NCBI RefSeq assembly: GCF_036365525.1
Contig: NC_090399.1
Coordinates: 57,878,430-57,942,429 of the forward strand
Direction: 5' to 3'
Length of the DNA: 64,000 nucleotides
Source of the DNA: Heterodontus francisci
Lineage: Eukaryota
Under the pieces are notes generated by a model. That model searched no databases. It was not told the DNA's origin and was given only the letters and a program-made list of their open reading frames with translations. A program made the translations under genes and the position numbers. This document shows, piece after piece, positions 1 to 64,000 of the stretch; the stretch's first letter is position 1; each line of letters opens with the position of its first letter.

Positions 1-104
1 AGGGACATGGGGAGGGTTCAGAGAGAGACGGTGGGGGGGGGGGGGGTGTGCGTGGTGGGATAGTGACACGGGAGTTGAGAAAAACCAGGGGAGTTGGGGG
101 AATA

Positions 105-1005
105 GAAACATACATAGAAACATAGAAAATTGGAGCAGGAGTAGGACATTCGGCCCTTCGAGCCTGCTCCACCATTCATTATGATCATAGCTGATCGCTG
201 TGGTTAGCACCGCAGCCTCACAGCTCCAGCGACCTGGGTTCAATTCTGGGTACTGCCTGTGTGAAGTTTGCAAGTTCTCCCTGTGTCTGCGTGGGTTTTC
301 TCCGGGTGCTCCGGTTTCCTCCCACAGCCAATAGACTTGCAGGTTGATAGGTAAATTGGCCATTATAAATTGCCCCTAGTATAGGTAGGTGGTAGGGAAA
401 TATAGAGACAGGTGGGGGATGTAGTAGAAATATGTATAGGATTAGTATAAATGGGTGGTTAATGGTCGGCACAGACTCGGTGGGCCGAAGGGCCTGTTTC
501 AGTGCTGTATCTCTAAATCTAAATCTAAATCCAACTCAGTAACCTGGTCCCGCTTTCGCCCCATACCCTTTGATCCCTTTAGACCCAAGAGCTATATCTA
601 ACTCCTTCTTGAAAACATACTATGTTTTGGCCTCAACTGCTTTCTGTGGTAGTGAATTCCACAGGCTCACCATTCTCTGGGTAAAGAAAGTTCTCCACAT
701 CTCAGTCCTGAAAGGTTCAAGCCCTGTTAGAATTTTATAGGTTTCTATGAGATTCTCCCTCACTCTTCTGAACTCCAGCGAATATAATCCTTAGCGACTT
801 AATCTTTCCTCATACCTCAGTCCCGCCATCCCAGGAATCAGTCTGTTAAACCTTTGCTGCACTCCCTCTATAGCAAGAACATCCTTCCTCAGATAAGGAG
901 ACCAAAACTGCTCACAATATTTCAGGTGTGGCCTCACCAAGGCCCTGTATAATTGCAACAAGACATCCCTGCTTCTGTACTCGAATCCTCTCACTATGAA
1001 GGCAT
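105..1005 (-). mobile_element. CR1-clade LINE 3' fragment (ORF2 C-terminus plus 3' tail), interrupted by a SINE
   Basis: The minus-strand translation AFIVRGFEYRSRDVLLQLYRALVRPHLKYCEQFWSPYLRKDVLAIEGVQQRFNRLIPGMAGLRYEERL is the typical CR1 ORF2 C-terminus. A short tandem tail (reads AAACATAG on +) is at about 105-130. Confidence 0.9.
197..530 (+). mobile_element. tRNA-derived V-SINE/HE1-type elasmobranch SINE, slightly 5'-truncated
   Basis: tRNA-like head (GTGGTTAGCAC...GGGTTCAATTC), V-domain-like core (GGGTTTTCTCCGGGTGCTCCGGTTTCCTCCCACA), CR1-like 3' end (GGGCCGAAGGGCCTGTTTC) and (CTAAAT)n tail. Family recognised from memory, not by a database search. Confidence 0.85.
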
Positions 1006-1009
1006 GGAG

Positions 1010-1690
1010 TGTCAAATAGATATGTGGGGGGAATAGAGAGATACGGGAGGGAGGAATAGAGAGACATGGGGGTAGAATAAAGACAGATGGAGGAATAGAG
1101 AGACATGGGAGGGGATATAGAGAGTTACTGGGGTGAAAATAGAGCAGCAAAGGGGTGAAATACAGAGACACGGGGGGCATAGAGAGAGAGAGAGACGGAT
1201 GGGTGTATAGAGAAACATTGTGGGGGAGGCAGTTGAGAGACTGGGGTCTAATAGAAAGACACCGTAGTGGAACAGTGAGACTTGGAGGGAATAGAGAGAC
1301 ATGATGGGGTTTGGGGGGCGGGGGGGGGGGGAGGGGTTGGGGGTTGGGAATAGAGAGACACTGGGGTGGAGTAGAGAGGCACAGAGTGGTGTAGAGAGAG
1401 ATGTGGGGGAGGAGGCAATTGAGAGATGGGGGTCCAATAGGAAGACACCTTGGTGGAAAAGAGAGACTTGGAGGGGAATAGAGAGAGATGGGGGAATAGA
1501 GAGACACGGAGAGAGGAATAGAGAGACAGGGTGGTGGAATAGACAAATATGGGAGGGGGAAATAGACACAACGGTGGGGAATAGAGAGACACGGTGAGGC
1601 TTGAATTTAGGAATATGAGACAGTAAATAGACATGAGGAAAATGTAGAGAGAAACAGTGGTGCGGGAATAGAGAGCATTGTGGGAGGGCA
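1010..1690. repeat. Degenerate purine-rich repeat (GGGAATAGAGAGACAC-like units) in MHC intron 2
   Basis: The core GAATAGAGAGA recurs many times with variable G-rich spacers. Confidence 0.7.
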
Positions 1691-1699
1691 AGGTCTCAC

Positions 1700-1960
1700 C
1701 ACCCGTCTGGTTGGTCCGGTTTAAGGCGGTCTGAATATTGGTCTGTCCAATGTGCTCCGAACTCCGCAGGATCTGTGTCTGCTGTTCCCAGTACTCAGGG
1801 CCCTGACTCTCCGCCATCCACTGCTGCCGAGAGATTACTTCCTGAAGATTGCTGTCGTAGTAATCAATCGTAGCATCGTCCACATAACCGACGGCCACAA
1901 ACTCTGGCAGACCAGGAATCGGGGTCATTGCCGTGTAGAAATACCGGAGAGAGTGAGATC
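1700..1960 (-). CDS. UAA-like: MHC class I heavy chain exon 2 (alpha-1 domain), elasmobranch UAA-like
   Basis: The 261-nt exon lies between TGTGTTTCAG (AG at 1961-1962) and GTGAG (1695-1699), phase 1/1. It encodes GSHSLRYFYTAMTPIPGLPEFVAVGYVDDATIDYYDSNLQEVISRQQWMAESQGPEYWEQQTQILRSSEHIGQTNIQTALNRTNQTG, with Y7, Y59, the non-mammalian R84 and the N86 sequon. The lineage call is from remembered shark sequences. Confidence 0.97.
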
Positions 1961-1963
1961 CTG

Positions 1964-4900
1964 AAACACAGAAAGACATCAGGCATGAACCCCAAAACAC
2001 CAACCCAACAGAGAGAAAGAGAGAGAGAGAGACATCAGGGCATCAACTCCAAATCACCAACCCCACAGAGCGAGTGAGACATCAGAGCATGAACCCCAAA
2101 ACACAAACCCAACAGAGAGAGAGAGAGAGAGACATCAGAGCATGAACCCCAAAACACCAACCCAACAGAGAGAAAGAGAGAGAGACATCAGGGCATGAAC
2201 ACGAAAACATCAACACCACAGAGAGAGAGAGAGAGAGAGAGAGACATCAGGGCATCAACCCCAAATCACCAACCCCACAGAGCGAGTGAGACATCAGAGC
2301 ATGAACCCCAAAACACAAACCCAACAGAGAGAGAGAGAGAGAGAGAGAGACATCAGGGCATGAACCCCAAAACATCAACCCCACAGAGAGAGAGAGAGAG
2401 AGAGAGAGACATCAGAGCATGAACCCCAAAACACCAACCCCACAGAGCGAGTGAGACATCAGAGCATGAACCCCAAAACACAAACCCAACAGAGAGAGAG
2501 AGAGAGAGAGAGAGACATCAGGGCATGAACCCCAAATCACCAACCCCACAGAGCGAGTGAGACATCAGAGCATGAACCCCAAAACACAAACCCAACAGAG
2601 AGAGAGAGAGAGAGAGAGACATCAGGGCATGAACCCCAAAACATCAACCCCACAGAGATAGAAAGACATCAGGGCATCAACGCTAAAACACCAACTGTAC
2701 AGAGAGAGAGCTCAGGGCATGAACCCCAAATCAACAGCCCCACAGAGAGAGAGACATCAGGGCATGAACCCCAAAACACAAACCCAACAGAGAGAGAGAG
2801 AGAGACATCAGGGCATCAACCTCAAATCATCAACACCACAGAGAGAGACATCAGGGCATAAACCCCAAAACACAAACCCAACAGAGAGAGAAAGAGAGAG
2901 ACATCAGGGCATAAACCCCAAAACACAAACCCAACAGAGAGAGAGAGAGAGAGACATCAGGGCATGAACCCCAAAACACCAACCTCACAGAGAGAGAGAG
3001 AGAGAGAGAGAGACATCAGGGCATCAACCTCAAAACATCAACACCACAGAGAGAGACATCAGGGCATGAACCCCAAAACACAACCCCACAGAGCGAGAGA
3101 GAGAGAGAGAGAGACATCAGGGCATGAACCCCAAAACACAAACCCAACAGAGAGAGAGAGAGAGAGACATCAGGGCATGAACCCCAAAACACCAACCTCA
3201 CAGAGAGAGACATCAGGGCATGAACCCCAAATCATCAACACCACAGAGAGTGAGAGAGAGAGAGAGAGACATCAGGGCATGAACCCCAAAACATCAACCC
3301 CACAGAGAGAAAGAGAGAGAGACATCAGGGCATGAACCCTAAAACACCAACCCCACAGAGAGAGAGAGAGAGGCATCAGGGCATGAACCCCAAAACATCA
3401 ACCCCACAGAGAGAGAAAGACATCAGGGCATGAACCCCAAAATACCAACCCCACAGAGAAAGAGAGACATCAGGGCATGAACCCCAAATCACCAACCCCA
3501 CAGAGAGAGAGAGAGAAAGACATCAGGGCATGAACCCCAAAACATCAACCGCACAGAGAGACACATCAGGGCATGAACCCCAAAACACCAACCCCACAAA
3601 GAGAGAGAGAGAAAGACATCAGGGCATGAACCCCAAAATACCAACCCCACAGAGAAAGAGAGACATCAGGGCATGAACCCCAAATCACCAACCCCACAGA
3701 GAGAGAGAGACAGCAGGGCATGAACCCCAAAACATCAACCCCACAGAGAAAGAGAGACATCAGGGCATGAACCCCAAAACAACAACCCCACAGAGAGAGA
3801 GACATCAGGGCATGAACCCCAAAACATCAACCCCACAGAGAGAGAGAGAGAGACATCAGGGCATGAACCCCAAAACACCAACCCCACAGAGAAAGAGAGA
3901 CATCAGGGCATGAACCCCAAAACATCAACCCCACAGAGAGAGAGACATCAGGGCATGAACCCCAAAACAACAACCCCACAGAGAGAGAGAGAGAGACATC
4001 AGGGCATGAACCCCAAATCAACAACCCCACAGAGAGAGAAAGACATCAGGGCATGAACGCTGAAACACCAAACGCACAAAGAGAGAGAGAGAAAGACATC
4101 AGGGCATGAACCCCAAAACATCAACCCCACAGAGAGAGAGAGAGAGAGAGATCAGGGCATGAACCCCAAAACATCAACCCCACAGAGAGAGAGACATCAG
4201 GGCATGAACCCCAAAACAACAACCCCACAGAGAGAGAGAGAGAGACATCAGGGCATGAACCCCAAATCAACAACCCCACAGAGAGAGAAAGACATCAGGG
4301 CATGAACGCTGAAACACCAAACGCACAAAGAGAGAGAGAGAAAGACATCAGGGCATGAACCCCAAAACATCAACCCCACAGAGAGAGAGAGAGAGAGAGA
4401 TCAGGGCATGAACCCCAAAACACCAACCCCAGAGAGAGAGAGAGAGACATCAGGGCATGAACCCCAAAACACCAACCCCAGAGAGAGAGAGAGAGACATC
4501 AGGGCATGAACCCCAAAACAACAACCCCACAGAGAGAGAGAGAGAGACATCAGGGCATGAACCCCAAAACATCAACCCCACAGAGAGAGAGAGAGACATC
4601 AGGGCATGAACCCCAAAACACCAACCCCAGAGAGAGAGAGAGAGACATCAGGGCATGAACCCCAAAACAACAACCCCACAGAGAGAGAGAGAGAGAGAGA
4701 CATCAGGGCATGAACCCCAAAACACCAACCCCAGAGAGAGAGAGAGAGAGAGAGATCAGGGCATGAACCCCAAAACACCAACCCCAGAGAGAGAGAGAGA
4801 GAGAGAGAGAGACATCAGGGCATGAACCCCAAAACACAAACCCAACAGAGAGAGAGAGAGAGAGACATCAGGGCATGAACCCCAAAACACCAACCTCACA

Positions 4901-6665
4901 GAGAGAGACATCAGGGCATGAACCCCAAATCATCAACACCACAGAGAGTGAGAGAGAGAGAGAGAGACATCAGGGCATGAACCCCAAAACATCAACCCCA
5001 CAGAGAGAAAGAGAGAGAGACATCAGGGCATGAACCCTAAAACACCAACCCCACAGAGAGAGAGAGAGAGGCATCAGGGCATGAACCCCAAAACATCAAC
5101 CCCACAGAGAGAGAAAGACATCAGGGCATGAACCCCAAAATACCAACCCCACAGAGAAAGAGAGACATCAGGGCATGAACCCCAAATCACCAACCCCACA
5201 GAGAGAGAGAGAGAAAGACATCAGGGCATGAACCCCAAAACATCAACCGCACAGAGAGACACATCAGGGCATGAACCCCAAAACACCAACCCCACAAAGA
5301 GAGAGAGAGAAAGACATCAGGGCATGAACCCCAAAATACCAACCCCACAGAGAAAGAGAGACATCAGGGCATGAACCCCAAATCACCAACCCCACAGAGA
5401 GAGAGAGACAGCAGGGCATGAACCCCAAAACATCAACCCCACAGAGAAAGAGAGACATCAGGGCATGAACCCCAAAACAACAACCCCACAGAGAGAGAGA
5501 CATCAGGGCATGAACCCCAAAACATCAACCCCACAGAGAGAGAGAGAGAGACATCAGGGCATGAACCCCAAAACACCAACCCCACAGAGAAAGAGAGACA
5601 TCAGGGCATGAACCCCAAAACATCAACCCCACAGAGAGAGAGACATCAGGGCATGAACCCCAAAACAACAACCCCACAGAGAGAGAGAGAGAGACATCAG
5701 GGCATGAACCCCAAATCAACAACCCCACAGAGAGAGAAAGACATCAGGGCATGAACGCTGAAACACCAAACGCACAAAGAGAGAGAGAGAAAGACATCAG
5801 GGCATGAACCCCAAAACATCAACCCCACAGAGAGAGAGAGAGAGAGAGATCAGGGCATGAACCCCAAAACATCAACCCCACAGAGAGAGAGAGAGAGACA
5901 TCAGGGCATGAACCCCAAAACACCAACCCCAGAGAGAGAGAGAGAGACATCAGGGCATGAACCCCAAAACAACAACCCCACAGAGAGAGAGAGAGACATC
6001 AGGGCATGAACCCCAAAACATCAACCCCACAGAGAGAGAGAGAGACATCAGGGCATGAACCCCAAAACACCAACCCCAGAGAGAGAGAGAGAGACATCAG
6101 GGCATGAACCCCAAAACAACAACCCCACAGAGAGAGAGAGAGAGAGAGACATCAGGGCATGAACCCCAAAACACCAACCCCAGAGAGAGAGAGAGAGAGA
6201 GAGATCAGGGCATGAACCCCAAAACACCAACCCCAGAGAGAGAGAGAGAGAGAGAGAGAGACATCAGGGCATGAACCCCAAAACACCAACACCACAGAGA
6301 GAGAGAGAGAGAGAGAGAGACATCAGGGCATGAACCCCAAAACACCAACCCCAGAGAGAGAGAGAGAGAGAGAGAGACATCAGGGCATGAACCCCAAAAC
6401 ATCAACCCCAGAGAGAGAGAGAGAGAGAGAGAGACATCAGGGCATGAACCCCAAAACACCAACACCACAGAGAGAGAGAGAGAGACATCAGGGCATGAAC
6501 CCCAAAACATCAAGGCCACAGAGAGCGACAGAGGGACATCAGGAGATGAACCCCAAATCCTCAACTGCGCGCTCACACAGACACCCCATCTCCCACAGAT
6601 ATCAGAGCATAAAGCCTAAAACAGCAATGCCATACATATATAGAGAGTGACATCAGGGCAAGAAG
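1964..6665. repeat. Intron-1 minisatellite A: GACATCAGGGCATGAACCCCAAAACACCAACCCCACA(GA)n, about 45-55 bp, roughly 95 copies
   Basis: Directly visible, with an internal (GA)n of variable length. Identical ORFs recur at offsets of 1698 bp (3566/5264, 3827/5525) and 1449 bp (4599/6048). Confidence 0.97.
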
Positions 6666-6714
6666 CCCAAACACAAAACCCACAGTGACAGTATATGAAC
6701 CCAAAGATGCATCC

Positions 6715-8730
6715 AAGCAACACAAAATAGAGCCCATATGAATAAACACCAACACAACACAGAGCCCCTGTAAATAAACCCCAACACAACACAGAGCCCC
6801 TGGAAATAAACACCCACACAACACAACATAGAGGCCCTGTAAATAAACACCAACACAACACAGAGCCCCTGGAAATAAACACCAACACAACACAGAGCCC
6901 CTATAAATAAACACCAACACAACACAGAGCCCCTGTAAATAAACACCAACACAACACAGAGCCCCTGTAAATAAACACCAACACAACACAGAGCCCCTGT
7001 AAATAAACACAACACAACACAGAGCCCCTGGAAATTAACATCAATACAACACAGAGCCCCTATAAATAAACACCAACACAACACAGAGCCCCTGTAAATA
7101 AACACCAACACAACACAGAGCCCCTGTAAATAAACACCAACACAACACAGAGCCCCTGTAAATAAACCCCAATAAAACACAGAGCCCCTATAAATAAACC
7201 CCAACATAACACAGAGCCCCTGGAAATTAACATCAATACAACACAGAGCCCCTGTAAATAAACACCAACACAACACAGAGCCCCTGTAAATAAATCCCAA
7301 TAAAACACAGAGCCCCTATAAATAAACACCAACACAAAACAGAGCTCCTGGAAATAAACCCCAACACAACACAGAGCCCCTATAAATAAACCCCAGCACA
7401 ACACAGAGCCCCTGTAATTATACCCCAACACAACACAGAGCCCCTATAAATAAACCCCAACATAACACATAGCCCCTGGAAATTAACACCAATGCAACAC
7501 AGAGCCCCTGTAAATAAACACCAACACAACACAGAGCCCCTGGAAATAAACCCCAATAAAACACAGAGCCCCTATAAATAAACACCAACACAAAACAGAG
7601 CCCCTGGAAATAAACCCCAACACAACACAGAGCCCTTATAAATAAACCCCAGCACAACACAGAGCCCCTATAAATAAACCCCAACATAACACAGAGCCCC
7701 TGGAAATTAACACCAATACAACACAGAGCCCCTGGAAATAAACCCCAACACAACACAGAGCCCTTATAAATAAACCCCAGCACAACACAGAGCCCCTATA
7801 AATAAACCCCAACATAACACAGAGCCCCTGGAAATTAATACCAATACAACACAGAGCCCCTATAAATAAACACCAACACAACACAGAGCCCCTGTAAATA
7901 AACACAACACAACACAGAGCCCCTGTAAATAAACACAACACAACACAGAGCCCCTGAAAATAAACACCAACACAACACAGAGCCCCTGTAAATAAACCCC
8001 AGCACAACACAGAGCCCCTATAAATAAACACCAACACAACACAGAGCCCCTGTAAATAAACCCCAGCACAACACAGAGCCCCTGTAAATAAACCCCAATA
8101 AAACACAGAGCCCCTGGAAATTATCACCAATACAACACAGAGCCCCTGTAAATAAACACCAACACAACACAGAGCCCCTGTAAATAAACACAACACAACA
8201 CAGAGCCCCTGTAAATAAACACAACACAACACAGAGCCCCTGTAAATAAACACCAACACAACACAGAGCCCCTGTAAATAAACCCCAGCACAACACAGAG
8301 CCCCTATAAATAAACACCAACACAACACAGAGCCCCTGTAAATAAACACAACACAACACAGAGCCCCTGTAAATAAACACCAACACAACACAGAGCCCCT
8401 GTAAATAAACCCCAGCACAACACAGAGCCCCTATAAATAAACACCAACACAACACAGAGCCCCTGGAAATAAACCCCAGCACAACACAGAGCCCCTGTAA
8501 ATAAACCCCAGCACAACACAGAGCCCCTGTAAATAAACCCCAACACAACACAGAGCCCCTGGAAATAAACACCAACACAACACATGGTCCCTGTAACTAA
8601 ACCTCAACACAACAGAGCATCCTGTAAATAAAACCCAACATAACTCAGAGCCTCTGTAAATAAACCAGTACACATCACAGAGGGCCTGTAAATAAACCCC
8701 AACATAACACAACACAATACAGAGCCCCTG
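6715..8730. repeat. Intron-1 minisatellite B: 32-bp AAATAAACACCAACACAACACAGAGCCCCTGT, about 60 copies
   Basis: Directly visible. The 32-aa periodicity of the spurious ORFs equals three 32-bp units. Confidence 0.97.
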
Positions 8731-8734
8731 TTAT

Positions 8735-9207
8735 CCATAGGGGTGGATTTATGCTCCAGCTGAACAGAGCTTTGGCTAGAGCACATCTGGAGAGCTGTGT
8801 TTAGTTCTGAACACTGCACCTCTGGAATGATCTATTGGGCTTGGAGTGGGTACAGGGCAGATTGATTGGGTTCAGGACAAATTGCTTAGATTTGGCTCAT
8901 ATTCTCTCGCGTTTAGAAGATTAAAGGGTGAATTATTGAAGTGATTAAAATGTTACAAGAATTTGATAGAATAGATACAGCAAAACTACTTCCTGATTGG
9001 GGGAATGACGAATATGGGGATATAGTCTTCACATTGGAGCTATGCCGTTCAGGGGTGATGTCAAGAAAGACTTCTTCACACAAAGGCCAGTGGAAATTTG
9101 GAAATCGCTCGATCAAAAGGCTCTGGATGCTGGGGATCAATTGGAGTTTTCAAAATGAGAGATATTTGTTCACTAAGGGTATCAAGGGATAATGGAGCAA
9201 AGCTGGG
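8735..9207 (+). mobile_element. Decayed CR1 LINE 3' fragment
   Basis: Degenerate LVRPHLEYC-like segment (TTGGCTAGAGCACATCTGGAG) and RRLRGDLIEV-like segment (AGAAGATTAAAGGGTGAATTATTGAAGTG). Confidence 0.7.
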
Positions 9208-9860
9208 AAACAACAAGAACTTGTATTTATATAGTGCCTGTGACATTACACAATATCCCAAAGTGCTTCACAGGGGCATTACAAAACAAAATATGACAGA
9301 GGGCCACATAAGGAGATATTAGAACAGCGGATCAAAAGCTTGGTTAAAGAGGTAGGTTTTCAGGTGTGTCTTAAAGGAGGAAAGTGAGTTGGAGAGGTGG
9401 AGAGGTGTAGGGAGGGAATTCCAGAGCCTGAGGCCTTGTCAATCAAAGGTAAGGGTACCAATGGTGGAACGTTTAAAATCAGGGATGTTCCAGAGGCCAG
9501 AATTAGAGCAGTACAGATATCTCAGAGGGTTGTGGAACCGGAGGGTGTTACAGAGGTTGGAAGGGACGAGGCCATGGAGGGATTTGAAAATATGGATGAG
9601 AATTTTCAAATTGATATTTGTTTAACTGGGTGCGAGTGTAGGTCAGTGAGCACAGGGGTGATGGGTGAATGGGATTTGGTGCAAGTTAGGAAATGGGCAG
9701 CAAGGTTTTGGATGACCGCAAGGTTACAGAGGGTAGAATGTGAGAGGCAAGTCAGGAATGTGTTAGAATAGTGACGTCTGAAAGTAACAAAGACATGGAT
9801 GAGGTTTCAGCAGCAGAAGAGCTGAGAGAGGGTGATATTACAGATGTGGAAATGGTAAAT
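9208..9860 (-). mobile_element. L2-clade LINE 3' fragment
   Basis: It begins with AACAACAAGAACTTGTATTTATATAGTGCC, the reverse complement of an L2-type 3' tail. The body resembles a common shark L2 repeat, recognised from memory. Confidence 0.6.
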
Positions 9861-10096
9861 GAAGTTGAGGTACAAATCAATTATGATCAAATACAAATGC
9901 TGTTGCTATCGTTCTCTCTCTCTATCTCCATTCTGCAGTCCCATGTCCCTCACTCCCCCTAAAGTCTCTCTCCATTCTCCAGTCCCAGTGCCCAGTCTAG
10001 CACTGAAACCCTCTCAGAGCCCATTACCCACTGACCAAGGGTTAATGCCCCAGTACCCAGCCTGGCACTGAGACCCTCTCAGTCCCCATTACTCAC

Positions 10097-10145
10097 CTGC
10101 AGAGACTCCTCCACACAGGAGGACCAGTTCTATCACTCCAATCAT
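10097..10145 (-). CDS. UAA-like: MHC class I exon 1 (signal peptide) MIGVIELVLLCGGVSA|G
   Basis: ATG at 10143-10145 with A at -3 (ACAATGA). The 49-nt coding part ends G|GTGAGT (10091-10096), and this phase-1 junction joins exon 2 to give GGA-SHSLRY. The LLCGGVSA ending matches shark class I leaders. Confidence 0.93.
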
Positions 10146-10217
10146 TGTTGCTTCCCTCAACAGTCTGGGATGAACAGTTTGTGGTGAATCCTTTTCCCAA
10201 ATACTGTCTCGGGCTCT

Positions 10218-10447
10218 GAGCTGTGTCCAGTTCAGACTGTGTGATTCCTCTGCCCCGTGTTCTGGGTCTGTGAGCTGTGTCCAGTTCAGACTGTGTGATT
10301 CCTCTGCCCCGTGTTCTGGGTCTGTGAGCTGTGCCCAGTTCAGACTGTGTGATTTCTCTGCCCCGTGTTCTGGGTCTGTGAGCTGTGTCCAGTTCAGACT
10401 GTGTGATTCCTCTGCCCCGTGTTCTGGGTCTGTGAGCTGTGCCCAGT
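10218..10447. repeat. 54-bp tandem repeat (4 copies plus a partial) between the MHC promoter and the ATG
   Basis: Units start at 10218, 10272, 10326, 10380 and 10434: GAGCTGTGTCCAGTTCAGACTGTGTGATTCCTCTGCCCCGTGTTCTGGGTCTGT. Confidence 0.97.
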
Positions 10448-10498
10448 GCTGATTGCATTAAATCAGAAGATGTTGTTGGTTATTCAGACTGCTGCATA

Positions 10499-10604
10499 CT
10501 GATTGGTTCGTTGGCATATTTGTGTCCAATCAGAATAAAACTACAGTAGTCTCTGGGCGAAAAAGATTTAGAAACCAGGAGCTGTGAATTGAAAAAGGGA
10601 AAGG
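10499..10604 (-). promoter_or_regulatory. MHC class I promoter module: ISRE-like, X1 box, Y box, CCAAT box
   Basis: In gene-strand order: CCTTTCCCTTTTTC (10591-10604, ISRE-like), CCCAGAGAC (10549-10557, X1-like), CTGATTGG (10526-10533, Y box), then 19 nt to CCAATCAG (10499-10506). This order and Y-CCAAT spacing resemble mammalian class I promoters. Confidence 0.75.
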
Positions 10605-11099
10605 TTTGCAGAGTGAGTCTACCTCCAAGGAAGACCAGTGACACTCCAATGTCAATAAGCAGGATGGCAAATCAGTGTGGAGGGGATATTGGAAACTGTA
10701 AGATAAACAATGGGTTAAGGGAGAAGGTAGCTGTAAAAGTAACCTAAAGGATACACAGGCAACATTAAAGGCTGCACCACAGACCAAGTCAACCCCAGAT
10801 ACAGGAAACCACAAATAGTGTCAACAGGAACTCGTGTTTGCTCAGGTTTAAAGTAGACATGTAAAAGTGTGGTGGAACGGCGAATGGTCCAGGAGGGGCT
10901 GGAAGATGCAACTGATTGAGATGTTCCTGCTGACAAGGGCAATACTGACTATCTTAGGGATGGACCCTGCTTAACTATTAGCACAGGCGGGTGGAGTAAG
11001 ACAAGGAGCCCTGAAACATTCTAGAGCATCTTTAACATTTATATCTTGGGAGTAGGGGTGACAGGAGGAGAAGGGAAGTGAGCACCAGCCATGACAGAC

Positions 11100-14085
11100 C
11101 CCAGATTTAAATCCTTATTCCTTGTTTGATTATCTCCCATTCTAAAGGAGAAGGTGGGAGTGTCGGTCCACAAAGGATTGGACTGGGAACAAGCTATATA
11201 AGAGGTGACACCAGGTTGGGATCATCCAGCAGGTGAGTGAGTATGAGCAGCGGAGACTCAGAAAAGGCAGGTCTCAGCTGTGGACGAGCCTTGTCCCACT
11301 AGGGACAGAGACTGGGACTGAGCCAGTCCACAAGCGAGCCACACACAGTCTGAACTACTCGTACTGTGATAAACCAGGTCATGTGGACAGGAATTGGAGA
11401 TCTGGGAGAGAAAGGGGGTCCACACTTTGGACGAGCTCCCGAGGGAGGAGATGGAGGAGAAAGTGATCACATTCACTGCTTTGGACAACAGATTGAGCGA
11501 TTAGAAACTCTGCTGAACATGGAGAAGATTACTGAGAGAGTGGCTGCAGCAAGCTGAGGGCCTCCCATTACCCTACAGTCAAGATCAACAGAAGGAGGCA
11601 TGGCCAACAGAGAATCCCAATAGAGAAGGAGAGCCCTCCTCATAGTCAGGAGTGAGGGTCCAATGTGATGGGTTAGGGAGGAGGGAGTGGTCTCCCCACA
11701 GTTGAGAGTGAGGGTCCGATGTGATGGGTTAGGGAGGAGGGAGTGGTCTCCCCACAGTTGAGAGTGAGGGTCCAATGTGATGGGTTAGGGAGGAGGGACT
11801 GGTCTTCCCACAGTTGAGAGTGAGGGTCCGATGTGATAGGTTAGGGAGGAGGGAGTGGTCTCCCCACAGTTGGAGTGAGGGTCCGATGTGATCGATTAGG
11901 AAGAAGGGAGTGGTCTCCCCACAGTTGGAGTGAGTGTCCGATGTGATGGGTTAGGGAGGAGGGAGTAGTCTCCCCACAGTTGGAGTGAGGGTCCGATGTG
12001 ATGGGTTAGGGAGGAGGGAGTTGTCTCCCCACAGTTGGAGTGAGGGTCCAATGTGATGGGTTAGGGAGGAGGGAGTGGTCTCCCCACAGTTGGAGTGAGG
12101 GTCCAATGTGATGGGTTAGGGAGGAGGGAGTGGTCTCCCCACAGTTGGAGTGAGTGTCCGATGTGATCGGTTAGGGAGGAGGGAGTGGTCTCCCCACAGT
12201 TGGAGTGAGGGTCCAATGTGATGGGTTAGGGAGGAGGGAGTGGTCTCCCCACAGTTGGAGTGAGGGTCCGATGTGATCGGTTAGGGAGGAGGGAGTGGTC
12301 TCCCCACAGTTGGAGTGAGGGTCCAATCTGATGGAGGATTGAGGGAGGAGGGAGTGGTCTCCCCACAGTTGGAGTGAGGGTCCAATCTGATGGAGGATTG
12401 AGGGAGGAGGGAGTGGGCTCCCCACAGTTGAGAGTGAGAGTCCAATGTGATGGGTTAGGGAGGAGGGAGTGGGCTCCCCACAGTTGAGAGTGAGGGTCCG
12501 ATGTGATAGGTTAGGGAGGAGGGAGTGGTCTCCCCACAGTTGAGAGTGAGGGTCCAATGTGATGGGTTAGGGAGGAGGGAGTGGGCTCCCTACGGTTGGA
12601 GTGAGGGTCCAATGTGATGGGTTAGGGAGGAGGGAGTGGGCTCCCCACAGTTGGAGTGAGGGTCCGATGTGATAGGTTAGGGAGGAGGGAGTGGGCTCCC
12701 TACAGTTGGAGTGAGTGTCCGATGTGATAGGTTAGGGAGGAGGGAGTGGTCTCCCCACAGTTGAGAGTGAAGGTCCAATGTGATGAGTTAGGGAGGAGGG
12801 AGTGGTCTCCCCACAGTTGGAGTGAGGGTCCAATGTGATGAGTTCGGGTGGAGGGAGTGGTCTCCCCACAGTTGGAGTGAGTGTCCGATGTGATCGGTTA
12901 GGGAGGAGGGAGTGGTCTCCCCACAGTTGGAGTGAGTGTCCGATGTGATCGGTTAGGGAGGAGGGAGTGGTCTCCCCACAGTTGGAGTGAGGGTCCGATG
13001 TGATAGGTTAGGGTGGAGGGAGTGGTCTCCCCACAGTTGGAGTGAGTGTCCGATGTGATCGGTTAGGGAGGAGGGAGTGGTCTCCCCACAGTTGAGAGTG
13101 AGGGTCCAATGTGATGAGTTAGGGAGGAGGGAGTGGTCTCCCCACAGTTGGAATGAGTGTCCGATGTGATCGGTTAGGGAGGAGGGAGTGGTCTCCCCAC
13201 AGTTGGAGTGAGGGTCTGATGTGATAGGTTAGGGTGGAGGGAGTGGTCTCCCCACAGTTAGAGTGAGTGTCCGATGTGATCGGTTAGGGAGGAGGGAGTG
13301 GTCTCCCCACAGTTGGAGTGAGTGTCCAAGCTGATGGAGGATTGAGGGAGGAGTGGTGTCCCTACAGCTGGTATAAGGGTCCAATATGATGGGAGAGTGA
13401 GGTGGGGTGTTCTCCCCACAGCCGGAAGGAGAGTCTGATGTGATAGGGGCGTGAGGAGGGAGTGGTCTTCCCACAGTCGGAGTGAGGGTCTGATGTGATG
13501 GGGTTGGTTTACCCAGTTGTTCTGGTTGGCCACAGACATGATTTATTGATAAACACTGGATCATTATTGACCATCACACATACCTCACAGTGTCAAACCC
13601 AGACAATGAGGAAAGGGAAACTTGCTTCACTTTCAGGCTTTAACAGGCTGGTTATCCCAGAATATGAAGCTCAGTCATGTTACATAGAAATTGTAGACAG
13701 TTTATGGTTGTGGGTACAGGAGCCCATCCTGGTGACTATAACAGGAAACGCGGGTAAACTGGGCTCTGATGTGTTCTCTGTGGTGGGGATGTGTGTTAAA
13801 TATATAATGGATAACTGCATCTACATGTTGTGTCAGGAAGGAATGTTGAAATGTCAGATGCTTACAAGGTTTGTGCTGTTCAGAAACCTGAGGTCTCTCT
13901 GTTCCCAATGCACAGAGACAGAGCCCTATAAGATCATTGCAAAATACACCAGCAAGTTTGTTAAACACAAACACAACTGCAGAAAGTTAGCAGGAGTGGA
14001 ATACATAACAGGGTCACCTCACCAAACCCGAAAGGAATTACCTATACCTGAGGAGAGTGAACCTCATTATCAATACCAACCTTGA
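11100..14085 (+). mobile_element. Decayed retrovirus-like element: gag zinc knuckle, protease and start of RT, interrupted by a minisatellite
   Basis: YSYCDKPGHVDRNW (11356-11397) is a decayed CX2CX4HX4C. LLINTGSLLT (about 13543-13572) is a decayed DTG protease. KFVKHKHNC..ITGSPH..KELPIPEES resembles an RT N-terminus. Boundaries are approximate and no LTR was identified. Confidence 0.65.
11645..13500. repeat. 55/56-bp G-rich minisatellite GGGAGGAGGGAGTGGTCTCCCCACAGTTGGAGTGAGGGTCCAATGTGATGGGTTA, about 33 copies
   Basis: Directly visible, with a period of 55 (TTAGGG at 12061 and 12116). Confidence 0.97.
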
Positions 14086-14147
14086 TCTACTTTTTTCAGT
14101 CAAACCCACTGCACTCTCAGTGGAAATATTCTTTTTTATGTGATGTC

Positions 14148-14260
14148 AGCTGGGCCTCGATGGTAGCACTCTCACCTCACAATCAGAATTTCCCAATCAT
14201 TCAGCACAAAATCTAGGCTGATGCTTCAGTGCAGTACTGAGGGAGTGCTGCACTGTCGGA
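14148..14260 (+). mobile_element. Head of a tRNA-derived Deu-type (SacSINE1-like) SINE that runs into the 33-bp satellite
   Basis: TGGTAGCACTCTCACCTC...AGCACAAAATCTAGGCTGATGCTTCAGTGCAGTACTGAGGGAGTGCTGCACTGTCGGAGG matches the remembered shark SINE consensus. Confidence 0.65.
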
Positions 14261-17200
14261 GGGTCAGTACGGAGGGAGTGCTGCACAGTCGGAGGGTCGG
14301 TACTGAGAGAGCACAGCACTGTCGGAGGGGCAGTACTGAGGGAGTGCTGCACTGTCGGTGGGTCAGTCCTGAGGGAGTGCTGCACTGTCGGAGGGTCGGT
14401 ACGGAGAGAGCACAGCACTGTCGGAGGGGCAGTACTGAGGGAGGGCTGCATTGTCAGAGGGTAAGTACTGAGGGAGGGCTGCACTGTCAGAGGGTAAGTA
14501 CTGAGGGAGTGCTGTGCTGTCAGAGGGTAAGTACTGAGGGGCAGCTGCATTGTCGGTGGGTCAGCACTGAGGGAAAGCTGCATTGTCAGAGGGTAAGTAC
14601 TGAGGGAGGGCTGCACTGTCAGAGGGTAGGTTTTGAGGGAGGGCTGCACAGTCGGTGGGTCAGTACTGAGGGAAAGCTGCATTGTCAGAGGGTAAGTACT
14701 GAGGGAGGGCTGCACGGTCAGAGGGTAAGTACTGAGGGAGGGCTGCACTGTCAGAGGGTAAGTACTGAGGGAGTGCTGCATTGTCGGTGGGTCGGTACTG
14801 AGGGAGAGCAGCACTGTCGGTGGGTCAGTAATGAGGGAGTGCTGCATTGTCAGAGATTCAGTACTGAGGGAGTGCTGCACTGTCAGAGGGTCAATACTGA
14901 GGGAGGGCTGCACTGTCAGAGGGTAAGTACTGAGGGACAGCTGCATTGTCGGTGGGTCGGTACTGAGGGAGAGCTGCACTGTCGGTGGGTCAGTACTGAG
15001 GGAGAGCTGCACTGTCGGTGGGTCGGTACTGAGGGAGGGCTGCATTGTCAGAGGGTCAGTACTGAGGGTGTGCTGCACTGTCAGAGGGTCAATACTGAGG
15101 GAGGGCTGCACAGTCAGAGGGTAAGTACTGAGGGACAGCTGCATTTGCGGTGGGTCAGTACTGAGGGAGTGCTGCACTGTCGGTGGGTCAGTACTGAGGG
15201 AGTGCTGCATTGTCGGTGGGTCAGTACTGAGGGAGGGCTGCACTGTCAGAGGGTAAGTAGTGTGGGAGTGCTGCATTGTCGGTGGGTCGGTACTGAGGGA
15301 GAGCTGCACTGTCGGTGGGTCAGTACTGAGGGAGGGCTGCACTGTCAGAGGATAAGTACTGAGGGAGTGCTGCACTGTCGGTGGGTCAGTACTGAGGGAG
15401 AGCTGCATTGTCAGTGGGTCGGTACTGAGGGAGTGCTGCATTGTCGGTGGGTCAGTCCTGAGGGAAAGCTGCAGTGTCGTTGGGTCAGTACTGAGGGAGT
15501 GCTGCACTGTCGGTGGGTCAGTACTGAGGGAGAGCTGCACTGTCGGTGGGTCAGTACTGAGGGAGAGCTGCACTGTCGGTGGGTCAGTACTGAGGGAGAG
15601 CTGCATTGTCGGTGGGTCAGTATTGAGGGAAAGCTGCATTGTCAGAGGGTAAGTACTGAGGGAGGGCTGCACTGTCAGAGGGTAAGTACTGAGGGAGGGC
15701 TGCACTGTCAGAGGGTAAGTACTGAGGGACAGCTGCATTGTCGGTGGGTCGGTACTGAGGGAGAGCTGCACTGTCGGTGGGTCAGTACAGAGGGAGAGCT
15801 GCACTTTCGGTGGGTCGGTACTGAGGGAGGGCTGCATTGTCAGAGGGTCAGTACTGAGGGAGTGCTGCACTGTCAGAGGGTCAATACTGAGGGAGGGCTG
15901 CACTGTCAGAGGGTAAGTACTGAGGGACAGCTGCATTTGCGGTGGGTCAGTACTGAGGGAGTGCTGCACTGTCGGTGGGTCAGTACTGAGGGAGTGCTGC
16001 ATTGTCGGTGGGTCAGTACTGAGGGAGGGCTGCACTGTCAGAGGGTAAGTACTGAGGGAGTGCTGCATTGTCGGTGGGTCGGTACTGAGGGAGAGCTGCA
16101 CTGTCGGTGGGTCAGTACTGAGGGAGGGCTGCACTGTCAGAGGATAAGTACTGAGGGAGTGCTGCACTGTCGGTGGGTCAGTACTGAGGGAGAGCTGCAT
16201 TGTCAGTGGGTCGGTACTGAGGGAGTGCTGCATTGTCGGTGGGTCAGTCCTGAGGGAAAGCTGCAGTGTCGTTGGGTCAGTACTGAGGGAGTGCTGCACT
16301 GTCGGTGGGTCAGTACTGAGGGAGAGCTGCACTGTCGGTGGGTCAGTACTGAGGGAGAGCTGCACTGTCGGTGGGTCAGTACTGAGGGAGAGCTGCATTG
16401 TCGGTGGGTCAGTATTGAGGGAAAGCTGCATTGTCAGAGGGTAAGTACTGAGGGAGGGCTGCACTGTCAGAGGGTAAGTACTGAGGGAGGGCTGCACTGT
16501 CAGAGGGTAAGTACTGAGGGAGGGCAGCACTGTCAGAGGGTAAGTACTGAGGGACAGCTGCATTGTCGGTGGGTCGGTACTGAGGGAGAGCTGCACTGTC
16601 AGAGGGTCAGTACTGAGGGAGTGCTGCACTGTCGGTGGGTCAGTACTGAGGGAGTGCTGCACTGTCGGTGGGTCAGTACTGAGGGAGGGCTGCACTGTCG
16701 GTGGGTCAGTACTGAGATGGGCTGCAATGTCAGAGGGTAGGTACTGAGGGAGTGCTGCATTGTCAGAGGGTCAGTACTGAGGGAGGGCTGCACTGTCAGA
16801 GGGTAAGTACTGAGGGACAGCTGCATTGTCGGTGGGTCGGTACTGAGGGAGAGCTGCACTGTCGGTGGGTCAGTACTGAGGGAGAGCTGCACTGTCGGTG
16901 GGTCGGTACTGAGAGAGAGCTGCATTGTCAGAGGGTCAATACTGAGGGAGGGCTGCACTGTCAGAGGGTAAGTACTGAGGGACAGCTGCATTGTCGGTGG
17001 GTCGGTACTGAGGGAGAGCTGCACTGTCGGTGGGTCAGTACTGAGGGAGAGCTGCACGGTCAGTGGGTCGGTACTGAGGGAGTGCTGCATTGTCAGAGGG
17101 TCAGTACTGAGGGAGTGCTGCACTGTCGGTGGGTCAGTACTGAGGGAATGCTGCATTGTCGGTAGGTCAGTACTGAGGGAGGGCTGCACTGTCGGTGGGT

Positions 17201-20200
17201 CAGTACTGAGGGAGTGCTGCATTGTCGGTAGGTCAGTACTGAGGGAGGGCTGCACTGTCAGAGGGTAAGTACTGAGGGAGTGCTGCATTGTCGGTGGGTC
17301 GGTACTGAGGGAGAGCTGCACTGTCGGCGGGTCAGTACTGAGGGTGAGCTGCATTGTCAGTGGGTCGGTACTGAGGGAGTGCTGCATTGTCGGTGGGTCA
17401 GTACTGAGGGAAAGCTGCACTGTCGGTGGGTCAGTACTGAGGGAGAGCTGCACTGTCGGTGGGTCAGTACTGAGGGAGAGTTGCACTGTCGGTGGGTCGG
17501 TACAGAGGGTGAGCTGCATTGTCAGAGGGTCAATACTGAGGGAGGGCTGCACTGTCAGAGAGTAAGTACTGAGGGACAGCTGCATTGTCGGTGGGTCGGT
17601 ACTGAGGGAGAGCTGCACTGTCAGAGGGTCAGTACTGAGGGAGTGCTGCACTGTCGGTGGGTCAGTACTGAGGGAGTGCTGCACTGTCGGTGGGTCAGTA
17701 CTGAGGGAGGGCTGCACTGTCGGTGGGTCAGTACTGAGATGGGCTGCAATGTCAGAGGGTAGGTACTGAGGGAGTGCTGCATTGTCAGAGGGTCAGTACT
17801 GAGGGAGGGCTGCACTGTCAGAGGGTAAGTACTGAGGGACAGCTGCATTGTCGGTGGGTCGGTACTGAGGGAGAGCTGCACTGTCGGTGGGTCAGTACTG
17901 AGGGAGAGCTGCACTGTCGGTGGGTCGGTACTGAGAGAGAGCTGCATTGTCAGAGGGTCAATACTGAGGGAGGGCTGCACTGTCAGAGGGTAAGTACTGA
18001 GGGACAGCTGCATTGTCGGTGGGTCGGTACTGAGGGAGAGCTGCACTGTCGGTGGGTCAGTACTGAGGGAGAGCTGCACGGTCAGTGGGTCGGTACTGAG
18101 GGAGTGCTGCATTGTCAGAGGGTCAGTACTGAGGGAGTGCTGCACTGTCGGTGGGTCAGTACTGAGGGAATGCTGCATTGTCGGTAGGTCAGTACTGAGG
18201 GAGGGCTGCACTGTCGGTGGGTCAGTACTGAGGGAGTGCTGCATTGTCGGTAGGTCAGTACTGAGGGAGGGCTGCACTGTCAGAGGGTAAGTACTGAGGG
18301 AGTGCTGCATTGTCGGTGGGTCGGTACTGAGGGAGAGCTGCACTGTCGGCGGGTCAGTACTGAGGGTGAGCTGCATTGTCAGTGGGTCGGTACTGAGGGA
18401 GTGCTGCATTGTCGGTGGGTCAGTACTGAGGGAAAGCTGCACTGTCGGTGGGTCAGTACTGAGGGAGAGCTGCACTGTCGGTGGGTCAGTACTGAGGGAG
18501 AGTTGCACTGTCGGTGGGTCGGTACAGAGGGTGAGCTGCATTGTCAGAGGGTCAATACTGAGGGAGGGCTGCACTGTCAGAGAGTAAGTACTGAGGGACA
18601 GCTGCATTGTCGGTGGGTCGGTACTGAGGGAGAGCTGCACTGTCAGAGGGTCAGTACTGAGGGAGTGCTGCACTGTCGGTGGGTCAGTACTGAGGGAGTG
18701 CTGCACTGTCGGTGGGTCAGTACTGAGGGAGGGCTGCACTGTCGGTGGGTCAGTACTGAGATGGGCTGCACTGTCAGAGGGTAAGTACTGAGGGAGTGCT
18801 GCATTGTCGGTGGGTCGGTACTGAGGGAGTGCTGCACTGTCGGTGGGTCGGTACTGAGGGAGAGCTGCACTGTCGGTGGGTCAGTACTGAGGGAGGGCTG
18901 CACTGTCAGAGGATAAGTACTGAGGGAGTGCTGCACTGTCGGTGGGTCAGTACTGAGGGAGAGCTGCATTGTCAGTGGGTCGGTACTGAGGGAGTGCTGC
19001 ATTGTCGGTGGGTCAGTCCTGAGGGAAAGCTGCAGTGTCGTTGGGTCAGTACTGAGGGAGTGCTGCACTGTCGGTGGGTCAGTACTGAGGGAGAGCTGCA
19101 CTGTCGGTGGGTCAGTACTGAGGGAGAGCTGCACTGTCGGTGGGTCAGTACTGAGGGAGAGCTGCATTGTCGGTGGGTCAGTATTGAGGGATAGCTGCAT
19201 TGTCAGAGGGTAAGTACTGAGGGAGGGCTGCACTGTCAGAGGGTAAGTACTGAGGGAGGGCTGCACTGTCAGAGGGTAAGTACTGAGGGACAGCTGCATT
19301 GTCGGTGGGTCGGTACTGAGGGAGAGCTGCACTGTCGGTGGGTCAGTACTGAAGGAGTGCTGCATTGTCAGAGGGTCAGTACTGAGGGAGGGCTGCACTG
19401 TCAGAGGGTAAGTACTGAGGGACAGCTGCATTGTCGGTGGGTCGGTACTGAGGGAGAGCTGCACTGTCGGTGGGTCAGTACTGAGGGAGAGCTGCACTGT
19501 CGGTGGGTCGGTACTGAGAGAGAGCTGCATTGTCAGAGGGTCAATACTGAGGGAGGGCTGCACTGTCAGAGGGTCAGTACTGAGGGACAGCTGCATTGTC
19601 GGTGGGTCGGTACTGAGGGAGAGCTGCACTGTCGGTGGGTCAGTACTGAGGGAGAGCTGCACGGTCAGTGGGTCGGTACTGAGGGAGTGCTGCATTGTCA
19701 GAGGGTCAGTACTGAGGGAGTGCTGCACTGTCGGTGGGTCAGTACTGAGGGAGTGCTGCATTGTCGGTGGGTCAGTACTGAGGGAGGGCTGCACTGTCGG
19801 TGGGTCAGTACTGAGGGAGTGCTGCATTGTCGGTGGGTCAGTACTGAGGGAGGGCTGCACTGTCAGAGGGTAAGTACTGAGGGAGTGCTGCATTGTCGGT
19901 GGGTCGGTACTGAGGGAGAGCTGCACTGTCGGTGGGTCAGTACTGAGGGAGGGCTGCACTGTCAGAGGATAAGTACTGAGGGTGTGCTGCACTGTCGGTG
20001 GGTCAGTACTGAGGGAGAGCTGCATTGTCAGTGGGTCGGTACTGAGGGAGTGCTGCATTGTCGGTGGGTCAGTACTGAGGGAAAGCTGCACTGTCGGTGG
20101 GTCAGTACTGAGGGAGAGCTGCACTGTCGGTGGGTCGGTACAGAGGGTGAGCTGCATTGTCAGAGGGTCAATACTGAGGGAGGGCTGCACTGTCAGAGAG

Positions 20201-20860
20201 TAAGTACTGAGGGACAGCTGCATTGTCGGTGGGTCGGTACTGAGGGAGAGCTGCACTGTCAGAGGGTCAGTACTGAGGGAGTGCTGCACTGTCGGTGGGT
20301 CAGTACTGAGGGAGTGCTGCACTGTCGGTGGGTCAGTACTGAGGGAGGGCTGCACTGTCGGTGGGTCAGTACTGAGGGAGGGCTGCACTGTCAGAGGGTA
20401 AGTACTGAGGGAGTGCTGCATTGTCGGTGGGTCGGTACTGAGGGAGAGCTGCACTGTCGGTGGGTCAGTACTGAGGGAGGGCTGCACTGTCAGAAGGTAA
20501 GTACTGAGGGTGTGCTGCACTGTCGGTGGGTCAGTACTGAGGGAGAGCTGCATTGTCAGTGGGTCGGTACTGAGGGAGTGCTGCATTGTATGTGGGTCAG
20601 TACTGAGGGAAAGCTGCAGTGTCGGTGGGTCAGTACTGAGGGAGAGCTCCATTGTCAGTGGGTCGGTACTGAGGGAGGGCTGCATTGTCAGAGGGTCAGT
20701 ACTGAGGGAGTGCTGCACTGTCGGTGGGTCAGTACTGAGGGACAGCTGCATTGTCGGTGGGTCGGTACTGAGGGAGAGCTGCACTGTCGCTGGGTCAGTA
20801 CTGAGGGAGTGCTGCATTGTTGGTGGGTCGGTACTGAGGGAGAGCTGCAGTGTCGGAGGT
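14232..20860. repeat. 33-bp satellite CAGTACTGAGGGAGTGCTGCACTGTCGGTGGGT, about 200 copies, with 792-bp and 1022-bp higher-order repeats
   Basis: Directly visible. The variant GCATTTGCGG occurs at 15141 and 15933 (24x33 bp apart). ORF boundaries recur at 16599, 17621 and 18643 (1022 = 31x33-1). Confidence 0.98.
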
Positions 20861-20879
20861 GCCATATACAGGTTAAGAG

Positions 20880-20996
20880 AGTGGATGATGCTGTGGTAAA
20901 TGGTGTTTAATGTGGGGAAGTGAGTCGTCATCCACTTTGGACACAACAAAGATAAATGGTGAAAAACTCAGGACTGTTGAGAATCAAAGCGATTTG
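20880..20996 (+). mobile_element. Short CR1 ORF2 remnant
   Basis: TTTAATGTGGGGAAG...ATCCACTTTGGA corresponds to the FNVxKC.VIHFG motif, and CAAAGCGATTTG encodes QSDL, a QRDL-like motif. Confidence 0.55.
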
Positions 20997-21001
20997 TTTT
21001 A

Positions 21002-21070
21002 AAAAACAGGAAATGCTGGAAATGTTCAGCCGATCAGGCAGCATCAGTGGTGAGAAAAACCACATTAATA
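21002..21070 (-). mobile_element. Short remnant of the same Penelope-like terminal repeat seen at 60298
   Basis: AAAACAGGAAATGCTGGAAATGTTCAGC...GGCAGCATC is similar to 60332-60385. Confidence 0.5.
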
Positions 21071-21689
21071 ATCCGGTGTTTACAGAGGTGGGATTTTCTA
21101 GCTGGGGAGAAGAGTTCAGACTGGGTAACCCCTGACTCCATATTTAGATGGCAGCGTGGAGTTTTAACTACACATTGTGCATTTGTTTTTTTAACAGGTT
21201 CCCTGCCCCAATCCCCAGTCTGATTGACAGGCTCAGCTCACTGGAGGGAGTGGAACACTGCAGAAAGGCTCGAGCTCAGGAGCAGGAAGTTTCATGCTGC
21301 TTAGGGTAAAGATTGCAGGGTCACAGAGGGTGGGGTGGGGGGCGGGTGAGGGGGGTTACAGCAAGGTGTCGAGGGTCCGGGTGGGATCGTGTGGGGGATG
21401 GGGGTCAGAGAGAGATGGGGCAGAGATGGTGGATCAGAGACAATACAGAATGATCAGAGGGGAGGGTGTGTCACATATCAGAGAAAGAGAGGGAAAGGGT
21501 CAAGGAGCAATCATAGAGGAATTAGAGGGAATACAGATAGAGATCAGAGGGAGAAATCTGAGGGAGAGTTTGGTGGGAGAAATTGGTGGGGACCTATGGG
21601 AGATCAGAGGGAGATTTTGGAGGGGGATCAGGGGAAGATTGGAGCGGTGGGGGATAAATCTGAGGGAGATTTTGGAGGGAACTGGGCGA

Positions 21690-24600
21690 GATTGGAGGGA
21701 TGTCACAGAGAGATTGGAGGGTGTGGTCACAGAGAGATCAGAGGGAGAGATTGGAGGGTGTGGTCACAGAGAGATCAGAGAGAGAGATTGGAGGGTGTGG
21801 TCACAGAGAGATCAGAGAGAGAGATTGGAGGGTGTGGTCACAGAGAGATCAGAGGGAGAGATTGGAGGGTGTGGTCACAGAGAGATCAGAGGGAGAGATT
21901 GGAGGGTGTGGTCACAGAGAGATCAGAGAGTGTGATTGGAGGGTGTGGTCACAGAGAGATCAGAGGGAGAGATTGGAGGGTGTGGCACAGAGAGCTCAGA
22001 GGGAGAGATTGGAGGGTGTGGTTACAGAGAGATCAGAGAGAGTGATTGGAGGGTGTGGTCACAGAGAGATCAGAGGGAGAGATTGGAGGGTGTGGTCACA
22101 GAGAGATCAGAGAGAGAGATTGGAGGGTGTGGTCACAGAGAGATCAGAGGGAGAGATTGGAGGGTGTGGTCACAGAGAGATCAGAGGGAGAGATTGGAGG
22201 GTGTGGTCACTGAGAGATCAGAGAGAGAGATTGGTGGGTGTGGTCACTGAGAGATCAGAGGGAGAGATTGGAGGGTGTGGTCACAGAGAGATCAGAGGGA
22301 GAGATTGGAGGGTGTGGTCACAGAGAGATCAGAGGGAGAGATTGGAGGGTGTGGTCACAGAGAGATCAGAGAGAGAGATTGAAGTGTGTGGTCACAGAGA
22401 GATCAGAGAGAGTGATTGGAGGGTGTGGTCACAGAGAGCTCAGAGGGAGAGATTGGTGGGTGTGGTCACAGAGAGTTCAGAGGGAGAGATTGGAGGGTGT
22501 GGTCACAGAGAGATCAGAGGGAGAGATTGGAGGGTGTGGTCACAGAGAGATCAGAGGGAGAGATTGGAGGGTGTGGTCACAGAGAGATCAGAGAGAGAGA
22601 TTGGAGAGTGTGGTCACCGAGAGATCAGAGGGAGAGATTGGTGGGTGTGGTCACTGCGAGATCAGAGGGAGGGATTGGAGGGTGTGGTCACAGAGAGATC
22701 AGAGAGAGAGATTGGAGGGTGTGGTCACAGAGAGCTCAGAGGGAGAGATTGGAGGGTGTGGTCACAGAGAGATCAGAGGGAGAGATTGGTGGGTGTGGTC
22801 ACAGAGAGATCAGAGGGAGAGATTGGAGGGTGTGGTCACAGAGAGATCAGAGGGAAAGATTGGAGGGTGTGGTCACAGAGAGATCAGAGAGAGAGATTGG
22901 AGGGTGTGGTCACAGAGAGATCTGAGAGAGTGATTGGAGGGTGTGGTCACAGAGAGATCAGAGTGAGAGATTGGAGGGTGAGGTCACAGAGAGATCAGAG
23001 AGAGAGAGATTGGAGGGTGTGGACACAGAGAGATCTGAGAGAGTGATTGGAGGGTGTGGTCACAGAGAGGTCAGAGTGAGAGATTGGAGGGTGTGGTCAC
23101 AGAGAGATCAGAGAGAGAGATTGGAGGGTGTGGTTACAGAGAGATCAGAGGGAAAGATTGGGGGGTGTGGCACAGAGAGCTCAGAGGGAGAGATTGGAGG
23201 GTGTGGTCACAGAGAGATCAGAGGGAGAGATTGGAGGGTGCGGTCACAGAGAGGTCAGAGGGAGAGATTGGTGGGATGTCACAGAGAGATCAGAGGGAGA
23301 GATTGGAGGCTGTGGTCACAGAGAGATCAGAGGGAGAGATTGGAGGGTGTGGTCACAGAGAGATCAGAGGGAAAGATTGGAGGGTGTGGCACAGAGAGCT
23401 CAGAGGGAGAGATTGGAGGGTGTGGTCACAGAGAGATCAGAGAGATTGGAGGGTGTGGTCACAGAGAGATCAGAGGGAGAGATTGGAGGGTGTGGTCACA
23501 GAGAGGTCAGAGAGAGAGATTGGAGGGTGTGGTCACAGAGAGATCAGAGGGAGAGATTGGTGGGTGTGGTCACAGAGAGATCAGAGGGAGAGATTGGTGG
23601 GTGTGGTCACAGAGAGATCAGAGGGAGAGATTGGAGGGTGTGGTCACAGAGAGATCAGAGGGAGAGATTGGTGGGTGTGGTCACAGAGAGATCAGAGGGA
23701 GAGATTGGAGGGTGTGGTCACAGAGAGCTCAGAGGGAGAGATTGGAGGGTGTGGTCACAGAGAGATCAGAGGGAGAGATTGGAGGGTGTGGTCACAGAGA
23801 GGTCAGAGGGACAGATTGGTGGGATGTCACAGAGAGATCAGAGGGAGAGATTGGAGGGTGTGGTCACAGAGAGATCAGAGGGAGAGATTGGAGGGTGTGG
23901 TCACAGAGAGGTCAGAGGGAGAGATTGGTGGGATGTCACAGAGAGATCAGAGGGAAAGATTGGGGGGTGTGGCACAGAGAGCTCAGAGGGAGAGATTGGA
24001 GGGTGTGGTCACAGAGAGATCAGAGGGAGAGATTGGAGGGTGTGGTCACAGAGAGGTCAGAGGGAGAGATTGGTGGGATGTCACAGAGAGATCAGAGGGA
24101 GAGATTGGAGGCTGTGGTCACAGAGAGATCAGAGGGAGAGATTGGAGGCTGTGGTCACAGAGAGATCAGAGGGAGAGATTGGAGGGTGTGGTCACAGAGA
24201 GATCAGAGGGAAAGAGTGGAGGGTGTGGCACAGAGAGCTCAGAGGGAGAGATTGGAGGGTGTGGTCACAGAGAGATCAGAGAGATTGGAGGTTGTGGTCA
24301 CAGAGAGATCAGAGGGAGAGATTGGAGGGTGTGATCACAGAGTGCTCAGAGGGAGAGATTGGAGGGTGTGGTCACAGAGAGATCAGAGGGAGAGATTGGA
24401 GGCTGTGGTCACAGAGAGATCAGAGGGAGAGATTGGAGGGTCTGGTCACAGAGAGATCAGAGGGAAAGATTGGAGGGTCTGGTCACAGAGAAATCAGAGA
24501 GAGAGATGGGAGGGTGTGGACACAGAGAGATCTGAGAGAGTGATTGGAGGGTGTGGTCACAGAGAGGTCAGAGTGAGAGATTGGAGGGTGTGGTCACAGA

Positions 24601-27600
24601 GATATCAGAGAGAGTGATTGGTGGGTGTGGTCACAGAGAGATCAGAGGGAGAGATTGGAGGGTGTGGTCACAGAGAGATCAGAGAGAGAGATGGGAGGGT
24701 GTGGTCACAGAGAGATGAGAGAGAGAGATTGGTGGGTGTGGTCACAGAGAGATCAGAGGGAGAGATTGGTGGGTGTGGTCACAGAGAGATCAGAGGGAGA
24801 GATTGGAGGGTCTGGTCACAGACAGATCAGAGAGAGAGATGGAAGGGTGTGGTCACAGAGAGATCAGAGGGAGAGATTGGAGGGTGTGGTCACAGAGAGA
24901 TCAGAGGGAGAGATTGGAGGGTCTAGTCACAGAGAGATCAGAGGGAGAGATTGGAGGGTGTGGTCACAGAGAGATGAGAGAGAGAGATTGCTGGGTGTGG
25001 TCACAGAGAGATCAGAGGGAGAGATTGGAGGGTGTGTTCACAGAGAGATCAGAGGGAGAGATTGGAGGGTGTGGTAACAGAGAGATCAGAGAGAGAGATT
25101 GGAGGGTGTGGTCACAGAGAGATCAGAGGGAGAGATTGTAGGGTGTGTTCACAGAGAGATCAGAGGGAGAGATTGGAGGGTGTGGTCACAAAGAGATCAG
25201 AGGGAAAGATTGGAGGGTGTAGTCACAGAGAGATCAGAGAGAGAGATTGGAGGGTGTGGTCACAGAGAGGTCAGAGGGAGAGATTGGTGGGATGTCACAG
25301 AGAGATCAGAGGGAGAGATTGGAGGGTGTGGTCACAGAGAGATCAGAGAGAGAGATTGGAGGGTGTGGTCACAGAGAGATCAGAGAGAGAGATTGGAGAG
25401 TGTGGTCACCGAGAGATCAGAGGGAGAGATTGGAGGGTGTGGTCACAGAGAGCTCAGAGGGAGAGATTGGAGGGTGTGGTCACTGAGAGATCAGAGGGAG
25501 AGATTGGTGGGTGTGGTCACAGAGAGATCAGAGGGAAAGATTGGAGGGTGTGGTCACAGAGAGATCAGAGAGAGTGATTGGAGGGTGTGGTCACAGAGAG
25601 CTCAGAGGGAGAGATTGGAGGGTGTGGTCACAGAGAGCTCAGAGGGAGAGATTGGAGGGTGTGGTCACTGAGAGATCAGAGGGAGAGATTGGTGGGTGTG
25701 GTCACAGAGAGATCAGAGGGAAAGATTGGAGGGTGTGGTCACAGAGAGATCAGAGAGAGTGATTGGAGGGTGTGGTCACATAGAGATCAGAGAGAGAGAT
25801 TGGAGGGTGTGGTCACAGAGAAATCAGAGAGAGTGATTGGAGGGTGTGGTCACAGAGAGCTCAGAGGGAGAGATTGGAGGGTGTGGTCACAGAGAGCTCA
25901 GAGGGAGAGATTGGAGGGTGTGGTCACTGAGAGATCAGAGGGAGAGATTGGTGGGTGTGGTCACAGAGAGATCAGAGGGAAAGATTGGAGGGTGTGGTCA
26001 CAGAGAGATCAGAGAGAGTGATTGGAGGGTGTGGTCACATAGAGATCAGAGAGAGAGATTGGAGGGTGTGGTCACAGAGAGATCAGAGGGAGAGATTGGA
26101 GGGTGTGGTCACAGAGAGATCAGAGGGAGAGATTGGTGGGTGTGGTCACAGAGAGATCAGAGGGAGAGATTGGAGGGTGTGGCACAGAGAGCTCAGAGGG
26201 AGAGATTGGAGGCTGTGGTCACAGAGAGATCAGAGGGAGAGATTGGAGGGTGTGGTCACAGAGAGATCAGAGGGAAAGAGTGGAGGGTGTGGCACAGAGA
26301 GCTCAGAGGGAGAGATTGGAGGGTGTGGTCACAGAGAGATCAGAGAGATTGGAGGTTGTGGTCACAGAGAGATCAGAGGGAGAGATTGGAGGGTGTGATC
26401 ACAGAGTGCTCAGAGGGAGTGATTGGAGGGTGTGGTCACAGAGAGATCAGAGGGAGAGATTGGAGGCTGTGGTCACAGAGAGATCAGAGGGAGAGATTGG
26501 AGGGTCTGGTAACAGAGAGATCAGAGGGAAAGATTGGAGGGTCTGGTCACAGAGAGATCAGAGGGAGAGATTGGAGGGTCTGGTCACAGAGAAATCAGAG
26601 AGAGAGATGGGAGGGTGTGGACACAGAGAGATCAGAGAGAGAGATTGGAGGGTGTGGTCACAGAGAGATCAGAGAGAGAGATGGGAGGGTGTGGTCACAG
26701 AGAGGTCAGAGTGAGAGATTGGAGGGTGTGGTCACAGAGATATCAGAGAGAGTGATTGGTGGGTGTGGTCACAGAGAGGTCAGAGTGAGAGATTGGAGGG
26801 TGTGGTCACAGAGATATCAGAGAGAGTGATTGGTGGGTGTGGTCACAGAGAGATCAGAGGGAGAGATTGGAGGGTGTGGTCACAGAGAGATCAGAGAGAG
26901 AGATGGGAGGGTGTGGACACAGAGAGATCAGAGAGAGTGATTGGAGGGTGTGGTCACAGAGAGGTCAGAGTGAGAGATTGGAGGGTGTGGTCACAGAGAT
27001 ATCAGAGAGAGTGATTGGTGGGTGTGGTCACAGAGAGATCAGAGGGAGAGATTGGAGGGTGTGGTCACAGAGAGATCAGAGAGAGAGATGGGAGGGTGTG
27101 GTCACAGAGAGATGAGAGAGAGAGATTGGTGGGTGTGGTCTCAGAGAGATCAGAGGGAGAGATTGGTGGGTGCGGTCACAGAGAGATCAGAGGGAGAGAT
27201 TGGAGGGTCTGGTCACAGACAGATCAGAGAGAGAGATGGGAGGGTGTGGTCACAGAGAGATCAGAGGGAGAGATTGGAGGGTGTGGTCACAGAGAGATCA
27301 GAGGGAGAGATTGGAGGGTCTAGTCACAGAGAGATCAGAGGGAGAGATTGGAGGGTGTGGTCACAGAGAGATCAGAGGGAGAGATTGGAGGGTGTGGTCA
27401 CAGAGAGATCAGAGGGAGAGATTGGAGGGTGTGGTCACAGAGAGATCAGAGAGAGAGATTGGAGGGTGTGGTCACAGAGAGATCAGAGGGAGAGATTGGA
27501 GGGTGTGTTCACAGAGAGATCAAAGGGAGAGATTGGAGGGTGTGGTCACAGAGAGATCAGAGGGAAAGATTGGAGGGTGTAGTCACAGAGAGATCAGAGA

Positions 27601-30600
27601 GAGAGATTGGAGGGTGTGGTCACAGAGAGGTCAGAGGGAGAGATTGGTGGGATGTCACAGAGAGATCAGAGGGAGAGATTGGAGGGTGTGGTCACAGAGA
27701 GATCAGAGAGAGAGATTGGAGGGTGTGGTCACAGAGAGATCAGAGGGAAAGATTGGAGTGTGTGGTCACAGAGAGATCAGAGAGAGAGATTGGAGGGTCT
27801 GGTCACAGAGAGATCAGAGGGAAAGATTGGAGGGTCTGGTCACAGAGAAATCAGAGAGAGAGATGGGAGGGTGTGGACACAGAGAGATCTGAGAGAGTGA
27901 TTGGAGGGTGTGGTCACAGAGAGATCAGAGTGAGAGATTGGAGGGTGTGGTCACAGAGATATCAGAGAGAGTGATTGGTGGGTGTGGTCACAGAGAGATC
28001 AGAGGGAGAGATTGGAGGGTGTGGTCACAGAGAGATCAGAGAGAGAGATGGGAGGGTATGGTCACAGAGAGATGAGAGAGAGAGATTGGTGGGTGTGGTC
28101 ACAGAGAGATCAGAGGGAGAGATTGGTGGGTGTGGTCACAGAGAGATCAGAGGGAGAGATTGGAGGGTCTGGTCACAGACAGATCAGAGAGAGAGATGGG
28201 AGGGTGTGGTCACAGAGAGATCAGAGGGAGAGATTGGAGGGTGTGGTCACAGAGAGATCAGAGGGAGAGATTGGAGGGTCTAGTCACAGAGAGATCAGAG
28301 GGAGAGATTGGAGGGTGTGGTCACAGAGAGATGAGAGAGAGAGATTGGTGGGTGTGGTCACAGAGAGATCAGAGGGAGAGATTGGAGGGTGTGTTCACAG
28401 AGAGATCAGAGGGAGAGATTGGAGGGTGTGGTAACAGAGAGATCAGAGAGAGAGATTGGAGGGTGTGGTCACAGAGAGATCAGAGGGAGAGATTGGAGGG
28501 TGTGTTCACAGAGAGATCAGAGGGAGAGATTGGAGGGTGTGGTCACAGAGAGATCAGAGGGAAAGATTGGAGGGTGTAGTCACAGAGAGATCAGAGAGAG
28601 AGATTGGAGGGTGTGGTCACAGAGAGGTCAGAGGGAGAGATTGGTGGGATGACACAGAGAGATCAGAGGGAGAGATTGGAGGGTGTGGTCACAGAGAGAT
28701 CAGAGAGAGAGATTGGAGGGTGTGGTCACAGAGAGATCAGAGAGAGAGATTGGAGAGTGTGGTCACCGAGAGATCAGAGGGAGAGATTGGTGGGTGTGGT
28801 CACTGAGAGATCAGAGGGAGGGATTGGAGGGTGTGGTCACAGAGAAATCAGAGAGAGTGATTGGAGGGTGTGGTCACAGAGAGCTCAGAGGGAGAGATTG
28901 GAGGGTGTGGTCACAGAGAGCTCAGAGGGAGAGATTGGAGGGTGTGGTCACTGAGAGATCAGAGGGAGAGATTGGTGGGTGTGGTCACAGAGAGATCAGA
29001 GGGAAAGATTGGAGGGTGTGGTCACAGAGAGATCAGAGAGAGTGATTGGAGGGTGTGGTCACATAGAGATCAGAGAGAGAGATTGGAGGGTGTGGTCACA
29101 GAGAGATCAGAGGGAGAGATTGGAGGGTGTGGTCACAGAGAGATCAGAGGGAGAGATTGGTGGGTGTGGTCACAGAGAGATCAGAGGGAGAGATTGGAGG
29201 GTGTGGCACAGAGCGCTCAGAGGGAGAGATTGGAGGCTGTGGTCACAGAGAGATCAGAGGGAGAGATTGGAGGGTGTGGTCACAGAGAGATCAGAGGGAA
29301 AGAGTGGAGGGTGTGGCACAGAGAGCTCAGAGGGAGAGATTGGAGGGTGTGGTCACAGAGAGATCAGAGAGATTGGAGGTTGTGGTCACAGAGAGATCAG
29401 AGGGAGAGATTGTAGGGTGTGATCACAGAGTGCTCAGAGGGAGAGATTGGAGGGTGTGGTCACAGAGAGATCAGAGGGAGAGATTGGAGGCTGTGGTCAC
29501 AGAGAGATCAGAGGGAGAGATTGGAGGGTCTGGTCACAGAGAGATCAGAGGGAGAGATTGGAGGGTGTGTTCACAGAGAGATCAGAGGGAGAGATTGGAG
29601 GGTGTGGTCACAGAGAGATCAGAGGGAAAGATTGGAGGGTGTAGTCACAGAGAGATCAGAGAGAGAGATTGGAGGGTTGTCACAGAGAGATTGGAGGGTG
29701 TGGTCACAGAGAGATCAGAGGGAGAGATTGGAGGGATGTCACAGAGAGATTGGAGGGTGTGGTCACAGAGAGATCAGAGGGAGAGATTGGAGGGTGTGGT
29801 CACAGAGAGATCAGAGAGAGAGATTGGAGGGTGTGGTCACAGAGAGATCAGAGAGAGAGATTGGAGGGTGTGGTCACAGAGAGATCAGAGGGAGAGATTG
29901 GAGGGTGTGGTCACAGAGAGATCAGAGGGAGAGATTGGAGGGTGTGGTCACAGAGAGATCAGAGAGAGTGATTGGAGGGTGTGGTCACAGAGAGATCAGA
30001 GGGAGAGATTGGAGGGTGTGGCACAGAGAGCTCAGAGGGAGAGATTGGAGGGTGTGGTTACAGAGAGATCAGAGAGAGTGATTGGAGGGTGTGGTCACAG
30101 AGAGATCAGAGGGAGAGATTGGAGGGTGTGGTCACAGAGAGATCAGAGGGAGAGATTGGAGGGTGTGGTCCCAGAGAGATCAGAGAGAGTGATTGGAGGG
30201 TGTGGTCACAGAGAGATCAGAGGGAGAGATTGGAGGGTGTGGTCACAGAGAGATCAGAGAGAGAGATTGGAGGGTGAGGTCACAGAGAGATCAGAGTGAG
30301 AGATTGGAGGGTGTGGTCACAGAGAGATCAGAGGGAGAGATTGGAGGGTGTGGTCACTGAGAGATCAGAGAGAGAGATTGGTGGGTGTGGTCACTGAGAG
30401 ATCAGAGGGAGAGATTGGAGGGTGTGGTCACAGAGAGATCAGAGGGAGAGATTGGAGGGTGTGGTCACAGAGAGATCAGAGGGAGAGATTGGAGGGTGTG
30501 GTCACAGAGAGATCAGAGAGAGAGATTGAAGTGTGTGGTCACAGAGAGATCAGAGAGAGTGATTGGAGGGTGTGGTCACAGAGAGCTCAGAGGGAGAGAT

Positions 30601-33600
30601 TGGTGGGTGTGGTCACAGAGAGATCAGAGGGAGAGATTGGAGGGTGTGGTCACAGAGAGATCAGATGGAGAGATTGGAGGGTGTGGTCACAGAGAGATCA
30701 GAGGGAGAGATTGGAGGGTGTGGTCACAGAGAGATCAGAGAGAGAGATTGGAGAGTGTGGTCACCGAGAGATCAGAGGGAGAGATTGGTGGGTGTGGTCA
30801 CTGCGAGATCAGAGGGAGGGATTGGAGGGTGTGGTCACAGAGAGATCAGAGAGAGAGATTGGAGGGTGTGGTCACAGAGAGCTCAGAGGGAGAGATTGGA
30901 GGGTGTGGTCACAGAGAGATCAGAGGGAGAGATTGGTGGGTGTGGTCACAGAGAGATCAGAGGGAGAGATTGGAGGGTGTGGTCACAGAGAGATCAGAGG
31001 GAAAGATTGGAGGGTGTGGTCACAGAGAGATCAGAGAGAGAGATTGGAGGGTGTGGTCACAGAGAGATCTGAGAGAGTGATTGGAGGGTGTGGTCACAGA
31101 GAGATCAGAGTGAGAGATTGGAGGGTGAGGTCACAGAGAGATCAGAGAGAGAGATTGGAGGGTGTGGACACAGAGAGATCTGAGAGAGTGATTGGAGGGT
31201 GTGGTCACAGAGAGGTCAGAGTGAGAGATTGGAGGGTGTGGTCACAGAGAGATCAGAGAGAGAGATTGGAGGGTGTGGTTACAGAGAGATCAGAGGGAAA
31301 GATTGGGGGGTGTGGCACAGAGAGCTCAGAGGGAGAGATTGGAGGGTGTGGTCACAGAGAGATCAGAGGGAGAGATTGGAGGGTGCGGTCACAGAGAGGT
31401 CAGAGGGAGAGATTGGTGGGATGTCACAGAGAGATCAGAGGGAGAGATTGGAGGCTGTGGTCACAGAGAGATCAGAGGGAGAGATTGGAGGGTGTGGTCA
31501 CAGAGAGATCAGAGGGAAAGATTGGAGGGTGTGGCACAGAGAGCTCAGAGGGAGAGATTGGAGTGTGTGGTCACAGAGAGATCAGAGGGAAAGATTGGAG
31601 GGTGTAGTCACAGAGAGATCAAAGAGAGAGATTGGAGGGTGTGGTCACAGAGAGGTCAGAGGGAGAGATTGGTGGGATGTCACAGAGAGATCAGAGGGAG
31701 AGATTGGAGGGTGTGGTCACAGAGAGATCAGAGAGAGAGATTGGAGGGTGTGGTCACAGAGAGATCAGAGAGAGAGATTGGAGAGTGTGGTCACCGAGAG
31801 ATCAGAGGGAGAGATTGGAGGGTGTGGTCACAGAGAGCTCAGAGGGAGAGATTGGAGGGTGTGGTCACTGAGAGATCAGAGGGAGAGATTGGTGGGTGTG
31901 GTCACAGAGAGATCAGAGGGAAAGATTGGAGGGTGTGGTCACAGAGAGATCAGAGAGAGTGATTGGAGGGTGTGGTCACAGAGAGCTCAGAGGGAGAGAT
32001 TGGAGGGTGTGGTCACAGAGAGCTCAGAGGGAGACATTGGAGGGTGTGGTCACTGAGAGATCAGAGGGAGAGATTGGTGGGTGTGGTCACAGAGAGATCA
32101 GAGGGAAAGATTGGAGGGTGTGGTCACAGAGAGATCAGAGAGAGTGATTGGATGGTGTGGTCACATAGAGATCAGAGAGAGAGATTGGAGGGTGTGGTCA
32201 CAGAGAAATCAGAGAGAGTGATTGGAGGGTGTGGTCACAGAGAGATCAGAGAGAGAGATTGGAGGGTGTGGTCACAGAGAAATCAGAGAGAGTGATTGGA
32301 GGGTGTGGTCACAGAGAGCTCAGAGGGAGAGATTGGAGGGTGTGGTCACAGAGAGCTCAGAGGGAGAGATTGGAGGGTGTGGTCACTGAGAGATCAGAGG
32401 GAGAGATTGGTGGGTGTGGTCACAGAGAGATCAGAGGGAAAGATTGGAGGGTGTGGTCACAGAGAGATCAGAGAGAGTGATTGGAGGGTGTGGTCACATA
32501 GAGATCAGAGAGAGAGATTGGAGGGTGTGGTCACAGAGAGATCAGAGGGAGAGATTGGAGGGTGTGGTCACAGAGAGATCAGAGGGAGAGATTGGTGGGT
32601 GTGGTCACAGAGAGATCAGAGGGAGAGATTGGAGGGTGTGGCACAGAGAGCTCAGAGGGAGAGATTGGAGGCTGTGGTCACAGAGAGATCAGAGGGAGAG
32701 ATTGGAGGGTGTGGTCACAGAGAGATCAGAGGGAAAGAGTGGAGGGTGTGGCACAGAGAGCTCAGAGGGAGAGATTGGAGGGTGTGGTCACAGAGAGATC
32801 AGAGAGATTGGAGGTTGTGGTCACAGAGAGATCAGAGGGAGAGATTGGAGGGTGTGATCACAGAGTGCTCAGAGGGAGTGATTGGAGGGTGTGGTCACAG
32901 AGAGATCAGCGGGAGAGATTGGAGGCTGTGGTCACAGAGAGATCAGAGGGAGAGATTGGAGGGTCTGGTAACAGAGAGATCAGAGGGAAAGATTGGAGGG
33001 TCTGGTCACAGAGAGATCAGAGGGAGAGATTGGAGGGTCTGGTCACAGAGAAATCAGAGAGAGAGATGGGAGGGTGTGGACACAGAGAGATCAGAGAGAG
33101 AGATTGGAGGGTGTGGTCACAGAGAGATCAGAGAGAGAGATGGGAGGGTGTGGTCACAGAGAGGTCAGAGTGAGAGATTGGAGGGTGTGGTCACAGAGAT
33201 ATCAGAGAGAGTGATTGGTGGGTGTGGTCACAGAGAGGTCAGAGTGAGAGATTGGAGGGTGTGGTCACAGAGATATCAGAGAGAGTGATTGGTGGGTGTG
33301 GTCACAGAGAGATCAGAGGGAGAGATTGGAGGGTTTGGTCACAGAGAGATCAGAGAGAGAGATGGGAGGGTGTGGACACAGAGAGATCAGAGAGAGTGAT
33401 TGGAGGGTGTGGTCACAGAGAGGTCAGAGTGAGAGATTGGAGGGTGTGGTCACAGAGATATCAGAGAGAGTGATTGGTGGGTGTGGTCACAGAGAGATCA
33501 GAGGGAGAGATTGGAGGGTGTGGTCACAGAGAGATCAGAGAGAGAGATGGGAGGGTGTGGTCACAGAGAGATGAGAGAGAGAGATTGGTGGGTGTGGTCT

Positions 33601-36600
33601 CAGAGAGATCAGAGGGAGAGATTGGTGGGTGCGGTCACAGAGAGATCAGAGGGAGAGATTGGAGGGTCTGGTCACAGACAGATCAGAGAGAGAGATGGGA
33701 GGGTGTGGTCACAGAGAGATCAGAGGGAGAGATTGGAGGGTGTGGTCACAGAGAGATCAGAGGGAGAGATTGGAGGGTCTAGTCACAGAGAGATCAGAGG
33801 GAGAGATTGGAGGGTGTGGTCACAGAGAGATCAGAGGGAGAGATTGGAGGGTGTGGTCACAGAGAGATCAGAGGGAGAGATTGGAGGGTGTGGTCACAGA
33901 GAGATCAGAGAGAGAGATTGGAGGGTGTGGTCACAGAGAGATCAGAGGGAGAGATTGGAGGGTGTGTTCACAGAGAGATCAAAGGGAGAGATTGGAGGGT
34001 GTGGTCACAGAGAGATCAGAGGGAAAGATTGGAGGGTGTAGTCACAGAGAGATCAGAGAGAGAGATTGGAGGGTGTGGTCACAGAGAGGTCAGAGGGAGA
34101 GATTGGTGGGATGTCACAGAGAGATCAGAGGGAGAGATTGGAGGGTGTGGTCACAGAGAGATCAGAGAGAGAGATTGGAGGGTGTGGTCACAGAGAGATC
34201 AGAGGGAAAGATTGGAGTGTGTGGTCACAGAGAGATCAGAGAGAGAGATTGGAGGGTCTGGTCACAGAGAGATCAGAGGGAAAGATTGGAGGGTCTGGTC
34301 ACAGAGAAATCAGAGAGAGAGATGGGAGGGTGTGGTCACAGAGAGGTCAGAGTGAGAGATTGGAGGGTGTGGTCACAGAGATATCAGAGAGAGTGATTGG
34401 TGGGTGTGGTCACAGAGAGGTCAGAGTGAGAGATTGGAGGGTGTGGTCACAGAGATATCAGAGAGAGTGATTGGTGGGTGTGGTCACAGAGAGATCAGAG
34501 GGAGAGATTGGAGGGTGTGGTCACAGAGAGATCAGAGAGAGAGATGGGAGGGTGTGGACACAGAGAGATCAGAGAGAGTGATTGGAGGGTGTGGTCACAG
34601 AGAGGTCAGAGTGAGAGATTTTAGGGTGTGGTCACAGAGATATCAGAGAGAGTGATTGGTGGGTGTGGTCACAGAGAGATCAGAGGGAGAGATTGGAGGG
34701 TGTGGTCACAGAGAGATCAGAGAGAGAGATGGGAGGGTGTGGTCACAGAGAGATGAGAGAGAGAGATTGGTGGGTGTGGTCTCAGAGAGATCAGAGGGAG
34801 AGATTGGTGGGTGCGGTCACAGAGAGATCAGAGGGAGAGATTGGAGGGTCTGGTCACAGACAGATCAGAGAGAGAGATGGGAGGGTGTGGTCACAGAGAG
34901 ATCAGAGGGAGAGATTGGAGGGTGTGGTCACAGAGAGATCAGAGGGAGAGATTGGAGGGTCTAGTCACAGAGAGATCAGAGGGAGAGATTGGAGGGTGTG
35001 GTCACAGAGAGATCAGAGGGAGAGATTGGAGGGTGTGGTCACAGAGAGATCAGAGGGAGAGATTGGAGGGTGTGGTCACAGAGAGATCAGAGAGAGAGAT
35101 TGGAGGGTGTGGTCACAGAGAGATCAGAGGGAGAGATTGGAGGGTGTGTTCACAGAGAGATCAAAGGGAGAGATTGGAGGGTGTGGTCACAGAGAGATCA
35201 GAGGGAAAGATTGGAGGGTGTAGTCACAGAGAGATCAGAGAGAGAGATTGGAGGGTGTGGTCACAGAGAGGTCAGAGGGAGAGATTGGTGGGATGTCACA
35301 GAGAGATCAGAGGGAGAGATTGGAGGGTGTGGTCACAGAGAGATCAGAGAGAGAGATTGGAGGGTGTGGTCACAGAGAGATCAGAGGGAAAGATTGGAGT
35401 GTGTGGTCACAGAGAGATCAGAGAGAGAGATTGGAGGGTCTGGTCACAGAGAGATCAGAGGGAAAGATTGGAGGGTCTGGTCACAGAGAAATCAGAGAGA
35501 GAGATGGGAGGGTGTGGACACAGAGAGATCTGAGAGAGTGATTGGAGGGTGTGGTCACAGAGAGATCAGAGTGAGAGATTGGAGGGTGTGGTCACAGAGA
35601 TATCAGAGAGAGTGATTGGTGGGTGTGGTCACAGAGAGATCAGAGGGAGAGATTGGAGGGTGTGGTCACAGAGAGATCAGAGAGAGAGATGGGAGGGTGT
35701 GGTCACAGAGAGATGAGAGAGAGAGATTGGTGGGTGTGGTCACAGAGAGATCAGAGGGAGAGATTGGTGGGTGTGGTCACAGAGAGATCAGAGGGAGAGA
35801 TTGGAGGGTCTGGTCACAGACAGATCAGAGAGAGAGATGGGAGGGTGTGGTCACAGAGAGATCAGAGGGAGAGATTGGAGGGTGTGGTCACAGAGAGATC
35901 AGAGGGAGAGATTGGAGGGTCTAGTCACAGAGAGATCAGAGGGAGAGATTGGAGGGTGTGGTCACAGAGAGATGAGAGAGAGAGATTGGTGGGTGTGGTC
36001 ACAGAGAGATCAGAGGGAGAGATTGGAGGGTGTGTTCACAGAGAGATCAGAGGGAGAGATTGGAGGGTGTGGTAACAGAGAGATCAGAGAGAGAGATTGG
36101 AGGGTGTGGTCACAGAGAGATCAGAGGGAGAGATTGGAGGGTGTGTTCACAGAGAGATCAGAGGGAGAGATTGGAGGGTGTGGTCACAGAGAGATCAGAG
36201 GGAAAGATTGGAGGGTGTAGTCACAGAGAGATCAGAGAGAGAGATTGGAGGGTGTGGTCACAGAGAGGTCAGAGGGAGAGATTGGTGGGATGACACAGAG
36301 AGATCAGAGGGAGAGATTGGAGGGTGTGGTCACAGAGAGATCAGAGAGAGAGATTGGAGGGTGTGGTCACAGAGAGATCAGAGAGAGAGATTGGAGAGTG
36401 TGGTCACCGAGAGATCAGAGGGAGAGATTGGTGGGTGTGGTCACTGAGAGATCAGAGGGAGGGATTGGAGGGTGTGGTCACAGAGAAATCAGAGAGAGTG
36501 ACTGGAGGGTGTGGTCACAGAGAGCTCAGAGGGAGAGATTGGAGGGTGTGGTCACAGAGAGCTCAGAGGGAGAGATTGGAGGGTGTGGTCACTGAGAGAT

Positions 36601-39600
36601 CAGAGGGAGAGATTGGTGGGTGTGGTCACAGAGAGATCAGAGGGAAAGATTGGAGGGTGTGGTCACAGAGAGATCAGAGAGAGTGATTGGAGGGTGTGGT
36701 CACATAGAGATCAGAGAGAGAGATTGGAGGGTGTGGTCACAGAGAGATCAGAGGGAGAGATTGGAGGGTGTGGTCACAGAGAGATCAGAGGGAGAGATTG
36801 GTGGGTGTGGTCACAGAGAGATCAGAGGGAGAGATTGGAGGGTGTGGCACAGAGAGCTCAGAGGGAGAGATTGGAGGCTGTGGTCACAGAGAGATCAGAG
36901 GGAGAGATTGGAGGGTGTGGTCACAGAGAGATCAGAGGGAAAGAGTGGAGGGTGTGGCACAGAGAGCTCAGAGGGAGAGATTGGAGGGTGTGGTCACAGA
37001 GAGATCAGAGAGATTGGAGGTTGTGGTCACAGAGAGATCAGAGGGAGAGATTGTAGGGTGTGATCACAGAGTGCTCAGAGGGAGAGATTGGAGGGTGTGG
37101 TCACAGAGAGATCAGAGGGAGAGATTGGTGGCTGTGGTCACAGAGAGATCAGAGGGAGAGATTGGAGGGTCTGGTCACAGAGAGATCAGAGGGAGAGATT
37201 GGAGGGTGTGTTCACAGAGAGATCAGAGGGAGAGATTGGAGGGTGTGGTCACAGAGAGATCAGAGGGAAAGATTGGAGGGTGTAGTCACAGAGAGATCAG
37301 AGAGAGAGATTGGAGGGTTGTCACAGAGAGATTGGAGGGTGTGGTCACAGAGAGATCAGAGGGAGAGATTGGAGGGATGTCACAGAGAGATTGGAGGGTG
37401 TGGTCACAGAGAGATCAGAGGGAGAGATTGGAGGGTGTGGTCACAGAGAGATCAGAGAGAGAGATTGGAGGGTGTGGTCACAGAGAGATCAGAGAGAGAG
37501 ATTGGAGGGTGTGGTCACAGAGAGATCAGAGGGAGAGATTGGAGGGTGTGGTCACAGAGAGATCAGAGGGAGAGATTGGAGGGTGTGGTCACAGAGAGAT
37601 CAGAGAGAGTGATTGGAGGGTGTGGTCACAGAGAGATCAGAGGGAGAGATTGGAGGGTGTGGCACAGAGAGCTCAGAGGGAGAGATTGGAGGGTGTGGTT
37701 ACAGAGAGATCAGAGAGAGTGATTGGAGGGTGTGGTCACAGAGAGATCAGAGGGAGAGATTGGAGGGTGTGGTCACAGAGAGATCAGAGGGAGAGATTGG
37801 AGGGTGTGGTCCCAGAGAGATCAGAGAGAGTGATTGGAGGGTGTGGTCACAGAGAGATCAGAGGGAGAGATTGGAGGGTGTGGTCACAGAGAGATCAGAG
37901 AGAGAGATTGGAGGGTGAGGTCACAGAGAGATCAGAGTGAGAGATTGGAGGGTGTGGTCACAGAGAGATCAGAGGGAGAGATTGGAGGGTGTGGTCACTG
38001 AGAGATCAGAGAGAGAGATTGGTGGGTGTGGTCACTGAGAGATCAGAGGGAGAGATTGGAGGGTGTGGTCACAGAGAGATCAGAGGGAGAGATTGGAGGG
38101 TGTGGTCACAGAGAGATCAGAGGGAGAGATTGGAGGGTGTGGTCACAGAGAGATCAGAGAGAGAGATTGAAGTGTGTGGTCACAGAGAGATCAGAGAGAG
38201 TGATTGGAGGGTGTGGTCACAGAGAGCTCAGAGGGAGAGATTGGTGGGTGTGGTCACAGAGAGATCAGAGGGAGAGATTGGAGGGTGTGGTCACAGAGAG
38301 ATCAGATGGAGAGATTGGAGGGTGTGGTCACAGAGAGATCAGAGGGAGAGATTGGAGGGTGTGGTCACAGAGAGATCAGAGAGAGAGATTGGAGAGTGTG
38401 GTCACCGAGAGATCAGAGGGAGAGATTGGTGGGTGTGGTCACTGCGAGATCAGAGGGAGGGATTGGAGGGTGTGGTCACAGAGAGATCAGAGAGAGAGAT
38501 TGGAGGGTGTGGTCACAGAGAGCTCAGAGGGAGAGATTGGAGGGTGTGGTCACAGAGAGATCAGAGGGAGAGATTGGTGGGTGTGGTCACAGAGAGATCA
38601 GAGGGAGAGATTGGAGGGTGTGGTCACAGAGAGATCAGAGGGAAAGATTGGAGGGTGTGGTCACAGAGAGATCAGAGAGAGAGATTGGAGGGTGTGGTCA
38701 CAGAGAGATCTGAGAGAGTGATTGGAGGGTGTGGTCACAGAGAGATCAGAGTGAGAGATTGGACGGTGAGGTCACAGAGAGATCAGAGAGAGAGAGATTG
38801 GAGGGTGTGGACACAGAGAGATCTGAGAGAGTGATTGGAGGGTGTGGTCACAGAGAGGTCAGAGTGAGAGATTGGAGGGTGTGGTCACAGAGAGATCAGA
38901 GAGAGAGATTGGAGGGTGTGGTTACAGAGAGATCAGAGGGAAAGATTGGGGGGTGTGGCACAGAGAGCTCAGAGGGAGAGATTGGAGGGTGTGGTCACAG
39001 AGAGATCAGAGGGAGAGATTGGAGGGTGCGGTCACAGAGAGGTCAGAGGGAGAGATTGGTGGGATGTCACAGAGAGATCAGAGGGAGAGATTGGAGGCTG
39101 TGGTCACAGAGAGATCAGAGGGAGAGATTGGAGGGTGTGGTCACAGAGAGATCAGAGGGAAAGATTGGAGGGTGTGGCACAGAGAGCTCAGAGGGAGAGA
39201 TTGGAGGGTGTGGTCACAGAGAGATCAGAGAGATTGGAGGGTGTGGTCACAGAGAGATCAGAGGGAGAGATTGGAGGGTGTGGTCACAGAGAGGTCAGAG
39301 AGAGAGATTGGAGGGTGTGGTCACAGAGAGATCAGAGGGAGAGATTGGTGGGTGTGGTCACAGAGAGATCAGAGGGAGAGATTGGTGGGTGTGGTCACAG
39401 AGAGATCAGAGGGAGAGATTGGAGGGTGTGGTCACAGAGAGATCAGAGGGAGAGATTGGTGGGTGTGGTCACAGAGAGATCAGAGGGAGAGATTGGAGGG
39501 TGTGGTCACAGAGAGCTCAGAGGGAGAGATTGGAGGGTGTGGTCACAGAGAGATCAGAGGGAGAGATTGGAGGGTGTGGTCACAGAGAGGTCAGAGGGAC

Positions 39601-42600
39601 AGATTGGTGGGATGTCACAGAGAGATCAGAGGGAGAGATTGGAGGGTGTGGTCACAGAGAGATCAGAGGGAGAGATTGGAGGGTGTGGTCACAGAGAGCT
39701 CAGAGGGAGAGATTGGAGGTTGTGGTCACAGAGAGATCAGAGGGAGAGATTGGAGGGTGTGGTCACAGAGAGATCAGAGGGAGAGATTGGAGGGTGTGGT
39801 CACAGAGAGGTCAGAGGGAGAGATTGGTGGGATGTCACAGAGAGATCAGAGGGAAAGATTGGGGGGTGTGGCACAGAGAGCTCAGAGGGAGAGATTGGAG
39901 GGTGTGGTCACAGAGAGATCAGAGGGAGAGATTGGAGGGTGTGGTCACAGAGAGGTCAGAGGGAGAGATTGGTGGGATGTCACAGAGAGATCAGAGGGAG
40001 AGATTGGAGGCTGTGGTCACAGAGAGATCAGAGGGAGAGATTGGAGGCTGTGGTCACAGAGAGATCAGAGGGAGAGATTGGAGGGTCTGGTCACAGACAG
40101 ATCAGAGAGAGAGATGGGAGGGTGTGGTCACAGAGAGATCAGAGGGAGAGATTGGAGGGTGTGGTCACAGAGAGATCAGAGGGAGAGATTGGAGGGTCTA
40201 GTCACAGAGAGATCAGAGGGAGAGATTGGAGGGTGTGGTCACAGAGAGATCAGAGGGAGAGATTGGAGGGTGTGGTCACAGAGAGATCAGAGGGAGAGAT
40301 TGGAGGGTGTGGTCACAGAGAGATCAGAGAGAGAGATTGGAGGGTGTGGTCACAGAGAGATCAGAGGGAGAGATTGGAGGGTGTGTTCACAGAGAGATCA
40401 GAGGGAGAGATTGGAGGGTGTGGTCACAGAGAGATCAGAGGGAAAGATTGGAGGGTGTAGTCACAGAGAGATCAGAGAGAGAGATTGGAGGGTGTGGTCA
40501 CAGAGAGGTCAGAGGGAGAGATTGGTGGGATGTCACAGAGAGATCAGAGGGAGAGATTGGAGGGTGTGGTCACAGAGAGATCAGAGAGAGAGATTGGAGG
40601 GTGTGGTCACAGAGAGATCAGAGGGAAAGATTGGAGTGTGTGGTCACAGAGAGATCAGAGGGAAAGATTGGAGGGTCTGGTCACAGAGAAATCAGAGAGA
40701 GAGATGGGAGGGTGTGGACACAGAGAGATCTGAGAGAGTGATTGGAGGGTGTGGTCACAGAGAGGTCAGAGTGAGAGATTGGAGGGTGTGGTCACAGAGA
40801 GATCAGAGGGAGAGATTGGAGGGTGTGGTCACAGAGAGGTCAGAGGGAGAGATTGGTGGGATGTCACAGAGAGATCAGAGAGAGAGATTGGAGGGTGTGG
40901 TCACAGAGAGATCAGAGGGAGAGATTGGTGGGTGTGGTCACAGAGAGATCAGAGGGAGAGATTGGAGGGTGTGGCACAGAGAGCTCAGAGGGAGAGATTG
41001 GAGGCTGTGGTCACAGAGAGATCAGAGGGAGAGATTGGAGGGTGTGGTCACAGAGAGATCAGAGGGAAAGATTGGAGGGTGTGGCACAGAGAGCTCAGAG
41101 GGAGAGATTGGAGGGTGTGGTCACAGAGAGATCAGAGAGATTGGAGGTTGTGGTCACAGAGAGATCAGAGGGAGAGATTGGAGGGTGTGATCACAGAGTG
41201 CTCAGAGGGAGTGATTGGAGGGTGTGGTCACAGAGAGATCAGAGGGAGAGATTGGAGGCTGTGGTCACAGAGAGATCAGAGGGAGAGATTGGAGGGTCTG
41301 GTAACAGAGAGATCAGAGGGAAAGATTGGAGGGTCTGGTCACAGAGAGATCAGAGGGAGAGATTGGAGGGTCTGGTCACAGAGAAATCAGAGAGAGAGAT
41401 GGGAGGGTGTGGACACAGAGAGATCAGAGAGAGAGATTGGAGGGTGTGGTCACAGAGAGATCAGAGAGAGAGATGGGAGGGTGTGGTCACAGAGAGGTCA
41501 GAGTGAGAGATTGGAGGGTGTGGTCACAGAGATATCAGAGAGAGTGATTGGTGGGTGTGGTCACAGAGAGGTCAGAGTGAGAGATTGGAGGGTGTGGTCA
41601 CAGAGATATCAGAGAGAGTGATTGGTGGGTGTGGTCACAGAGAGATCAGAGGGAGAGATTGGAGGGTGTGGTCACAGAGAGATCAGAGAGAGAGATGGGA
41701 GGGTGTGGACACAGAGAGATCAGAGAGAGTGATTGGAGGGTGTGGTCACAGAGAGGTCAGAGTGAGAGATTGGAGGGTGTGGTCACAGAGATATCAGAGA
41801 GAGTGATTGGTGGGTGTGGTCACAGAGAGATCAGAGGGAGAGATTGGAGGGTGTGGTCACAGAGAGATCAGAGAGAGAGATGGGAGGGTGTGGTCACAGA
41901 GAGATGAGAGAGAGAGATTGGTGGGTGTGGTCTCAGAGAGATCAGAGGGAGAGATTGGTGGGTGCGGTCACAGAGAGATCAGAGGGAGAGATTGGAGGGT
42001 CTGGTCACAGACAGATCAGAGAGAGAGATGGGAGGGTGTGGTCACAGAGAGATCAGAGGGAGAGATTGGAGGGTGTGGTCACAGAGAGATCAGAGGGAGA
42101 GATTGGAGGGTCTAGTCACAGAGAGATCAGAGGGAGAGATTGGAGGGTGTGGTCACAGAGAGATCAGAGGGAGAGATTGGAGGGTGTGGTCACAGAGAGA
42201 TCAGAGGGAGAGATTGGAGGGTGTGGTCACAGAGAGATCAGAGAGAGAGATTGGAGGGTGTGGTCACAGAGAGATCAGAGGGAGAGATTGGAGGGTGTGT
42301 TCACAGAGAGATCAGAGGGAGAGATTGGAGGGTGTGGTCACAGAGAGATCAGAGGGAAAGATTGGAGGGTGTAGTCACAGAGAGATCAGAGAGAGAGATT
42401 GGAGGGTGTGGTCACAGAGAGGTCAGAGGGAGAGATTGGTGGGATGTCACAGAGAGATCAGAGGGAGAGATTGGAGGGTGTGGTCACAGAGAGATCAGAG
42501 AGAGAGATTGGAGGGTGTGGTCACAGAGAGATCAGAGGGAAAGATTGGAGTGTGTGGTCACAGAGAGATCAGAGAGAGAGATTGGAGGGTCTGGTCACAG

Positions 42601-45600
42601 AGAGATCAGAGGGAAAGATTGGAGGGTCTGGTCACAGAGAAATCAGAGAGAGAGATGGGAGGGTGTGGACACAGAGAGATCTGAGAGAGTGATTGGAGGG
42701 TGTGGTCACAGAGAGGTCAGAGTGAGAGATTGGAGGGTGTGGTCACAGATATATCAGAGAGAGTGATTGGTGGGTGTGGTCACAGAGAGATCAGAGGGAG
42801 AGATTGGAGGGTGTGGTCACAGAGAGATCAGAGAGAGAGATGGGAGGGTGTGGTCACAGAGAGATGAGAGAGAGAGATTGGTGGGTGTGGTCACAGAGAG
42901 ATCAGAGGGAGAGATTGGTGGGTGTGGTCACAGAGAGATCAGAGGGAGAGATTGGAGGGTCTGGTCACAGACAGATCAGAGAGAGAGATGGGAGGGTGTG
43001 GTCACAGAGAGATCAGAGGGAGAGATTGGAGGGTGTGGTCACAGAGAGATCAGAGGGAGAGATTGGAGGGTCTAGTCACAGAGAGATCAGAGGGAGAGAT
43101 TGGAGGGTGTGGTCACAGAGAGATGAGAGAGAGAGATTGGTGGGTGTGGTCACAGAGAGATCAGAGGGAGAGATTGGAGGGTGTGTTCACAGAGAGATCA
43201 GAGGGAGAGATTGGAGGGTGTGGTAACAGAGAGATCAGAGAGAGAGATTGGAGGGTGTGGTCACAGAGAGATCAGAGGGAGAGATTGGAGGGTGTGTTCA
43301 CAGAGAGATCAGAGGGAGAGATTGGAGGGTGTGGTCACAGAGAGATCAGAGGGAAAGATTGGAGGGTCTGGTCACAGAGAAATCAGAGAGAGAGATGGGA
43401 GGGTGTGGACACAGAGAGATCTGAGAGAGTGATTGGAGGGTGTGGTCACAGAGAGATCAGAGTGAGAGATTGGAGGGTGTGGTCACAGAGATATCAGAGA
43501 GAGTGATTGGTGGGTGTGGTCACAGAGAGATCAGAGGGAGAGATTGGAGGGTGTGGTCACAGAGAGATCAGAGAGAGAGATGGGAGGGTGTGGTCACAGA
43601 GAGATGAGAGAGAGAGATTGGTGGGTGTGGTCACAGAGAGATCAGAGGGAGAGATTGGTGGGTGTGGTCACAGAGAGATCAGAGGGAGAGATTGGAGGGT
43701 CTGGTCACAGACAGATCAGAGAGAGAGATGGGAGGGTGTGGTCACAGAGAGATCAGAGGGAGAGATTGGAGGGTGTGGTCACAGAGAGATCAGAGGGAGA
43801 GATTGGAGGGTCTAGTCACAGAGAGATCAGAGGGAGAGATTGGAGGGTGTGGTCACAGAGAGATGAGAGAGAGAGATTGGTGGGTGTGGTCACAGAGAGA
43901 TCAGAGGGAGAGATTGGAGGGTGTGTTCTCAGAGAGATCAGAGGGAGAGATTGGAGGGTGTGGTAACAGAGAGATCAGAGAGAGAGATTGGAGGGTGTGG
44001 TCACAGAGAGATCAGAGGGAGAGATTGGAGGGTGTGTTCACAGAGAGATCAGAGGGAGAGATTGGAGGGTGTGGTCACAGAGAGATCAGAGGGAAAGATT
44101 GGAGGGTGTAGTCACAGAGAGATCAGAGAGAGAGATTGGAGGGTGTGGTCACAGAGAGGTCAGAGGGAGAGATTGGTGGGATGACACAGAGAGATCAGAG
44201 GGAGAGATTGGAGGGTGTGGTCACAGAGAGATCAGAGAGAGAGATTGGAGGGTGTGGTCACAGAGAGATCAGAGAGAGAGATTGGAGAGTGTGGTCACCG
44301 AGAGATCAGAGGGAGAGATTGGTGGGTGTGGTCACTGAGAGATCAGAGGGAGGGATTGGAGGGTGTGGTCACAGAGAAATCAGAGAGAGTGATTGGAGGG
44401 TGTGGTCACAGAGAGCTCAGAGGGAGAGATTGGAGGGTGTGGTCACAGAGAGCTCAGAGGGAGAGATTGGAGGGTGTGGTCACTGAGAGATCAGAGGGAG
44501 AGATTGGTGGGTGTGGTCACAGAGAGATCAGAGGGAAAGATTGGAGGGTGTGGTCACAGAGAGATCAGAGAGAGTGATTGGAGGGTGTGGTCACATAGAG
44601 ATCAGAGAGAGAGATTGGAGGGTGTGGTCACAGAGAGATCAGAGGGAGAGATTGGAGGGTGTGGTCACAGAGAGATCAGAGGGAGAGATTGGTGGGTGTG
44701 GTCACAGAGAGATCAGAGGGAGAGATTGGAGGGTGTGGCACAGAGAGCTCAGAGGGAGAGATTGGAGGCTGTGGTCACAGAGAGATCAGAGGGAGAGATT
44801 GGAGGGTGTGGTCACAGAGAGATCAGAGGGAAAGAGTGGAGGGTGTGGCACAGAGAGCTCAGAGGGAGAGATTGGAGGGTGTGGTCACAGAGAGATCAGA
44901 GAGATTGGAGGTTGTGGTCACAGAGAGATCAGAGGGAGAGATTGTAGGGTGTGATCACAGAGTGCTCAGAGGGAGAGATTGGAGGGTGTGGTCACAGAGA
45001 GATCAGAGGGAGAGATTGGAGGCTGTGGTCACAGAGAGATCAGAGGGAGAGATTGGAGGGTCTGGTCACAGAGAGATCAGAGGGAGAGATTGGAGGGTGT
45101 GTTCACAGAGAGATCAGAGGGAGAGATTGGAGGGTGTGGTCACAGAGAGATCAGAGGGAAAGATTGGAGGGTGTAGTCACAGAGAGATCAGAGAGAGAGA
45201 TTGGAGGGTTGTCACAGAGAGATTGGAGGGTGTGGTCACAGAGAGATCAGAGGGAGAGATTGGAGGGATGTCACAGAGAGATTGGAGGGTGTGGTCACAG
45301 AGAGATCAGAGGGAGAGATTGGAGGGTGTGGTCACAGAGAGATCAGAGAGAGAGATTGGAGGGTGTGGTCACAGAGAGATCAGAGAGAGAGATTGGAGGG
45401 TGTGGTCACAGAGAGATCAGAGGGAGAGATTGGAGGGTGTGGTCACAGAGAGATCAGAGGGAGAGATTGGAGGGTGTGGTCACAGAGAGATCAGAGAGAG
45501 TGATTGGAGGGTGTGGTCACAGAGAGATCAGAGGGAGAGATTGGAGGGTGTGGCACAGAGAGCTCAGAGGGAGAGATTGGAGGGTGTGGTTACAGAGAGA

Positions 45601-48600
45601 TCAGAGAGAGTGATTGGAGGGTGTGGTCACAGAGAGATCAGAGGGAGAGATTGGAGGGTGTGGTCACAGAGAGATCAGAGGGAGAGATTGGAGGGTGTGG
45701 TCCCAGAGAGATCAGAGAGAGTGATTGGAGGGTGTGGTCACAGAGAGATCAGAGGGAGAGATTGGAGGGTGTGGTCACAGAGAGATCAGAGAGAGAGATT
45801 GGAGGGTGAGGTCACAGAGAGATCAGAGTGAGAGATTGGAGGGTGTGGTCACAGAGAGATCAGAGGGAGAGATTGGAGGGTGTGGTCACTGAGAGATCAG
45901 AGAGAGAGATTGGTGGGTGTGGTCACTGAGAGATCAGAGGGAGAGATTGGAGGGTGTGGTCACAGAGAGATCAGAGGGAGAGATTGGAGGGTGTGGTCAC
46001 AGAGAGATCAGAGGGAGAGATTGGAGGGTGTGGTCACAGAGAGATCAGAGAGAGAGATTGAAGTGTGTGGTCACAGAGAGATCAGAGAGAGTGATTGGAG
46101 GGTGTGGTCACAGAGAGCTCAGAGGGAGAGATTGGTGGGTGTGGTCACAGAGAGATCAGAGGGAGAGATTGGAGGGTGTGGTCACAGAGAGATCAGATGG
46201 AGAGATTGGAGGGTGTGGTCACAGAGAGATCAGAGGGAGAGATTGGAGGGTGTGGTCACAGAGAGATCAGAGAGAGAGATTGGAGAGTGTGGTCACCGAG
46301 AGATCAGAGGGAGAGATTGGTGGGTGTGGTCACTGCGAGATCAGAGGGAGGGATTGGAGGGTGTGGTCACAGAGAGATCAGAGAGAGAGATTGGAGGGTG
46401 TGGTCACAGAGAGCTCAGAGGGAGAGATTGGAGGGTGTGGTCACAGAGAGATCAGAGGGAGAGATTGGTGGGTGTGGTCACAGAGAGATCAGAGGGAGAG
46501 ATTGGAGGGTGTGGTCACAGAGAGATCAGAGGGAAAGATTGGAGGGTGTGGTCACAGAGAGATCAGAGAGAGAGATTGGAGGGTGTGGTCACAGAGAGAT
46601 CTGAGAGAGTGATTGGAGGGTGTGGTCACAGAGAGATCAGAGTGAGAGATTGGAGGGTGAGGTCACAGAGAGATCAGAGAGAGAGATTGGAGGGTGTGGA
46701 CACAGAGAGATCTGAGAGAGTGATTGGAGGGTGTGGTCACAGAGAGGTCAGAGTGAGAGATTGGAGGGTGTGGTCACAGAGAGATCAGAGAGAGAGATTG
46801 GAGGGTGTGGTTACAGAGAGATCAGAGGGAAAGATTGGGGGGTGTGGCACAGAGAGCTCAGAGGGAGAGATTGGAGGGTGTGGTCACAGAGAGATCAGAG
46901 GGAGAGATTGGAGGGTGCGGTCACAGAGAGGTCAGAGGGAGAGATTGGTGGGATGTCACAGAGAGATCAGAGGGAGAGATTGGAGGCTGTGGTCACAGAG
47001 AGATCAGAGGGAGAGATTGGAGGGTGTGGTCACAGAGAGATCAGAGGGAAAGATTGGAGGGTGTGGCACAGAGAGCTCAGAGGGAGAGATTGGAGGGTGT
47101 GGTCACAGAGAGATCAGAGAGATTGGAGGGTGTGGTCACAGAGAGATCAGAGGGAGAGATTGGAGGGTGTGGTCACAGAGAGGTCAGAGAGAGAGATTGG
47201 AGGGTGTGGTCACAGAGAGATCAGAGGGAGAGATTGGTGGGTGTGGTCACAGAGAGATCAGAGGGAGAGATTGGTGGGTGTGGTCACAGAGAGATCAGAG
47301 GGAGAGATTGGAGGGTGTGGTCACAGAGAGATCAGAGGGAGAGATTGGTGGGTGTGGTCACAGAGAGATCAGAGGGAGAGATTGGAGGGTGTGGTCACAG
47401 AGAGCTCAGAGGGAGAGATTGGAGGGTGTGGTCACAGAGAGATCAGAGGGAGAGATTGGAGGGTGTGGTCACAGAGAGGTCAGAGGGACAGATTGGTGGG
47501 ATGTCACAGAGAGATCAGAGGGAGAGATTGGAGGGTGTGGTCACAGAGAGATCAGAGGGAGAGATTGGAGGGTGTGGTCACAGAGAGCTCAGAGGGAGAG
47601 ATTGGAGGTTGTGGTCACAGAGAGATCAGAGGGAGAGATTGGAGGGTGTGGTCACAGAGAGATCAGAGGGAGAGATTGGAGGGTGTGGTCACAGAGAGGT
47701 CAGAGGGAGAGATTGGTGGGATGTCACAGAGAGATCAGAGGGAAAGATTGGGGGGTGTGGCACAGAGAGCTCAGAGGGAGAGATTGGAGGGTGTGGTCAC
47801 AGAGAGATCAGAGGGAGAGATTGGAGGGTGTGGTCACAGAGAGGTCAGAGGGAGAGATTGGTGGGATGTCACAGAGAGATCAGAGGGAGAGATTGGAGGC
47901 TGTGGTCACAGAGAGATCAGAGGGAGAGATTGGAGGCTGTGGTCACAGAGAGATCAGAGGGAGAGATTGGAGGGTCTGGTCACAGACAGATCAGAGAGAG
48001 AGATGGGAGGGTGTGGTCACAGAGAGATCAGAGGGAGAGATTGGAGGGTGTGGTCACAGAGAGATCAGAGGGAGAGATTGGAGGGTCTAGTCACAGAGAG
48101 ATCAGAGGGAGAGATTGGAGGGTGTGGTCACAGAGAGATCAGAGGGAGAGATTGGAGGGTGTGGTCACAGAGAGATCAGAGGGAGAGATTGGAGGGTGTG
48201 GTCACAGAGAGATCAGAGAGAGAGATTGGAGGGTGTGGTCACAGAGAGATCAGAGGGAGAGATTGGAGGGTGTGTTCACAGAGAGATCAGAGGGAGAGAT
48301 TGGAGGGTGTGGTCACAGAGAGATCAGAGGGAAAGATTGGAGGGTGTAGTCACAGAGAGATCAGAGAGAGAGATTGGAGGGTGTGGTCACAGAGAGGTCA
48401 GAGGGAGAGATTGGTGGGATGTCACAGAGAGATCAGAGGGAGAGATTGGAGGGTGTGGTCACAGAGAGATCAGAGAGAGAGATTGGAGGGTGTGGTCACA
48501 GAGAGATCAGAGGGAAAGATTGGAGTGTGTGGTCACAGAGAGATCAGAGGGAAAGATTGGAGGGTCTGGTCACAGAGAAATCAGAGAGAGAGATGGGAGG

Positions 48601-51600
48601 GTGTGGACACAGAGAGATCTGAGAGAGTGATTGGAGGGTGTGGTCACAGAGAGGTCAGAGTGAGAGATTGGAGGGTGTGGTCACAGAGAGATCAGAGGGA
48701 GAGATTGGAGGGTGTGGTCACAGAGAGGTCAGAGGGAGAGATTGGTGGGATGTCACAGAGAGATCAGAGAGAGAGATTGGAGGGTGTGGTCACAGAGAGA
48801 TCAGAGGGAGAGATTGGTGGGTGTGGTCACAGAGAGATCAGAGGGAGAGATTGGAGGGTGTGGCACAGAGAGCTCAGAGGGAGAGATTGGAGGCTGTGGT
48901 CACAGAGAGATCAGAGGGAGAGATTGGAGGGTGTGGTCACAGAGAGATCAGAGGGAAAGATTGGAGGGTGTGGCACAGAGAGCTCAGAGGGAGAGATTGG
49001 AGGGTGTGGTCACAGAGAGATCAGAGAGATTGGAGGTTGTGGTCACAGAGAGATCAGAGGGAGAGATTGGAGGGTGTGATCACAGAGTGCTCAGAGGGAG
49101 TGATTGGAGGGTGTGGTCACAGAGAGATCAGAGGGAGAGATTGGAGGCTGTGGTCACAGAGAGATCAGAGGGAGAGATTGGAGGGTCTGGTAACAGAGAG
49201 ATCAGAGGGAAAGATTGGAGGGTCTGGTCACAGAGAGATCAGAGGGAGAGATTGGAGGGTCTGGTCACAGAGAAATCAGAGAGAGAGATGGGAGGGTGTG
49301 GACACAGAGAGATCAGAGAGAGAGATTGGAGGGTGTGGTCACAGAGAGATCAGAGAGAGAGATGGGAGGGTGTGGTCACAGAGAGGTCAGAGTGAGAGAT
49401 TGGAGGGTGTGGTCACAGAGATATCAGAGAGAGTGATTGGTGGGTGTGGTCACAGAGAGGTCAGAGTGAGAGATTGGAGGGTGTGGTCACAGAGATATCA
49501 GAGAGAGTGATTGGTGGGTGTGGTCACAGAGAGATCAGAGGGAGAGATTGGAGGGTGTGGTCACAGAGAGATCAGAGAGAGAGATGGGAGGGTGTGGACA
49601 CAGAGAGATCAGAGAGAGTGATTGGAGGGTGTGGTCACAGAGAGGTCAGAGTGAGAGATTGGAGGGTGTGGTCACAGAGATATCAGAGAGAGTGATTGGT
49701 GGGTGTGGTCACAGAGAGATCAGAGGGAGAGATTGGAGGGTGTGGTCACAGAGAGATCAGAGAGAGAGATGGGAGGGTGTGGTCACAGAGAGATGAGAGA
49801 GAGAGATTGGTGGGTGTGGTCTCAGAGAGATCAGAGGGAGAGATTGGTGGGTGCGGTCACAGAGAGATCAGAGGGAGAGATTGGAGGGTCTGGTCACAGA
49901 CAGATCAGAGAGAGAGATGGGAGGGTGTGGTCACAGAGAGATCAGAGGGAGAGATTGGAGGGTGTGGTCACAGAGAGATCAGAGGGAGAGATTGGAGGGT
50001 CTAGTCACAGAGAGATCAGAGGGAGAGATTGGAGGGTGTGGTCACAGAGAGATCAGAGGGAGAGATTGGAGGGTGTGGTCACAGAGAGATCAGAGGGAGA
50101 GATTGGAGGGTGTGGTCACAGAGAGATCAGAGAGAGAGATTGGAGGGTGTGGTCACAGAGAGATCAGAGGGAGAGATTGGAGGGTGTGTTCACAGAGAGA
50201 TCAGAGGGAGAGATTGGAGGGTGTGGTCACAGAGAGATCAGAGGGAAAGATTGGAGGGTGTAGTCACAGAGAGATCAGAGAGAGAGATTGGAGGGTGTGG
50301 TCACAGAGAGGTCAGAGGGAGAGATTGGTGGGATGTCACAGAGAGATCAGAGGGAGAGATTGGAGGGTGTGGTCACAGAGAGATCAGAGAGAGAGATTGG
50401 AGGGTGTGGTCACAGAGAGATCAGAGGGAAAGATTGGAGTGTGTGGTCACAGAGAGATCAGAGAGAGAGATTGGAGGGTCTGGTCACAAAGAGATCAGAG
50501 GGAAAGATTGGAGGGTCTGGTCACAGAGAAATCAGAGAGAGAGATGGGAGGGTGTGGACACAGAGAGATCTGAGAGAGTGATTGGAGGGTGTGGTCACAG
50601 AGAGGTCAGAGTGAGAGATTGGAGGGTGTGGTCACAGAGATATCAGAGAGAGTGATTGGTGGGTGTGGTCACAGAGAGATCAGAGGGAGAGATTGGAGGG
50701 TGTGGTCACAGAGAGATCAGAGAGAGAGATGGGAGGGTGTGGTCACAGAGAGATGAGAGAGAGAGATTGGTGGGTGTGGTCACAGAGAGATCAGAGGGAG
50801 AGATTGGTGGGTGTGGTCACAGAGAGATCAGAGGGAGAGATTGGAGGGTCTGGTCACAGACAGATCAGAGAGAGAGATGGGAGGGTGTGGTCACAGAGAG
50901 ATCAGAGGGAGAGATTGGAGGGTGTGGTCACAGAGAGATCAGAGGGAGAGATTGGAGGGTCTAGTCACAGAGAGATCAGAGGGAGAGATTGGAGGGTGTG
51001 GTCACAGAGAGATGAGAGAGAGAGATTGGTGGGTGTGGTCACAGAGAGATCAGAGGGAGAGATTGGAGGGTGTGTTCACAGAGAGATCAGAGGGAGAGAT
51101 TGGAGGGTGTGGTAACAGAGAGATCAGAGAGAGAGATTGGAGGGTGTGGTCACAGAGAGATCAGAGGGAGAGATTGGAGGGTGTGTTCACAGAGAGATCA
51201 GAGGGAGAGATTGGAGGGTGTGGTCACAGAGAGATCAGAGGGAAAGATTGGAGGGTGTAGTCACAGAGAGATCAGAGAGAGAGATTGGAGGGTGTGGTCA
51301 CAGAGAGGTCAGAGGGAGAGATTGGTGGGATGACACAGAGAGATCAGAGAGAGAGATTGGAGGGTGTGGTCACAGAGAGATCAGAGAGAGAGATTGGAGA
51401 GTGTGGTCACCGAGAGATCAGAGGGAGAGATTGGTGGGTGTGGTCACTGAGAGATCAGAGGGAGGGATTGGAGGGTGTGGTCACAGAGAAATCAGAGAGA
51501 GTGATTGGAGGGTGTGGTCACAGAGAGCTCAGAGGGAGAGATTGGAGGGTGTGGTCACAGAGAGCTCAGAGGGAGAGATTGGAGGGTGTGGTCACTGAGA

Positions 51601-54600
51601 GATCAGAGGGAGAGATTGGTGGGTGTGGTCACAGAGAGATCAGAGGGAAAGATTGGAGGGTGTGGTCACAGAGAGATCAGAGAGAGTGATTGGAGGGTGT
51701 GGTCACATAGAGATCAGAGAGAGAGATTGGAGGGTGTGGTCACAGAGAGATCAGAGGGAGAGATTGGAGGGTGTGGTCACAGAGAGATCAGAGGGAGAGA
51801 TTGGTGGGTGTGGTCACAGAGAGATCAGAGGGAGAGATTGGAGGGTGTGGCACAGAGAGCTCAGAGGGAGAGATTGGAGGCTGTGGTCACAGAGAGATCA
51901 GAGGGAGAGATTGGAGGGTGTGGTCACAGAGAGATCAGAGGGAAAGAGTGGAGGGTGTGGCACAGAGAGCTCAGAGGGAGAGATTGGAGGGTGTGGTCAC
52001 AGAGAGATCAGAGAGATTGGAGGTTGTGGTCACAGAGAGATCAGAGGGAGAGATTGTAGGGTGTGATCACAGAGTGCTCAGAGGGAGAGATTGGAGGGTG
52101 TGGTCACAGAGAGATCAGAGGGAGAGATTGGAGGCTGTGGTCACAGAGAGATCAGAGGGAGAGATTGGAGGGTCTGGTCACAGAGAGATCAGAGGGAAAG
52201 ATTGGAGGGTCTGGTCACAGAGAGATCAGAGGGAGAGATTGGAGGGTCTGGTCACAGAGAAATCAGAGAGAGAGATGGGAGGGTGTGGACACAGAGAGAT
52301 CAGAGAGAGAGATTGGAGGGTGTGGTCACAGAGAGATCAGAGAGAGAGATGGGAGGGTGTGGTCACAGAGAGGTCAGAGTGAGAGATTGGAGGGTGTGGT
52401 CACAGAGATATCAGAGAGAGTGATTGGTGGGTGTGGTCACAGAGAGATCAGAGGGAGAGATTGGAGGGTGTGGTCACAGAGAGATCAGAGAGAGAGATTG
52501 GTGGGTGTGGTCACAGAGAGATCAGAGGGAGAGATTGGAGGGTGTGGTCACAGAGAGATCAGAGAGAGAGATGGGAGGGTGTGGACACAGAGAGATCAGA
52601 GAGAGTGATTGGAGGGTGTGGTCACAGAGAGGTCAGAGTGAGAGATTGGAGGGTGTGGTCACAGAGATATCAGAGAGAGTGATTGGTGGGTGTGGTCACA
52701 GAGAGATCAGAGGGAGAGATTGGAGGGTGTGGTCACAGAGAGATCAGAGAGAGAGATGGGAGGGTGTGGTCACAGAGAGATGAGAGAGAGAGATTGGTGG
52801 GTGTGGTCTCAGAGAGATCAGAGGGAGAGATTGGTGGGTGCGGTCACAGAGAGATCAGAGGGAGAGATTGGAGGGTCTGGTCACAGACAGATCAGAGAGA
52901 GAGATGGGAGGGTGTGGTCACAGAGAGATCAGAGGGAGAGATTGGAGGGTGTGGTCACAGAGAGATCAGAGGGAGAGATTGGAGGGTCTAGTCACAGAGA
53001 GATCAGAGGGAGAGATTGGAGGGTGTGGTCACAGAGAGTTCAGAGGGAGAGATTGGAGGGTGTGGTCACAGAGAGATCAGAGGGAGAGATTGGAGGGTGT
53101 GGTCACAGAGAGATCAGAGAGAGAGATTGGAGGGTGTGGTCACAGAGAGATCAGAGGGAGAGATTGGAGGGTGTGTTCACAGAGAGATCAGAGGGAGAGA
53201 TTGGAGGGTGTGGTCACAGAGAGATCAGAGGGAAAGATTGGAGGGTGTAGTCACAGAGAGATCAGAGAGAGAGATTGGAGGGTGTGGTCACAGAGAGGTC
53301 AGAGGGAGAGATTGGTGGGATGTCACAGAGAGATCAGAGGGAGAGATTGGAGGGTGTGGTCACAGAGAGATCAGAGAGAGAGATTGGAGGGTGTGGTCAC
53401 AGAGAGATCAGAGGGAAAGATTGGAGTGTGTGGTCACAGAGAGATCAGAGAGAGAGATTGGAGGGTCTGGTCACAGAGAGATCAGAGGGAAAGATTGGAG
53501 GGTCTGGTCACAGAGAAATCAGAGAGAGAGATGGGAGGGTGTGGACACAGAGAGATCTGAGAGAGTGATTGGAGGGTGTGGTCACAGAGAGGTCAGAGTG
53601 AGAGATTGGAGGGTGTGGTCACAGAGATATCAGAGAGAGTGATTGGTGGGTGTGGTCACAGAGAGATCAGAGGGAGAGATTGGAGGGTGTGGTCACAGAG
53701 AGATCAGAGAGAGAGATGGGAGGGTGTGGTCACAGAGAGATGAGAGAGAGAGATTGGTGGGTGTGGTCACAGAGAGATCAGAGGGAGAGATTGGTGGGTG
53801 TGGTCACAGAGAGATCAGAGGGAGAGATTGGAGGGTCTGGTCACAGACAGATCAGAGAGAGAGATGGGAGGGTGTGGTCACAGAGAGATCAGAGGGAGAG
53901 ATTGGAGGGTGTGGTCACAGAGAGATCAGAGGGAGAGATTGGAGGGTCTAGTCACAGAGAGATCAGAGGGAGAGATTGGAGGGTGTGGTCACAGAGAGAT
54001 GAGAGAGAGAGATTGGTGGGTGTGGTCACAGAGAGATCAGAGGGAGAGATTGGAGGGTGTGTTCACAGAGAGATCAGAGGGAGAGATTGGAGGGTGTGGT
54101 AACAGAGAGATTAGAGAGAGAGATTGGAGGGTGTGGTCACAGAGAGATCAGAGGGAGAGATTGGAGGGTGTGTTCACAGAGAGATCAGAGGGAGAGATTT
54201 GAGGGTGTGGTCACAGAGAGATCAGAGGGAAAGATTGGAGGGTGTAGTCACAGAGAGATCAGAGAGAGAGATTGGAGGGTGTGGTCACAGAGAGGTCAGA
54301 GGGAGAGATTGGTGGGATGACACAGAGAGATCAGAGGGAGAGATTGGAGGGTGTGGTCACAGAGAGATCAGAGAGAGAGATTGGAGGGTGTGGTCACAGA
54401 GAGATCAGAGAGAGAGATTGGAGAGTGTGGTCACCGAGAGATCAGAGGGAGAGATTGGTGGGTGTGGTCACTGAGAGATCAGAGGGAGGGATTGGAGGGT
54501 GTGGTCACAGAGAAATCAGAGAGAGTGATTGGAGGGTGTGGTCACAGAGAGCTCAGAGGGAGAGATTGGAGGGTGTGGTCACAGAGAGCTCAGAGGGAGA

Positions 54601-56262
54601 GATTGGAGGGTGTGGTCACTGAGAGATCAGAGGGAGAGATTGGTGGGTGTGGTCACAGAGAGATCAGAGGGAAAGATTGGAGGGTGTGGTCACAGAGAGA
54701 TCAGAGAGAGTGATTGGAGGGTGTGGTCACATAGAGATCAGAGAGAGAGATTGGAGGGTGTGGTCACAGAGAGATCAGAGGGAGAGATTGGAGGGTGTGG
54801 TCACAGAGAGATCAGAGGGAGAGATTGGTGGGTGTGGTCACAGAGAGATCAGAGGGAGAGATTGGAGGGTGTGGCTCAGAGGGAGAGATTGGAGGCTGTG
54901 GTCACAGAGAGATCAGAGGGAGAGATTGGAGGGTGTGGTCACAGAGAGATCAGAGGGAAAGAGTGGAGGGTGTGGCACAGAGAGCTCAGAGGGAGAGATT
55001 GGAGGGTGTGGTCACAGAGAGATCAGAGAGATTGGAGGTTGTGGTCACAGAGAGATCAGAGGGAGAGATTGTAGGGTGTGATCACAGAGTGCTCAGAGGG
55101 AGAGATTGGAGGGTGTGGTCACAGAGAGATCAGAGGGAGAGATTGGAGGCTGTGGTCACAGAGAGATCAGAGGGAGAGATTGGAGTGTCTGGTCACAGAG
55201 AGATCAGAGGGAAAGATTGGAGGGTCTGGTCACAGAGAGATCAGAGGGAGAGATTGGAGGGTCTGGTCACAGAGAAATCAGAGAGAGAGATGGGAGGGTG
55301 TGGACACAGAGAGATCAGAGAGAGAGATTGGAGGGTGTGGTCACAGAGAGATCAGAGAGAGAGATGGGAGGGTGTGGTCACAGAGAGGTCAGAGTGAGAG
55401 ATTGGAGGGTGTGGTCACAGAGATATCAGAGAGAGTGATTGGTGGGTGTGGTCACAGAGAGATCAGAGGGAGAGATTGGAGGGTGTGGTCACAGAGAGAT
55501 CAGAGAGAGAGATGGGAGGGTGTGGACACAGAGAGATCAGAGAGAGTGATTGGAGGGTGTGGTCACAGAGAGGTCAGAGTGAGAGATTGGAAGGTGTGGT
55601 CACAGAGATATCAGAGAGAGTGATTGGTGGGTGTGGTCACAGAGAGATCAGAGGGAGAGATTGGAGGGTGTGGTCACAGAGAGATCAGAGGGAGAGATTG
55701 GAGGGTGCGGTCACAGAGAGATGAGAGAGAGAGATTGGTGGGTGTGGTCTCAGAGAGATCAGAGAGAGAGATGGGAGGGTGTGGTCACAGAGAGATGAGA
55801 GAGAGAGATTGGTGGGTGTGGTCTCAGAGAGATCAGAGGGAGAGATTGGTGGGTGTGGTCACAGAGAGATCAGAGGGAGAGATTGGAGGGTCTGGTCACA
55901 GACAGATCAGAGAGAGAGATGGGAGGGTGTGGTCACAGAGAGATGAGAGAGAGAGATTGGTGGGTGTGGTCTCAGAGAGATCAGAGGGAGAGATTGGTGG
56001 GTGTGGTCACAGAGAGATGAGAGAGAGAGATTGGAGGGTGTGGTCTCAGAGAGATCAGAGGGAGAGATTGGTGGGTGTGGTCACAGAGAGATCGGAGAGA
56101 GAGATGGGAGGGTGTGGTCACAGAGAGATGAGAGAGAGAGATTGGTGGGTGTGGTCTCAGAGAGATCAGAGGGAGAGATTGGTGGGTGTGGTCACAGAGA
56201 GATCAGAGGGAGAGATTGGAGGGTCTGGTCACAGACAGATCAGAGAGAGAGATGGGAGGGTG
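21690..56262. repeat. 37-bp satellite GGAGGGTGTGGTCACAGAGAGATCAGAGGGAGAGATT, about 34.6 kb (roughly 930 copies), with multi-kb higher-order repeats
   Basis: Directly visible. Near-identical variant ORFs recur at offsets of 8147, 7641, 7889/7891, 6459, 2987, 1182 and 740 bp. Confidence 0.99.
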
Positions 56263-57790
56263 TACACTAACAGTGTTGTTAGGAAGGGAGTTCCAGGATT
56301 TTGACCGAACAACAATGACATAGTTCTAAGTCAGGATGGTATGTGTCTTGGAGGGGAACTTGCAGGTGGTGGTGTTCCTGTGCATCTGCTGCCCTTGCCT
56401 TTCTAGCTGGTAAAGGTCGCAGTTTTGGAAGGTGCTGCCGAAGGAAACTTGGCAAGTTGCTGCAGTGCATCTTGTGGATGGTACACACTGCTGCCACTGT
56501 GTGTTAGTGGCGAAGGGAGTGAATGTTGAAGGTGGTGGATAAGATGCCAGACAAGCAGGCTACTTTGCCCTGGATGGCTTCGAGCTTCTTAAGTGTCATT
56601 GGAGCTGCACCCTTCCAGGAAAGTGGAGAGTATTCCATCACACTCCTGACTTGTGCCTTGTAGATGGTGGACAGGCATTGGGGAGAGAAGAGGTGAGTTA
56701 CTCACCACAGAACTTCCAGCCTCAAACCTGCTATTGTAGCGATAGTATTTATATGATTGATCCAGTGAAATTTATGGTCAAAGGTAACCCCCAGGATGTT
56801 GATGGTGAGGATTCAGTGATGGCAATGACATTGAATGTCAAAGGGAGTTGGTTACAGACGGGCAGTAACATGTGAGGAGTTGTGAATGTTACTGAACACT
56901 GTACAATCATCAACAAATATCCCCACTTCAGACCATATGATTGAGGGAAGATCATTTATGAAGCAGCTGAAGATGTTTGGGCCTAGGACACTACCCTGAG
57001 GAACTGCTGCAGTGATGAAGCTGAGATGATTGGCCTCCAACAACCACAACCATCTTCCTTTGTACTAGATATGACTCCAACCAGTGGGCAGTTTTGTCCC
57101 TGATTCCCACTGACTTCAGTTTTGCGAGGGCTCCTTGATGCTACACTTAGTCAATTGCTCCCTTGATGTCAAGGACTGTTACTCTCACTTCAGCTCTGGA
57201 ATTCAGCTCTTTTCTCCATGGCTGAACTAAGGCTGCAATACGGTCTGGAACTGAATTGCCCTGCTGGAACACAAACTCAGCATCAGTGATCAGTTTCGTG
57301 ATGAATAAGTGCTGCTTGAGAGTACTGTCAATGACATTTTCCATCATTTTGCTGATTATTGAGAGTAAAATCAAGGGGCGGCAATTGAATGAATTGGATG
57401 TGTCCTGTAATTCGTGGACAGGATATACCTGGGCAATTTTCCACATTGTCGGGTAGACTTCCAGTGTTGTAGCTGTAATGCAACAGTTTGACTCTGAGTG
57501 CAGTGAGCTCTGGAGCAGTGCTCTCAAGCAGCACTTATTCATCACTAAACTGATCACTGATGCTGAGTTTGGGTTTCGGCAGGGCTATTCAGTTCCAGCC
57601 CTTATTACAGCCTTCAGTATTACAGCTGGGATACATTCGGGGTCCATAGCCTTTGCTGTATCAAGTCCTTTCAGCCCATTCTTGATATTACGTGGAGTGA
57701 ATCAAATTTTCTGAAGACTGACCACTACGATGCCTGGGACCCCAGCAGGAGGCCAAGATGGATCATCCACTCGGCAATTCAACGTCATTA
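56263..57790 (-). mobile_element. Decayed non-LTR retrotransposon (CR1/L2 group) RT region
   Basis: The minus-strand peptides VPQGSVLGPNIFSCFINDLP...FVDDCT, WKIAQVYPVH, RPLILLSIISKMME and LDIKGAID are LINE RT motifs, broken by stops and frameshifts. Confidence 0.9.
57229..57614. repeat. 99-bp inverted repeat (57229-57327 / 57516-57614) inside the LINE
   Basis: The arms are reverse complements, with about 9 mismatches by manual count. LKQHLFITKLITDAEF appears on both strands in the ORF track. Confidence 0.92.
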
Positions 57791-58044
57791 ATGGGGCCTA
57801 ACAGCAGACCATGCTTTTTAACATGAGGTCGTCTTTGACCATCATCCATATATCCAACTTTGAGAGATTCTCCCAGATAGCGGTGGAGGTTCATGATTTC
57901 TGGATACTGATAGACTCTGTGCTGTGTGAAGTGTGATCCATGGTAATTCTGCACACTCCAGCCGGGAGGGGGATTTTAGGAGCCAATGTGTCAGGACAAT
58001 GCAGTCTCCTGATAGATTCCGTAAATCAATACCTGTGATTTGGC

Positions 58045-58176
58045 GGTTGGGGGGTGGGGGGAGTGGGTGCAGTCAGGGTGGAGGGTGGGGGTGTGGGGGG
58101 GGGGGGGCAGTCAGGGTGGGGGATGGGGGGTGGGGGGAGGAGGGCAGTCGGGGTGGGGGATGGGGGGGAGGGGGGG
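58045..58176 (+). repeat. G-run low-complexity tract with three GCAGTC(A/G)GGGTGG units; potential G-quadruplex
   Basis: More than ten runs of 3 or more G within about 130 bp. Confidence 0.75.
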
Positions 58177-58229
58177 ATCTGCCGAGAAATTTCAGATACT
58201 CATTCTGTAATTGCGATTAAAAAGGCAAA

Positions 58230-60290
58230 AAGTGATTGACGCACTCGCTCAAATTTATAACAAGTTTGTTGCTAAATTAACTCATGACTGTGACTCTTCT
58301 ACAATGAAGAGGCAATAAATGAGCCCCTACATTCCTTCACTGAACAGAACAATATTCTGAAAGACAGTCACCCATGTACACGCAATGATACGATCTCTAT
58401 TATAGCAGCATGTTATTAGAAAAGGCATGTTCACCACAAATTCACCAATCTGACCAATTAAAAAGCCTGATGGCAGCTGGCACCTGACCAATGATTATCG
58501 GAAGTTGAATTCTGTCACACCAGCATGTGCTCCAGTGGTGCGAGAAACTCAAACCATCCTGTCCCAAGTCCCAATGACTCAGTGTTTTTCCACATTGGAA
58601 GTTGCTGATAGTTCCTGGAGCATCCCCGTTCGACGGGAAGACCAGAATAAATTTGCCTTTACATTTGAGGATCAGAGTTATATGTGGATGTGACTCCCAC
58701 AAGACTTTCAGAATGTGATGACGTTATTCCAGAAACATATGGCCGCTGCTATTAAAGCCTTTTTACAACCACAATGCTTGATACAATATGTGAATGATTT
58801 ACTGTTGGTTCCCAGCACTAAGGAAGAACATGTCCTGCTTTAGAAGATCTCCGACAGTTATTGCAGAAACAGGATTAAAACCCAATCTCCGCAAGGCCCT
58901 GTTGATACAGCAGCAACGTGTCACCTTATGGAGAGTGTCAGTGTCAGTTACTGTTCAGGAACCTGATATTCTAAATGTTCAGACTATATAAACATTACCA
59001 CATCCCACTTCTAAAACTGTTTGTGATCATTTCTCAGACCAGTCGGTTGTCAGAAAATGTTTATCCTGCGGTCTGCCGAATTAGATTTAAAAAACCTCCA
59101 GATGATTTACTGGGAGGGACGGAAGACAATGTATAGTCCGACTGAACACCAGGGTATACTGACACTGTCCTGTCCCTCAAGCAGGCAGGAATGCAGGCGA
59201 CATCTCAAATAGCCCTCGACCTGAGGCAGTCTTTCCACCTGAAAGGAGGGGTAACCGACCAAAGTCTGGCTGCAGGTCTCTCTCAGGATGTCCAGGGTAA
59301 CCTGTTGACAATTGCGTCACTAATCCTCACTAAAGTTGAAAAAACCCATGAGCCCTGTGAACGGTATTTGTTCACCACCTTCTGGGAAGTAAAACATTTC
59401 ACATTTCTCACAGACTTGCAGAGTTCACCTTATAGTTATCTCACTGTTCACTGAATTTACTACTGAGATCCGGGGACAGGTCAGTCTCTCCTGCTCGAAT
59501 AAACCATTGGACATTGCCGCTAATGGAGAGTCACTTGGACATTACTCCAAAACACACCACTCTGTAACCTCAAATGATGCAGTATGAGGGAGAGCCGCAT
59601 GAAAACCCGCTCCCTCTCCTTAACTTCACGGCATATCCAGTCCGGAAGTCTGCAATCAAAAACACTTCCTGATATTTACATCCAAAGCTCATCATTCCAT
59701 ATGAACGGGATATCCATGACTGGGTTTTCTGTTATTCTCCCCAACCATGTTCTTCAGTATCGATTTATCCTCCATTCCACACAATATACTGAGATGGCAA
59801 CCCGAGTCATGACATTAATCGAAACTACCGAACAACATGTGAATATTTGATCCAATAAGTGCCCATGATATTCACACTCTGCTATGCACCACCTGGGGAA
59901 CCGTCAGCATTACAGGATTGTCTGCTCATTGTGGACACATTTAACAAATGTATGGAGGCATTCCCCTGTAAAACCAGCACAACTATGGCAACAAACCAAG
60001 TCTTATGGTGTGAGGTGTTGTGCGGGTAGGAAATACATTTTCAAATGGATAGTGAACCGAGGCCCCATTTTACAGAGCAAATCTTTGCTGAATTATTGAA
60101 ATTGATGGAAGTCATTCAAAAGCTAGACGTGAGTTATCACTCACTATCCTTCGGGGTAGTTGAATGAGGCAATCGGAACTTGAAAATGAATGTTGGAAAA
60201 GTTTTGTGTCTATGTGCCTGATGACAATCTGGTCAACATTTCACTCCACCACAGGAATATCCCCTTAAAAGGAGTTGATGTGTAAAATAA
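58230..60290 (+). mobile_element. Decayed retrovirus-like pol: RT, tether/RNase H, second RNase H, integrase
   Basis: RT: NSPI*PIKKPDGSWHLTNDYRKLN, KFAFTF, W.*LPQDF, LIQYVNDLL (YVND at 58787-58798). First RH: FHL...TDQSLAAGLSQ...CERYL..FWEVKHF. Second RH: IYIQSSSFH.NG...HSTQYTEMA. Integrase: VDTFNKCMEAFP, RGPHFT, YH...FGVVE*GNRNLK. Confidence 0.85.
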
Positions 60291-60297
60291 TGCGAGT

Positions 60298-60620
60298 AAA
60301 AGCAAAATACTGCAGATGCTGGAAATCTGAAAAACAGAAAGTGCTGGAAATTCGCAACAGATCTGGCAGCATCTGTGGAGAGAGAAACAGAGTTGACTTT
60401 TCAGGTCTGTGAACTTTCAGCAGAACTGTTCAAGGTTAGAAAAGTAATAGGCTTTGAGCAAGTGAAAAGGGGAATGGGGGTAGAACAAAAGGGAAGGTGT
60501 GTGATAGGGCAGAGGGCAGGAGAGAGTAAATGACAAAGATGTCAGGGAACAAAGGCAAAGGGAGCGATAATAGTTGTGTTAAAAATCAAAGCATTAGTCC
60601 AGAGAATGTGGAAATATCAT
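60298..60620 (-). mobile_element. Penelope-like element terminal fragment (common shark repeat) with a decayed hammerhead-like core
   Basis: AAAGCAAAATACTGCAGATGCTGGAAATCTGAA...GGCAGCATCTGTGGAGAGAGAAACAGAGTT. The reverse strand reads CTGCTGA..GAAAA where CTGATGA..GAAAC would be expected. Family assignment is from memory. Confidence 0.55.
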
Positions 60621-60699
60621 AACTCAGAGCCTTCCTTCTCTCTTCTACCCCTTTGTTAGACTCTGGATGGAGCATCATCATTTACAATGCTTTTCATTT

Positions 60700-60900
60700 C
60701 CTGAAGGGGTGGTAGAGGCAGGGACCCTCACAACATTGAAGAAGTATTTAGATCAGCACTTGAAACGTCATAGCGTACAAGGCTATGGGCCAAGTGCTGG
60801 AAAATGGGATTAGAATAGTTAGGTGCTTGATGGCCGGCACAGACACGATGGGTCGAAGGGCCTGTTTCTGTGCAGTGTAACTCTATGACTATATGACTCT
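60700..60900 (+). mobile_element. CR1 LINE extreme 3' end with (ATGACTCT)-type tail
   Basis: GTGGTAGAGGCAGG...GGCTATGGGCCAAGTGCTGGAAAATGGGATTAG...GGGTCGAAGGGCCTGTTTCTGTGC...CTCTATGACTATATGACTCT. Confidence 0.85.
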
Positions 60901-60904
60901 AACA

Positions 60905-62020
60905 TGCACAATCTTTAGTGTAAATGGCTGTAACATCAAATTCTAGTGAAACAACATGGGGATCTATGTTTTGAACTTCTTGTAGAAACACAAATGGGTT
61001 GTGGTCTGTATAAACTAGCACTTCCCCCGACTATTGGTACATGTACTTCAAACTGTTGAAGAGCCAGTGCAAGACTAAAGCCTCTTTCTTGATGTCAGAG
61101 AACTTTCTTTTATGTTTATTATGCTTCCTGGAAAAGTTGCTAATGGGCTTTTCCATACCAGCTTTATCATCTTGGAGCAGCACCCCTATATCACTGGTGT
61201 CGATAGCCCCCTTTAATGTTTTACTGACATCCAGAGCTGCAAGAACTGACTCTTTATCAAAATGGCCTTTGACTTCTCAAATGTTGTTTGGTATGAATCT
61301 GACTATTCAGACTTCAATTATTCCTTTAACAAATTTGTCAATGGAGTGATAACTATGTCGGAATCAGGGACAAAATTCTTGTAGAACACACATATACCCA
61401 GAAATAGTAACACTTCTTTCTTTACCTTGCGTACTGGAAAATCTATTGTTGCCTGAACTTTGGTCTCTTGCAGTAACACTTGACCTTGATGCATGATATG
61501 TCTTAAATAAGTGATCTTGGCCTTGGAAAACTTGCGTCTGCCAGGTTTATGACAATGTTAGCTTTGGCCAGCCTCTCAAATGGAGAGCTCAAATGTCTGA
61601 TATGATCGCTCCAAGTCTTGCTGTACACCAAAAGGTCATCGATGTACACAACACAATTACACAACCCAGCAATCACTTGATTGGTTAAGCTTTGAAATTG
61701 AGCTGGTGCATTTTTCATACTAAATGACATGGCATTACATTGGAACAGACCATCTGCTGTCACAAAGAATAAATTTCTTTGTCTTGGTTGGTTAAGGGAA
61801 CTTGCCAATATCCTTTAAGCAAATAGCTCTTGCTAACAAAGGCCCTTCACCAGCAGTACAATCCTCTAGCCTCTGTAATTGATAGGAGACCATCTTAGTT
61901 AACAGATTAACCTTTCGGCAATCAATGCAGAATCTTTAAGAACCGTCTGGTTATGTCTTCAGTACCACAGGAGAACTCCAACTACCTTGGCAGGGTTCAA
62001 TTATAACATTATTTAACATG
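60905..62020 (-). mobile_element. Decayed Ty3/Gypsy pol fragment (RT-RNase H)
   Basis: Minus strand: WSSPVVL, RFCIDCRKVN, FVTADGLFQCNAMSFSMKNAPAQFQ, YIDDLLVYS, IKKEAL, YTDHNPFVFL. Confidence 0.88.
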
Positions 62021-63049
62021 CATGAGGCAGTGACCCCATTCGCTGGCTGAGAAGTCAGGGGCAAGCCCACCTCTGTTGGTCCTGGAAGCCACGCTGTAAT
62101 TTTAAGTGGCCCAGGTCCTTAAATAGCCTCGGTTGGTGTTTCCACCCCTTGGAGGCAGGGTGTCCCACCTCCAGGAGCTGCTGGGTAATCAGAGGGCCAA
62201 CAGCTCTTCAGTCGCAGGAGAAGTGGCCACTGCTGGATGTGCACGCAGCAAAAAGAGGAACAATGGATGTCGCCCTTCCAAGAGGTAAGTTAGGGGGGGA
62301 GTCATGCCTCGTCGGGGACAATTGGATAGGCCCCAGCAAGGGCAGGGGGGGTTAGAGAGCAGGGCAGTGGTTAGTTTTATCTGGGAGGCCCGTGCTGCTG
62401 TGGGACCCTCCATGGGGCACAGATAGACTGATCAGGAGGGCCCCCCCACAGCCTGCAAGAGGTCACCAGATATTACCAGGCAGCCTGCTCAGGTGTTAAT
62501 GTGCCTGTCTGCCACTGGTAAATTACAGGCGGTAATGGGAAGAGGCCCTGGAGTGAGACGCAATGAATCGGCCACTTAAGGGCCTCAATTGACCTAGGGT
62601 GCGTGGGCTGTTAGCCACCTCCCCTGAAACTGGTAAAATATAACTGGGATGGGTAGGCCACAGGCACTCCTCCCTCTCACCCTCACATGTGATTGTGCCC
62701 CGAACTCCTGTCCTGGTGTGCAAAATTAAATTCCAGCCAAAATTTGAGTAGCTGGTGGGTGAGAACAGAGGCTGAGGCTGGTCTGTGTCATTCTGTGATT
62801 CTGTGATTCTATGTGGGATCAGAACACAACATTCCTTCTCTTTATTATCCTGCAGAATATCCAAAACAGTTTTCAACAGCTTATATTACCATTAATTATC
62901 AGAAGCTTTAGATTATTGCAATAATCACTGTGACTCTTTTCAATTTGAGCAACTTGCAGCAAATTGAATATCACAAAAGCAGCTGAAGCTTCATTATCAA
63001 GATGAAACATACAGTGGAGTGTAGTGATATGAGAACTTAGCTTATAATG

Positions 63050-63142
63050 TAAGATCATCGACAGGAAACATTAACTTTGTATCTGTCCTACAGATGCTGC
63101 TTCATCTGCGGAATATTTGCAATATCCACAGTACTTTGCTTT
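63050..63142 (+). mobile_element. Older inverted copy of the Penelope-like terminal repeat
   Basis: GAAACATTAACTTTGT...ACAGATGCTGC...CAGTACTTTGCTTT resembles the reverse complement of 60298-60400. Confidence 0.45.
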
Positions 63143-64000
63143 CAAATGAGAATTTAACTCGTTGAAAGCTGCAATTGTGAAGACGTGATAGCTGACTGGT
63201 TAAGAGTTTGGGACATTCGTTTTAATGTCCCTTATCCACGCAGTTTCAAACCCTGCTTGCAAAACACCTGTTTCATACTAAATGTGATAATTCAAAGGGC
63301 TTATTTTTACTTTTCATAGCACAAGAAATTGAAATTAACTTTCTGAAGAAATTTCAAAGAAGTAAAATGTTATTTTGTTTGCCATGCCCTCTACTGAATT
63401 TATGTTACACCCAAATCCTTGTAGTAAAAGCAATTCATTAAATTAGTTTGTTCAGTGGAATGTAACTAATATCCTGCTCATAGTCCCCAGGTAACTGCCT
63501 CCATGGAGACTCCTTTGTGATATTAATAAGGGTGCCTCTGATTAAATCTTGAAATTCGCTTGGTCAGGATCTTATGCTTGGCACAAGTGAAATTGATGTT
63601 GCACATGATAAATGGGCTATCCTGTGATTTACCAAATAGAACTAATTTACTACCCTGTTCTTGCAGCCATCGGTATTCCTGGTAAGACAGTGAAACAGAT
63701 AGTATAATGTGAATAGCTATATGTGACCAATCATCTTATTTGTTCTCTACTCATTGCTAACAGTTAAGTATAAAGTAATTCCTGTGTTTTCTCAATGTGA
63801 ATTCTTAATTGAAATAATAAAGTTTCTTCAATTTTAACCACAGACAATGTTGAAGCAACAGCCCCTTCAATGTTTACAGAAGAAACTCCTCCACAGGATT
63901 GGAACAGACAATAGATCAGAAATCAATACGCAATTTTTAATGTCGAAGGCTGTTAAGTGGGTTACCACTGTAATGTGAGGATTTTAATAGTTATTGCTTT

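Follow-up and report, generated by a model that had tools for sequence, protein, structure and literature searches.

The last bases of intron 1 in this shark MHC class I gene are themselves the terminal unit of a minisatellite. We think it likely that the remainder of the array is a near-neutral passenger, a repeat of the last ~50 intron-1 bases without AG, and that splicing is carried out by the terminal unit alone. The gene lies on the minus strand of the window (the whole 64,000-nucleotide stretch of Heterodontus francisci DNA analysed) and encodes an MHC class I heavy chain, with class I homology in its leader, alpha-1 and alpha-2 exons. A PDB search with its alpha-1 protein returned class I chains (best E 1.8e-28), and the gene is 1 of nine copies with 99-100% protein identity. 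The coding part of the leader exon (10097 to 10145, minus strand; 16 codons plus 1 base, GT donor at 10096) is covered by contigs that reach through 10215. Exon 2, the 261-nt alpha-1 exon (1700 to 1960, minus strand), agrees in its boundaries with spliced contigs. Intron 1 between them is 8,136 nt long (10096 to 1961, minus strand), and minisatellite A (1961 to 6665, minus strand) makes up 4.7 of its 8.1 kb. The intron also houses minisatellite B (6718 to 8711, minus strand), 62 copies of a 32-mer whose unit contains an AG; the same repeat also adjoins the acceptor of paralogue L025.

Splitting minisatellite A at 94 anchors, 1 of them spurious, gives 93 units including the terminal one, and TRF reports a copy number of 90.6; the figure of about 95 copies in the preliminary description was thus slightly high. 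Core units are 43-59 nt long, depending on their (TC)n tract, and the array is degenerate past ~6557. As had been described, the upstream copies keep a CTGAT-type motif followed by a variable (TC)n tract: the array holds 90 CTGAY, and the pyrimidines that follow CTGAT extend over 1 to 27 nt, usually 13-19. The terminal unit (1961 to 2010, minus strand) is the intron-1 acceptor region; it ends in TTTCAG and, judged from the motif, carries a candidate branch A at 1979 (-19). When the monomer is compared with the last 50 intron bases, 38 of 42 columns align, a score reached by 0 of 1000 dinucleotide shuffles, and the earlier view that the acceptor region is itself the last repeat unit therefore stands. 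The consensus indeed lacks AG, but AGs do occur in the array, 19 of them spread over 14 of the 92 upstream units. Complete splice-site copies are rare there (TTTYAG in 7 units, TTTCAG in 3). The 8-mer TGTTTCAG, identical to the true site, occurs within units as a decoy acceptor at 4060 to 4067, 4309 to 4316 and 5758 to 5765, all on the minus strand. A 1.1-kb block is also duplicated exactly (4792-5892 equals 3094-4194, offset 1,698; span 3094 to 5892), which may reflect a recent unequal exchange or an assembly artefact.

The identity of acceptor and monomer holds across paralogues as well. The monomer marks 22 of the 26 placed on our tree, with arrays ranging from remnants up to 58 kb. Copy number differs up to ~80-fold between sister genes: L010 has ~1,140 units and its sister L011 has 14, and the arrays of L017 and L018 measure 51 and 58 kb against <1 kb in their sister L016. 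Even the nine copies that are 99-100% identical carry 55-298 units in arrays of 2.7-14.5 kb within this one assembly, although two of them, found on unplaced contigs, could represent alleles or haplotigs. The array had been called length-polymorphic; the length differences shown here are between paralogues of one assembly rather than between alleles. Its orientation is uniform: monomer A reads in the sense direction at every class I gene and likewise at TAP2, with 0 reverse matches.

Single-copy paralogues might seem to preserve an unamplified ancestor. For L015, L020 and L021 this is ruled out by remnant units 3.7-4.3 kb upstream; an insertion there puts 3.7-4.0 kb between the terminal unit and the others. 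It is doubtful for L023, which has two partial matches, for L022, which has two units, and for L026, which an insertion has cut. Since most paralogues that look single-copy are shortened arrays, either direction of origin fits: the acceptor may have been amplified into an array, or an array may have replaced an older branch point. The arrays of L012 and L013, with 12 and 86 copies, are built from another unit, 137 bp long, that includes a complete decoy acceptor. No homology between monomer A and the L012 acceptor was detected (498/1000 shuffles), and the two acceptors are alike only over their last 16-18 bases (26/1000). The shuffle tests for A against B (30/1000) and B against L012 (15/1000) are weak hints of kinship from sequence comparison, in GT-rich sequence. 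Minisatellites at class I exons are not confined to this acceptor, as 21 of 30 loci have arrays that begin at the alpha-2 donor.

The preliminary description proposed that copy number and (TC)n length tune splicing of the alpha-1 exon, with a long AG exclusion zone permitting distant branch points. In such a splicing rheostat, the upstream units would act as decoy branch points or PTB/U2AF-type sites, and copy number together with (TC)n length would set exon-2 inclusion. The CTGAT and pyrimidine tract present in each unit fit this idea, as do a human precedent in which VNTR length tracks exon skipping, in ABCA7 (PMC5954066), and a catalogue of 9,537 splicing-associated repeats in humans (PMC10078293), so far as the available parts of these papers go. 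The exclusion zone of the window gene, however, ends at the nearest upstream AG (2047 to 2048, minus strand); it is 84 nt rather than kilobases, and the long zone is ruled out there. Only 2 of the 90 CTGAY lie inside it and could scan to the true AG, as could 2 of 299 in L009 and 1 of 1,202 in L018; the other 88 in the window gene would reach a different AG first. The sole upstream candidate branch site within the AG-free zone, which also speaks for the rheostat, is the CTGAT of the penultimate unit (2011 to 2046, minus strand; A at 2035, -75). Its long (TC)n tract exceeds the pyrimidine tract of the terminal unit, and it may offer a true alternative for branching. Branch points normally fall within the final 40 nt of an intron (PMC1431707, in the part available), and all 22 A-type paralogues have a YTGAT at -19 to -34. 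Their AG-free zones range from 43 to 908 nt, below 130 nt in 16 of 22; in the other 6 they measure 178-908 nt and, where counted, admit 3-20 upstream CTGAY. Further evidence against the rheostat is that the array has been severed from the acceptor in three paralogues, and that AG decoys have been amplified along with the array in L007-9. Taken with the results below, we regard the rheostat as unlikely.

The count of gene-strand AGs against a mutation model, suggested in the preliminary description, showed no depletion. Because array units are not independent and the array groups overlap in ancestry, AG-creating substitutions were counted among distinct cores, over whole arrays. We observed 26 against 26.8 expected in L001-9, 26 against 23.4 in L017/18, 42 against 40.8 in the TAP2 array and 34 against 34.4 in C2187. 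Purifying selection against AG is not seen in 4 of 5 array groups. Only L010 departs: its 54-kb array has 0 TTTYAG, and AG-creating G>A changes fall below expectation (7/21, p 0.012 uncorrected, 1 of 10 tests), a mild AG deficit that would favour the rheostat. T>A changes in L001-9 lean the same way, with fewer that create AG (p 0.072). Against the passenger reading stand the L010 AG deficit, the six long AG-free zones, the -75 site and the single monomer polarity, together with the limits of the RNA evidence given next.

RNA evidence comes from assembled contigs of one sample (four runs labelled 'RNA?', none of them on record as RNA). These contigs speak to presence only, since rare isoforms are dropped and levels are not given. 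A 591-nt contig in X4 spans exon 1, exon 2 and exon 3, with exon 1 joined at the terminal AG; its three differences fit the sisters L007, L008 and L009, not the window's own copy. In the assembly the arrays of these sisters span 9-14.5 kb and contain 19-41 TTTYAG decoys, although the lengths in the RNA donor may differ. At the leader donor, 4 of 4 loose-end rows enter an exon-2 start and 0 enter the array (contigs of one sample, from sister copies). A leader-to-exon-2 join of the L012 type is also present, as matched by eye. No contig joining exon 1 to a decoy AG was found in this sample, where contigs register presence only, which again counts against the rheostat. Contigs in X1 and X2 also cover the intronic bases 1962-2003 and must derive from unspliced RNA or from DNA. 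Because AG-creating changes are not purged and spliced contigs use the terminal AG, tuning of alpha-1 exon splicing by copy number or (TC)n length is not supported.

We suggest the following scheme for the passenger reading. The terminal CTGAT at -19 would serve as the branch point, and the terminal site would be preferred because it alone has the exon-2 donor, 261 nt downstream, as its partner, as expected under exon definition. The arrays would change through unequal exchange and slippage and would spread only intron-ward. A small effect of array length on expression may nevertheless exist.

Placement across the genome relied on exact 24-mer matches, since a DNA search with 300 array bases scored only 38 of 123 candidates. 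All 4,154 matches could be assigned a location: class I intron 1 accounts for 2,918, a 98.7-kb array that ends 110 nt upstream of the TAP2 start codon for 958, and a pure-repeat contig for 278. Abundance of the monomer away from splice acceptors, which had been named as a result that would speak against a splicing role, is therefore seen in part: most copies do lie in class I intron 1, but the 958 outside class I introns weigh against the rheostat. Exon 2 of TAP2 has a PDB match; the first exon alone has none. The array probably ends at the TAP2 promoter; two IRF-type motifs and a GC box lie beside it. It does not appear to be a relic class I gene, as no leader or alpha-1 match occurred in the 150 kb examined, and the non-repeat sequence upstream of it held only retrotransposon-like frames when translated and read by eye. 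The repeat may instead have reached this region by local ectopic transfer from an array of the L010/L011 type.

The TAP2 array bears on a second alternative, a passive dosage modifier in which long arrays, at TAP2 as in class I introns, lower or delay expression via intron length, R-loops, G-quadruplexes or satellite chromatin. Such an effect would be suited by the three class I introns whose arrays reach 51-58 kb, by the 98.7 kb adjoining the TAP2 motifs and by ~1.7 runs of at least 3 G per unit on the sense strand. Genes with long arrays do, however, occur in the RNA contigs, which carry no levels, and other introns, including those of TAP2, hold arrays unrelated to monomer A, so monomer A is not singled out. 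This alternative seems improbable to us. We give very little weight to the broader proposal that the acceptor-derived satellite is a shared length-variable control of the class I pathway, lying as arrays of tens of kilobases in class I introns and against the interferon-response elements of TAP2, with array lengths setting antigen-presentation dosage through splicing-factor decoys in introns and chromatin at the TAP2 promoter.

To a third alternative we give hardly any weight: that the repeat shared by the class I copies, located just 5' of their alpha-1 exons, favours unequal crossover and conversion among them and so drives their birth-and-death turnover. It would account for the differing array lengths among the nine near-identical copies, for the exact 1.1-kb duplication, and for the tendency of terminal units to carry whichever variant is diagnostic of the array they belong to (GTCC in L017/18, GCCC in L010). 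It would also fit the placement of L010 and L011, which join L001-9 on the alpha-1 tree (91/93) and are unplaced on the alpha-2 tree. Neutral repeat turnover, however, gives the same patterns; no crossover has been mapped to the array, and leader exons upstream of the array track their own genes.

The best reading of the array is a splice-site-spanning minisatellite of the F7 type, on the acceptor side and largely neutral. In intron 7 of human F7, a 37-bp VNTR repeats a donor with its GT at 5-9 sites; the exon-proximal unit is the working splice signal and is used, and the others are silent (Borensztajn et al. 2006, PMC1557585, in the part available). The shark array likewise holds its working signal in the exon-proximal unit, used as far as contigs tell. 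By comparison with the same part of that paper, it differs in repeating the acceptor side, mostly without AG, in reaching up to ~1,200 CTGAY-bearing units per intron, and in being common to 22 paralogues and present upstream of TAP2 too. Since complete splice-site copies (TTTCAG) occur in only 3 of 92 units, it is a variant rather than a plain member of the F7 IVS7 type; the 137-bp array of L012 and L013 does show the F7-type trait of complete splice-site copies in other units. Exons with distant branch points, 100-400 nt upstream with no intervening AG (Gooding et al. 2006, PMC1431707), similarly have a branch-like motif and pyrimidine tract upstream of the usual place. In the window gene, however, AGs interrupt after 84 nt, barely attaining the 80-nt class described in the accessible portion of that paper, and a motif at ordinary distance is available at -19. 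The intronic VNTR of ABCA7 (De Roeck et al. 2018, PMC5954066) and the (TG)n of CFTR (summarised in PMC10078293) are also variable-length repeats adjoining an exon, but there, in what is accessible of these sources, the link of length to exon skipping was measured, whereas the shark contigs carry no levels. The donor-side minisatellite of the shark class I alpha-2 exon is likewise anchored at a splice site and extends intron-ward, but it sits at a donor and has a 25-26 nt monomer. A literature search by title and abstract opening, with subscription journals mostly outside its scope, returned no acceptor-side or shark MHC intron minisatellite.

Were the output of class I genes or TAP2 to depend on array length, short-read typing would be missing a new form of immune variation; we found no sign of tuning here. 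The finding flags a 99-kb satellite directly beside the likely TAP2 promoter. It also provides a graded set of natural cases for studying 3' splice-site choice: there are nine near-identical genes whose decoy units number 55-298 and whose decoy AGs reach 41, a pair of sister genes of which one has 14 units and the other ~1,140, and a classical-like gene that lies behind 12 complete decoy acceptors. Finally, the growth of these arrays shows how introns of the shark MHC swell to 60 kb.

We consider it likely that array A, the minisatellite at 1961–6665, is splice-flank sequence amplified in a repeat-prone region and tolerated since its terminal unit suffices. The class I heavy-chain gene that it interrupts lies on the minus strand, with the coding part of the leader exon at 10145–10097, an intron 1 of 8,136 nt and the alpha-1 exon (exon 2) at 1960–1700; the alpha-2 exon, some 7 kb beyond, falls outside the window. 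A PDB search with its alpha-1 protein gave 486 hits, led by a class I chain (E 1.8e-28), and we take the gene to resemble shark UAA. In the proposed scheme, slippage and unequal exchange would amplify the splice-flank sequence, and the array could spread only away from the exon. The terminal unit, with its ordinary branch motif, tract and AG, would keep the acceptor working and would pair with the exon-2 donor, a step that we infer; the array would be tolerated for these reasons.

The last 50 bases of intron 1 form one array A unit, matching the monomer in 38 of 42 aligned columns with 0 of 1000 shuffles scoring as well, which bears out the preliminary description of the acceptor region as the last repeat. 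Its "about 95 upstream copies" was right as to a large array, but splitting at anchors gives 93 units including the terminal one (TRF, 90.6). There are 90 CTGAY motifs in the array and only 3 GTRAG motifs in its core. The consensus indeed lacks AG, but the array itself carries 19 AGs in 14 of its 92 upstream units, a density of 4 per kb, and three decoys, TGTTTCAG, have the same letters as the true acceptor. A long AG-exclusion zone permitting distant branch points had also been suggested; the AG-free zone upstream of the true acceptor is 84 nt, and by the scanning rule for branch point to AG in the available part of PMC1431707, the true AG of the window gene is reachable only from the CTGAY motifs at -19 and -75. 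The window acceptor thus fails the distant-branch-point exon test. In distinct 31-nt cores, we compared AG-creating G>A and T>A changes with the same changes at other sites and found no depletion in the nine window-like copies (26 seen, 26.8 expected), L017/18 (26, 23.4), an array beside TAP2 (42, 40.8) or the unplaced contig C2187 (34, 34.4); L010 alone fell below expectation (11, 17.8), with an uncorrected p of 0.012 for G>A in one of 10 tests. AG is scarce because the monomer has none, not through removal of new AGs. L007–L009 hold 19–41 TTTYAG decoys.

The alpha-1 exon was found in five runs, none recorded as RNA, and X1–X4 are one sample. In X4, a 591-nt contig carries, besides exon 2, 145 leader letters at one end and 181 alpha-2 letters at the other; from the leader side, X3 and X4 show a 591-nt contig. 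The three differences of the X4 contig coincide exactly with the ones in L007/L008/L009, and the window's own copy is not bridged. All four loose-end rows at the leader donor run into an exon-2 start and none of the four enters the array, in contigs, which miss rare forms and carry no information on levels. Loose ends in X2 are, by eye, consistent with a leader-to-exon-2 join of L012 type. Further contigs in X1 and X2 cover 1962–2003 and the start of intron 2. Just inside intron 1 (9999–10075), contig cover in three runs has a 63-nt joint that goes back, which suggests that other class I copies have a related tandem repeat close to their leader donor. Array length had been proposed to tune splicing of the alpha-1 exon. 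Length-dependent splicing is known, from the accessible parts of the sources, for ABCA7 and many human repeats; for array A we regard such a rheostat as unlikely.

The alpha-1 search gave 37 matches among 44 candidates, and the best 30 were taken with flanks. Nine of these best 30 are 99–100% identical to the window gene, and in all nine intron 1 ends with array A (2.7–14.5 kb, 55–298 units). Of the best 30, 26 were paired with an alpha-2 exon and entered the tree (L027–L030 left out); the acceptor block is present in 22 of the 26, YTGAT at -19 to -34 is kept in all 22, and they form a single group (91/90, not starred). Sister genes differ abruptly in array length: L010 has 53.9 kb vs 0.6 kb in L011, and L017 (51.4 kb) and L018 (58.3 kb), whose alpha-1 and alpha-2 exons are identical, stand against less than 1 kb in L016. 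A role of array A as a recombination substrate we think very improbable. In L010, L017 and L018, intron 1 spans about 59–67 kb, chiefly monomer A. A passive dosage effect of such very long arrays we hold to be unlikely. L015, L020 and L021 have one unit at the acceptor and 4–5 more about 3.7–4.0 kb upstream, past an insertion, and are therefore cut-down arrays; two inverted monomer matches lie beside the remnants, about 4.1–4.3 kb upstream of exon 2.

The other four tree genes carry different arrays at the same place. L012 (C29:66.35 Mb) and L013 (C29:66.72 Mb) have upstream of exon 2 a 137-bp unit with branch motif CTAAC, pyrimidine tract, TTTCAG and an exon 2 fragment, in 12 and at least 86 copies (within 20 kb fetched), respectively; this is a cleaner case of decoy acceptors than array A. 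L024 has a 71-mer array at the acceptor. In L025, array B lies directly at the acceptor (328 anchors in 10 kb); its 31–32-nt unit contains TTTACAG and bears a weak resemblance to both monomer A and the L012 acceptor region. In the nine window-like genes, array B lies in the middle of the intron (window, 6718–8711). L012 is probably the classical class I gene, since its distance of 0.67 Mb from TAP2 agrees with the compact class Ia region described in the available part of PMC10751288. It presumably also retains the peptide-anchoring residues, which count towards that assignment. In-frame stops mark L128 (C29:66.833 Mb; TGA in the alpha-2 exon paired with L011) and L023 (TAG in alpha-1) as likely pseudogenes, and a search of the 10 kb around L011 showed no leader on the same strand.

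Repeats at splice flanks are common at these loci. Among the best 30 of 37, which are related and so not independent events, 20 have an array abutting the alpha-1 acceptor and 21 have one abutting the alpha-2 donor; the corresponding counts are 4 for the alpha-2 acceptor and 1 for the alpha-1 donor. In 21 of 30 loci, a 25–26 nt repeat that resembles the alpha-2 donor starts at or near that donor, on the downstream side of the alpha-2 exon (L108–L136). Minisatellite makes up most of the window, and TRF gives five further large arrays, one of 34 kb. A 54-nt unit array at 10217–10447, 5' of the gene, borders the transcribed leader some 70 nt before the start codon; upstream follow arrays of 55-nt (11649–13502), 33-nt (14232–20856) and 37-nt units (21708–56263, 34.5 kb). 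Broken reverse-transcriptase/integrase-like sequence, judged by eye, occupies about 58400–60200.

An exact 24-mer of monomer A had 4,154 matches in 6.0 Gb (1,238 forward, 2,916 reverse), and its reversed control had none. All were placed: class I intron 1 accounts for 2,918, a single 98.7-kb array for 958 and C2187 for 278. Monomer A is therefore not a dispersed repeat, but abundance away from class I introns does occur in that one array, the most surprising by-product of the analysis. It spans about 65,681,500–65,780,175 of contig C29 (~2,260 units) and stops some 110 nt short of an ATG, the second exon of that gene matching TAP2 (E 7e-5). Between lie two IRF-type motifs (-110 and -66; we assume the motif definition), a GC box and 72% GC DNA, a stretch that we read as the predicted TAP2 promoter; the motif occurs at 0.009 per kb in the fetched loci. 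The array's last letters, TTTCAG, overlap the first IRF-type motif, and its final 4,343 nt contain no AG and make up the longest of the array's 179 gaps; because of this ending, we keep it conceivable that the array supplies a putative acceptor to an as yet unseen non-coding exon. The array has the L010/L011 type of monomer, those genes lying 0.8–1.2 Mb away, and the 150 kb fetched showed no class I exon. C2187, 40.7 kb of monomer A from end to end, belongs to the TAP2/L010 variant type; it may represent a second haplotype or a missing piece of one of the long arrays. TAP2 introns hold further arrays.

As for origin, the array A acceptor and that of L012 are alike in their last 16–18 bases (26 of 1000 shuffles scored as well), the CTGAT block shows no likeness to the L012 acceptor (498 of 1000), and terminal units tend to bear their own array's diagnostic letter. 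Two routes therefore remain: either the branch region was amplified into the array, or the repeat replaced an older branch point and would now supply one. Calling the array an "amplified copy" presumes the former.

Our literature search, judged by titles and abstract openings, found no acceptor-side or shark MHC minisatellite case. The F7 intron 7 VNTR, from the available part of PMC1557585, works alike, but array A is on the acceptor side and its units mostly lack AG, a defining feature of that type; it is therefore a variant of the F7 type and not a plain member. The observation on array A is real and holds across the gene family; the array is probably neutral.
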